NCBI GenBank assembly: GCA_964016885.1
Contig: OZ024763.1
Span: 1,984,001-2,048,000 of the forward strand
Source of the DNA: Eledone cirrhosa
Lineage: Eukaryota
Direction of reading: 5' to 3'
DNA: 64,000 bases
This document shows, piece after piece, positions 1 to 64,000 of this stretch (positions are counted from its first letter, which is position 1; each line of letters starts with the position of its first letter). Both the position numbers and the translations under genes were made by a program. The notes beneath the pieces are model-generated. The model was not told the DNA's origin. It saw nothing but the letters and a program-made list of their open reading frames with translations, and ran no database searches.

Positions 1-110
1 ACAAGGTTGATAAAATAAAGTACCAGTAATGCATTGGGGTCGATTTAATCAACTTTCTCCTCTCCCCGAATTGCTGGCCTTGTGCCTATACTAGAAACAA
101 TTCTTATTAT
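1..110 (+). mobile_element. 3' part of tRNA-derived SINE family B (Meta-domain-like centre)
   Basis: ggttgataaaataaagtaccagt...aattgctggccttgtgcct..tagaaacaatt recurs about 12 times in the window. Confidence 0.75.
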
Positions 111-111
111 T

Positions 112-347
112 AGTAGTAGCAGTGGTGGTGGTAGTAGAAGTAGTAAGGGTAGTAGTAGTAGTAGTAGGAGCAGCAGTAGTAGTAGTAGCAGCAGCAGTAG
201 CAACAGTAGTAGTAGTAGTAACAGCAGTAACAGTAGCAGTAGTAACAGTAGTAGTAGTAGTAGCAGCAGTAACAGTAGTAGTAGTAGCAGCAGCAGTAGT
301 AGTAGTAGTAGTAGCAGCTATAATCCATCCCCTGCAGCCAAGACCAC

Positions 348-379
<32 letters not shown>

Positions 380-1533
380 CAGTAGTAGTAGTAACAGTAG
401 TAGTAGTAGTAGTAGTAGCAGTAGTAGTAGTAGTAGTAGTAGTAGCAGTTATAATCCATCCCCTGCAGCCAAGACCACAGTAGTAGTAGTAGTAGTAGTA
501 GTAGCAGTAGTAGTAGTAGCAGTAGTAGTAGCAGTAGTAGTAGTAGCAGTAGTAGTAGCAGTAGTAACAGTAGTAGTAGCAGTAGCAGCAGCAGTAGTAG
601 TAGTAGCATAGTAACAGTAGTAGTAGCAGTAGTAGTAGCAGTAGTAGTAGTAGCAGCAGTAGCAGTAGTAGTAGCAGCAGCAGTAGTAGTAGTAACAGTA
701 GTAGCAGCAGCAGCAGCAGTAGTAGTAGCAGTAGTAGTAGTAACAGTAGTAGCAGCAGCAGCAACAGCAGTAGTAGTAGTAGTAGTAGTAACAGTAGTAG
801 TAGCAGCAGCAGTAGTAGCAGTAGTAGTAGTAGCAGTAGTAGTAGTAGCAGCAGTAGCAGTAGTAGTAGTAGCAGCAGTAGTAGTAGCAGCAACAGCAGC
901 AGTAGTAGTAACAGTAGTAGTAGCAGCAGTAGTAGTAGTAGCAGTAGCAGTAGTAGCAGCAGCAGCAGTAGTAGTAGTAGCAGCAGCAGCAGCAGTAGTA
1001 GTAGCAGTAGTAGCAGCAGCAGCAGCAGCAGTAGTAGCAGTAGTAGTAGTAGTAGCAGTAGTAGCAGCAGCAGCAGTAGTAGTAGTAGTAGTAGCAGCAG
1101 CAGTAGTAGTAGCAGTAGTAGCAGCAGCAGCAGCAGTAGTAGTAACAGTAGTAGCAGCAGCAGCAGTAGTAGTAGCAGCAGCAGTAGTAGCAGTAATAAC
1201 AGTAGTAGCAGTAGTAGTAGTAGTAGCAGCAGCAGTAGTAGCAGCAGCAGCAGCAGCAGTAGTAGTAGCAGCAGCAGCAGTAGTAGCAGTAGTAGTAGCA
1301 GTAGTAGCAGCAGCAGCAGTAGTAGTAACAGTAGTAGCAGCAGCAGCAGCAGTAGTAGCAGCAGCAGTAGTAGTAGCAGCAGCAGTAGTAGTAGCAGTAG
1401 TAGCAGCAGCAGCAGTAGTAGCAGCAGCAGCAGTAGTAGCAGCAGCAGTAGTAGTAGCAGTAGTAACAGTAGCAGCAGCAGCAGTAGTAACAGTAGTAGC
1501 AGCAGCAGCAGTAGTAGCAGCAGCAGTAGTAGC

Positions 1534-1565
<32 letters not shown>

Positions 1566-1650
1566 TAGTAGCAGCAGCAGTAGTAGTAGCAGTAGTAACA
1601 GTAGCAGCAGCAGCAGTAGTAGCAGTAGTAGTAGTAGTAGTAGCAGTAGT
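112..1650. repeat. (AGT/AGC)n trinucleotide microsatellite
   Basis: About 1.5 kb of agt/agc/aac triplets with two copies of the insert ataatccatcccctgcagccaagaccac. Confidence 0.95.
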
Positions 1651-1959
1651 GCTGTGATTATCAGTTGAGAGACACTTGACTCTCAGGAGAAGAATTCTAA
1701 ATCCCAGGAGAGAAATTTATGGCAAAGAAGGAATTGGAATGGAATCCAAACTCGGGAAGAAGAACGGTGTACATTGTGTATCGAACAATAATAACCACCA
1801 TGCATTAACTGTTTTATTCTTCTATGTGTTTCAAACTGACTGGTGGAGGCCATCCTGGGGCACTGCCATTCATAAAACAGAACCCCCCCCCCCCACCAAG
1901 AAAAAACTGCTGCATCAGACTTCATCTCATTTGGGACAAGTTTATTGACGTTTGAAAAG

Positions 1960-1983
1960 TCTCTATCTCTCTCTCTATCTCTA

Positions 1984-2014
<31 letters not shown>

Positions 2015-2028
2015 ACCTCTCTATCTAC

Positions 2029-2071
<43 letters not shown>

Positions 2072-2157
2072 TATCTCTATATCTCTCTCTCCCTCTCTAT
2101 CTCTCTTTCTCTCTATCTCTTTCTCTATCTTTCTCTCTGTCTGTCTCTCTCTTTCTT

Positions 2158-2198
<41 letters not shown>

Positions 2199-2230
2199 TT
2201 CTCTGTCTCTCTCTTTCTTTCTCTCTTTCT
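1960..2230. repeat. (CT)n microsatellite
   Basis: Read directly. Confidence 0.95.
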
Positions 2231-2439
2231 TTCTTCTCATCCTCCTTCTTATTCTTCTTTTTCTTCTCATCCTTCTCATCCTCCGCCCCCTTATTCCTGG
2301 AGGGAAGAGGTTGTCCTTGGGGTAGACTCCACAAACACGACTTCCAGTAGTTCCTGTCAGAAGCAGCTGCCAACAGTTGATCTGGCTGGATCCCCAAATG
2401 AGACCAGCCAACCTCGTGGATGTGTATGGAGGGGGAGAC

Positions 2440-3125
2440 ATCAGGTGGAGTGTTGGCGAATCTCAGGAAGCATGGAGGTTTTAAAGGATGCAGTGTCTCG
2501 ACAGCTAACAACTGATGCAGGTAGTTTGTTCCATGGAGGTTTTAAAGGATGCAGTGTCTCGACAGCTAACAACTGATGCAGGTAGTTTGTTCCATGGAGG
2601 TTTTAAAGGATGCAGTGTCTCAACAGCTAACAACTGATGCAGGTAGTTTGTTCCATGGAGGTTTTAAAGGATGCAGTGTCTCGACAGCTAACAACTGATG
2701 CAGGTAGTTTGTTCCATGGAGGTTTTAAAGGATGCAGTGTCTTGACAGCTAACAACTGATGCAGGGAGTTTGTTCCATGGAGGCCTTAAAGGATGCAGTG
2801 TCTCGACAGCTAACAACTGATGCAGGTAGTTTGTTCCATGGAGGTTTTAAAGGATGCAGTGTCTCGACAGCTAACAACTGATGCAGGTAGTTTGTTCCAG
2901 GGATGTTTTAAAGGATGCAGTGTCTCGACAGCTAACAACTGATGCAGGTAGTTTGTTCCATGGAGGTTTTAAAGGATGCAGTGTCTCGACAGCTAACAAC
3001 TGATGCAGGTAGTTTGTTCCATGGAGGTTTTAAAGGATGCAGTGTCTCGACAGCTAACAGCTGATGCAGGTAGTTTGTTCCATGCTTCAACAACCCTGAG
3101 CATGAAAAAATGTTTCAGAAAGTCT
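2440..3125 (-). mobile_element. 3' end fragment of a CR1/Jockey-type LINE ORF2 containing an internal tandem amplification
   Basis: With the array collapsed to one unit, the minus strand reads DFLKHFFMLRVVEAWNKLPASVVSCRDTASFKTSMLPEIRQHST*, matching the F.RV...WN.LP..VV....SFK C-terminal motif of these LINEs. Confidence 0.65.
2471..3084. repeat. 61-bp minisatellite, about 10 copies
   Basis: catggaggttttaaagg starts at 2471, 2532, 2593 and so on. Confidence 0.95.
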
Positions 3126-3481
3126 CAAACCCTTTAATTATTCTGTCAGTCTACTTTTACAGACTGGTCCTTTATTTATTGACTCTTGGACGATGGGGAA
3201 ACAAAATTGACTTTAGCAGGATTTAAACCCAGAATGAGAAGTAACCATAATAGATACTGCAAAACATTTATCTAAAAAGGGCAATTAATTGTACCAGTTT
3301 CAGCCAAAGGTTGTTTGACTTCTTCATGCCACAGGAAATATGATTAAAAGTGTATAATAAAAATAATGTGTATATTAATAAGAAGAGGATATAAGAGAAC
3401 ATAGTTTACATACATATATCAGAGATCACATTTTCGTTTATTTCTCTCTCTCCTCCAAAAGAAGTTGGTTTGTTCCTTGTT

Positions 3482-3558
<77 letters not shown>

Positions 3559-3579
3559 CGGCGATGAATTAGAACTATA

Positions 3580-3968
3580 CGAACTGGAGCAATGTGAAAT
3601 AAAGTGTCTTGCTCAAGGAAACAACACATCACCCGTTCTGAGAATTGAACTCACAACCTTTCGATTGCAAGGCCAATGCTCTAACCACTAATTCTCAGAC
3701 CGGGTGATGTGTTGTTTCCTTGAGCAAGACACTTTATTTCACATTGCTCCAGTTTACTCAGCTGTAGAAATGAGATGATAGGGACTGGGGTCCATATCAT
3801 TCCACTGCAAAGTGGTCGCGGAGGTGCCACGGCAAAAAAGCACCCAGCACTCACTGTAAATGAGGTTGGTGTTAGGAAGGGCATCCAGCTGTAGAAATCA
3901 AGCCAGAATCAGTTGCTGTCCCACCCTTGCAAGCAGGGAAAAGCAGACGTAAAATGAAATGAAAATGA

Positions 3969-3971
<3 letters not shown>
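3580..3971. mobile_element. SINE family A with inverted 5' part (3580-3690 minus, 3690-3971 plus)
   Basis: Reverse-complement tRNA head abuts a forward body and RTE-like tail ending in gatgat. Confidence 0.8.
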
Positions 3972-4018
<47 letters not shown>

Positions 4019-4131
4019 ATATATACATAATATTATATACATACATTTTATATTATATATATATCATATTATATATCTATATATATATATCATCATCATC
4101 ATCACCGTTTTATGTCCATTCTTCCACGCTA

Positions 4132-4166
<35 letters not shown>

Positions 4167-4335
4167 GTCTGCCTCTCTGTTTTGTTCCCGTATAAATTTG
4201 CACTATATATACACACATATATACATATATATATTTTATATATATATAAACAACAACTTGCAAGCAGGGAAAGTGAACATTAAAACAACAATGAATGGTC
4301 ATGATATATTTTTTATATATAAACATATATATATA

Positions 4336-4391
<56 letters not shown>

Positions 4392-4579
4392 CATATTCAT
4401 ATATGCGTATATTTTGTGTTTCTTTTTGACCTTTTATTTATTTTATTTGTGTTTTTGTCTGTCTGGTCTCAAAGATAATTTACTGGAATTTCTGTATGTC
4501 TGTTAAGAATGTATATTGACAATTTCCTGATGATGTCATCAGGTTGTTTAGAAAGAAACCCTTCTACTGCCTTGCTTCT

Positions 4580-5070
4580 ACACCACACCACACCACACCA
4601 CACCGATCCACACTACACCACACCACATCGATCCACACTACACCACACCACATCACACCACATCATACCACACTTCTCTACACCACACAGCACTACACCG
4701 CTCTGCTCCACACCACACCACATCATACCACACTTTTCTACACCACACAGCACTACACCGCTCTGCTCCACACCACACCACACCACATCATACCACACTT
4801 CTCTACACCACACAGCACTACACCGCTCTGCTCCACACCACACCACACCACATCATACCACACTTCTCTACACCACACAGCACTACACCGCTCTGCTCCA
4901 CACCACACCACACCACATCATACCACACTTCTCTACACCACACAGCACTACACCGCTCTGCTCCACACCACACCACATCATACCACACAGCACTACACCG
5001 CTCTGCACCACACCACACCACACCACACCGCACCACACCACACCACACCACACCACACCACACCGCACCG
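4580..5070. repeat. (CACCA)n-based compound minisatellite
   Basis: Repeated cacttctctacaccacacagcactacaccgctctgctcca separated by cacca runs. Confidence 0.9.
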
Positions 5071-5249
5071 CTCAGCTTCACACCATTCCATCCATCTATC
5101 CTCCAACATAAACTTGCATTCACAGATCACAATTGATTAGAAAGCTCCATGAATAAGCAAAGCTATGCAAGGAAAGGAAAGGAAAGGAAAGGAAAGCAGA
5201 GAGAGAGAGAAGGAGGGGGAGGGGGATGATGTGGGTAGGAGGGAAAGAA

Positions 5250-5251
5250 GG

Positions 5252-5283
<32 letters not shown>

Positions 5284-5759
5284 ATATATATGTAGGTATG
5301 TATGTGTATATATATGTGTGTATATATGTGTGTGTGTGTATGTATATATATGTATATAATATATATATATATGTGTGTGTGTGTATATATGTATGTATAT
5401 ATAAAGATATATATGTATGTATATATAAAGATATATATGTATGTATATATAAATATATATATGCGTATGTATGTATATATATATATGTGTATGTATATAT
5501 ATATATGTGTATATGTGCATATATATATATTTATATGTATGTATATATATATATGTGTATATGTGCATATATATATATATTTATATGTATGTATATATAT
5601 ATATATGTGTGTATATGTGCATATATATATATATATATTTATATGTATGTATATATGTGTGTGTGTATGTATATATATATGTATATATATATATGTATGT
5701 ATGTATATATATATGTATATGTATGTATATATATATATGTATGTATGTATATATATATG

Positions 5760-5792
<33 letters not shown>

Positions 5793-5886
5793 GTATATGT
5801 ATGTGTTTATATATGTATGTATATATATGTATATGTATGTGTTTATATATGTATGTATATATATGTATATGTATGTATGTATATAT

Positions 5887-5920
<34 letters not shown>

Positions 5921-6040
5921 GTATGTATGTATATATATATATGTTTGTATATATATGTATGTATGTATATATATGTGTATGTATATATATATATGTATGT
6001 ATGTAGATACAGTATATATATATATATATATGTGTGTGTA
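5250..6040. repeat. (TA)/(TG)/(TATG) microsatellite
   Basis: Read directly. Confidence 0.95.
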
Positions 6041-8199
6041 TGTGGAATGAGGTGGGTAGGAAGAGAAAGAATGATATATATAAATATATGGCTGTATAAA
6101 GTCTGACCCAGCTGTGGAATGCTGTCCCTGCCTGGCTCACTCTATGGATAATCACCCCAATTGCTCTCTTTATTCATTTACATTCACTGATTAACAAGTT
6201 TTTAGACTTGAGATTGCTTCCTTACTTTTACTTTCACTTTGAAACAACTTCTCTCTCAAATTTATTTTCATTCGTTATTCATTTTCCTCATTTTTATCAT
6301 TTTTTCTTTGGTGTCTTACTATCTTCTGCAGATTTTTTTCTTGTTCTTGCAAAACTTGACAATATTTATTAATGATTCTGTTACCATATTTTTAATGAAA
6401 GATACTGCAGTATTTTCAAATATTTTTGAAAATAATCAAATATTTTGAGGGATTTATTACCATAACGAATTTTATCGTTATTAAGCTAATGTTTAAAACA
6501 TAACTTAACTCTTTCATTATCATATTCCTAATGAAAAACAGAGTCTATGATTTTATTTTCAAATAGTTTTGAAAATAATCAATACAGTAAAACCGCAGTT
6601 CTCGAACTTAATTCTTTCCTGAAGGCTGTTTGTCACCTGGAATGTTTGTCAACCGAAACTATTTTTCTCATACGAAATGTTGAGATTTAGTAAACTTTTT
6701 CCCCTCCCCTGAAATTGCTGGCCTTGTGCCTAAATCAGAAACTATTATTATTATTATCGGGACACTAGGCACGGTCACCTAAACACCTTATGTCTTTCAT
6801 CAAAAGCCATGGCATCCCCGACCTTAAAGGCAGTGCCCAAATTTTTACCGTGAGTAACACTACTAGAATCTGATGCGATATATTGAACCTTTAAGATCAG
6901 GGACTGATCAAATGCCAATTAATACACTTCACCTAGCAACCAATTGCTAGAGAACCCTTACAAAAAAAGGGGGGGGGGGGGCTGTTTTTTATTTTAATTT
7001 TTTTTTATTTGCCTGTGGCTTATTCTTTAGAATATTCTTTCCCAACCAAATTCTGGAACATTCCCCCCAGTCTCTTTGCCAACCCACTTCTCCTGCTCTT
7101 GTTGCTGATGTCACAAGTTGTAATGGTTTTTGTCTTGCTTTTTGTGTTGCTTTTGTGTTGTTTTTGTGGTGCTTTGGGGGTGTTTTTGTCTTGTTTTTTT
7201 AAAGTGTTGAAAGAAATTGTTGGAAATTTTTCAAGTTGATTTTTTTTTTCTTATTTAAAAAAAAAAAAATAGAAAAGAAGAAAAAATGTCACAGTTGTTT
7301 TTATTAATTCTTAAATTTGTTATTTCTTTCTCTTCCATATCTTGAAATAAACTTTTAAAAAAATTTATATATATCTAAAAATTAAAATTTGAAAAATATA
7401 TATATTATATATATATATATATATTTTTTTTCTATTAATTTTCTTTCACAATTATCTCTTCAGGATGACTGTCTCATTTCACCCCACCTCATATTACCTC
7501 CACCCCACCTCATACTACCTCCACCAGCCTCCTACTATTATGTGACTGTCTCATTACCATGCCACCCTCCCACCACCACCACCACCTATTATATGATTGT
7601 TTCATTGCCCTTCCTCCACCCCCCATCACCACCCATCACCACCACCATATGACTCTGCCATTGTAACCCCTTCTCCCCCTCCCTCCCACCCCCATCCCCC
7701 ACTCTCTCTCACTCGCTGGTCCCCCCTCACCCTCTTTGTCTATCTCTCTCTTTCACTCTTTGTTCCCCCCTCTTCTCTCTCTATGACTTCTTCATTACCT
7801 TCCATCCCCACCACCACCACTTTGACTTTTGCATTGTCCCCCCCCCCCACCATTATATGACTTTGTTATTGCCTCCCCCTACAACCACCACCACAACTGC
7901 CACCACCACCACTGTGACTTTGCCTCCTACCACCACCACCACTACCACCACTGCCACCACTACTGCGACTTTGTCTCCTACTACAACCACAGCCACCACT
8001 TTGTGACTTTGTTATTGCCTCCTACCACCACTGTGACTTTGCCTCCTACCACCACCACAGCCATCCCCACCACAACTGTGACTTTGTCATTGTCCTCACA
8101 CCACCACCACCGTTTTCCATTAACTTTTGTTTTTCTCCTCTTCCTCCTCCTTTCTATATTTTGATCATTATTTTTTGCCCCCCCCCCCTCCTCCGGTTT

Positions 8200-8880
8200 T
8201 ACCAGCCACCACCACCACCATCACGACTACTCCAACCAGCCAGCACCACCACCACCACTTCAATAACAACCACACACACCACCACCACCACCACTACAAC
8301 CAGCACCGGCACCACCACCACTTCAAACAGAACCACAACCATGACCACAATCACCACCACTACCAATGCAACCACCAACACCACTACAATCATCATCACC
8401 ACCACTACCACTGCAACCACCAACACCACTACAATCATCACCACCACTACCACTGCAACCACCAACACCACTACAATCATCACCACCACTACCACTGCAA
8501 CCACCAACACCACTACAATCATCACCACCACTACCACTGCAACCACCAACACCACTACAATCATCATCACCACCACTACCACTACAACCACCAACACCAC
8601 TACAATCATCACCACCACTACCACTACAACCACCAACACCACTACAATCATCACCACCACTACCACTACAACCACCTCCGCCACTAACACCACCAACACC
8701 AACACCACCTACAACCACCACCAACACCAACACCACTACAACCACTACCACTACAACCACCACCACCACTACCATTACAACCACCACCAACACCACTACA
8801 ACCACCACCACCACTAACACCACTCAACCACCACCAACACCACCTATCCCATACTGCACACAACAACAACAACAACAACA
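8200..8880. repeat. (ACC/AAC)n-rich tandem repeat
   Basis: Unit of about 42 bp, caccactaccactgcaaccaccaacaccactacaatcatcac. Confidence 0.9.
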
Positions 8881-9456
8881 CTGATTATGACAGCTCAGCT
8901 ATTCCCCCCCCCCCCACACACACACCCCACCTCACTTCCCCCTACCCTATAGATTATTCCAGAACATTCCAACAACCCCTCCATTCATTATCAACATTAT
9001 TCCACTGTGATTAAGAATCCTTGTACATTTGTTTAGTTTAGCCCCTCCCCCCCTCCCAACAGAGCCTCACAGGGTGCAATGGGTACAGGCCTGGGTGTGG
9101 CGGTGGGGGGGATTTAAAGGAGTTTGCCCCCCCCCCCCCCCACACACACACACTTCACCTCATGGTTCCTGGTTCAATCACACAGCATGCTATATTGGAC
9201 AAGTGCCATCTTCTACATATTCTACCCATAATCTACAGTTGACTAATAAAGCAGGAATTTGGGACATGGAAATTGTCTTGAAGTCCCCCCCACCCATTAT
9301 CTTGTGTGTCTGTGTGTGTGTGTATGTCTATGTGTGTGTGTGTGTGTGTAAATATATGTTAGAGCAAATGAGTACCATGTGGGGGTGCATGTATATTTAT
9401 AAATATATATAAACATTTTTAAGCTTGTTGAATCCCAACAAATTAAATATGACCTC

Positions 9457-9526
<70 letters not shown>

Positions 9527-9598
9527 ACTTTTTTAAATGGAAGTTGATCAATATTTTATGGTACGTCAAATTTATTTATAAAACTGCTTATATATTGT

Positions 9599-9662
9599 AT
9601 TTTATCTGAAGAAGGCATGCCATATTTTTAATATGGTATCCCTGAAATATGTATAATGAAAT
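9599..9662 (+). ncRNA. Type I hammerhead ribozyme motif (family H1) in a TA-flanked element, 9527-9795
   Basis: attttat CTGAAGA [agg..atgccatatt ttt aatatggtat..cct] GAAA tatgt ATA^ atgaaat. Confidence 0.7.
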
Positions 9663-10149
9663 AAATATGGTTTTATAAATATAGTTTCCATTTGTTTAAT
9701 ATCGTATATCTACTCCAAAACTTGTTGAGTGCTTTATATCAGTTATAAAATATTTACTCGTTGTAACCCAACAATTTTAAATAAAACTTTTGCATATATA
9801 TATATATATATATTAGTGGGTTCTCTTCTTGCTCACATCTCACTCACGTCGGACGGTCTGAATCTTGATCGCTCATGAAATCCACCCAGCTTATGCTGAC
9901 CGGATAACCATGTTGCATGTTTATTCCTATCTTTGCGTTGCTTTCATCCTTCTATGTTGTTTACTTGTCTCACTCGCTTTACGCGATTTACTTGTGCCAA
10001 TAGCTTTATTTAGCTATTGCTCACACCAACCTGAGGTATATGATTTTTAATGCGATGAAATACCAATGATGGTTGGCAAATCACTGACGAAGGACTATTT
10101 TTATCATATGTAACCCATGTGCAACCACGCAGTATTCTTCTTTCTTCTC

Positions 10150-10190
<41 letters not shown>

Positions 10191-10191
<1 letters not shown>

Positions 10192-10246
10192 TGGCTTTCC
10201 TGATGGTTTCCTTCAAATGAAACAGTTCTAGTCCTGTAGAAGCCAT
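10191..10246 (+). ncRNA. Hammerhead-like motif with variant core
   Basis: atggctttc CTGATGG [short stem II] GAA ACAG ttctagtc CTGT A^ gaagccat; core A9 to G. Confidence 0.5.
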
Positions 10247-10677
10247 TTCTATATTAAATATTTAGACTCTGCTATGTATTGAGTACTTTACTTACTGTGG
10301 TTACCCCTGATTGAACCCGGGATATATACAAACACACACATACATACACACACACACACACATACATATATATATATGTGTGAAAAATTTTGGACCCCAA
10401 TGGCTGAGCTCTTGCCATTTCAACAGCTGGATCCTAACTCAGTTTGGAGCTCAGCTGTCAGAGTCCCAAATTGTTCATATTACCCACTCTACTACCCCAA
10501 GTATTGAATACTCTGGTGAGTAATGGTCTAACTGCTTTTTACTGATTCCGCCAGCACCAACAGTTTTTCAGTTTTGCAAGAGATGTCAACATGAATGGAC
10601 CTATTATTTTTATCTAAAGACATTTTTTCCAATTCCATCCCGCCCGTCCCCTTAATCTATTTTATTTCTCATTCTTT

Positions 10678-10711
10678 CTTCTGATGAAGGGCTACCATCG
10701 AAATGTTAAGA
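10678..10711 (+). ncRNA. Degenerate minimal hammerhead motif
   Basis: CTGATGA agggctaccatc GAAA tgTTA^ aga; weak helices. Confidence 0.4.
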
Positions 10712-11042
10712 CCCTCTTCCTGCTATATCAAGCGTTAACCTAATAGATACCTTCCATATACTGTACCGATTGTGTTGTTATTTCTGTTTACCTTTTACAT
10801 ATATATATATATAGTATTAATTACACACATATAACATTTGCACTATATAACCGCTTATTTTCATGTTGTATTTTAACCTGTATTTTTGATTTTTGATTGT
10901 ACCTTTTAATATGAATGTAATCTCTAAGTGTGTGCTGCCACTCTAAATGCTGTAATGAATGTTGACCCACAATGTTTGCATATGTATCTGTATGTCTCTT
11001 GGGTGAAAAGGAGGTCATATAACTGTCCATTCATTAATAAAT

Positions 11043-11089
11043 TGCTCCGAAGAATCAAAACCTCGGTTTGGAGGAAACAGTTGTAAGCA
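11043..11089 (+). ncRNA. Hammerhead-like motif with variant core
   Basis: tgct CCGAAGA [tcaaaacc tc ggtttgga] GAA ACA gt TGT A^ agca; core U4 to C. Confidence 0.55.
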
Positions 11090-11120
11090 CAAAAATGTTT
11101 TGAACAGTTCTTTGATTCTT

Positions 11121-11203
<83 letters not shown>

Positions 11204-11449
11204 CACACTTCAACAACATTCTCATAAATATTACCTGTACAGGTAATCAAAGTGTGTATATCACCATCTTATTTCCTGATATGTTCTCCTGTGTTAAGCT
11301 AGGAAACATTTATCTTGATTTTATATCAGACGTCAAAATACATAAGTGAAAAGAAGAACAATAACAATAATATTAACATATATCTTGTATGTCTGTTCGT
11401 TTGTTTCAGTATTATTTATATTTATGTGTGTATTTTTGGATATAGATAT

Positions 11450-11480
11450 GTATATATATATACATATGCATGCATGCATG

Positions 11481-11525
<45 letters not shown>

Positions 11526-11534
11526 ATATATATC

Positions 11535-11565
<31 letters not shown>

Positions 11566-11610
11566 GTGTGTGTGTATATATATATATATGTGTGTGTGTG
11601 TATATATATA

Positions 11611-11655
<45 letters not shown>

Positions 11656-11690
11656 ATATATATATGTGTGTGTGTGTATATATATGTGTG

Positions 11691-11723
<33 letters not shown>

Positions 11724-11726
11724 ATA

Positions 11727-11771
<45 letters not shown>

Positions 11772-11992
11772 ATATATATATATGTGTGTGTGTATATATA
11801 TATATGTGTGTGTGTGTATATATATATATGTGTGTGTGTGTATATATATATATGTGTGTGTGTGTATATATATATGTGTGTGTGTATATACATATATGTG
11901 TGTGTGTGTGTGTATATACATATATGTGTGTGTGTGTGTGTATATATATATATGTGTGTGTGTATATACATATATGTGTGTGTGTGTGTGTG

Positions 11993-12046
<54 letters not shown>

Positions 12047-12110
12047 TACGTATATTTATGTGTGCGTGTGTGTGTGTCTATATGTGTATATATATGTATG
12101 TGTATATATT
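11450..12110. repeat. (TA)n(TG)n compound microsatellite
   Basis: Read directly. Confidence 0.95.
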
Positions 12111-12591
12111 TTTGAACACTTTTATTCGTGCACGGAAAAGACATTTCCTTTCTGAATATTTCAACCTCTGTCTGGATGGGTGACGGAAAATGACTTTTAA
12201 GGGAAATACTAGAACATCTTCTAAAACAGGCAATTCTTCTTTTGTCCTCCATTAAGTTCGGTCCTGTATGGGAGGGGTGAGTTTGTTTAACAACCACGTG
12301 GTCCTGTATTCAGATTCGAGAGCAGCACTTAACTTACTGGATTGTTTCGTACATCGATGTATATATAAATGTAATTGCTTCCATATTCTCAGACATGCTG
12401 TTACATTCACACAGTCACCTACACAGACAACTGCACATACTCACACACACTTACACACACGTACACATGCACACACACACACATATATATATATATATCC
12501 ATATATATATATACGTAAATATATAAATATATGTATATATATGGCATAGAAGTTTATAAACTTACACACTCGTACGTACATATATATATAT

Positions 12592-14097
12592 GGAGTTGTT
12601 CCGAAGGAATGGCGTAGCAGCATCATCGTTAACTGCTATAAGGGAAAAGGAGATGCCCTAGATAGGAGTAACTATAGAGGCATTAAATTAATCGACCAGG
12701 TCATGAAGGTCACGGAAAAAGTAATAGCGCAACTAATCAGAGAGAGAATTGATCTAGATGAAATGCAGTTCGGGTTTGTGTCAGGCAAAAGTACCACAGA
12801 CGCTCTTTTCATTGTACGACAACTACAGGAGAAGTACCTAGCTAAAAGTAAACCCCTATACTTAGCTTTCGTCGACTTGGAGAAAGCCTTCGACAGAGTC
12901 CCCCGTTCCATTATCTGGTGGTCTCTTAGAAAACTAGGTGTTGACGAATGGCTTGTGAGAGCTATACAAGCCATGTATAAAGAAACAGTCAGTAAGGTTA
13001 GAATTAACAACGAATATAGTGAAGAGTTTAGCGTAAAAGTTGGTGTCCATCAGGGCTCTGTTCTTAGCCCCCTACTATTTATTATTGCCCTTCAGGCTAT
13101 AACAGAGGAGTTCAAGACCGGCTGCCCATGGGAACTCCTATATGCAGATGATCTAACGCTCATAGCTGAATCAATGACCGAACTAGAGAAGAAATTCCAA
13201 ACCTGGAAGCACGGCCTAGAATCAAAAGGCCTTAAAATTAACCTGGCTAAGACTAAAGTTCTAGTTTGTAGGAAAGAAAATAAGGCGGCGGTCCCATCGG
13301 GGAAATGGCCATGCTCAGTGTGTAGGAAAGGCGTAGGTAGAAACTCCATTTTATGTCCCAAATGCAAAGTATGGGTGCATAAAAGATGTAGTGGGATCAC
13401 AGGTAAGCTAACTAAGAACATAGATTTTACATGTGGCCGGTGCTCTGGTGCAATAAGTAGCAGCAAGTGCCCACAAAATACTAGCTCCTTCAACTGCGCA
13501 GAGGGTTCTATAGAAATAGTGGACAGCTTCCGTTATCTGGGTGACAAAATCAGCAGTGGGGGAGGGTGCTCTGAAAGTACAGTAGCTAGAGTCAGAACTG
13601 GATGGAAAAAGTTCAGAGAGCTTATACCACTATTAGCCGCTAGAGGGTTCTCCCTAAAAATGAAAGGCAGGTTATACGATGCCTGCATACGAACAGCAAT
13701 GCTGCATGGCAGTGAGACCTGGGCATTGTGTGCAGAGGATATACGCAGACTAGAGAGGAACGAAGCTTGCATGCTCCGCTGGATGTGCAATAGTAATATA
13801 CGTGAACGGCAAAGCATAAACGAACTAAGGAAAAAATTAGAAATAAGAGGGATCAGATGTTGTTTACTCGAGAGAAGGCTACGTTGGTACGGTCACGTGA
13901 TGCGCATGAAAGACGACAGCTGTATAACAAAGTGCAGGGCAATAAAGATAGACGGTAGCCACGGAGTAGGCAGACCCAGAAAAACATGGGACGAGCTGAT
14001 AAATTCCGACCTCACACGCTTACACCTCTCCAAGACAATGTCACTGGACCGAGACCTTTGGCGGTACTCAGTAATAGAGAAGACCCGCCTTACCTAA
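12592..14097 (+). CDS. Partial LINE ORF: reverse transcriptase, PHD-type Cys finger and RTE C-terminus; endonuclease lost by truncation
   Basis: Frame opens 37 codons before the ORF-track ATG (GVVPKEWRSSIIVNCYKGKGDALDRSNYRGIKL); motifs QFGF, FVDLEKAFDRV, GVHQGSVLSPLLF, LYADD (YADD 13141-13152), FRYLG, RLRWYGHVMRM, GRPRKTW; no stops. Confidence 0.93.
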   Translation, partial: GVVPKEWRSSIIVNCYKGKGDALDRSNYRGIKLIDQVMKVTEKVIAQLIRERIDLDEMQFGFVSGKSTTDALFIVRQLQEKYLAKSKPLYLAFVDLEKAFDRVPRSIIWWSLRKLGVDEWLVRAIQAMYKETVSKVRINNEYSEEFSVKVGVHQGSVLSPLLFIIALQAITEEFKTGCPWELLYADDLTLIAESMTELEKKFQTWKHGLESKGLKINLAKTKVLVCRKENKAAVPSGKWPCSVCRKGVGRNSILCPKCKVWVHKRCSGITGKLTKNIDFTCGRCSGAISSSKCPQNTSSFNCAEGSIEIVDSFRYLGDKISSGGGCSESTVARVRTGWKKFRELIPLLAARGFSLKMKGRLYDACIRTAMLHGSETWALCAEDIRRLERNEACMLRWMCNSNIRERQSINELRKKLEIRGIRCCLLERRLRWYGHVMRMKDDSCITKCRAIKIDGSHGVGRPRKTWDELINSDLTRLHLSKTMSLDRDLWRYSVIEKTRLT

Positions 14098-14603
14098 ATA
14101 CAAAGTAAAAACCTACTACAGTCAGTAGGCATCTCTATCAAAACACCCCCCCGTCCCACCACCCTCCACCCCACCCACACCGCCCCTTTCAATGTAAAGT
14201 TATGTTGGTCCCACAACATCCAGGTCGAAACAAATGAGATCGTGTAGGTGTCACGACAAAAAACACACAGTCCACGCTGTAAATGTGGCCGTGTAGGCAA
14301 CACGGTAAAAACCTCCCAGCCCCACACTGTAAATGTGGTTGGTGTTAGGAAGGGCATCCAGCTGTAGAAAACCCGCCAGACAGTCCACGCTGTAATGTGG
14401 CCGTGTAGGCAACACGGTAAAAACCTCCCAGCCCCACACTGTAAATGTGGTTGGTGTTAGGAAGGGCATCCAACTGTAGAAAACCCGCCAGACAGTCCTA
14501 TGCGAGCAAGACAACCACTCTTGCCTCAAGTGGGAAAACCCCCGTCCAAACCCATGCAAGCGTGGAACACGGACGCTAAACCTGATGATGATGATGATGA
14601 TGA

Positions 14604-14607
<4 letters not shown>
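12592..14607 (+). mobile_element. 5'-truncated RTE-clade LINE retrotransposon
   Basis: Open RT frame, about 500 bp of 3' UTR with a ~113-bp tandem duplication (14267-14491), (GAT)n tail, inserted into (TA)n. Confidence 0.93.
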
Positions 14608-14643
<36 letters not shown>

Positions 14644-14731
14644 GTACGAGTGTGTAAGTATATAAACTTCTATGCCATATATATACATATATTTATATAT
14701 TTATGTATATATATATATGGATATATATGTA

Positions 14732-14866
14732 CAGAATTAGCCATCGAAACGGCTTGAGCTCAGCCGTCGGGGTCTTACTTGTTCCTATTACCCATTCTAC
14801 TACCCTAAGTATTGAGTACTTTGGTGCGTTATGGTCCACCTGGTTCCTTACCACATTTCCTTCGTT
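14732..14866 (+). mobile_element. HHR family H2 element, 3' half of the ribozyme plus tail
   Basis: cagaattagccatc GAA ACGGC ttgagctca GCCGT C^ ggggtc...ccttcgtt(at)n; near identical to 41101-41235. Confidence 0.75.
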
Positions 14867-14901
14867 ATATATATATATATATATATTATAAATATATATA
14901 T

Positions 14902-14937
<36 letters not shown>

Positions 14938-15053
14938 ATATATATATTATAAATATATATATTATATATATATATTATAAATATATATATATATTATATA
15001 TATATTATAAATATATATATATTATATAAATTTATATATATATATTATAAATA

Positions 15054-15108
<55 letters not shown>

Positions 15109-15286
15109 ACATAAACAGAGAAAGCCTTAAGCAATACTCCGACCAACTCCATCTCACTCAACAAGCATTAGGATATACTTAAGTATTATCCCAATTTAGT
15201 GTTTGGGATGCTAACTAATCAGTATTTCGTGGATAATTGGTTGTATTATTTTATATGAGACATTATGAAATAAATATCTCATTTCT

Positions 15287-15357
<71 letters not shown>

Positions 15358-15377
15358 ATATATATATATTATATATA

Positions 15378-15829
15378 AACGGAAAAAATGAAACGAAATT
15401 TTATTTCTCACTCTTTGTATGGCTGTTACTTAAATATAATTATGTATACGTACATACATATATGTATACAGACGTAATATGCATAAGGAAAGTATATACT
15501 CTCAGACGTTCAATCATCTGGCAGGAAGGTATACGTTGCTGACGATAGCTAATAAGCTTGAAACTAGTACAGCGTTCCTTTGTTCAAATGAGCAACGATG
15601 GTTGCTAGACACTGTACGGCTTAATTCGGGATGTTTGTTTACAAACACACCCAGCATTATAATAAATGTGAATCCATACGTACATATATATATGTGTGCA
15701 TGTATGTATATATATATATATACATACTACTGTACGTCTGTATACATATATGTATGTACGTATACATACTTATATTTAAGTAACAGCCATACTAAGAGTG
15801 AGAAATGAAATTTCGTTTCATTTTTTCCG

Positions 15830-15831
<2 letters not shown>
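15378..15831. mobile_element. TA-flanked inverted-repeat element (arms about 15378-15478 and 15732-15831) enclosing an HHR
   Basis: acggaaaaaatgaaacgaaattt...cagacgta is the reverse complement of tacgtctg...aaatttcgtttcattttttccgt. Confidence 0.8.
15533..15575 (+). ncRNA. Minimal type I hammerhead ribozyme
   Basis: acgttg CTGACGA t agct aata agct t GAA AC ta GT A^ cagcgt; helix III region is the palindrome ACTAGT. Confidence 0.8.
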
Positions 15832-15888
<57 letters not shown>

Positions 15889-16079
15889 AAAAGGTAAACA
15901 GAAAAGAAATCAAAGAATCCACACACATACACACGCACACAGAAAGTGAGAGAAAGACAGAGCAAGAGAGAGAGGAAGAGAAAGACGGAGAGAGAGAGAT
16001 ATAAAAACATATTTTCACCAATGTACATTTTTGCTGCGTGTAAAAAAAAAAAAAACCCCAACAAACGGAAAAATAAAAA

Positions 16080-16340
16080 AGAAAATCCCGCCATATTCCA
16101 CTTAATGTTTTGCAATATTTTCGTTTCAACTGGCAAGCCTATTGTTTACGCTTCTCTGCTGAAAGACTTTCAGAACTGGCAATCTCGAGACATGTTCTAA
16201 AGTCTAACATTTCTAAACACACCGCAGGAAGTGGTTGAAATCAACAATGATCAGAACCATTTTGAAATAACAACGCAGAATTTTTTATCCCTTTCATTCT
16301 TCGTCTTTTGAAAGACTTAAAGAGCTGAATTCTCTGCAGT
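16080..16340. promoter_or_regulatory. Possible promoter or first-exon region
   Basis: Unique, relatively CpG-richer island with YY1-like CCGCCATATT (16088-16097) and ETS-like CAGGAAGT (16225-16232), upstream of the putative ATG exon. Confidence 0.25.
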
Positions 16341-16349
16341 ATGGTGTTT

Positions 16350-17415
16350 TATTTATCGTATATAAAGGAGTGGAATATCAGTGTGTTTATCGCATAAAAG
16401 TGGGATATCCGTCTATTTATCATATAAAAGTGAGATATCAGTGTATTTATCATATAAAAGTGAGATATCATCTTGTTTATCATATAAAAGTGAGATATTG
16501 TCCTGTTATTGCATAAAAGTGGGATATCCTGTTTATTGTATATAGCATTCTGTTTATTGTATAAAAGTGTGATATCATTCTGTTTATCATATATATAATA
16601 ATGAAATTATTGTGTACAGTGCTCATGTGCACTACAATGTGAGATATTCTATTTATCATATAAACACTAGATATCTTTCTGTTTGTCATGTAAAAGTGGG
16701 ATATCTTCCTATTTATCATATAACATTGAGATATATTTCTATTTATCATATAAAAGTGAGATATCAACCTGTTTATCAGATAAAAGTGAGATATCATTCT
16801 ATTTATCATATAAACATTAGATATCACCCTATTTATCATATTAAAACAGAATATTCTATTTATTATATAAAAACAGGATATCATGATATTTATCATATTA
16901 AAATAAAATATTGTTATATTTATCATATAAACTCTGGATATCATCCTATTTAACATATAAAAGTGAGATATCATTCTCTTTATCATATATTAATGAGATA
17001 TTCTATTTATCATATATATATAAAAGGAAATGGTGCTGATGATTATGATGACTGTATTTATCATATGTAAACATGAGATATCATTCTGTTTAACTGGGCC
17101 AGTATTGGCTCAGGCCATGTCTAACTTAATAGCACCATAAGTGTGATATCTTTCTATTTACCATATATAAGCAAGATCTCTTTCTATTTATCATATATAA
17201 GCAAGATATCTTTCTATTTATCATATATAAGTGAGATATCAAACTGTTTATCATATATGAAATATGATTCTGTTTATCATATATAAATATGAGATATCAT
17301 ACTGTTTATTATATAATAGTGAGATATTCTATTTATCATATTATCACTATATTAGTGGGATATCATTCTGTTTATCATATATAAGTGAGATATCATACTG
17401 TTTATCATATAAAAG
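16350..17415. repeat. Diverged ~30-bp minisatellite
   Basis: Consensus tttatcatataaaagtgagatatcattctg. Confidence 0.85.
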
Positions 17416-17584
17416 TAAGTTGTAGTTATCAGCAAGTTGTGTGGTCTATATTATTTCATACAATAGTCATGTTTTTTTCTCCTTTAGACAAATAACCATC
17501 TCTCCATAAATGTATTATCAGCAAAAATCAATTTTTTAGCTGATTGCTTATTTTGCCTCAATTCTATGTGATTAGATGTGATTA

Positions 17585-17641
17585 ATGATGGATAAACATC
17601 CTGAAATACTAGTATTTGATGTTTTTGACATGGCTAGTGAG
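17585..17641 (+). CDS. Putative first coding exon (exon 17488-17641), MMDKHPEILVFDVFDMASE
   Basis: Acceptor tttttttctcctttag at 17487, in-frame TGA at 17579 before the ATG, donor GAG|gtatat at 17642. Confidence 0.4.
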
Positions 17642-17849
17642 GTATATGTGACTTGATCACAGCTTAAAGTAGCCACAGTGAAACTTATGTATATTTGTTT
17701 AACATAAATATATTGCATACGCTTTCATATATGCCCCCCCCCCCCCCCTCTCATCATCATCATCGTTGTTTATCACGTATTAGTTAAGAGTTTATGACAT
17801 CTTTGGCTTTGACAGATTTTGAACCTCAATACCAGACTCTCTGGCTATG

Positions 17850-18235
17850 ACATCTGGATTAGAGAGCTTATGACATAAGAGAACTTATGACATCTGTATA
17901 GGAGAGCTTGTGACATCTGAACAAGAGAGCTTATCACATCTGGATAAGAGATTTATGCCATCTGGATAAGAGAACTTATGACATCTGGATAGGAGAGCTT
18001 AGGACATCTGGAAAAGAGAGTTTATCACATCTGGATAAGAGAGCTTATGACATCTGTATAGGAGAGCTTAGGACATCTGGATAAGAAAGTTTATCACATT
18101 TGGATAAAAGAGCTTATCACATCTGGATAAGAGAGCTTATCACATCTGGATAAGAGAGCTTATCACATCTGGATAAGAGAGCTTATCACATCTGGATAGG
18201 AGAGCTTATGACATCTGGATAGGAGAGCTTATAGC
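17850..18235. repeat. 23-bp minisatellite
   Basis: cacatctggataagagagcttat, about 16 copies. Confidence 0.9.
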
Positions 18236-18907
18236 ATCTTTGGCATTGACAGATGTAGGTTTCCAATCCACGTAGGTTTACCACTCAATACATTACCTAG
18301 ATCCTGAACCTCAATACTGGAGTCTCTGGTTGTTGTGTACTAAACTGGGGTGCTCAATGTTGGTAAAATACAGAGCAACAACAATAAATGTGAAGGATTT
18401 ACGTAATTAGAAAGGAAATGTCTGGAATATCTCAGTTATATTAGAGATAGTATGTTGACCTTAAGACAGAATAACTGTGTTGAGGAGGTTGGTAGGGAGA
18501 GGGGTGAGGTGGAGAGAGAGAGAGAAGGGGAAGTGAGAGGGGAAAACAAGGGAGAAGTGATAGAGGGGGAGAGAGAAGATGGAAGTGAGAGAGAAAGGAG
18601 GGAGTGGGAGAGAGAAGGGGGAAATGAGAGAGGAGGGCGAGAGAAGGGGAAGTGAGGAGGAGAGAGAGAAGAGAAAGACAGAGGGAGAGAGAAGAAATAT
18701 TTTGGTTGCAGTAGTAGTTCCTAACCTTTTCACTATCAAGAACACCTTTTTGTTAATCACTTCGTTAACATATTTTTAACGAAGAAGCTGCCAACGAATA
18801 TCAAATAATTTTGAAAACAATCCAGAATTTGGAAGGATTTAGTTACATAACTAACTTTTTCATAATTAACCTCCATGTTAACATATTTCTAATGAAACAC
18901 TCTGAGT

Positions 18908-19238
18908 CATCATCATCATCATCATCATTTCATTTTACGTCCGCTTTTCCCTGCTTGCAAGGGTGGGACGGGAACTGATTCTGGCTTGATTTCTACAGCT
19001 GGATGCCCTTCCTAACACCAACCTCATTTACAGTGAGTGCTGGATGCTTTTTTGCCGTGGCACCTCCACGACCACTTTGTAGTGGACCCAAGTCCCTATC
19101 ATCTCATTTCTACAGCTGAGTCAACTGGAGCAATGTGAAATAAAGTGTCTTGCTCAAGGAAACAACACATCACCCGGTTTGAGAATTGAACTCACAACCT
19201 TTCGATTGCAAGACCAATGCTCTAACCACTAAGCCATG
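18908..19238 (-). mobile_element. Full-length SINE family A
   Basis: Reverse complement of 48107-48447, with (cat)n tail on the left. Confidence 0.9.
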
Positions 19239-19433
19239 TTTATCAAATAATTTTGAAAATAATCCAGAATTTGGAAGGATTTAGTTACATAACTAACTTT
19301 TTCATAATTAACCTCCATGTTAACATATTTCTAATGAAACACTCTGAGTATAATTATCAAATAATTTTGGAAATAATCCAGAATTTGGAAGGATTTAATA
19401 ATATAACGAACTTTCTCACTATGAGCCCTTTGA

Positions 19434-19612
19434 TAGTATCGGTAGAGGGTTTGATGCCATGCTTTGCAGCAAAGAGTTACGGCCCTTTATGGTCTAAGTT
19501 CAAATCCCGCGAGGTTAACTTTGCCTTTCATCCTTACAGGGTCGATAAAATAAAGTACCAGTAATATACTGGGGGTAATTGCTGGCCTTGTGCCCAAAGT
19601 AGAAACAATTAT
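19434..19612 (+). mobile_element. SINE family B
   Basis: gttcaaatcc B-box-like motif and ctttgcctttcatccttacagggtcgataaaataaagtaccag centre. Confidence 0.8.
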
Positions 19613-20650
19613 TAACCCTTTAGCATTTAACTGGTTATATCTGGTCGAAATTTTCTCACCAGTTTCTGTTCAAACTGGCCGCTTATACTTATGTTAAGGT
19701 ATTGTTCTCAAAATCACCTCTCTCTCTCTCTCTTTCGTCCATCCCATCTCTTTCTCCCCCTTCTCTCTTTCTTCCACTCCTCTCACCACCATCACCACCA
19801 CCACCACCATCACCTCTTTCAATTGTATTTCTTTATCAACTTTAAACAACCTCTGTCCCTTTTACCATTTTCTCCATACCGTTTTTCTTTTGTTTTCAAA
19901 TTAATATTTTAAATATTTTCCACAAAATTATAAAATCATAAAATTATTAAAAAAAACAAAATTATCAAAGAAAATCTTTAAAATAATAAAATTATCAATT
20001 AAAATTATAAAATAACAAAATTGTAAAATAACAAAAATGTTAAATAAAACAATTGTAAAATAATAACATTAAATTATAAAATTATATCATTAAAATTGCT
20101 TTGAAGGAATCTCTATATTCATTACAGCTCACAATTTAATGTGTTGTCTTCTAAATGGAGAGGAATATTCTATATTCTTATATACAACAAATCGTTTCCG
20201 CTACCTTACTACATCTGGTAATTTACATATGATTTGAAAAGCATAGCTTTCATACTTTTACACATGAAAACACATTTAGTTTTCAATTATTGGAGAGTGC
20301 AAACAATTACCTCCCCTTGAACTCCCCTTCTCTGCTCCGAAACCCCTAAAGAGATTTTGTTGGCAAAATTGGCAAATTATCTTTTAATAAGGACAACAAG
20401 GATGACATTATTTAGAATTTGGATATACATATATATATATATGTATATATATACATATGTATATACAGGGTGTCTCCAAAAAATGTATACACATTTCAAC
20501 AACATTCTAATAAAAGTGTGTATACATTTTGGGGGAACACCCTGTATATATATGTGTGTGCCTATGTGTGAATGTATATATGTATGTGTATGCCTATGTG
20601 TGAATGTATATATGTATGTGTGTATATGTGTGTATATGTGTGTATATATA

Positions 20651-20689
<39 letters not shown>

Positions 20690-20744
20690 ATGTATAGATA
20701 TATGCATGTGTATACATACATATATATATATATATGTATACACA

Positions 20745-21310
20745 AGGTGTTTTTGTCATGTCAACAGCACAACCACTTTACAGCATGCACTGGGTGCTTT
20801 TTGTTGTCACCAACACAACCACTTTACAGGGTGGACTGGGTGCTTTCTGTCATGTCACCAGCATAACCACTTAACAGCGTGGACTGGGTACTTTTTGTCA
20901 TGTTACCAACACAAACACTTTAGAGGGTGGACTGGGTGTTTTTTGTCATGTCATCAACACAAACACTTTTACAGCATGGACTGGGTACTTTTTGTCATGT
21001 CACCAGCACAACCACTTTACAGTGTGGACTGGATACTTTTTGTCATGTCACCAGCACAACCACTTTACAGTGTGGACTGGATACTTTTTGTCATGTTACC
21101 AACACAAACACTTTAGAGGGTGGACTGGGTACTTTTTGTCATGTCACCAGCACAAACACTTTTACAGCATGGACTGGGTACTTTTTGTCACGTCACCAGC
21201 ACAACCACTTTACAGCGTGGACTGGGTACTTTTTGTCATGTCACCAGCACAACCACTTAACAGTGTGGACTAGATGCTTTCCAGCATGTCACTGACAGAA
21301 CCACTTAACA
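20745..21310 (-). repeat. ~48-bp minisatellite derived from the RTE LINE 3' UTR
   Basis: Unit cactttacagcgtggactgggtactttttgtc matches the reverse complement of cagtccacgctgtaaa (about 14268). Confidence 0.8.
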
Positions 21311-21844
21311 AGGTGAACTGAATATTAGTTTTATTAGAAACAGAGACATGAAATGGTTAAGTTAACAGTCTTATGTCTGAGACAAATTGGTTTTAATATA
21401 AGTTCATAATTTCCAGTTACTTAGCTCATAGTTCAAATAGATATTTCCGATACGTATGTTTACACGGAAAGTGATAGTAACATTATAAATATACTCTATA
21501 AAAATGAAATTAATTGCCCATGAAATCATAATTTTTATATAAATTTTGCTTAAGTTGGTGAATTGGAAGAATTATTAAAGTGTTGAAGAAAATAACTTAT
21601 GGTATTTACTGCGGATCTATATGTTCTATATGAAGGTGCATGGCTTAGTGGTTAGGGCATTGGGCTTGCAATCAGAAGGTTGTGAGTTCGATTCTTGGAC
21701 CGCGTGATGTGTTGTGTCCTTGAGCAAGACACTTTATTTCACGTTGCTCCAGTTTACTCAGCTGTAGAAATGAACTGCGATGTCACTGGTGTCAAGCTGT
21801 ATCAGCCATTGCCTTTCCCTTGGACATCATATATAGTGTATATA

Positions 21845-24505
21845 TAATGTATATATATGTATATATAGTATATATTGCATATATATATATGTATATATAG
21901 TATATATTGCATATATATATGTATATATAGTATATATTGCATATATATATATATATGTATAGTATATATTGCATATATATATGTATATATAGTATATATT
22001 GCATATATATATGTATATATAGTATATATTGCATATATATATATATGTATATATAGTATATATTGCATATATATATATATGTATATATAGTATATATTGC
22101 ATATATATATGTATATATATATATAGTATATATTGCATATATATATGTATATATAGTATATATTGCATATATATATATATATGTATAGTATATATTGCAT
22201 ATATATATGTATATATAGTATATATTGCATATATATATGTATATATAGTATATATTGCATATATATATATATGTATATATAGTATATATTGCATATATAT
22301 ATATATGTATATATAGTATATATTGCATATATATATATATATGTATAGTATATATTGCATATATATATATATGTATATATAGTATATATTGCATATATAT
22401 ATATATATATAGTATATATTGCATATATATATGTATATATAGTATATATTGCATATATATATATATATATGTATAGTATATATTGCATATATATATGTAT
22501 ATATAGTATATATTGCATATATATATGTATATATAGTATATATTGCATATATATATGTATATATAGTATATATTGCATATATATATGTATATATAGTATA
22601 TATTGCATATATATATATGTATAGTATATATTGCATATATATATGTATATATAGTATATATTGCATATATATATATATATGTATAGTATATATTGCATAT
22701 ATATATGTATATATAGTATATATTGCATATATATATGTATATATAGTATATATTGCATATATATATATGTATATATAGTATATATTGCATATATATATAT
22801 ATATGTATAGTATATATTGCATATATATATGTATATATAGTATATATTGCATATATATATGTATATATAGTATATATTGCATATATATATATATATATAT
22901 AGTATATATTGCATATATATATATGTATATATAGTATATATTGCATATATATATATATATGTATAGTATATATTGCATATATATATGTATATATAGTATA
23001 TATTGCATATATATATGTATATATAGTATATATTGCATATATATATATATGTATATATAGTATATATTGCATATATATATATATGTATATATAGTATATA
23101 TTGCATATATATATATATGTATATATAGTATATATTGCATATATATATATATATGTATAGTATATATTGCATATATATATATATGTATATATAGTATATA
23201 TTGCATATATATATATATGTATAGTATATATTGCATATATATATATATGTATAGTATATATTGCATATATATATGTATATATAGTATATATTGCATATAT
23301 ATATGTATATATAGTATATATTGCATATATATATGTATATATAGTATATATTGCATATATATATATATATATGTATAGTATATATTGCATATATATATGT
23401 ATATATAGTATATATTGCATATATATATGTATATATAGTATATATTGCATATATATATGTATATATAGTATATATTGCATATATATATATATATGTATAG
23501 TATATATTGCATATATATATGTATATATAGTATATATTGCATATATATATGTATATATAGTATATATTGCATATATATATGTATATATAGTATATATTGC
23601 ATATATATATGTATATATTGCATATATATATATGTATATATAGTATATATTGCATATATATATGTATATATAGTATATATTGCATATATATATGTATATA
23701 TAGTATATATTGCATATATATATATATGTATATATAGTATATATTGCATATATATATATATGTATATATAGTATATATTGCATATATATATATATGTATA
23801 GTATATATTGCATATATATATGTATATATAGTATATATTGCATATATATATATATATGTATAGTATATATTGCATATATATATGTATATATAGTATATAT
23901 TGCATATATATATGTATATATAGTATATATTGCATATATATATATGTATATATAGTATATATTGCATATATATATGTATATATAGTATATATTGCATATA
24001 TATATGTATATATAGTATATATTGCATATATATATGTATATATAGTATATATTGCATATATATATGTATATATTGCATATATATATATGTATATATAGTA
24101 TATATTGCATATATATATGTATATATAGTATATATTGCATATATATATGTATATATAGTATATATTGCATATATATATATATGTATATATAGTATATATT
24201 GCATATATATATATATGTATATATAGTATATATTGCATATATATATATATGTATAGTATATATTGCATATATATATGTATATATAGTATATATTGCATAT
24301 ATATATATATATGTATAGTATATATTGCATATATATATGTATATATAGTATATATTGCATATATATATGTATATATAGTATATATTGCATATATATATAT
24401 GTATATATAGTATATATTGCATATATATATGTATATATAGTATATATTGCATATATATATGTATATATAGTATATATTGCATATATATATGTATATATAT
24501 ATATA
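21845..24505. repeat. ~30-bp AT-rich satellite
   Basis: atatatagtatatattgcatatatatatgt, roughly 85 copies. Confidence 0.95.
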
Positions 24506-24507
24506 GT

Positions 24508-26132
24508 TGTGACACCACTGGTGCCAAGTTGTATTGGTCTTTGCCTTTCCCTTAGACAACATATATAGTGTAGTGTATATATATGTGTATATATGTATAT
24601 TGTGACACCACTGGTGCCAAGCTGTATCTGCCATTACCTTTTCCTTGGACATCATATATAGTGTATATATTGTGTATATATAATATATATATATATATGT
24701 ATATATATATATTGTGACATCACTGGGGCCAAGCTGTATCAGCCATTGCCTTTCCCTTGGACATCATATATAGTGTATATATTGTGTATATATAATATAT
24801 ATATGTATATATACTGTGACATCACTGGGGCCAAGCTGTATCAGCCATTGCCTTTTCCTTGGACATCATATATACTGTATATATTGTGTATATATAATAT
24901 ATATATGTATATATACTGTGACATCACTGGGGCCAAGCTGTATCAGCCATTGCCTTTTCCTTGGACATCATATATACTGTATATATTGTGTATATATAAT
25001 ATATATATGTATATATACTGTGACATCACTGGTGCCAAGCTGTATCTGCCATTACCTTTTCCTTGGACATCATATATAGTGTATATATTGTGTATATATA
25101 ATATATATATGTATATATACTGTGACATCACTGGGGCCAAGCTGTATCAGCCATTGCCTTTTCCTTGGACATCATATATACTGTATATATTGTGTATATA
25201 TAATATATATATGTATATATACTGTGACATCACTGGGGCCAAGCTGTATCTGCCATTACCTTTTCCTTGGACATCATATATAGTGTATATATTGTGTATA
25301 TATAATATATATATGTATATATATATGTTGTGACATCACTGGTGCCAAGCTGTATCAGCCATTGCCTTTCCCTTGGACATCATATATAGTGTATATATTG
25401 TGTATATATAATATATATATGTATATATACTGTGACATCACTGGTGCCAAGCTGTATCTGCCATTGCCTTTCCCTTGGACATCATATATAGTGTATATAT
25501 TGTGTATATATAATATATATATGTATATATACTGTGACATCACTGGTGCCAAGCTGTATCTGCCATTGCCTTTTCCTTGGACATCATATATACTGTATAT
25601 ATTGTGTATATATAATATATATATGTATATATACTGTGACATCACTGGTGCCAAGCTGTATCAGCCATTACCTTTCCCTTGGACATCATATATACTGTAT
25701 ATATTGTGTATATATAATATATATATGTATATATACTGTGACATCACTGGGGCCAAGCTGTATCAGCCATTACCTTTCCCTTGGACATCATATATACTGT
25801 ATATATTGTGTATATATAATATATATATGTATATATATATATTGTGACATCACTGGTGCCAAGCTGTATCTGCCATTGCCTTTCCCTTGGACATCATATA
25901 TAGTGTATATATTGTGTATATATAATATATATATGTATATATATATATTGTGACATCACTGGTGCCAAGCTGTATCAGCCATTGCCTTTCCCTTGGACAT
26001 CATATATAGTGTATATATTGTGTATATATAATATATATATGTATATATACTGTGACATCACTGGGGCCAAGCTGTATCAGCCATTGTCTTTCCCTTGGAC
26101 ATCATATATACTGTATATATTGTGTATATATA
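24508..26132. repeat. ~102-bp minisatellite (SINE segment plus TA spacer), about 16 copies
   Basis: tgtgacatcactgg starts at 24815, 24917, 25019 and so on. Confidence 0.95.
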
Positions 26133-26446
26133 ATTGTTTCTACTTTTGGCACAAGACCAGCAATTACCCAGTGCATTACTGGTACATTGTGTATATATAA
26201 TATATATAGTATATGTATAGTATAGTATATGTTGTCACGTCACTGGGGCCAAGCTGTATCAGCCATTGCCTTTCCCTTGGACAACATCAGTGTCATGAAG
26301 AGGGGAGCTGGTATGTATGGGCAACTGCTGGTCTTCCACAAACAAACCTTGCCCGGGCTTGTGCCTCAGAGGGGAACTTTCTAGGTGCAAATCCCATGGC
26401 CCTTCATGACCGAAGGGGCTCTTTACCCTTTTTATATGTTCAAGGG

Positions 26447-26768
26447 TTGCGTTGCTTTGTGGTTAGAGAATTCGGCTCACAATGATAAGGTTGTGAGTGT
26501 GATTCCCAGCAGCGCGGTGTGTCCTCGAGCAAGACACGTTATATCATGCTGTTCCAGTCCACTCGGCTGGCAAAAGGGGAGTTGTACCTGTAATTCGAAG
26601 GGCCAGCTTTGCCACATTCTGCGTCACACAGAATCTCCCTGAGAACTATGTGTTTAGGGTACGCATATCTGTGGAATGCTCAGCCACTTGCATGTTAATT
26701 TCATGAGCAGGCTGTTCCATTGATCAGATCAACTGGAACACTCGTCGTCGTAACCGATGGAGTGCCCT
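26447..26768 (+). mobile_element. Diverged tRNA-derived SINE, third body type
   Basis: gtggttagagaattcggctcacaa...gtgtcctcgagcaagacac head like family A, with a different 3' body. Confidence 0.7.
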
Positions 26769-26938
26769 CCATATGTTCAGGGTTTAAGTCCTCTCAGGGT
26801 CAGCTTTGCCCTTCATCCCTCCAGGGTTGATACAGTTAAACCCTTTCGTTACCAGATTTCTAATGAAAGACAATGCTTAGGATTTTCAAATAATTTTTGC
26901 CCTCAACCAAATCGATGGCCCCCTCTCTCTCCCTATCC

Positions 26939-27138
26939 NNNNNNNNNNNNNNNNNNNNNNNNNNNNNNNNNNNNNNNNNNNNNNNNNNNNNNNNNNNNNN
27001 NNNNNNNNNNNNNNNNNNNNNNNNNNNNNNNNNNNNNNNNNNNNNNNNNNNNNNNNNNNNNNNNNNNNNNNNNNNNNNNNNNNNNNNNNNNNNNNNNNNN
27101 NNNNNNNNNNNNNNNNNNNNNNNNNNNNNNNNNNNNNN
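26939..27138. other. Assembly gap (200 N) with duplicated flank
   Basis: 26623-26938 is repeated at 27139-27454. Confidence 0.95.
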
Positions 27139-27435
27139 GTCACACAGAATCTCCCTGAGAACTATGTGTTTAGGGTACGCATATCTGTGGAATGCTCAGC
27201 CACTTGCATGTTAATTTCATGAGCAGGCTGTTCCATTGATCAGATCAACTGGAACACTCGTCGTCGTAACCGATGGAGTGCCCTCCATATGTTCAGGGTT
27301 TAAGTCCTCTCAGGGTCAGCTTTGCCCTTCATCCCTCCAGGGTTGATACAGTTAAACCCTTTCGTTACCAGATTTCTAATGAAAGACAATGCTTAGGATT
27401 TTCAAATAATTTTTGCCCTCAACCAAATCGATGGC

Positions 27436-28670
27436 CCCCTCTCTCTCCCTATCCTTCTCTCTCCCCCCTCTCTCTCCCTATCCTTCTCTCGCCCCCCTCT
27501 CTCTCCCTATCCTTCTCTCTCCCCCCTCTCTCTCCCTCTCTCTCCCCCCTCTCTCTCCCTATCCTTCTCTCGCCCCCCTCTCTCTCCCTATCCTTCTCTC
27601 TCCCCTCTCTCTCTCTCTATCCTTCTCTCTCCCCTCTCTCTCTCTCTATCCTTCTCTCTCCCCTCTCTCTCTCTATCCTTCTCTCTCCCCTCTCTCTCTC
27701 CCTATCCTTCTCTCTCCCCTCTCTCTCCCTATCCTTCTCTCTCCCCCCTCTCTCTCCCTATCCTTCTCTCGCCCCCCTCTCTCTCCCTATCCTTCTCTCT
27801 CCCCTCTCTCTCTCTCTATCCTTCTCTCTCCCCTCTCTCTCTCTCTATCCTTCTCTCTCCCCTCTCTCTCTCTATCCTTCTCTCTCCCCTCTCTCTCTCT
27901 ATCCTTCTCTCTCCCCTCTCTCTCCCTATCCTTCTCTCTCCCCTCTCTCTCTCCCTATCCTTCTCTCTCCCCTCTCTCTCCCTATCCTTCTCTCTCCCCC
28001 CTCTCTCTCCCTATCCTTCTCTCGCCCCCCTCTCTCTCCCTATCCTTCTCTCTCCCCTCTCTCTCTCTCTATCCTTCTCTCTCCCCTCTCTCTCTCTCTA
28101 TCCTTCTCTCTCCCCTCTCTCTCTCTATCCTTCTCTCTCCCCTCTCTCTCTCTATCCTTCTCTCTCCCCTCTCTCTCTCCCTATCCTTCTCTCTCCCCTC
28201 TCTCTCCCTATCCTTCTCTCTCCCCTCTCTCTCTCCCTATCCTTCTCTCTCCCCTCTCTCTCCCTATCCTTCTCTCTCCCCTCTCTCTCCCTATCCTTCT
28301 CTCTCCCCTCTCTCTCTCTATCCTTCTCTCTCCCCTCTCTCTCTCTATCCTTCTCTCTCCCCTCTCTCTCTCCCTATCCTTCTCTCTCCCCTCTCTCTCC
28401 CTATCCTTCTCTCTCCCCTCTCTCTCTCCCTATCCTTCTCTCTCCCCTCTCTCTCCCTATCCTTCTCTCTCCCCTCTCTCTCCCTATCCTTCTCTCTCCC
28501 TATCCTTCTCTCTCCCCTCTCTCTCTCCCTATCCTTCTCTCTCCCCTCTCTCTCTCTCCCTATCCTTCTCTCTCCCCTCTCTCTCTCTCCCTATCCTTCT
28601 CTCTCCCCTCTCTCTCCCTATCCTTCTCTCTCCCCTCTCTCTCCCTATCCTTCTCTCTCCCCTCTTTCTC
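27436..28670. repeat. Polypyrimidine minisatellite, (ctatccttctctctcccctctctctc)n
   Basis: Read directly. Confidence 0.95.
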
Positions 28671-30165
28671 CTACCCCTCTCCATCTCTCCTACCTCCCCC
28701 TCTTCTACTCCTTTCTCTCTTTCCCTCTCACTCTTTTTACCCCCCCCCTCTCTCTTCCATGGGGGTTTTCATATAGAAGGGGATAAAGTTGACTCATGTG
28801 GAAAAGGAAAATGAGAGAGAGGGGGTGTTGGTGAGAGAGAGAGAGACCCTTAAACAACACTTGATCTGCCCCCCCCCCCTTCTCTATCATCTCTCCTTAA
28901 TCTTCTGTTCCCTATTCCAAGCCTGGTGGCAGTGGTGGTGATGGTGTTGGTGGTAGTAGTGTGGTGGTGGGTGGTGGTGGTGTGGTGATGGTGTTGGTGG
29001 TAGTAGTGTGGTGGTGGTGTGGTGATGGTGTTGGTGGTAGTAGTGTGGTGGTGGTGATGGTGTTGGTGGTAGTAGTGTGGTGGTGTGGTGATGGTGATGG
29101 TGGTGGTGGTAGTAGTGTGGTGGTTGGTGGTGTGGGATGGTGATGATGGTGGTGTGGGGTGGTGATCGTGATGGTGATGATGGTGATGGTGATGGTGATG
29201 ATGGTGGTGGTGGTGTGAGTAAGGACAGGTGGTTTTAAAATTATGTCTTTCTCTGTGTGTGTGTGTGTAAAATTATCTTTCATGTCGAAACGGCTTGAGC
29301 TCTGCCGTCGGGATCTTGAACATTTTCCTATATATGTGTGTGTATGTGTGTACCTGTAAAATTATTTGTGTTTATGAAAGTATGTGTGTGTGTATTTCTA
29401 TATATGTTTGCCAAATTACTTGTGTGTTTCTATATGTATATGTGTGTATGCTTGCGAAATTACTTGTGTGTGTGTGTGTGTGTGTTTATATGTGGGAACG
29501 TGTGTATGTTTACCAAATGACTTATCTGTGTGTGTGTATGTGTTTATATGTGTATACGTGTACCAAATGACTTATCTGTGTGTGTGTGTGTCTGTGTGTT
29601 TATATGTGTATACGTGTTTATGTTTACCAAATGACTTATCTGTGTGTGTGTGTATGTGTTTATGTGTGTATGTTTACCAAATGACTTATCTGTGTGTGTA
29701 TGTGTTTATATGTGTATACGTGTGTATGTTTACCAAATGACTTATCTGTGTGTGTATGTGTTTATATGTGTATACGTGTGTATGTTTACCAAATGACTTA
29801 TCTGTGTGTGTGTGTGTGTGTGTGCATGTGTTCATATGTGGGAACGTGTGTATGTGTCTGTTACATTATTTGTCTATGTGTATACACGTGTGTATTTGTA
29901 TATCTGTTTGTATAACTATATATCTGTGTGTTATTGTGTGTGAATGCATTTATAAAAATATGTGTGTGTGTAAATGTGTGTGTTTGTGTGTTTGTGCGTG
30001 TGTGTATGTATCTGTGAACATACACACAAGTAATTTAGCAAACATAGACACACATATAAACACAGAGATAGACAATTAGTTTGACATACACACACACACA
30101 CAAACATATGCACAAATATAAACACATACACTTTCATAAACACACAATGTTACAAGGATGTACAT

Positions 30166-30244
<79 letters not shown>

Positions 30245-30481
30245 CACAAATACTTTCATAAACACAAATAATTTTACAAACAAGTATACACACACACACA
30301 CACATAAATACACACACACACACACATAAGTAATATTATGCACGCACACAGACACACATACACATGCAGAAAGACAAATAATCTTATTACCCCCCCCCCA
30401 CACACACACACACACACGCAACACCATCATCACCAACACCACCACCACCACCATGACCACCAACACCACCACCACCACCGC

Positions 30482-30525
<44 letters not shown>

Positions 30526-31974
30526 CCACCATCACTACCACCACCACCAACAACAACACCACCATCACTACCACTACTACAACCACCACCAACATCACTA
30601 CCACCACCCCCATCACTACCACTACTACTACCACCACCACCACCATCATAATCACCACCACCACCACCATCATAATCACCACCACCACCACCATCAGCAC
30701 CACCACCACCCCCATCACCACCACCACCACCCCCATCACCACCACCATCACTACCACTACTACTACCACCATCACCACCATCATCATAATCACCACCACC
30801 ACCACCATCATAATCACCACCACCACCACCATCAGCACCACCACCACCACCACCACCACCACCACCAAACTGCCAATAGTTCTGTAAGCTGGTGTAAGGT
30901 GGGGTGGAGGTCTATTGGCAGCCACACTGACTGTGGCTAACACTGCCTCATAATACAGGAAACTGTGGAAAGGATTTTAGGGAGAGATGAAGGCTTGGAA
31001 TAGGGAACAGAAAATTAAGGAGAGATGATAGAGGAGAGGGGGGGGGGTGACAGGCCAAGTGGTGTTTAAGGGTCTCCCTCTCTCACTAACACTCTCTCTC
31101 TTTCTAATCCACACACACTCTCTCTCTCTCTCTTTATCACCAACACCGTCTCTCTCTCTCTTTATCACCAACCCCTTCTCTCTCTCTCACCAACACCCTC
31201 TCTCTCTCTCACCAACACCCTCTCTCTCTCTGACACCCTCTCTCTCTCTCTCTCCCGCCCTCTCTCTCACCAACACAATCTCTCTCTCTCTCTCTCTCTG
31301 ACACCCTCTCTCTCTCCCGCCCTCTCTCTCACCATCACCCTCTCTCTCTCCCGCCCTCTCTCTCACCACCACCCTCTCTCTCTCCCGCCCTCTCTCTCAC
31401 CACCACCCTCTTTCTCACCACCACCCTCTTTCTCACCACCACCCTCTTTCTCTCTCTCCACCCTCTCTCTCACCACCACCCTCTCTCTCTCCCGCCCTCT
31501 CTCTCACCACCACCCTCTCTCTCTCCCGCCCTCTCTCTCACCACCACCCTCTTTCTCTCTCTCCACCCTCTCTCTCACCACCACCCTCTCTCTCTCTCCA
31601 CCATCCTCTCTCTCTCACCCTCTCTCTCTCACCCTCTTTCTATCTCTCTCTCATTTTCCTTTTCCACATGAGTCAACTTTATGCCCTTCTATATGAAAAC
31701 CCACCATGGAAGATATATGTAGAGAGAGAGAAAGAGAGAGACAGACAGACAGAGAGAGAGGAAGGGAGATAAAGAAGCGGGGGGAGGCATCGATTTTGGG
31801 GAAAGTGAAAGAGGGAGGGGGGCATCGATTGCATATTTGGAAATCTAGCCCTGCAAGGAATTATGTTTAAGGGGGCTAAGGAAGGGATAAGATGAAGGGA
31901 GTAGCTGCCCCCTGTTGCAATACGAATAGTTGCAGGAATTCCCATACATCATATTATATGTATTGTTTATATTT

Positions 31975-33895
<1,921 letters not shown>

Positions 33896-34173
33896 ACGAT
33901 GTACAAGTCATGTTTATAAATATACTCTAGGGTAAACAGACGCATTTCTGTACTTCGTTGAATGCTCTAGCCAGCCAAAATAGAGTTCTGTTTAAGCAAC
34001 TTATGGCACGGTCAACTGACCAGACTTGTATCATAACATGGACAACCTGCCTGACCCATGCAAGCAGGGAAAAATAGACATTAAACGGTGGTGATGATGA
34101 TATATATATCTATATAGAGAGAGAATAAGAAAATGCGAAGTAGTTTCAGATGTTAAAGTCCTTTATTGATAAT

Positions 34174-34354
34174 TGTTTCTACGTTAGGCACAAGGCCAGC
34201 AAATTACCCAGTACATTACTGGTACTTTATTTTATCGACCCCGTAAGGATGAAAGGCAAAGTCAACCTTGGCGGAATTTGAACTCAGACCATAAAGGGAC
34301 GTAACTATGCTGGAAAGCATGGCGTCCGACCCTCTACCGATACTGCCAATCCAC
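34174..34354 (-). mobile_element. SINE family B with 17-bp target-site duplication
   Basis: agtcctttattgataat at 34157-34173 and 34355-34371. Confidence 0.9.
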
Positions 34355-34371
34355 AGTCCTTTATTGATAAT

Positions 34372-34446
34372 GCTGTGATACATATTTCAATGACAACAGT
34401 GGCCACACGATTCCGTGTACTCAGTGCCATGACATCATCAGACAGC
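34372..34446 (-). ncRNA. Type I hammerhead ribozyme motif
   Basis: Minus strand: gctgt CTGATGA [long stem II capped by acacg gaat cgtgt] GAAA tatgt ATC^ acagc. Confidence 0.7.
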
Positions 34447-34602
34447 TTCTTGTATAATAATAAAGTTACGTTCCCGAGGCAATCCAAATTATATATATAT
34501 ATAATTTGGATTACCTCAAGGAAAACTTGAACCAAGGAAAACTTGAACCGTTAAGGTATATTCTCCTTCGTTATGTCAAAATTTATAAAACACACTTCGT
34601 AC

Positions 34603-34657
34603 TTTATCTGATGATAGCGTACCAAAATTTTGGTACCCTTGAAATATATATAATAGA
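34603..34657 (+). ncRNA. Type I hammerhead motif (family H1)
   Basis: tttat CTGATGA [gtaccaaaa ttttggtac] GAAA tatat ATA^ ataga. Confidence 0.65.
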
Positions 34658-34700
34658 ATAAATATGGTTTTATAAATATAGTTTCCATTTATTTAATATA

Positions 34701-34765
<65 letters not shown>

Positions 34766-34861
34766 ATTAGAATACTGGAGCGTGTTTGAGTCAAACACCC
34801 TCTTCGTATTATAGAAATGACAGTAAAAGGTATAGCTCAATGCAGTTAAACAGAGCCGAAA

Positions 34862-35169
34862 AATTAAGAGAGTAAAACAAAGAATCCTTTAATACATCAA
34901 AAGTTTTTATTAGCCGACAATGTTTCGTCCTATTAAGGACTCATCAGGGCAATCAAAACAACAAGAGGTAATTTCGGCAGATACAAGCCAGAAACTCTGA
35001 AGAATATGGAGTTTACATACACTAATGTCTTACGAGTTTCTGGCTTGTATCTGCCGAAATTACCTCTTGTTGTTTTGATTGCCCTGATGAGTCCTTAATA
35101 GGACGAAACATTGTCGGCTAATAAAAACTTTTGATGTATTAAAGGATTCTTTGTTTTACTCTCTTAATT
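34862..35169. mobile_element. Palindromic HHR element, 136-bp arms and 36-bp spacer
   Basis: 34862-34997 is the reverse complement of 35034-35169 and is followed by (TA)n. Confidence 0.9.
35075..35124 (+). ncRNA. Canonical-core minimal type I hammerhead ribozyme (mirror copy on minus strand, about 34907-34956)
   Basis: ttgattgcc CTGATGA gtcct taat aggac GAA AC att GT C^ ggctaataa. Confidence 0.88.
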
Positions 35170-35190
35170 ATATATATATATATATATATA

Positions 35191-35704
35191 TAAAAGAAGT
35201 TAATATCCCCACAGGTACTAAGTACCCCTGGAAATATATAGAGTGTCTATGATACAGTGGTTGTTCTATGGTATTAATTTGACATACCAGAACCATAAAA
35301 TTGAGATAAGGGGAGCAAGCAAGATTCAAACATTTTTTTAAAATAAATTAAAAAATATAATTTAAATATTTACCTAATCCATTTGCTTTTACCGAACGGT
35401 TTCACTTCACAAAAGATTGGAGATCCCTAGGGACCTCCAATGGAAAAGTTTAGATCATCAGAAAGCATGTCCCTAGGGATCTCCAATCTTTTGTGAAGTG
35501 AAACCGTTCGATAAAAGCAATTGGAATATTTAAATTATATTTTTTAATTTATTTTAAAAAGTTGTTTGAATCTTGCTTGCTCCACTTATCTCAATTATAT
35601 AGTTCTGGTATGTCAAATTAATACCATAGAACAACCACTGTATCATAGACACCCTATATATTTCCAGGGGTACTTAGTACCTGTGGGGATATTAACTTCT
35701 TTTA
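35191..35704. mobile_element. Palindromic HHR element, ~240-bp arms
   Basis: 35191-35434 against 35469-35704, (TA)n on both sides. Confidence 0.9.
35385..35466 (-). ncRNA. Type I hammerhead-like motif with extended stem II
   Basis: Minus strand: gcttt CTGATGA [..attggaggtccc ta gggatctccaat..] GAA ACCG tt CGGT A^ aaagc. Confidence 0.7.
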
Positions 35705-35869
35705 TATATATATATATATATATATAATTGGTTATGCACGAGTGCATTAATGTTTTCCAGGACACAGTGTTATGTACCGTGTAGTGGAAGGTCAGCTTAC
35801 AACAGAGTGGTGCTCAACGAAATGCAGAAAAAAGGTGTATATTCCAGTTTAGCTATATTCCGGGGCGTG

Positions 35870-36200
35870 TATAAAGAATTAAAAAGAACAGAAAGATGCA
35901 GTAAAAGAGATTTATTCGGTTCTTACGTACGTTTCAATAGACATCAATTTGCCTAGATCTCGCTACATCTATAATATTATATATTTAGTAGAGCATTCGA
36001 TATCCAATGCACAATCGATCCCATATCATCAGAGATTATGTCTGATGATATGGGATCGATTGTGCATTGGATATCGAATGCTCTACTAACTATATAATAT
36101 TATAGATGTAGCGAGATCTAGGCAAATTGATGTCTATTGAAACGTACGTAAGAACCGAATAAATCTCTTTTACTGCATCTTTCTGTTCTTTTTAATTCTT

Positions 36201-36204
<4 letters not shown>
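35870..36204. mobile_element. Palindromic HHR element, ~164-bp arms and 7-bp spacer
   Basis: 35870-36033 against 36041-36204, ending in (TA)n. Confidence 0.9.
36041..36153 (+). ncRNA. Hammerhead motif with ~90-nt stem II, helix I clipped by the inversion
   Basis: CTGATGA at 36042-36048, then GAA AC gtac GT A^ at 36139-36150 with palindromic tetraloop GTAC. Confidence 0.65.
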
Positions 36205-36231
<27 letters not shown>

Positions 36232-36773
36232 ATGTGTGTGTGCATGTGCGTATCTTTACCTTTGCTCTCGCTCTGATCAATCGACAAGATTCTAGTTCTC
36301 CTTCACTTGCCGACCAAGGAAACAATGTTTCCATTAGTCTTTCCATTGTTAACTATCTACTGGTTGCAACTCTTGGCAGAAGGAGCAATATGAAATAAAG
36401 TATCTTGCTCAAGGACACAGCACATCACCTGGTCCGAGAATTGACATTGCAACCTCACAATTGCAAATCCAATTCTTTAAACAGTAAGCCACATTCTATA
36501 TAAGCTCAATACAGACTAATATATATATAATCTTGTAAGAATATGTATGTATGATCCCATAACTCCTGATAGAGGTGTAGGGGCGCCGTATTGAATTACG
36601 GCGCTTCTTGGGTATTTTAAGCCTAGGGTAGCCCATCCTTCTCCAGGACTGAGTACAGCAGATTTCTTCCAGAGAAAGATGGAAAGTGAGAGAGAGGAAG
36701 TGAGAAAGAGATATAGAAGAAGAATCGACCCCAGTAGTAGACTGGTATTATATATATATATATATTTATATAT

Positions 36774-37104
36774 CATCATCATCATACGTCCACTTTTCCC
36801 TGCTTGCAAGGGTGGGACGGGAACTGATTCTGGCTTGATTTCTACAGCTGGAGGCCCTTCCTAACACCAACCTCATTTACAGTGAGTGCTGGCTGCTTTT
36901 TTTCTGTGGCACCTCCACGACCACTTGGCAGTGGAATGATAGGGACTGGGGTCCCTATCATCTCATTTCTACAGCTGAGTAAACTGGGGCAATGTGAAAT
37001 AAAGTGTCTTGCTCAAGGACACAACACATCACCCAGTCTGAGAATTGAACTCACAACCTTTCGATTGCAAGGCCAATGCTCTAACCACTAAGCCATGTGC
37101 CTCC
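36774..37104 (-). mobile_element. Full-length SINE family A
   Basis: Near identical to 18908-19238. Confidence 0.9.
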
Positions 37105-37261
37105 ATATATATGTATATATATATATATGCAAAAGTTCAATTTAAATTGTTGGGATACAACAAGCAAATATTTTTATAACTGATATAAAGCACTCAACAA
37201 ATTATTGGAGTAAAAATACGATATATTAACAAATGGAAACTATATTTATAAAACCATATTT

Positions 37262-37324
37262 ATTTCATTATACATATTTCAAGGACACCAAGTTAAATTA
37301 TGGTGTGCTTTCATCAGATAAAAT
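37262..37324 (-). ncRNA. Type I hammerhead motif (family H1) in a TA-flanked element, 37128-37365
   Basis: Minus strand: attttat CTGATGA [aag..acacca..tggtgt..ctt] GAAA tatgt ATA^ atgaaat; the element is an inverted homologue of 9560-9795. Confidence 0.72.
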
Positions 37325-37457
37325 ATAATATAGATCAGTTTTATAAATAAATATTGACATGCCCTTATATATATATATATATATGGAGAGATAGATAGAT
37401 AGATAGAGAGAGAGAAAGAGATATTGAGGAAGAATTGACCCCAGTACTAGACTGGTA

Positions 37458-37491
<34 letters not shown>

Positions 37492-37826
37492 TACCAGTCT
37501 ATATATATGGAGAGATAGATAGATAAAGAGAGATATATATAGAGGACGAATCAACCCCAGTACTAGACTGGTACTTTTTTTATCAACCTCGAAAGGATGA
37601 AAGGCAAAGTTAACCTCGGTGGGATTTGATCTCAGAGATCAGAGAGCAGAAACGAATACCACAAAGCATTCTATCCGATGTTCTAACAACTCTGGAACTA
37701 TATACTTAAGAACACTTTTAAACCACACTGTGATCTGTAATAAAACAACAGAATTCCTACAGCGCTTCTCAGAGACTCGACTCGCATTCCTCCTTTGGCA
37801 ATTCTAGTTTTCTCAAATTCTTCCTG

Positions 37827-39959
37827 TCTCCCACTTGGAAGTGACATCTAGTTATATTTACACCTGAGCAACATCTCCCACTTGGAAGTGACATCTAGTT
37901 ATATTTACACCTGAGCAACATCTCCCACTTGGAAGTGACATCTAGTTATATTTACACCTGAGCAACATCTCCCACTTGGAAGTGACATCTAGTTATATTT
38001 ACACCTGAGCAACATCTCCCACTTGGAAGTGACATCTAGTTATATTTACACCTGAGCAACATCTCCCACTTGGGAGTGACATCTAGTTATATTTACACCT
38101 GAGCAACATCTCCCACTTGGAAGTGGCATCTAGTTATATTTACACCTGAGCAACATCTCCCACTTGGAAGTGACATCTAGTTATATTTACACCTGAGCAA
38201 CATCTCCCACTTGGAAGTGACATCTAGTTATATTTACACCTGAGCAACATCTCCCACTTGGAAGTGACATCTAGTTATATTTACACCTGAGCAACATCTC
38301 CCACTTGGAAGTGACATCTAGTTATATTTACACCTGAGCAACATCTCTCACTTGGAAGTGACATCTAGTTATATTTACACCTGAGCAACATCTCCCACTT
38401 GGAAGTGACATCTAGTTATATTTACACCTGAGCAACATCTCCCACTTGGAAGTGACATCTAGTTATATTTACACCTGAGCAACATCTCCCACTTGGAAGT
38501 GACATCTAGTTATATTTACACCTGAGCAACATCTCCCACTTGGAAGTGACATCTAGTTATATTTACACCTGAGCAACATCTCCCACTTGGAAGTGACATC
38601 TAGTTATATTTACACCTGAGCAACATCTCCCACTTGGAAGTGACATCTAGTTATATTTACACCTGAGCAACATCTCTCACTTGGAAGTGACATCTAGTTA
38701 TATTTACACCTGAGCAACATCTCCCACTTGGAAGTTATATTTACACCTGAGCAACATCTCCCACTTGGAAGTGACATCTAGTTATATTTACACCTGAGCA
38801 ACATCTCCCACTTGGAAGTGACATCTAGTTATATTTACACCTGAGCAACATCTCTCACTTGGAAGTGACATCTAGTTATATTTACACCTGAGCAACATCT
38901 CCCACTTGGAAGTTATATTTACACCTGAGCAACATCTCCCACTTGGAAGTGACATCTAGTTATATTTACACCTGAGCAACATCTCTCACTTGGAAGTGAC
39001 ATCTAGTTATATTTACACCTGAGCAACATCTCCCACTTGGAAGTTATATTTACACCTGAGCAACATCTCCCACTTGGAAGTGACATCTAGTTATATTTAC
39101 ACCTGAGCAACATCTCTCACTTGGAAGTGACATCTAGTTATATTTACACCTGAGCAACATCTCCCACTTGGAAGTGACATCTAGTTATATTTACACCTGA
39201 GAAACATCTCCCACTTGGAAGTGACATCTAGTTATATTTACACCTGAGCAACATCTCTCACTTGGAAGTGACATCTAGTTATATTTACACCTGAGCAACA
39301 TCTCCCACTTGGAAGTGACATCTAGTTATATTTACACCTGAGCAACATCTCTCACTTGGAAGTGACATCTAGTTATATTTACACCTGAGCAACATCTCTC
39401 ACTTGGAAGTGACATCTAGTTATATTTACACCTGAGCAACATCTCCCACTTGGAAGTGACATCTAGTTATATTTACACCTGAGCAACATCTCCCACTTGG
39501 AAGTGACATCTAGTTATATTTACACCTGAGCAACATCTCTCACTTGGAAGTGACATCTAGTTATATTTACACCTGAGCAACATCTCTCACTTGGAAGTGA
39601 CATCTAGTTATATTTACACCTGAGCAACATCTCCCACTTGGAAGTGACATCTAGTTATATTTACACCTGAGCAACATCTCCCACTTGGAAGTGACATCTA
39701 GTTATATTTACACCTGAGCAACATTTCCCACTTGGAAGTGACATCTAGTTATATTTACACCTGAGCAACATCTCTCACTTGGAAGTGACATCTAGTTATA
39801 TTTACACCTGAGCAACATCTCTCACTTGGAAGTGGCATCTAGTTATATTTACACCTGAGCAACATCTCTCACTTGGAAGTGGCATCTAGTTATATTTACA
39901 CCTGAGCAACATCTCCCACTTGGAAGTGACATCTAGTTATATTTACACCTGAGCAACAT
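37827..39959. repeat. 47-bp satellite, about 45 near-identical copies
   Basis: tctcccacttggaagtgacatctagttatatttacacctgagcaaca; three units carry the same 10-bp deletion. Confidence 0.97.
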
Positions 39960-40562
39960 ATTAACCTTTAGAATGCTGAATTTTCTTATGAATTACTTCC
40001 CTTGGCACTATATGATATATTAGGGATTACTCTGTTGGCGACATACGGCACCTAGAGAGGGCTGACGGTTAACATAAACAAATATGCCAATTTGCCGCCT
40101 ATTTTAAGGATATATTTCTCTCCAAGACCATCTGGAGTCTGCAGATTACTTCGCATTAATTAATAATTATGTTAATTAAGGTTATATTATTAATGCCTTT
40201 GATTATTACATTTACATATATATTGGATTAGAAACATACATTATTAATTCCTTGAACTCATTCCTATTTATAAGGCCTTTTAAATATATGATTATTTCTT
40301 AGACTTAGCCTCTTCCATCCCCTCCTTATCTAAAGTGGGTGGCTAGGTGGTGGAGGTTATGGTGGGGTGGAGAGGAATAAATATATTAAGGTATGAATAA
40401 TGTAGTTGCCTTTAATTAGAATTGTTTCTGATAAAATATGGAAGATATTCACAGTTCCAATCTTTGATAACCTCTGATGAAAAAAAAAATGAGTGAAGTT
40501 CTTGTATTATGTTAATATAGGAAGGAATTGGTAAATTTGAAAAAAATCATTACTTTGAGAAA

Positions 40563-40661
<99 letters not shown>

Positions 40662-40680
40662 GTATATGTATATATATATG

Positions 40681-40745
<65 letters not shown>

Positions 40746-40968
40746 GTATATGTATATATATATATATGTATATATATATGTATATATATATGTATGTATG
40801 TATATATATAACACACATATATATATTACACACACACATACACATATATATATATATATTGCATAGATATTAATATATATGTATGCATATATATATATAT
40901 ATATATATTACATACATGTTTATATATACATATATATGAATATACATCTGCATATATATGTATAAATA

Positions 40969-41041
<73 letters not shown>

Positions 41042-41046
<5 letters not shown>

Positions 41047-41232
41047 AAGCAGTAAGACCCTGACGGCTGAGCTCAAGCCGTTTCGACGGCTAATTCTGTC
41101 CAGAATTAGCCGTCGAAACGGCTTGAGCTCAGCCGTCGGGGTCTTACTGCTTCCTATTACCCACTCTACTACCCTAAGTATTGAGTACTTTGGTGCGTTA
41201 TGGTCCACCTGGTTCCTTACCACATTTCCTTC

Positions 41233-41235
<3 letters not shown>
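41042..41235 (+). mobile_element. HHR family H2 element folded back at the stem II loop
   Basis: Arms 41042-41098 and 41101-41157; GAAA at 41115, helix III ACGGC/GCCGT, GTC^ at 41135-41137; (TA)n on both sides. Confidence 0.85.
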
Positions 41236-41290
<55 letters not shown>

Positions 41291-41307
41291 TATGTATATA
41301 TGTGTGG

Positions 41308-41345
<38 letters not shown>

Positions 41346-41351
<6 letters not shown>

Positions 41352-41638
41352 AGATCAAAAGATGGTTAAAAGAGTTCCATGGATTTTATTATGCGCATTT
41401 CAAAAACAAATATCATGCAATAACATTTGCGTTTTTGTCAGATAAAATAGGAAGATATGACATGAAATGTTATTGCATGATGATATTTGTTTTTGAAATG
41501 CACATAATAAAATACATGGAACTCTTTTAACCATCTTTTGATCTTATATATTATTTATACTCCAGTCCTACAAACTGTAGAGTGCTTCTTATCCGATATC
41601 TGCATTGCTTTATTGTACTACAATAAAACTCACCACCT

Positions 41639-41640
<2 letters not shown>
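41346..41640. mobile_element. Palindromic H1-related element with an HHR on the minus strand (41383-41448)
   Basis: Arms 41346-41427 and 41465-41551; minus strand attttat CTGACAA [stem II] GAA AT gcgc AT A^ ataaaat. Confidence 0.75.
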
Positions 41641-41689
<49 letters not shown>

Positions 41690-42090
41690 AAAACAATGAA
41701 ATAAAAAATCAAGTCATTAGAGATATACTTCACTGCTTTACGATCGTTTCTAGATGGTGATAATACATTGTATCTATACTCAGTTATTGATCTATGTAAG
41801 TTTACAAACTATCAGATAGAGAGAATATTTACTTACATGCATATCACCAGCTGTTTTCAAAAGCTTAACCTACAACATTTTCAACATATGGATTACATTG
41901 AGTTCTTCATACAGAAAAGACCCCACAACTTACAGTGGATACCTCTGTGTATATATAATGCGATGAAATACCAATGATGGTTGGCAAATCACTGATGAGG
42001 GACTAATTTTATAATATGTAATCCATGTGCAACCATGCAGTATTCTTCTCCCCTTGTTTTTCACATATATATATATATATATATAAATAG

Positions 42091-42125
<35 letters not shown>

Positions 42126-42156
42126 TATATATGTGTATATATATATATATATATAT

Positions 42157-42350
42157 AACAAAGGAATTGTGGTAAGGAACCAGATGGACCGATAACGCAC
42201 CAGAGTACTCAATACTTAGGGTAGTAGAGTGGGAAATAGGAAAAAGTATGACCCCGACGGCAGAGCTCAAGCCGTTTGGACGGCTATTTCGAATCCAGAA
42301 ATAGCCGTCGAAACGGCTTGAGCTCTGCCGTCGGGGTCATACTTTTTCCT
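42157..42350 (-). mobile_element. HHR family H2 element folded back at stem II
   Basis: Palindrome 42238-42350 centred near 42294; the tail matches the reverse complement of 41157-41235. Confidence 0.85.
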
Positions 42351-42490
42351 GTATATATATAATGTAGAAGGTGAGTAATATTGTAGAACAATAAAACTAT
42401 GCATATATCAGATAAGTAGCACTCAACAGTTGGTAGAACTGGAGTATATATTAAAGAAGAAATTAAAATATGGTTAAAGAAGTTCCATAT

Positions 42491-42558
42491 ATTTTATTAT
42501 GCGCATTTCGAAAACAACATCATCCTGGGACAAAAATTGTGTTCTCATCAGATAAAAT
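42491..42558 (-). ncRNA. Type I hammerhead ribozyme motif (H1-related element, 42362-42560)
   Basis: Minus strand: attttat CTGATGA gaac..ttttc GAA AT gcgc AT A^ ataaaat. Confidence 0.8.
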
Positions 42559-42611
42559 AAGGTAACATGATATCAGGCCTGAAAACTCTTGTCAACAGGA
42601 AAATGCAAAGC

Positions 42612-42648
<37 letters not shown>

Positions 42649-43363
42649 CACACTCACACACGCTGACACACTCCCCCCACACTCTTCCCCACATAACACA
42701 CTCTCCCTCCAACACACACTCCCACCCTCTCTCTTCAACACCCCCTCCCTCTCTCTCTCCCCCTCTCCCCCACACTCCCCCTCTCTCTCTCCCACACACA
42801 TACTCCCCCCCCACACACACACACTCTCTCCCCCCACACATACTCCCCCCACATACTCCCCCACCCCCCCAAACTATCTCCCCCACATACTCCCCCCACC
42901 TCCCCCCAAACTCCCCCCACATACTCCCCCACACATACTCCCCCCATACTCTCTCTCCCCCACACATACTCCCCCACACATACCCCCCCACACACATACC
43001 CCCCCCACACACACATACTCCCCCCACCCCCACCCCACACCCTGCTGTAAGAAGTCTCCAATCAAAGACACAGAACACAACAACCTACTGGAAATATTCC
43101 AGATAATCTATCTTAAAGTAGATTTTGAATTCTTTAAAAGAAAAATTGATGGAAAACTAGTTTTTATTTTTTGCTGCCATAATTTCAATATTAACTTATA
43201 ATTTATTGATTCTTACAGGCAACACTACCACAATTGGAACATATATATATATATGTGTGTGTGTATTGAATATATATGTGTGTGTATTATATATATATTT
43301 CTGTGTGTGTGTATTATATATATACATATATGTCTGTGTGTGTATTGAATATATATGTGTGTG

Positions 43364-43407
<44 letters not shown>

Positions 43408-43440
43408 CACATATATATTCAATACACACACACAGACATG

Positions 43441-43478
<38 letters not shown>

Positions 43479-43582
43479 TCATCATTTTACGTGTATATAT
43501 ATATGTGTGTGTATATATACATGTGTATGTGTGAGTATATATACATATGTGTGCATGTATTATATATATGTGTATATACAGT

Positions 43583-43618
<36 letters not shown>

Positions 43619-43887
43619 CAGACAGACATGCATACAGACTCAACACACATATATATATATACACAGACATATATATATATATATGTATATATATGTGTGT
43701 TTATGTATATATACATATATATATATATAAATGTGTGTGTGTATGTATATATGTATACATATAAACATATACATATATATGTGTCTCTATATATGAATGT
43801 ATGTGTATGTATGCTTGTATGTGTTAAACAACCACATATATGTATATTTGTGTGAATGTATGTGTATGTATGTATGTATTATATATA

Positions 43888-43937
<50 letters not shown>

Positions 43938-44903
43938 CCCCCCTTTGTCTTCCTCTTCTTCCATTTTATTCTGCTTCAGTTATTTTTAATTTTAATTTTT
44001 TTCCATTTTTTTTTTATTGTATTCTACTCCAGATTTCGGTGTTTTTTTTTTTTAATTTATCGTTGTTTTGATTGATGGTGGTGGTGGGTAGAGGTGTTGT
44101 GGTTTTGGTGGTGGTCTGTTGTGGTTGTGGTGGTAGTTGTAGTGTTGTTGTTGGAGGTGGTGTTGTTTGTAGTGGTATTGGTAGTGGTGTTGGGGGTGTT
44201 GTGGTGTTGTGTTGTTGGTTTTGGTGATGTTGATGGTCTTTGTTGTGGTAGTGGTGTTGTTGATGGTCTTTGTTGTGGTAGTGGTGTTGTTGTTGTATAT
44301 ATAAATATATATATACATACACACAAACTATAAAATATATATTTATATAAGCACACAATATTCAAACCTTTATTGCAATATCCATATTTAGTGTACAACT
44401 GTCTATAATTGTCTTACTTAGGCCTTCACACAGCAGTATTTATCTCCCCTTTCCTGCCCTCTCCAGAAATAGAACCTAGGTGGAGGCTACAAAAGATATA
44501 AAGACAAGACTTCAATATATATTTCCTGACTGTGGTTCATCAATATTAACTTTCTATTGTTATTATTATTGATATCTTCAATATTGATATTTATATTTAG
44601 GTCTTGTCTGTTATGGATATATTGATCTTTTCATCTGTGTTATTTTGTCTCTCAATCTTGATTTTATTGGCAAGGTCAGTAGAGCAACTGACAGATTGTC
44701 TTGTCTGTTTGTTCCAACTTTCAATACTCTGGGCTCAAACCCTGTCAACAGTGCTGGGCTTACCTATAAGCTAAATAAGCGATAGTTTAGGGTTCATGCA
44801 CCCTCGAATGTGGGGACCTCAGTTTTTAAATATATTTTTATTTTATTGTCAGTTTTTATTCTTTAACACTGACTCATCAACATATATATATATATATATA
44901 TAT

Positions 44904-44940
<37 letters not shown>

Positions 44941-45104
44941 AGAAAAACCACAAACCCTCCATCTCAATTCTACTTTTGAAAAGCATAAGAACTGTGAAAC
45001 CGGTAAAGGAAACAAATAAATATTCTTAAAAAGACTCCAGTTGCATTTCCGATTTCTTTTCCTTAAAGATATAAGGTAGTTGTGTAGGAGACATGGTGAA
45101 AAGG

Positions 45105-45280
45105 CTCCCAGTCCACACTGTAAATGTGGTTGGTGTTAGGAAGGGCATCCAGCTGTAAAAAAACCTGCCAGAGACACTTTCGTGCGAGCGAGACATGGTC
45201 TCCCGACCATTCCCGCATCAAATGGAACAAAACCGTCTAACCCATGCTAGCGTGGAAGATGGACATTAAATGATGATGAT
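45105..45280 (+). mobile_element. RTE LINE 3' tail fragment
   Basis: ccacactgtaaatgtggttggtgttaggaagggcatccagctgta...(gat)n matches 14320-14607. Confidence 0.8.
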
Positions 45281-45879
45281 ATATATATATATATATATAT
45301 ATAAATATAAATTATCGAGAATCGCATTTCGACCCACAAAATAACGAAAAACAACCTCCGAGATGTGTGGCAAGTGCTCAATGATTCAGATGAACCAGAG
45401 CTATAACAAACGTTAAAGGCCAAACACACTGAGACGATGGTTAAACAATCATCCGCACAACCAAAAAAACGATCAAGTAATTCGGGTCAAACAAATAAAA
45501 AATATCTGTGATTGAAAATTTACCCGGACCCCTGGAAGGTTAGTAAAATCCAGCATTTGGGTTTTGCGACTCCTAAATCAATTACTGTCCGCTTACATAA
45601 ATAATGTTGGGCTTCTGGTAAGATGATTGAACAAGGAAGCCACTTTCTCAACAGGTTTTAGTTCAATATTAATACAAGGACTGACTATTACTGACCCCAC
45701 GTGGGGATCGGCAAGTATATATGTATACATAGATACACACATATATATGTATATATATATATAATTAAATAATATACATATATATATAATTATATATATA
45801 TTGTTATACTTTGGGAGGGTCATGCTGCCAATAAAAACACATGCATCAGTTGGTTATATATTATCAATAGCATCTAAGT

Positions 45880-46061
45880 ATAATTGTTTCTACTTTAGGC
45901 ACAAGGCCAGCAATTACCCAGTGCATTTCTGGTACTTTATTTTATCGACCCCCGTAAGGATGAAAGGCAAAGTCAACTTCGGCGGGATTTGAACTCAGAT
46001 CGTAAAGGGACGTAACTATGCTGGAAAGCATGGCGTCCGACCCTCTACCGATACTGCCAAT
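45880..46061 (-). mobile_element. SINE family B
   Basis: Near identical to 34174-34354. Confidence 0.85.
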
Positions 46062-46191
46062 GATCTTTTTTCAGCCTTACGTTTCAACCTCATTTACATA
46101 TTCATCCCTAAGGATTTGAAATTTTTCTTTCACTATCCAAACTGAACCTGAACCGATAAGGTCTTGTTTCTTGTTATAAAACAAATTTTGC

Positions 46192-46250
46192 ATTTTATCT
46201 GATGAGGACGTACCGAAATTTTGGTACCCTTGAAATATATATAATAAAAT
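46192..46250 (+). ncRNA. Type I hammerhead motif (family H1)
   Basis: attttat CTGATGA gg..gtacc gaaatttt ggtac..cctt GAA AT atat AT A^ ataaaat. Confidence 0.75.
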
Positions 46251-46397
46251 AAATATGGTTATATAAATATAGTTTCCATTGATATATATATATATATATA
46301 CTGCTATATATGACAACACATGATAATAGTAGTGGTGGTGGTGGTAGTGGTGGTAGAAGCAGTAGCAGTAGTGGTGGTAGTAGCAGTAGCAGTAGTG

Positions 46398-46429
<32 letters not shown>

Positions 46430-46693
46430 TGTAGCAGTATATACATATATACATATATATATATCATCATCATCGTTTAACGTCCATATTCCACGCCAGC
46501 ATGGGCTGGACGGGCCTGTAAAGTTTTAGATAATAATTATATATGCTCTGTAAATTGTTAAACTTGGAAGCTCCACAAGATTTACCAAAAGTGAAATAAT
46601 TCCAGCGTTGAGTAAAACACTTCTGTGGCCTCAGATTCTTGTTACGTAATAAAATTAATTGATTACTATCACGGAAACTGAATAATGTTATAA

Positions 46694-46757
<64 letters not shown>

Positions 46758-46888
46758 CCAAATAGCTTTTAAATCATTCTAAATTCCTTACACATGTTTC
46801 AAGAGAATTGTACATCAAATTATTTGAATAATGTTAAGTGAAAATTTATAAAATCAATATCTATGCATACAAAATGTATTACCTTAGC

Positions 46889-46970
<82 letters not shown>

Positions 46971-47075
46971 TACATATACACACACACATATATATATATA
47001 TATATACACATACACATACATATATACACACACACACATATATATATGTATATATACACAGACACATATATATAT

Positions 47076-47130
<55 letters not shown>

Positions 47131-47298
47131 CACATATATATACACACACACTCATATATATGTATACACACACACATATATATTAAAATAACAGATTACA
47201 GTCTTCACATTTATTATGTATATATATGCAAAAAGTCAACAGAAATAACGAAGCAATGACACAGTACAATGAAGAAACATATTTATTAGTTTTACATT

Positions 47299-47351
<53 letters not shown>

Positions 47352-47599
47352 TAGATATAGAGAGAGGTGATTATGAAAGGTAAAAACTGTTCATTACTTG
47401 GTAAAAATATATATCTTAATAGTTTTCATGAACAATGAAATCACTAGATTCAAATTATAAATAGCATTTTATTATTAGAATTTTTTTCGCCCAAGTGATA
47501 AACAATGTTTTATTACTTTTTGTGACAATTATACTTTATTAATATATTATTCTATGTACTACCAAAGACATACTTATATATGCACATGCATATACACAT

Positions 47600-48010
47600 G
47601 GACATAAAAACATAAATATCCATACTTATATACACACATACATATACACTCATAGATATACACACATGCATATATATCCATACTTATATACACACATACA
47701 TACACACCCAAGCATAAGCACATATACATACATGCTTATATACACACATACATACACATCCAAGCATAAGCACATATACATCCATGCTTATATACGCACA
47801 TACATACACATCCAAGCATAAGCACATATACATCCATGCTTATATACGCACATACATACACACACAAGCATAAGCACATATACATCCATGCTTATATACG
47901 CACATACATACACACCCAAGCATAAGCACATATACATCCATGCTTATATACGTACATACATACACACACAAGCATAAGCACATATACATCCATGCTTATA
48001 TACGCACATA
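47600..48010. repeat. ~52-bp minisatellite
   Basis: caagcataagcacatatacatccatgcttatatacgcacatacatacacac units. Confidence 0.85.
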
Positions 48011-48106
48011 CATATGTGCATATATATCCTATACTTATATACGCACACACACATATATAACCATACTTATACATATACATAGAAAAATAAACACATATAT
48101 ATACAT

Positions 48107-48447
48107 GGCGGCACATGGCTTAGTGGTTAGAGCATTGGGCTTGCAATCGAAAGGTTGTGAGTTCAATTCTCAGACCGGGTGATGTGTTGTTTCCTTGAGC
48201 AAGACACTTTATTTCACATTGCTCCAGTTTACTCAGCTGTAGAAATGAGATGATAGGGACTGGGGTCCCTATCATTCCACTGCAAAGTGGTCGTGGAGGT
48301 GCCACGACAAAAAAACACCCAGCACTCACTGTAAATGAGGTTGGTGTTAGGAAGGGCATCCAGCTGTAGAAATCAAGCCAGCATCAGTTCCCGTCCCCAC
48401 CCTTGCAAGCAGGGAAAAGCGGACGTAAAATGATGATGATGATGATG
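48107..48447 (+). mobile_element. Full-length SINE family A (tRNA head, CORE-like centre, RTE-derived tail)
   Basis: A box tggcttagtgg, B box gagttcaattc, ccttgagcaagacacttta, tail ggttggtgttaggaagggcatccagctgtagaaa, (gat)n. Confidence 0.9.
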
Positions 48448-48539
48448 ATACACACACACACACACACATATATTTCTATACCTATATATACACACATACA
48501 TATCCATACTTATATATACAGATATATATACACACAAAC

Positions 48540-48580
<41 letters not shown>

Positions 48581-48724
48581 TGTATTGTAAGTTTACTAAT
48601 GTCTTTAAAAAAAAAACCTATCTTTTATACAAAATATGTTTATTTAAATTATAAATTATTATTATTTCTTTATTATGATTTAGCTGGTGGAGGTGGGCAT
48701 GGCTGGAAGTGACAGCACATGATA

Positions 48725-49482
48725 ATAGTAGTGGTGGTAGTAGCAGTAGTGGTGGTAGTAGTAGTAGTGGTGGTGGTAGTTGTTGTAGCAGTAGTGGTGG
48801 TAGTAGTAGTGGTGGTAGTAGTAGTTGTTGTAGCAGTAGTGGTGGCAGCAGCAGCAGTGGTGGTGGTGGTAGTAGTAGTAGTTGTAGCAGTAGTGGTGGT
48901 GGTAGTAGTAGTAGTAGTGGTGGTGGTAGCAGCAGTGGTGGTGGTGGTGTAGTAGTAGTTGTAGCAGTAGTAGTAGTAGTAGTTGTAGCAGTAGTAACAG
49001 TAGTGGTGGTGGTAGTAGTAGTAGTTGTAGTAGTAGCAGCAGTGGTGGTGGTAGTAGTAGTGGTGGTGGTAGCAGCAGTGGTGGTGGTGGTGTAGTAGTA
49101 GTTGTAGCAGTAGTAACAGTAGTGGTGGTGGTGGTAGTAGTAGTAGTTGTAGCAGTAGTAACAGTAGTGGTGGTGGTAGTAGTAGTTGTAGCAGTAGTGG
49201 TGGTAGCAGCAGCAGTAGTGGTGGTGGTAGTAGTTGTAGTTGTAGTAGTAGCAGTAGTAGTGGTGGTGGTAGCAGCAGTAGTGGTGGTGGTAGTAGTTGT
49301 AACAGTAGTGGTGGTAGCAGCAGCAATAGTGGTGGTGGTAGTAGTTGTAGTTGTAGTAGTAGCAGCAGCAGTAGTGGTGGTGGTAGTAGTTGTAGTTGTA
49401 GTAGTAGCAGCAGCAGTAGTGGTGGTGGTAGTAGTTGTAGTTGTAGTAGTAGCAGCAGCAGTAGTGGTGGTGGTAGTAGTAG
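48725..49482. repeat. (GTA/GTG/GCA)n microsatellite
   Basis: Read directly. Confidence 0.95.
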
Positions 49483-49544
49483 TGATAGAACCTTTATAAA
49501 AAGAAACTTTCATCTAATCCATCTGTTAGCAACCTTCTATACAC

Positions 49545-50424
49545 CTCTCTCTCTTTCTCTCTCTTTCTCTCTCTATTTCTTTCTCTCTCTCTTTCTCTCT
49601 CTCTGTCTCTCTCTCTACCTATTTCTTTCTCTCTCTGTCTCTCTCTCTCTCTACCTAGTTCTTTCTCTCTCTGTCTCTCTCTCTCTCTACCTAGTTCTTT
49701 CTCTCTCTGTCTCTCTCTCTACCTATTTCTTTCTCTCTCTGTCTCTCTCTACCTATTTCTTTCTCTCTGTCTCTCTCTCTACCTATTTCTTTCTCTCTGT
49801 CTCTCTCTCTACCTATTTCTTTCTCTCTGTCTCTCTCTCTACCTATTTCTTTCTCTCTCTGTCTCTCTCTCTACCTAGTTCTTTCTCTCTCTGTCTCTCT
49901 CTCTACCTAGTTCTTTCTCTCTCTGTCTCTCTCTCTACCTAGTTCTTTCTCTCTCTGTCTCTCTCTCTACCTATTTCTTTCTCTCTCTGTCTCTCTCTAC
50001 CTATTTCTTTCTCTCTGTCTCTCTCTCTACCTAGTTCTTTCTCTCTCTGTCTCTCTCTCTACCTAGTTCTTTCTCTCTCTGTCTCTCTCTCTACCTATTT
50101 CTTTCTCTCTGTCTCTCTCTCTACCTATTTCTTTCTCTCTCTGTCTCTCTCTCTACCTATTTCTTTCTCTCTGTCTCCCTCTCTACCTATTTCTTTCTCT
50201 CTCTGTCTCTCTCTCTACCTAGTTCTTTCTCTCTCTGTCTCTCTCTCTACCTAGTTCTTTCTCTCTCTGTCTCTCTCTCTACCTATTTCTTTCTCTCTCT
50301 GTCTCTCTCTACCTATTTCTTTCTCTCTGTCTCTCTCTACCTATTTCTTTCTCTCTCTGTCTCTCTCTCTACCTATTTCTTTCTCTCTCTCTACATATTA
50401 CTTTCTCCCTCTCTTTCTCTCTCC

Positions 50425-50462
<38 letters not shown>

Positions 50463-50490
50463 CTCGCTCTCTCTCTCCCCCTCTCTCTCT
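49545..50490. repeat. CT-rich ~32-bp minisatellite
   Basis: ctacctatttctttctctctctgtctctctct units. Confidence 0.95.
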
Positions 50491-50629
50491 TCAACTAAAA
50501 CATGTTACAAGAAAATTAAAACTCATTTGTGTAACACTGAACAACAAAACTATGTAAAACGGTCGGATTATGTCTTGGAATGGTAAAAAAAAATAACAAC
50601 AACAACAACAACAACAGTAATAATAATAA

Positions 50630-50851
50630 TAATTGATTCTACCTTTGGCACAAGGCCAGCAATTTTGTGGGAATGGGAAAGTCCATTAAATCGACCCCAG
50701 TACATTACTGGTTCTTTATTTTATCAAACCCTGTACGGATGAAAGGCAAAGTTAACCTCGGCGGAATTTGAACTCAGACCATAAAGGGCCATAACTCTAT
50801 GCTGCAAAGCCTGGTTTCTGACTCTCTACCGATACTGGCAATCCACCGCCC
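50630..50851 (-). mobile_element. Full-length SINE family B with (aat)n tail
   Basis: Same family; (CCCTAA)3 abuts its 5' end. Confidence 0.85.
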
Positions 50852-50917
50852 TAACCCTAACCCTAACCCTACTACTATTACTAGTAGTGTAGTAGTGGCG
50901 CCCACACACATTATTAG

Positions 50918-51324
50918 CTATTTGAAAAGATGGATTTCGCAACTAACTGCACCAGGGTTCCTGTTCCTCAGGGAACCACACTATATGGTATACCTGTTGA
51001 TATAGGTCCAGCCCCTGCTTTCCCGGGTCCTGTTTCTGATCATAATGATCTCTAGGGATACGGGAATCAGTAGACAGGACCTGGGGGGCAGCGATGGGGG
51101 ACAGGGAATTCTGGGGCATGAGAGTGAGATCCATCATCTCAACAGTAGTCGAAGAATGATGATGATGATGATGACGATTACTACTATTAATAATAATAAT
51201 AATAATAATCATCCAGATGGAACCTATAATATGGCCCCGCCACGCTTTTTGGAACGCTTCAAAAGGCATGCTTGCTGGGAACAGCAAGAACCCTCCGATA
51301 CGTCCTGAATATCTGAGGCTGCAG
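50918..51324 (+). other. GC-richer unique island, possible exon, frame unresolved
   Basis: Protein-like reads in several frames (MDFATNCTRVPVPQGTTLYGIPVDIGPAPAFPGPVSDHNDL*; ..MAPPRFLERFKRHACWEQQEPSDTS*), possible donor CAG|gtagtg at 51325. Confidence 0.3.
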
Positions 51325-52227
51325 GTAGTGGCTTGATATTCATTTCAACAAACTTTCCAGTTAACTAACATCAATGACTGAGACTCAAAGAATAAGGCAA
51401 TAATAAGACAAAGAAATTATATATACAAATAAAAAAATTATAAAAATAAAAATAATAATAATAATAACAATAATAATAATAATAATAATATATTCATGGA
51501 ATGGATGCAAAACAGAATTAATCTTCTTTGTTTGCTAAATGGAGTCGAAGAAAATACCATTTTCCTCATATTCAATGGAGCTTGTTCAACTTATATTTTC
51601 TTTTATAGAATTTACTGGAAAATTGTCTGATTTATTTCGAGTTTTCGTTTATGTTTTTTTTTTTACTTTATTTTACTTTATTTTACTTTATTTTATTTCA
51701 TTTTTCACTTTTATTTCAAATTCATTTCGATTTCGTTTTGTCGTTTTGCTTTTGGAAAGATTTTAAACTTTGTAAAATTTATATATTTTCTAGATTTTAC
51801 AGTTTTGTTTGTTTTTTCTTTGTTTTGTTGTTGTTTTACAGTTTTGTTGTTGTTTTTGGGGGGTTTAAACATTTTTTTTTTATTGTAACTTCATTTCTCA
51901 AAGCTAGTCGTACGTAGAGTCAACTAAAATGTATGTATATGTAAGTGTATGTATGTATGTATGTATGTATGTATGTGAGTGTAAGTGTATGAGTATGTAT
52001 GTATATATACATATATGTCTATGTGTGTGTGTATGTGTGTTTATATATATATGTACATATGTATATATATATATATATACATACATATATATATGTCTAA
52101 ATGTGTGTATGTATATATATGTACATATGTACATATATATATGTATGTGTTTGTCTGTCTGTGTGTGTGTGTATGTATATATATGTACATATGTACATAT
52201 ATATATATGTATGTGTTTGTCTGTCTC

Positions 52228-52258
<31 letters not shown>

Positions 52259-52548
52259 GTACATATGTACATATATATATGTATGTCTGTATATGTCTGT
52301 GAGTATGTATGTGTGTACTACATAACATGGAAATTGAGTAGTAGAAAAGACTAAATTTAATGCTCTTTACATGTGAAAACTAGAAAAAATATTATAAAAT
52401 CTAAAGCTTAGAGTTTTGTATTAGCTTAGTGGTTAAAATGTTTGTCAATGAGACTTGACAATTACTTGTTGGATTCCACATGTTGATTGTGGCTCTAAAA
52501 TGTCTCAATCTAATCAAGGCCCTTCTCACATTTTCTGGAGGAAACCTT

Positions 52549-53910
52549 GCCTGGTTGACCTCCAATCCAGGGTCTTCTCTCCTGTTGGAGGAACCCCTCC
52601 CTGGTTGACCTCAAATACAGGGTCTTCTATCCTGTTGGAGGAACCCCTCCCTGGTTGACCTCCAATACAGTGTCTTCTCTCTCCTGTTGGAGGAACCCCT
52701 CCCTGGTTGACCTCCAATACAGTGTCTTCTCTCTCCTGTTGGAGGAACCCCTCCCTGGATGACCTCCAATACAGTATCTTCTCTCTCCTGTTGGAGGAAC
52801 CCCTCCCTGGTTGACCTCCAATACAGTGTCTTCTCTCTCCTGTTGGAGGAACCCCTCCCTGGTTGACCTCCAATACAGTGTCTTCTCTCTCCTGTTGGAG
52901 GAACCCCTCCCTGGATGACCTCCAATACAGTGTCTTCTCTCTCCTGTTGGAGGAACCCCTCCCTGGTTGACCTCCAATACAGTGTCTTCTCTCTCCTGTT
53001 GGAGGAACCCCTCCCTGGTTGACCTCCAATACAGTGTCTTCTCTCTCCTGTTGGAGGAACCCCTCCCTGGTTGACCTCCAATACAGTGTCTTCTCTCTCC
53101 TGTTGGAGGAACCCCTCCCTGGATGACCTCCAATACAGTGTCTTCTCTCTCCTGTTGGAGGAACCCCTCCCTGGTTGACCTCCAATACAGTGTCTTCTCT
53201 CTCCTGTTGGAGGAACCCCTCCCTGGTTGACCTCCAATACAGTGTCTTCTCTCTCCTGTTGGAGGAACCCCTCCCTGGATGACCTCCAATACAGTGTCTT
53301 CTCTCTCCTGTTGAAGGAACCCCTCCCTGGTTGACCTCCAATACAGTGTCTTCTCTCTCCTGTTGGAGGAACCCCTCCCTGGTTGACCTCCAATACAGTG
53401 TCTTCTCTCTCCTGTTGGAGGAACCCCTCCCTGGATGACCTCCAATACAGTGTCTTCTCTCTCCTGTTGAAGGAACCCCTCCCTGGTTGACCTCCAATAC
53501 AGTGTCTTCTCTCTCCTGTTGGAGGAACCCCTCCCTGGTTGACCTCCAATACAGTGTCTTCTCTCTCCTGTTGGAGGAACCCCTCCCTGGATGACCTCCA
53601 ATACAGTGTCTTCTCTCTCCTGTTGAAGGAACCCCTCCCTGGTTGACCTCCAATACAGTGTCTTCTCTCTCCTGTTGGAGGAACCCCTCCCTGGTTGACC
53701 TCCAATACAGTGTCTTCTCTCTCCTGTTGGAGGAACCCCTCCCTGGATGACCTCCAATACAGTGTCTTCTCTCTCCTGTTGGAGGAACCCCTCCCTGGTT
53801 GACCTCCAATCCAGGGTCTTCTCTCTCCTGTTGGAGGAACCCCTCCCTGGATGACCTCCAATACAGTGTCTTCTCTCTCCTGTTGGAGAAACCCCTCCCT
53901 GGTTGACTTC
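52549..53910. repeat. 52-bp minisatellite, about 26 copies
   Basis: ctggttgacctccaatacagtgtcttctctctcctgttggaggaacccctcc at 52651, 52703 and so on. Confidence 0.97.
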
Positions 53911-54164
53911 CACCACTTTCTGTCATGTCATGGGAGTAACTGTACTCACAATGCTTGACCAATTGTGGGTTGGTGAGGCTGTTTAACTTCTGCCATTGCT
54001 ACAGGATAGTTATACATGGCCAGCAGCATATCCCAATGATTGTATAACTGCACCTATGATTGCATAAGCATCTGAAGAAGTCACATGCATAACCATCATC
54101 ATCATCATTTAACGTCCATCTTCCACACTAGCATGATCAAGTGTTGACCATGAAAATATAACAG

Positions 54165-56399
54165 TAAATATAGAGTCATGTAAATGTTATGTGAGATATT
54201 ATGTGAGGTAAAGCTTTACTGTGAAAATACAATAGTATATATAGAGTAATGTAAATATTATGTGAGATATTATGTGAGGTAAAGCCTTTACTGTGAAAAT
54301 ACAATAGTATATATAGAGTCATGTAAATGTTATGTGAGATATTATGTGAGGTAAAGCCTTTACTGTGAAAATACAATAGTATATATAAAGTAATGTAAAT
54401 GTTATGTGAGGTATTATGTGAGGTAAAGCCTTTACCATGAAAATACAATAGTGTATATAGAGTAATGTAAATGTTATGTGAGGTAAAGTCTTTACTGTGA
54501 AAATACAATAGTATATATAGAGTAATGTAAAGGTTATATGAGATATTATGTGAGGTAAAGCCTTTACTGTGACAATACAATAGTATATATAGAGTAATGT
54601 AAATGTTAAGTGAGATATTATGTGAGGTAAAGCCTTTACTGTGACAATACAATAGTATATATAGAGTAATGTAAATGTTAAGTGAGATATTATGTGAGGT
54701 AAAACCTTTACTGTGAAAATACAATAGTATATATAGAGTAATGTAAATGTTATGTGAGATATTATGTGAGGTAAAGCCTTTACTGTGACAATACAATAGT
54801 ATATATAGAGTAATGTAAATGTTATGTGAGATATTATGTGAGGTAAAGCCTTTACTGTGAACATACAATAGTATATATAGAGTCATGTAAATGTTATGTG
54901 AGATATTATGTGAGGTAAAGCCTTTACTGTGACAATACAATAGTATATATAGAGTAATGTAGATGTTATGTGAGATATTATTTGAGGTAAAGCCTTTACT
55001 GTGATAATACAATAGTATATATAGAGTAATGTAAATGTTATGTGAGATATTATGTGAGGTAAAGCCTTTACTGTGAAAATACAATAGTATATATAGAGTA
55101 ATGTAAATGTTATGTGAGATATTATGTGAGGTAAAGTCTTTACTGTGAAAATACAATAGTATATATAGAGTAATGTAAATGTTATGTGAGATATTACGTG
55201 AGGTAAAGCCTTTACTGTGAAAATACAATAGTATATATAATGTAAATGTTATGTGAGATATTATGTGAGGTAAAGCCTTTACTGTGAAAATACAATAGTA
55301 AATATAGAGTAATGTAAATGTTATGTGAGATATTATGTGAGGTAAAGCCTTTACTGTGACAATACAATAGTATATATAGAGTAATGTAAATGTTATGTGA
55401 GATATTACGTGAGGTAAAGCCTTTACTGTGAAAATACAATAGTATATATAGAGTAATGTAAATGTTATGTGAGGTATTATGTGAGGTAAAGCCTTTACTG
55501 TGACAATACAATAGTATATATAGAGTAATGTAAATGTTATGTGAGATATTATGTGAGGTAAAGCCTTTACTGTGAACATACAATAGTATATATAGAGTCA
55601 TGTAAATGTTATGTGAGATATTATGTGAGGTAAAGCCTTTACTGTGACAATACAATAGTATATATAGAGTAATGTAGATGTTATGTGAGATATTATTTGA
55701 GGTAAAGCCTTTACTGTGATAATACAATAGTATATATAGAGTAATGTAAATGTTATGTGAGATATTATGTGAGGTAAAGCCTTTACTGTGAAAATACAAT
55801 AGTATATATAGAGTAATGTAAATGTTATGTGAGATATTATGTGAGGTAAAGACTTTACTGTGAAAATACAATAGTATATATAGAGTAATGTAAATGTTAT
55901 GTGAGATATTATGTGTGGTAAAGCCTTTACTGTGAAAATACAATAGTATATATAGAGTAATGTAAATGTTATGTGAGATAATATGTGAGGTAAAGCCTTT
56001 ACTGTGACAATACAATAGTATATATAGAGTAATGTAAATGTTATGTGAGATATTATGTGAGGTAAAGCCTTTACTGTGAACATACAATAGTATATATAGA
56101 GTCATGTAAATGTTATGTGAGATATTATGTGAGGTAAAGCCTTTACTGTGACAATACAATAGTATATATAGAGTAATGTAGATGTTATGTGAGATATTAT
56201 TTGAGGTAAAGCCTTTACTGTGATAATACAATAGTATATATAGAGTAATGTAAATGTTATGTGAGATATTATGTGAGGTAAAGCCTTTACTGTGAAAATA
56301 CAATAGTATATATAGAGTAATGTAAATGTTATGTGAGATATTATGTGAGGTAAAGACTTTACTGTGAAAATACAATAGTATATATAGAGTAATGTAAAT
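54165..56399. repeat. 72-bp minisatellite, about 31 copies, with higher-order blocks
   Basis: agagtaatgtaaatgttatgtgagatattatgtgaggtaaagcctttactgtgaaaatacaatagtatatat. Confidence 0.97.
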
Positions 56400-56478
56400 A
56401 CTAAAGGGTTAAACCACTAAAATCTGTGCCTCCTTCAAAACATCACTCACCATTTTTACCTTCTTTATTATTTTCCAG

Positions 56479-56817
56479 GGGAAGGCATTATCCAGTTTAA
56501 ATTCAACATGCCATCATCCCACATTGATGGAGGAGGGTCGGAGTTTCTAAGGAGTCAGCACTCACCAATGTTACCGAGGGCGAGGCAGTGGCTGGAGAAA
56601 AATGTCCGAGGGGCAATCAGAGCTGACATTACACATACTCCTCCACACACTCCACCTCCTCCTCCTCCCCCTGTCATTCCGTCGGATATGGAACATTCTA
56701 GTAACAATCACTTCACCCGTAACACCCAACAAAACTGTCTGTGGACTACCAGTATTGATGAGACAGAAGAAACCATGTCCGAACTTGATGTTGACTGTTA
56801 TGATCAAAAGCTGCAAG
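56479..56817 (+). CDS. Internal coding exon of an unidentified host gene (proline-rich, probably disordered)
   Basis: Acceptor ttctttattattttccag, donor AAG|gtaaga, 339 nt, phase 1-1, open frame EGIIQFKFNMPSSHIDGGGSEFLRSQHSPMLPRARQWLEKNVRG..PPPPPPP..ELDVDCYDQKLQ. Confidence 0.75.
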
Positions 56818-56904
56818 GTAAGACCACCCCTGTTATTAATTACCATATTTCCCGGTGCCGAAGATACTCCCCCTTATTTTGAGAACCAAAAATTAAAAAA
56901 AAAT

Positions 56905-57330
56905 AATGGTTTCTTATATAGGAAAAAAGGCCAGCAATTTTCGGAGAGAGGGGGAGAGTCGATTAAATCGACCCCAGTGCCTGTCTGTTACTTTCTTCTA
57001 TCGGCCCCGTAAGGATGAGAGGTAAAGTTAACCTCGGCGAGATTTGAACTTAGATCGTAAAGGGCCGTAACTCTATGCTGCAAAGCATGGCTCCCGACTC
57101 TCCACCGATACTGCCAATTCACCGCCTTATTTGAAAAAAATAATTGTTTCTACTTTAGGCACAAGGCCAGAAATTTCCAGTGTATTACTGGTACTTTATT
57201 TTATCAACACCGTAAGGATGAAAGGCAAAGTTAACCTCGGCGGGATTTGAACTCAGAATGGCAAGGGCCGTAACTCTATGCATCAAAGCATGGAGTCCGA
57301 CCCTCCACCGATACTGCCAATTCACCGCCC
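56905..57330 (-). mobile_element. Two tandem SINE family B copies
   Basis: About 56905-57128 and 57140-57330. Confidence 0.85.
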
Positions 57331-57639
57331 TATTTGAAAAAAATAATAAACAACCTTTGGCCCCCAGGACACATGGTAGATTTTTGAGACTTATTTTAGG
57401 AAATAAGTAGCATCTTCGGCGCCAGGAAATATAATAGTTTGTTTTTTGTTTTTAAAATTTCCTTCATATTTTTTTTACTTATTTTCAAAATTATTTAAAA
57501 CACATCATTTAACAATTTTTAAAGTAATTTTCTAGAGACCAGCTTACTAATAACAAATTTACCATATTTACTTCAATATAATCTGAGTATTATGTGGCTA
57601 AAAAGAAGGTTTATGATAAAATGGGAACGGGATGGCTTC

Positions 57640-57995
57640 ATTATCATCATCATCGTTTAATGTCTATCTTCCACGCTAACATGGGTTACTTGAGGCAAGA
57701 TTGATCAGGTGACCATGTCTCGCTCATATAGGACTGTATCTGGCAGGTTTTCTATGGCTGGATGTCCTTCCTAACACCAACCGCTTTACAGTGTGGACTG
57801 GGTGCTTTTTGTTGTGACACCTACACGACCACTTTACAGCGTGGACTGGGTGCTTTTTGTCGTGACACCTACGCGACCACTTTACAGCGTGGACTGGGTG
57901 CTTTTTGTTGTGTCACCTACATGACCACTTTGCAGCGTGGACTGGGTGCTTTTTGTTGTGTCACCTACATGACCACTTTAGTGTGGACTGGATGT
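57640..57995 (-). mobile_element. RTE 3' tail fragment with 46-bp internal tandem repeats
   Basis: (cat)n, gatgtccttcctaacaccaacc, repeated cactttacagcgtggactgggtgc. Confidence 0.8.
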
Positions 57996-58414
57996 TCTGT
58001 GGTTTAGCTGCCTCAATTTATAAAATGGGGTTTGGATTTTTGGCAATCTCTCAGACATAAAACCAGGGTGGAATTATATTCAAGTATATATGGTTATTTG
58101 CAAAATTAATTAAAACACATCGTTAGTGTATTTCATTAGAAACACAGTAATCAAATGGTTAATACATTTCTCTGGAGACCAGCTTATTATAATGAAAATT
58201 CCTTCAAACATTTCGTTATTTTCATAATTAATTGAAACACATCGTTAATGTATTTCATTAGAAATAAGGCAGTAAAAGGGTTAAAGAGAAGTTAAAAATA
58301 AAAGAAGCTATTTCTACATGGTTAGTTGAATTGCTAATAAGAGCAGCCAAATCTCCCTCAAATTTCACTCTAATATATATATATATATATCTTTAAAAGT
58401 AGGATACATTGAAT

Positions 58415-59495
58415 AATGGTTTCTTATATAGGCACAAGGCCAGCAATTTTGGGGGAGAGAAAAGTTGGTTAAATCAAACCCAGTGCATTACTGGTACTTT
58501 ATTTTATCAACCCCGTAAGGATGAAAGGCAAAGCTAACCTCGGCGGGATTTGAACTCAGATCGTAAAGGGGCGTAGCTCTATGCCATAAAACATATTGTC
58601 CAACGCTCTACCAATAATTGTTTCTACTTTTGGCACAAGGCCAGCAATTACCCAGTGCATTACTGGTACTTTATTTTATCGACCCCGTAAGGATGAAAGG
58701 CAAAGTCAACCTCGGCGGGATTTGAACTCAGATCGTAAAGGGACGTAACTATGCTGGAAAGCATGGCGTCCAACCCTCTACCGATACTGCCAATCCACCG
58801 CCCTAACATGGCGTCCGACTCTCTACTGATACTGCCAATCCACCACCCTAACATGGCGTCCGACCCTCTACCGATACTGCCAATCTACCACCCTAACATG
58901 GCGTCTGACCCTCTACCGATACTGCCAATCCACCGCCCTAACATGGCGTCCGACCCTCTACCGATACTGCCAATCTACCGCCCTAACATGGCGTCCGACT
59001 CTCTACCGATACTGCCAATCCACCGCCCTAACATGGCGTCCGACCCTCTACCGATACTGCCAATCCACCGCCCTAACATGGCGTCCGACCCTCTACCGAT
59101 ACTGCCAATCCACCGCCCTAACATGGCGTCCGACCCTCTACCGATACTGCCAATCCACCGCCCTAACATGGCGTCCGACCCTCTACCGATACTGCCAATC
59201 CACCACCCTAACATGGCGTCCGACCCTCTACCGACACTGCCAATCTACCGCTCTATCAATAATTGTTTCTACTTTTGGCACAAGGCCAGCAATTACCCAG
59301 TGTATTAAGAATATTAGTAATAATTGTTTCTACTTTTGGCACAAGGCCAGCAATTACCCAGTGTATTAAGAATATTAGTAATAATTGTTTCTACTTTTGG
59401 CACAAGGCCAGCAATTACTCAGTACATTACTGGTACTTTTTTATCGACCCCGTAAGGATGAAAGGCAAAGTTGACCTCGGCGGGACTTGAACTCC
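58415..59495 (-). mobile_element. Cluster of SINE B copies with a 45-bp head array (about 58762-59250, ~11 copies) and a ~63-bp tail repeat (x3)
   Basis: catggcgtccgaccctctaccgatactgccaatccaccgccctaa units at 58807, 58852 and so on. Confidence 0.88.
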
Positions 59496-59826
59496 GCTCT
59501 ATCAATAATGCCAATCGATTGTCCTTGGATACATTGAATAATGAGATTTCACATTTGTTGTCTTAGACCAGTGGTTCCCAAAGAGAGTTCCACAAAGAAG
59601 TGTCTGGTGTTCCGTGAAAAAAGGTGGAGGAATGTATTTAATATTACAACCATATAACAGTATTGTGTGTTGAAACAAATATTGTTATATATGGGGAGGG
59701 TCATGTTGTAATATTGCCAAAAATAGTAAAACACTCTCACTGTTTGGTTTGGTTTACACTTCTGTATATTTTATATTTCTATAGTTAATTCAGCTGGCAA
59801 TGTTTAGCATTGATTGACCAACAGTT

Positions 59827-59831
<5 letters not shown>

Positions 59832-59860
<29 letters not shown>

Positions 59861-60165
59861 CCGTTTTATGTCCGTTCTTCCATGCTAGCATGGGTTAGAC
59901 GGGTTGTCCTGTTGTGGGCAGTGTCTGGTCGGCTGACCATGCCTTGCTCATACAGGAACTGATTTTGGCTTGATTTCTACAGCTGGATGCCCTTCCTAAC
60001 GCTAACCACATTTACAGTGAGTACTGAGTGCTTTTTGCCATGTGTCCTACAGGACCACTTTACAGTGTGGACTGGGTGCTTTTTGTTGTGACACATTCAC
60101 GTCCACTTTACAGTGTGAGCTAGGTGCTTTTTGTCGTGTCTCCTACATGACTATTTTACAGTGTG
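59832..60165 (-). mobile_element. RTE LINE or SINE 3' tail fragment
   Basis: (cat)n and ctacagctggatgcccttcctaac. Confidence 0.8.
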
Positions 60166-60212
<47 letters not shown>

Positions 60213-60217
<5 letters not shown>

Positions 60218-60301
60218 AACGAGTAGGACCCCGACGGCTGAGCTCAAGCCGTTTCGACGGCTAATTATGATCCACCTGGTTCCTTACCACATTTCCTTCG
60301 T

Positions 60302-60302
<1 letters not shown>
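60213..60302. mobile_element. Internally deleted HHR family H2 element
   Basis: Inverted arm up to the stem II tip, joined directly to the family tail ccacctggttccttaccacatttccttcg. Confidence 0.75.
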
Positions 60303-60338
<36 letters not shown>

Positions 60339-60339
<1 letters not shown>

Positions 60340-60494
60340 GTAGTTCCACAATAGTTAGTTCACCATACCGAGAGGAAATGTTTCACCTTATTTGAATCCT
60401 CAGCTTGGTCTAAATGACATTTAGACTGAGCTGGGGTCCAAATAAGGTGAAACATTTGCTCTCGGTATGGTGAACTAACTATTGTGGAACTACT
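60339..60494. mobile_element. 156-bp hairpin element carrying an HHR 3' half
   Basis: Palindrome centred at 60417; GAAAC at 60449, GTA at 60465; TA-flanked. Confidence 0.65.
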
Positions 60495-60575
60495 TCTACC
60501 AAACTCGTCCCATGGACTGAGTGCTCTACTACTACAGATGTAACCCTCCAGTGTTCTACTATTATATATGTGTGT

Positions 60576-60852
60576 CATCATCATCATCATCATCATCATC
60601 TTTCGTTTAACATCCATCTTCCACGCTAGCATGGGTTAGACGGGAGTTGTCCTACTTGAGGCAAGTTTGGCCGGGTGACCGTGTCTCGCTCATATAGGAC
60701 TATCTGGCAGCTTTTCTACAGCTGGTTGCCCTTCCTAACACCAACCATATTTACAGTGTGGAACTGGGAACTTTTTACCGTGTTACCTACACGGCCACAT
60801 TACAGCGTGGACTGTGTGTTTTTTCGTTGTGACACCTACATGATCTCGATCT
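60576..60852 (-). mobile_element. RTE LINE 3' UTR fragment
   Basis: Close reverse complement of 14235-14607. Confidence 0.85.
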
Positions 60853-61199
60853 CATTATCGCATTTATTTGGACTGGATGTTATATATATATATAGAGAGA
60901 GAGAGATATGTTAAATGTTATTTTGATAATGAAATAATTGACAATTTTATTAAACTTTCCCAACCCAATTCTTTGATAATTACAGCAATTACTGTGTCTT
61001 TCATTAGAAATGTTGTAACAAAAGGGTTAATCCCAATTTCTTCTCAATTTCTTGTAATTCCTTTTAATGATTGGCATTTCTCTGACCGTCACCTCTTGTC
61101 ATCAATTACAGAGTCATTGATCTATCATTGGTTGGTGATCTAGATGTATCTCTGACCACTTTGGAAAGTATATGAGGCTCATGTGTTAACATATTTCCT

Positions 61200-61925
61200 G
61201 ACACACACACACACATACATATATATACAATCATAAACATACACATACATGCACACACACACATACATATATATACAATCATAAACATACACATGCACAC
61301 ACACACACACATATACAATCATAAACATACACATGCATGCACACACACATACATATACATATACAATCATAAACATACACATGCATGCACACACACACAC
61401 ACATATATACAATCATAAACATACACATGCATGCACACACACATATATACAATCATAAACATACACATGCATGCACACACACACACACATATATACAATC
61501 ATAAACATACACATGCATGCACACACACATATATACAATCATAAACATACACGTACATGCACACACACACACATACATATATATACAATCATAAACATAC
61601 ACATGCATGCACACACACACGCACACACATATATATACAATCATAAACATACACATGCACACACACACACACATATACAATCATAAACATACACATGCAT
61701 GCACACACACATACATATACATATACAATCATAAACATACACATGCATGCACACACACACACACACATATATACAATCATAAACATACACATGCATGCAC
61801 ACACACATATATACAATCATAAACATACACATGCATGCACACACACATATATACAATCATAAACATACACATGCATGCACACACACACACATACACACTC
61901 AAACATGCACACACACACACACACA
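61200..61925. repeat. CA-rich ~44-bp minisatellite
   Basis: atacaatcataaacatacacatgcatgc(ac)n units. Confidence 0.9.
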
Positions 61926-62210
61926 CATATCAGTCACCTGATCTGATTTGCCTCACAACAGGACCACTCATCTAACCCATGCTAACATGGAAAAATGGTT
62001 GTTAAATGATGATGATGATAGAAATATCTAATGATGAGGTAAAGTGACATGTGATTAATTATAAGAGGTGAATGTCAGAGAACTGTGGGTGGGGCACTCA
62101 TTAGAATCATCCTATCCTGTACTACCCCCAGTCGTCTAGTGGGACACCCCATAAAAAAAACAAAAAGATAATTAGAATCAGTCAGCTGAAAAGAATTTGA
62201 CACATTGATT

Positions 62211-64000
62211 AAACCTTTAATTACCAACCCCAGCCAAAACCAGCTCTGGTTCTATGAAATAAAACCATCCATTGTAACCCTTTAGTTACCAACCCCAGCC
62301 AAAACCAGCTGTGGTTCTATGAAATAAAACCATCCATTTTAACCCTTTAGTTACCAACCCCAGCCAAAACCAGCTCTGGTTCTATGAAATAAAACCATCC
62401 ATTGTAACCCTTTAATTACCAACCCCAGCCAAAACCAGCTCTGGTTCTATGAAATAAAACCACCTATTTTAACCCTTTAGTTACCAACCCCAGCCAAAAC
62501 CAGCTCTGGTTCTATGAAATAAAACCATCCATTTTAACCCTTTAGTTACCAACCCCAGCCAAAACCAGCTCTGGTTCTATGAAATAAAACCATCCATTTT
62601 AACCCTTTAGTTACCAACCCCAGCCAAAACCAGCTCTGGTTCTATGAAATAAAACCACCTATTTTAACCCTTTAGTTACCAACCCCAGCCAAAACCAGCT
62701 CTGGTTCTATGAAATAAAACCATCCATTTTAACCCTTTAGTTACCAACCCCAGCCAAAGCCAGCTCTGGTTCTATGAAATAAAACCATCCATTTTAACCC
62801 TTTAGTTACCAACCCCAGCCAAAGCCAGCTCTGGTTCTATGAAATAAAACCATCCATTTTAACCCTTTAGTTACCAACCCCAGCCAAAACCAGCTCTGGT
62901 TCTATGAAATAAAACCATCCATTTTAACCCTTTAGTTACCAACCCCAGCCAAAACCAGCTCTGGTTCTATGAAATAAAACCATCCATTTTAACCCTTTAG
63001 TTACCAACCCCAGCCAAAACCAGCTCTGGTTCTATGAAATAAAACCATCCATTTTAACCCTTTAGTTACCAACCCCAGCCAAAACCAGCTCTGGTTCTAT
63101 GAAATAAAACCATCCATTTTAACCCTTTAGTTACCAACCCCAGCCAAAACCAGCTCTGGTTCTATGAAATAAAACCACCTATTTTAACCCTTTAGTTACC
63201 AACCCCAGCCAAAACCAGCTCTGGTTCTCTGAAATAAAACCATCCATTTTAACCCTTTAGTTACCAACCCTAGCCAAAACCAGCTCTGGTTCTATGAAAT
63301 AAAACCATCCATTGTAACCCTTTAATTACCAACCCCAGCCAAAACCAGCTCTGGTTCTATGAAATAAAACCATCCATTGTAACCCTTTAGTTACCAACCC
63401 CAGCCAAAACCAGCTCTGGTTCTATGAAATAAAACCATCCATTTTAACCCTTTAGTTACCAACCCCAGCCAAAACCAGCTCTGGTTCTATGAAATAAAAC
63501 CACCTATTTTAACCCTTTAGTTACCAACCCCAGCCAAAACCAGCTCTGGTTCTCTGAAATAAAACCACCTATTTTAACCCTTTAATTACCAACCCCAGCC
63601 AAAACCAGCTCTGGTTCTATGAAATAAAACCACCTATTTTAACCCTTTAATTACCAACCCCAGCCAAAACCAGCTCTGGTTCTATGAAATAAAACCACCT
63701 ATTTTAACCCTTTAATTACCAACCCCAGCCAAAACCAGCTCTGGTTCTATGAAATAAAACCACCTATTTTAACCCTTTAATTACCAACCCCAGCCAAAAC
63801 CAGCTCTGGTTCTATGAAATAAAACCACCTATTTTAACCCTTTAATTACCAACCCCAGCCAAAACCAGCTCTGGTTCTATGAAATAAAACCACCTATTTT
63901 AACCCTTTAATTACCAACCCCAGCCAAAACCAGCTCTGGTTCTATGAAATAAAACCACCTATTTTAACCCTTTAATTACCAACCCCAGCCAAAACCAGCT
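62211..64000. repeat. 65-bp satellite, at least 27 copies, running off the window end
   Basis: aaccctttagttaccaaccccagccaaaaccagctctggttctatgaaataaaaccatccatttt at 62341, 62406 and so on. Confidence 0.97.

Follow-up and report, generated by a model that had tools for sequence, protein, structure and literature searches.

In the window analysed (64,000 nt of AT-rich animal DNA, made up mostly of simple repeats together with SINE-like copies), the two adjacent palindromes A and B are most probably insertion stubs of several families of Penelope-like elements (PLEs), probably of the Hydra type, each palindrome being a head-to-head pair that most likely arose by twin priming. The original prediction had described two adjacent palindromes with their junctions in or beside hammerheads with a long stem II, and both are present in the sequence (Table 1); it had named no element class and had missed the one-sided tails. 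The stubs encode no protein and are probably inactive, and the locus is debris of a known type of insertion, to which the long stem II, the tail hairpin and the accumulation of junctions add modestly. What is unusual here is the very long stem II of the hammerheads and the many joins located just upstream of the ribozyme motif. Positions given as -n or +n take the first C of CUGAUGA as their origin and follow the sense of the element.

Table 1. Features of the region around palindromes A and B (positions in the window).
Feature	Positions	Strand	Description	Basis
34441 element	34112..34490	-	hammerhead-type, core 34441, stem II 46 nt	
34608 element	34572..34702	+	single 5'-truncated copy, core 34608	
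Spacer 34608 element/C	34703..34762		(TA)30	
Element C	34763..35168		minus copy 34763-35025, plus copy 35028-35168	
C tail	34763-34861	-	on minus copy; bulged hairpin 34835-34856	
Spacer C/A	35169..35191		(TA)n	
Palindrome A	35192-35703		head-to-head copies	sequence
A first copy	35192..35468	-	complete type I hammerhead; core to 3' end 269 nt	
A bulged hairpin	35263..35293	-	4-bp base, 2-nt 3' bulge, upper stem; in 3' part	
A hammerhead	35384..35467	-	core 35455-35461, stem II 35404-35454, GAAA 35400-35403	relaxed descriptor
A second copy	35469..35703	+	inverted, without CUGAUGA	sequence
A bulged hairpin, mirror copy	35602..35632	+		
Spacer A/B	35704..35725		(TA)n, presumed target remnant	
B left-copy 3' tail	35726..35872	-	one-sided, about 145 nt past the end of the right copy	
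B first copy (palindrome arm)	35873..36041	-	core 36026-36032, stem II 90 nt, GAAA 35932-35935	
B second copy	36041..36201	+	inverted, begins at -1	
B right hammerhead		+	core 36042-36048, stem II 36049-36138, GAAA 36139-36142, palindromic helix III 36142-36149	
B right flank	36202..36250		(TA)n then (TG)n	

The minus copy of A has its 5' stop 7 nt upstream of CUGAUGA (-7) and contains a complete hammerhead, with a helix I of 6 bp, a helix III of 4 bp closed by a 2-nt loop, and a predicted cut, according to the motif, after 35390, so that cleavage would give an end at +72. Its stem II, 51 nt long and with a U.U at the base, folds at -17.4 kcal/mol, and the computational folding that had been suggested for this stem gave a better structure than shuffled sequences for A (z -2.6) and for B as well (z -2.7, 200 shuffles). 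The whole left copy of A also folds better than shuffles (z -3.8). The second arm had been described as restarting inside stem II, and it does so at 35469 (+27, counted from the first core base). Both arms end at the same 3' end, without a one-sided tail, and differ by eight substitutions and one 8-nt gap. A family contig from run X1 covers 35341-35468 with 18 substitutions and no gaps, indicating that the long stem II of A characterises the family and did not arise by accident in this copy. Loose ends of matches from X4 and X11 at 35375-35407 come from sister families that share the 3' part of A and differ in the stem II hairpin or in the palindromic helix III.

In palindrome B, the left copy stops 9 nt upstream of the core (-9), and the inversion one base before CUGAUGA was as predicted. 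Stem II, expected to be of about 90 nt, is exactly that long and forms a single long imperfect hairpin, and the helix III region with its GUAC is a perfect 8-nt palindrome having these letters in the middle. Helix I, incomplete, has only 3 bp, and for this reason B failed both the strict and the relaxed hammerhead descriptors; the cut predicted from the motif falls after 36150. The fold of the whole left copy was no better than that of shuffled sequences (z -0.02). The two arms of B differ at one of 161 sites and end at two different recurrent ends of the family, with different flanks outside. An extent of 35870-36204 had been proposed, of which the junction was correct and the left boundary was not, since B runs on to about 35726. 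For this tail, an X6 record (35790-35906) bridges position 35870, where 27 X6 contigs turn TA-rich, and contig support is contiguous to 35768, with depth only past that point. The tail fails the strict bulged-hairpin descriptor. Two X4 records match the left copy, at 35892-36040 with one differing letter and at 35961-36041 with four.

For the search of further copies, positions 34765-36330 were compared with four of 13 sequencing runs, X1, X4, X6 (another organism) and X11 (the same species label, from another study); X1 was not treated as independent because it is possibly related to the source of the window. Matches were found in 963 contigs of X1, 1826 reads of X11, 2436 contigs of X6 and 14 contigs of X4, and A and B each belong to a multi-copy family. 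All figures given here for the runs correspond to the best-supported rows among the matches listed. Sixty metagenome loci matching the motif of family B were discarded as chance matches, with a similarity never extending beyond about 30 nt and no TA runs. In the whole window, the strict hammerhead descriptor found four distinct cores against a mean of 0.23 in shuffled sequences (maximum 2, 100 shuffles), and the relaxed one found eight against 0.6 (maximum 3). The Rfam model RF00163 (Hammerhead_1) did not match A or B at E values up to 10 and scored C at 31.7 bits, under the gathering score of 34; over the whole window, Rfam gave mainly matches of microRNA models on simple repeats.

Five hammerhead-type elements lie within 34377-36150, with cores at 34441 (-), 34608 (+), 34947 (-) and 35084 (+), 35461 (-), and 36032 (-) and 36042 (+), and no BLAST similarity was detected among them, in agreement with the claim of five elements of different families in less than 2 kb. 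The U.U at the base of stem II is common to the elements A, B, 34441 and 34608; the cores of C correspond to hammerheads with a short stem. The elements had also been described as mostly separated by (TA)n. This is right for the three successive spacers between the 34608 element, C, A and B, which are pure (TA)n once 35726-35872 and 34763-34861 are recognised as family tails; these tails had been taken for spacers. Element C is represented by an X4 record (34766-34952), and X11 molecules end at 34862 (203 molecules), 34865 (94) and 34766 (36). A further 53 X11 molecules pile up at 34953, 6 nt upstream of the C core, where the adjacent depth is 113; this was not taken as evidence of truncation because many variants begin there and divergent subfamilies could look alike. 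The 34441 element contains a SINE-like copy (34158-34372) with a 16-nt direct repeat (34158-34173 and 34357-34372), an arrangement that makes the SINE-like copy the younger of the two.

The proposal of an insertion hotspot also held, in that five of 15 hand-listed elements of the window share a stretch of 1.7 kb (P 3.5e-4 if placement were uniform, which is a crude null here), or five of 21 when doubtful elements are included (P 1.4e-3 under the same crude null), and the median gap between elements is 635 nt where 2971 would be expected. It is not the only such site in the window: a second cluster occupies 41046-42560, and the hotspot is ordinary target splitting. Single copies such as 37129-37368 and 9551-9794 have (TA)n at both ends, and the idea that each event retains its target can be accepted without any special mechanism, because a TA run divided by an insertion persists as a target on both sides; nothing in the sequence points to new TA being generated by the element. 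Two short inverted copies of the opposite geometry to A and B, flanking a TA run that occupies the centre (34470-34526 and 37433-37501), possibly reflect fold-back repair at TA.

Other insertions were also detected in the window. Four single copies of one hammerhead family (9551-9794, 37129-37368, 34572-34702 and 46174-46290, with cores at 9606(+), 37317(-), 34608(+) and 46199(+)) differ in their 5' stops, and their 3' ends fall into two classes. Three head-to-head insertions (41046-41232, 42160-42350 and 60216-60300) form one further family, in which no copy has CUGAUGA, a long palindromic helix follows GAAA, and a one-sided tail carries a bulged hairpin; in two of its copies the centre is a short hairpin immediately preceding GAAA, and the arms of 60216-60300 have no overlap at all. 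The palindrome at 41339-41650, with the core CUGACAA and a 5' stop at about -26, is built like A, one arm containing the whole motif and the other restarting in stem II, and its tail of about 100 nt, absent from the other arm, sits on the arm with the shorter 5' end; a single relative of it is found at 42352-42560. Two more head-to-head pairs lie in TA runs, one at 60339-60560, whose core is degenerate and whose tail hairpin has a 1-nt bulge, and another at 15339-15862 with a hammerhead at 15539. Finally, two copies 94% alike (10048-10155 and 41956-42065) have a CUGANGA box and a hairpin, lack a GAAA box, and each end at (TA)n. One-sided tails were found again at 41046, 41339, 42160 and 60339.

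Downstream of the hammerhead, the families of A, C, 9606, 41046 and 42551 share a bulged hairpin with a base of 4 bp, an upper stem and, on the 3' side, a bulge of 2 nt. A descriptor of this hairpin gave 12 matches in the window against a mean of 1.9 in shuffled sequences (maximum 7, 200 shuffles), an enrichment that is overstated because the descriptor was drawn up after several matches had been seen, and three of the 12 (10266, 18376 and 45401) have no hammerhead nearby. In the C, 41046 and 41339 pairs the hairpin is located beyond the short 3' end. The same topology was judged by eye to be present at the 3' ends of Hydra-2_Amil and Hydra-2_Ajap. Since it is located where the Anolis PLE protein needs RNA downstream of its start sites, the hairpin is, by analogy, a putative protein-binding site.

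The joints themselves were compared among copies. Among the 13 joints of the B region listed in X6, seven have a first copy stopping at -7 to -9 (P from 6e-8 to 7e-4 under a uniform null, corrected for the choice of window and depending on the assumed span), a pile-up possibly biased by the B reference itself stopping at -9. Against such a bias, extensions up to 40 nt longer would appear as shared filler, and at these seven joints just two fillers match the upstream letters, by 1-3 nt. Six of the seven are inversions, restarting at +68, +73, +74, +87, +91 and +102, and they represent separate events because their restarts and fillers differ; the seventh is head-to-tail (36041 to 35870), the only joint in direct orientation among the 13, none being present in the region itself. 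One X6 joint (two contigs) has its restart at +109, immediately past the cut predicted for B. The position -9 is not an absolute start, since 12 X6 contigs extend past 36040 with partly shared letters (agreement 0.76). The junction microhomology is 0-1 nt in A and B. The expectation that junctions fall at the hammerhead is right for those seven joints of family B and not for the other six, which lie away from -7 to -9, nor for the three A-family joints listed in X6, all of them downstream of the cut site. It also failed for C, whose junction, placed beside the hammerhead by the original prediction, lies 56-78 nt upstream of the core (-78/-56). In other families of the window the 5' stops vary from about -26 to -80, and the pile-up just upstream of the hammerhead in family B is not a rule for all families. 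Regarding the opposite end, both copies of each palindrome face outwards and abut (TA)n with their 3' ends, and B and C have two recurrent 3' ends each, with the longer one on one side only.

Several traits point to PLEs. In the excerpts available from the architecture papers, PLE insertions are described as having an inverted, 5'-truncated copy and a one-sided tail (PMC8557442, PMC3846280), and head-to-head truncated copies of this kind are present in A, B, C and the six inversions near the core listed in X6; none of the stubs extends more than about 80 nt upstream of the core. A tail at one end only was found in B, C, 41046, 41339, 42160 and 60339, and a type I hammerhead is present near the 3' end in the same sense, with the 3-bp helix I in the case of B. 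Like endonuclease-bearing PLEs and the Anolis element PAc, these insertions also have two 3' ends past the hammerhead and an AT-rich target; unlike them, both copies are truncated to 130-320 nt and the tails measure 100-145 nt, the published ones being of 30-40 bp in the part of PMC8557442 at hand. According to the same source, in its accessible part, almost all families of the Hydra clade target (TA)n, 14 of 26 Hydra rows of its File S2 have a U.U at the base of stem II, Hydra-1_Obim comes from Octopus bimaculoides, and Penelope-13_HM has an inverted 5'-truncated copy (Craig et al. 2021). Insertion into (TA)n, a type I hammerhead close to the 3' end, the U.U, a near-palindromic stem III of 3-4 bp and an A/U/C cut site are all found here. 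On the other hand, the short stem II of the listed Hydra rows, at most about 24 nt in that file (about 52 nt in one plant PLE row), is not matched by the 51 nt of A and the 90 nt of B, this being a listed trait and not a definition of the clade; the distance from core to end, up to about 306 nt, and the lack of any coding region seen also set these elements apart. The likeness to Hydra consensus sequences was judged from such features and from the comparison of hairpins by eye. We infer membership of PLEs and of the Hydra clade, since no coding sequence is linked to the stubs: Pfam searches of 150 of the 234 complex reading frames of the window gave no PLE reverse transcriptase (RT) or GIY-YIG frame, the sole RT being an unrelated one at 12550. 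Naiad PLEs, which lack a canonical hammerhead in the excerpt of PMC8557442, were ruled out, as A has a complete one.

Other hammerhead systems were also compared. The minimal hammerheads of metazoan PLEs, which form opposite-strand pairs 100-700 bp apart in the available part of Cervera and de la Pena 2014 (PMC4209133), are likewise of type I, with a short helix I, a palindromic helix III suited for dimers and opposite-strand pairs, whereas they have a conserved G10.1-C11.1 pair and a helix II of 7-8 bp instead of the U.U and the 51 or 90 nt of A and B. Animal non-LTR retrozymes, reported to derive from PLE ends in the accessible text of bioRxiv 2026.07.22.740005, are also short, non-coding, provided with a type I hammerhead and tied to PLE ends, but they are formed by head-to-tail tandem units with a hammerhead each; this trait was not found here, where head-to-head pairs or single copies are present.

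From published PLE biochemistry, the RT-endonuclease of the element would cut both strands of a TA run, and reverse transcription would be primed on both sides, each time at either of two start sites located 85-310 nt downstream of the hammerhead. Both cDNAs would stop early, and a head-to-head joint with 0-1 nt of microhomology or a short filler would then connect them. Often, one of them would pass the whole hammerhead and stop 7-9 nt upstream of CUGAUGA, and the second one would stop in or after the long stem II. The insertion would split the TA run into two remaining targets, and in this way unrelated families could pile up side by side. In line with these steps, both strands were cut and extended in vitro by the Anolis PLE PAc, cleavage by the hammerhead was dispensable, and two RT start sites were located about 110 nt into a frame that starts at the hammerhead (PMC11167929, in part). 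As for the stop at -7 to -9, the most likely explanation, at about even odds, is a preferred 5' end of the template RNA; it may correspond to an RNA 5' end, to a splice boundary, as an intron of Drosophila Penelope ends at helix I in the part of PMC4209133 at hand, or to the start of a non-autonomous master copy. A more active role of the ribozyme, in which it would organise the insertion itself, is quite improbable: short RNAs starting at -7 to -9 would pair through the palindromic helix III, the tail hairpin would load them on a dimeric enzyme, they would be copied from opposite strands of one TA site, and the cDNAs would meet at the hammerhead. If true, PLE hammerheads would have a structural role without cleavage, which would explain the head-to-head insertions and the one-sided tails together. 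Formation of an RNA dimer through the self-pairing helix III may be allowed, as the modelled pairing between two RNAs yields -11.2 kcal/mol for A and -9.8 kcal/mol for B.

Two alternatives keep the same or closely related elements and change the way in which the copies arise. The possibility, rather on the unlikely side, that A and B are dedicated non-autonomous families, similar to retrozymes or SINEs, starting at the hammerhead and mobilised by PLEs, with the long stem II having evolved there, would fit the sharp boundary of B at seven of 13 listed joints, the very high summed depth in X6, the ungapped stem II of the family contig, the lack of coding sequence in the scanned frames and the reported derivation of retrozymes from PLE ends (bioRxiv 2026.07.22.740005, accessible text). 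However, tandem monomers are missing from the region and just one listed joint is head-to-tail, some B-family contigs run further upstream with shared letters, and the remaining families of the window stop at variable positions. It is unlikely that the second arm was generated by self-priming, as the excerpts of PMC3846280 propose for Penelope palindromes, with a cDNA or antisense template folding back through the long stem II and copying itself. Such a process would also fit A, B and C individually, their second arm being wholly contained in the first, and the near identity of the arms in B and C and the two 41046-family copies centred on a short hairpin agree with it. By contrast, simple self-copying cannot give 41339-41650, where the tail of the second arm, absent from the first, belongs to the copy with the shorter 5' end; the arms of 60216-60300 do not overlap, something that a later deletion could explain, and the microhomology of A and B is minimal and the X6 joints have fillers.

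Break repair at (TA)n with fold-back copying of the adjacent DNA, independently of retrotransposition, is very improbable, because the TA-centred mirror copies at 34470-34526 and 37433-37501, which show that such events occur here, differ from A, B and C, with TA outside, the hammerhead at the centre and arms ending at recurrent family ends. That the palindromes are fold-back chimeras of sequencing or assembly is scarcely credible, even if none of the reads or contigs listed as matches crosses the middle of A or B, the whole stretch is not covered by any single piece, the B arms are nearly identical and the assembly is a draft. The arm mismatches of A had been put forward against such an artefact, and they do argue against it: most family members agree with the right arm at 35294 and 35333, with the left arm at 35298/35597 and with neither at 35311/35584, supporting that the arms decayed separately. 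Furthermore, the mirroring stops at family ends, two different ones in B, with different outer flanks, and the same build is found in contigs of another organism at depths of 14-46. Twin-primed insertion of PLE stubs is the reading that we favour.

PLE hammerhead variants were reportedly dealt with by Lunse et al. in 2017. With the junction pile-up, the hairpin of the tails and the long stem II, the role of PLE hammerheads becomes testable, and families of high copy number, in which junctions can be counted, two 3' ends are mapped and the tails share a hairpin, allow twin priming to be tested against self-priming from genome data. Counts of hammerheads in animals may be too low because Rfam and short-stem descriptors miss motifs with a stem II of 51 and 90 nt. 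In the excerpts of PMC8557442, the role of the PLE hammerhead and the origin of the inverted insertions are open questions, and the available parts of the PLE architecture papers (PMC3846280, PMC8557442, PMC11167929) do not describe 5' stops accumulating just upstream of the hammerhead. Similarly, in the open-licence literature searched, neither the junction pile-up nor the tail hairpin nor a long stem II in Hydra-type elements was found described, and for a squid genome 235 hammerheads were counted with no further analysis in the accessible part of PMC6962438.

Some additional features of the window were recorded. Its SINE-like repeats may point to an octopus as host. It contains an N gap (26940-27140) flanked by a duplicated stretch, in which 26754 and 27270 translate alike, and the assembly is therefore a draft. 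The open frame of 515 amino acids at 12550-14097, with an RVT_1 domain (E 6.5e-33) and a PHD finger inside according to Pfam, is presumably an RTE-like LINE. Three telomere-type TTAGGG units at 50770-50790 directly adjoin a SINE-like copy, and at 3582-3754 another SINE-like copy is fused to its own inverted copy, adjoining a TA run.

Follow-up and report, generated by a model that had tools for sequence, protein, structure and literature searches.

What produces short palindromes that turn within the sequence of a hammerhead ribozyme? The window analysed here, meaning the whole 64-kb stretch of DNA, contains two such palindromes. The initial annotation placed their axis exactly at the loop of ribozyme stem II and attributed it to a cDNA that folds back on this stem and primes its own second strand, or else to a single hairpin element copied many times. 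Both palindromes were found, and 11,605 like them (centre of 0–30 nt) are present genome-wide, far beyond chance, as the reversed-pattern control gave 0; a further 1,483 have a centre of 31–60 nt (reversed-pattern control, again 0). Judging from their sequence, the palindromes are short insertions into (TA)n of a Penelope-like retrotransposon (PLE) of the Hydra clade. The family is new and high-copy; the clade and the architecture were already known. The palindromes probably originate from reverse transcription of one RNA, primed by each of the two nicked target strands; both cDNAs would run off where this RNA has its capped 5' end and then be joined head to head.

Pattern and locus listings identified six copies of the family in the window (Table 1). 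Positions are numbered from +1, the A of a TTAGT-type motif in the native pLTR (L031:4970), which would be window position 41097 in copy A. Each of copies A and B consists of an inverted arm of ~57 nt and a direct arm of ~135–140 nt, with (TA)n at both ends. The direct arm of copy A carries, in order, the 3' strand of stem II, GAAA, helix III, the cleavage site, the 3' strand of stem I and the tail. Copy B has the same layout on the minus strand, with a 3-nt filler between the arms. As first described, the axis is followed by GAAA, helix III and the GUC triplet of the cleavage site, and an inverted 3' half takes the place of the ribozyme 5' half. Two features had been missed: the tail of ~80 nt, present on one arm only, and a G-to-C change in the GAAA of copy B. 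The copy at 14732 does start at the axis; the inverted arm at 60213, said to end there, ends only near it. Copy A is of one subfamily and copy B of another; the two are oriented towards each other, and the stretch between them at 41352–41545 itself looks palindromic. The repeat search of the window was dominated by TA repeats. The window gave 299 Rfam matches; the 150 of them listed include no hammerhead and are only microsatellite-driven, miRNA-like noise.

Table 1. Palindromic copies and related features in the 64-kb window (arm positions relative to +1).
Feature	Window position	Strand	Remarks
Copy A, inverted arm (+61 to +5)	41042..41098	-	abuts (TA)n with its fixed end, +61
Copy A, direct arm (+2 to +140)	41098..41236	+	
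Copy A, GAAA	41115-41118	+	
Copy A, predicted cleavage site	41137/41138	+	
PLE 'tail' (~80 nt)	41158..41236	+	between the fixed outer ends +61 and +140; one arm only
Copy B, inverted arm (+59 to +3)	42294..42350	+	second subfamily
Copy B, direct arm (+7 to +140)	42156..42290	-	with tail; GAAA mutated
Single-arm copy	14729..14867	+	starts at +2 (or +5) right after TA repeats; no inverted arm
Copy with non-overlapping arms	60213..60303	+	inverted +61 to +8 (60213-60266), direct +102 to +140 (60265-60303)
Older palindromic copy	10393..10537	+	same family, ~80% identical
Lone arm (+16 to +61)	29284..29331	+	TA repeats at its end
Second palindromic family, control	60341..60565	+	turns near 60417, again at the initiator-like motif; a hammerhead-like motif lies downstream of this axis

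The parent element was identified from four of the first 30 loci, which ran on upstream without inversion (the query began at the axis); extension of the sequence led to a Penelope-like element. Locus L193 encodes, downstream of the pLTR, an open frame of 786 codons in which we recognised by eye the reverse transcriptase (RT) motif YRDD and VIY...YIG (GIY-YIG) near the C-terminus, and open frames of ~784 codons are present in many other copies. The unit is ~3.5 kb long, and the family has over 16,000 copies, most of which are palindromes of a solo pLTR. Searches of the element protein against Pfam, NCBIfam and PDB profiles gave no match. The protein has DKT in place of DKG and RWR where the Hydra clade has RWK and, by eye, a CxCx5C linker and CxxC plus CxH around conserved E and N, with no CCHH. 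Also present are a pLTR arising from partial tandems, an inverted 5'-truncated partner and a one-sided tail. These motifs, together with a by-eye likeness to published Hydra proteins, support assignment to the Hydra clade. The elements are not non-LTR retrozymes: short copies are solo and lack the hammerhead 5' half, and the tandems are coding units of 3.5 kb.

Parts of the study of Hydra-clade EN+ PLEs (Craig et al., 2021, PMC8557442) describe the same features, namely a C-terminal GIY-YIG, DKT, an RWK-like motif, the CxCx5C linker, CxxC plus CxH, a (TA)n target, a pLTR hammerhead, a tail and an inverted 5'-truncated partner. The N-terminus of Hydra-1_Obim, given in the supplement of that study, is visibly alike to that of our element protein by eye. 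However, the element described here is a different family from Hydra-1_Obim, with a ~3.5-kb unit, a U3-A8 core, a 5-bp helix III with a palindromic loop and a loop II of ~40 nt. The tail is ~80 nt, compared with the 30–40 nt given in PMC8557442.

The pLTR encodes a hammerhead ribozyme, as expected of the hammerhead-bearing retroelement initially proposed, and a search for intact versions yielded 4,694 copies by pattern count (25 YUGANGA and 4,669 YUGANAA). Only five of the 25 have the canonical C3-G8. The U3-A8 core, a variant already described for PLEs in parts of PMC4209133, predominates among intact copies. The ribozyme is of type I, with a stem I of 5 bp, a stem II of ~7–8 bp, a loop II of ~35–40 nt and a helix III of 5 bp closed by a palindromic loop. 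It has the features of the PLE variant of this type: the core boxes, three helices, G10.1-C11.1, an extra base after A9 and the palindromic loop III. In the assigned register 91% of 360 cells are paired, versus 27–58% when it is slid. The predicted fold of L193 contains the three-way hammerhead in both the MFE and the centroid structure (z -0.25), and the fold of L031 is without it; 18 close copies gave no excess of covariation over shuffles. Positions 3 and 8 are U-A in 68, U-G in 18, C-A in 7 and C-G in 4 loci of a set enriched by pattern. The mismatched C3-A8 core is present in 16 of the first 100 intact copies listed and marks a successful subfamily. This core should be poor at cleavage and, given these copies, the element may not depend on an active ribozyme.

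The axis falls within the 3' portion of the native loop II. In intact copies the native 5' arm of stem II is another sequence, so the hairpin first read as stem II is the inversion itself, its 5' arm being an inverted copy.

Genome-wide numbers are counts of exact patterns over 3.0 Gb, and ratios between them are rough since the patterns vary in length and strictness. The tail pattern matched 16,801 times, and the first 90 matches, all on C1, served as a census sample that is anchored in the tail and avoids the bias of queries begun at the axis. The subfamily of copy B lies outside this sample, as its tail pattern matched the window copy alone. The direct arm starts within -5 to +10 in 49 of the 90, further downstream in 32, beyond -70 in eight and between -70 and -6 in one, and inner ends pile up at -4 to +8. 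The outer end is fixed: 88 of the 90 end in TA at +140, and the other two continue into the ORF. An inverted partner is present in 68 copies, and 60 of these partners terminate at +61. In each of at least four subfamilies the junction varies among copies; thus the palindromes do not turn exactly at the loop, and the inversions arise anew at each insertion, in keeping with the recurrent mechanism first suggested.

We also identified 22 long loci, with multimers of up to about five units, which have the same two outer ends (+61 and +140) wherever both are in view. The ORF may lie on either arm: on the +61 arm in L193, L204, L205, L208 and L212, and on the tail arm in L202, L207, L209 and L210. 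Jumps from +1 to internal positions occur in L037, L107 and L118. Summed contig depth steps at +1 by ~12-fold in run X1 and 16-fold in run X4, in runs from one study, possibly the source of the assembly itself, that cannot show RNA ends. Arrays of 4–5 near-identical 3.5-kb tandem units lie in one arm of L194–L197 (G000:C1:91.47–91.49 Mb and 437.19–437.22 Mb), and the L195 junction holds at least 14 repeats of a ~58-nt piece; these suggest a rolling or repeatedly jumping RT.

Of 120 loci, 61 allowed a gap-free comparison of the two arms, and in 59 of these the arms share the three-site subfamily type (25% expected). The arms of one copy are thus more alike than those of different copies, as anticipated, which implies one template or one source per insertion. 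Gene conversion between arms does not account for this concordance, since rare variants occur on one arm 68 times and on both arms 2 times. At junctions G000:C1:126409561, 126023349 and 86726012 the arms differ at sites polymorphic between subfamilies, possibly as two-RNA chimeras or through later point changes. Arm lengths are within 10 nt of each other in 42 of 62 palindromes. The inverted arm is longer by at least 10 nt in 17 and the direct arm in 3 (P 0.003), an excess of 14 versus 2 after removal of L053, L073, L122 and L088, which microhomology makes ambiguous. The arms do not overlap in L052, L086, L103 and the window copy at 60213. In L101 the +61 arm extends to -532 and its partner starts at +53. 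Junction centres are A/T runs, short templated duplications or microhomologies of 0–2 nt, and appear typical of end-joining.

These features are well accounted for if each arm is primed separately, at +61 and +140, on the two target strands. Both cDNAs would run off at the RNA 5' end, at +1, and the host would join their ends via microhomology or templated filler. Separate priming at these sites, run-off and end-joining explain arms that are asymmetric, non-overlapping and concordant, and ends that are fixed. Since the start lies inside loop II, RNA started at the promoter would lack the 5' half of the ribozyme; the core would never be in the template, rather than being destroyed by folding. 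Template jumps at +1, or RNA that is multimeric, circular or the product of read-through, could give rise to the long insertions.

The strongest alternative for the palindromes, close to the view of Arkhipova et al. (2013) as set out in parts of PMC3846280, is self-priming after run-off. A cDNA primed at +140 would reach the RNA 5' end, add a few bases, snap back by microhomology and copy itself to +61, where it would join the TA flank, with any asymmetry due to later deletions. Arms would be identical at insertion and, as found, most copies near-symmetric; these near-symmetric arms and the arm concordance fit a snap-back of run-off cDNA equally well, PLE junction palindromes are interpreted in this way in PMC3846280, and post-insertion deletions could make part of the asymmetry that we attribute to separate priming. 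However, under self-priming the inverted arm should not exceed the direct arm in length, and the excess observed (17 versus 3) is in the opposite direction. Nor can it produce non-overlapping arms or L101, and in the long insertions either arm is the long one. In many junctions A-runs face T-runs, or 0–1 nt separates the paired arms, which leaves too little room for a hairpin to prime. We thus regard self-priming as distinctly unlikely, and priming from both target strands as the preferred reading.

The position at which both cDNAs would run off is a putative transcription start. The axis motif matches a metazoan initiator (consensus TCAKT/TTAGT), and a second initiator-like motif is present at -4. 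A TATA-like element at -29/-31 is found in some subfamilies only, and is absent from the control family. In 18 of 67 distinct TA-flanked loci the base before +1 is a non-native G, versus 0 of 97 intact pLTRs; this count was made by hand from 100 rows listed, and five of the 18 follow a short inverted stub, 13 being without a nearby stub. Both arms reach +1 in 4,092 loci. In 50 of these, counted by hand, the 100 arm ends are followed by A in 63 cases, C in 20, G in 12 and T in 5; C follows on both arms in six loci, and A and C are mixed once. This sharing of the next base indicates that the two arms tend to have one common 5' end. An extra G is the mark of capped full-length L1 insertions, as reported in parts of PMC11702581. 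We infer from sequence alone that +1 (and -4) would be the transcription start of the pLTR, and that the G before it would be a copied cap. Against the promoter reading, the stop is near the apex of an extended helix II in the predicted fold; thus, position alone cannot separate promoter from structure in this Penelope family. A splice acceptor with trans-splicing was rejected as an explanation of the axis motif: copies retain the AG and the upstream T's, and no common leader is joined to them.

A second palindromic family with its own fixed ends, of which there are at least 2,592 candidates genome-wide, served as a control (the first search pattern for it matched the window alone). All six of its exact palindromes turn at the same initiator-like motif, as do ~15 of 30 top loci, a set biased by a query that began at the axis. 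Its axis is ~10 nt upstream of an intact hammerhead-like motif, the ribozyme being assigned by eye. This family turns outside its hammerhead, so the axis follows the initiator-like motif and not stem II.

Fold-back of the cDNA on native stem II, or on its helix IIb extension, in which the ribozyme fold would dictate the architecture, is largely refuted by the junctions listed. In its favour, the axis does lie in loop II, close to where the predicted extended helix II has its apex. However, such a fold-back should leave native loop II in the centre and, by eye, this loop is kept there in none of the first 50 of the 1,483 palindromes with 31–60-nt centres, and the apical loop in none of the 50 loci with both arms at +1. 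The supposed 5' arm is not native, the arm-length excess and the control-family axis run counter to fold-back, and the non-native G is left unexplained; we consider this mechanism very improbable. A single hairpin master copied many times, whether a MITE or a non-autonomous palindrome, would suit the very high copy number and uniform length but is hardly credible, as junctions vary among copies within at least four subfamilies, the one-sided tail makes the ends asymmetric rather than the fixed terminal inverted repeats of an ordinary MITE, and full-length RT-coding insertions are bounded by the same ends.

A minor class of palindromes, in which both arms end near +42, points to a second template end at the ribozyme cut site. 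There are 275 of these, versus 8 for an interval of equal size at +28. By hand count, the first 50 include 26 with both arms at G+42 and non-native filler between them, 15 that are blunt and readable as CG microhomology, and nine that pass on one side. An interval at +49 gave 207 copies; among the first 100 rows ~45 reach +42 and 1 passes it. One-sided stops are rare, with 228 one-sided junctions in all, of which ~9 of the first 100 start at G+42. The template of the class with both arms at G+42 was quite probably RNA already cut by the hammerhead, and this sequence pattern suggests self-cleavage in vivo.

For this class alone, RT may instead have stalled at the base of helix III, whose end is two bases short of the stop. 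Read by eye, the control family has no clean stop at its predicted cut (~10 of the first 50 stop there and ~20 pass), and no reads ending at the cut site were found in Anolis RNA-seq in the parts of PMC11167929 that treat it; both points favour a stall. However, a stall should include the unpaired C+41, which the 26 filler-bearing junctions exclude, and independent stalls predict one-sided stops by the thousand rather than the 228 one-sided junctions found. One stall may also have blocked both RTs on one RNA. Cut RNA as template fits better, and a stall appears unlikely, if a more serious contender here than self-priming is for the palindromes as a whole.

Much of the architecture has precedents: parts of PMC8557442, PMC3846280, PMC4209133 and bioRxiv 10.64898/2026.07.22.740005 report inverted partners, tails, TA targeting and hammerheads in the pLTR. 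Penelope of Adineta vaga (Arkhipova et al., 2013, PMC3846280, in part) shares the head-to-head inverted pLTR, the one-sided tail and TATA/Inr-like pLTR motifs. Self-priming, perhaps on an antisense template, was inferred there from few copies. In contrast, the more than 10,000 junctions available here separate the proposed models of Penelope insertion and favour two primings on one sense RNA.

In vitro, the protein of Poseidon PAc cuts both strands and extends them, and reverse transcription begins at two internal sites between which the tail lies (Frangieh et al., 2024, PMC11167929, in part). PAc and our element have in common an AT-rich target and a tail bounded by two sites. The main text of that study, in the sections that bear on these points, does not treat palindromes or head-to-head joints, and reports that reads at the ribozyme cut were absent. 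Twin priming in L1 shares with the process proposed here a second priming from the other target strand, microhomology end-joining and an extra G at capped 5' ends (PMC11702581, in part). In L1 such priming is occasional and its sites variable; here it would be the rule (68 of 90) and take place at a single fixed site, close to the 5' end of the RNA. L1 twin priming and 5' inversions were reportedly described by Ostertag and Kazazian in 2001.

In the portions of the literature covered (Penelope twin priming, self-priming, transcription start, cephalopods and in vivo cleavage), we found no twin-priming, cap-G or cut-site argument. Work by Evgen'ev with Arkhipova (2005), by Arkhipova (2006 and 2017), Schostak (2008) and Lunse (2017) may anticipate parts of ours. 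The mechanism of tandem and inverted PLE insertion and the role of the hammerhead are stated as open questions in parts of PMC8557442 and PMC11167929.

Taken together, obligate twin priming may be the normal mode of Penelope insertion, with a pLTR promoter inside the hammerhead, the ribozyme acting as a switch and the genome holding a record of cleavage in vivo; we advance this combination tentatively. A dimer would prime both target strands at two fixed RNA sites, from which the tail, long without an explanation, and the head-to-head repeats would follow. The ribozyme would be complete only in read-through or downstream copies, and would decide between 140-nt products, which are dead ends, and templates that are long or circular. 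The junctions map the likely transcription start through its cap signature and suggest ribozyme-cut RNA as a germ-line template. If this is correct, the genome is a record of how a Penelope transposon copies itself, and includes the first in vivo record of Penelope hammerhead cleavage, at single-base resolution and over hundreds of insertions. Junction counting can be used in any PLE-rich genome.

Other hammerhead-like sequences are present in the window. Two canonical short hammerhead motifs of another family lie head to head at 34947 (-) and 35084 (+), ~140 nt apart, and probably represent one more PLE insertion, in which the two ribozymes are both intact. Positions 9606, 34608, 37317, 42551 and 46199 hold yet another repeat family; it has a CUGANGA core and a variable stem II and lies beside TA repeats, and one of its copies adjoins copy B.
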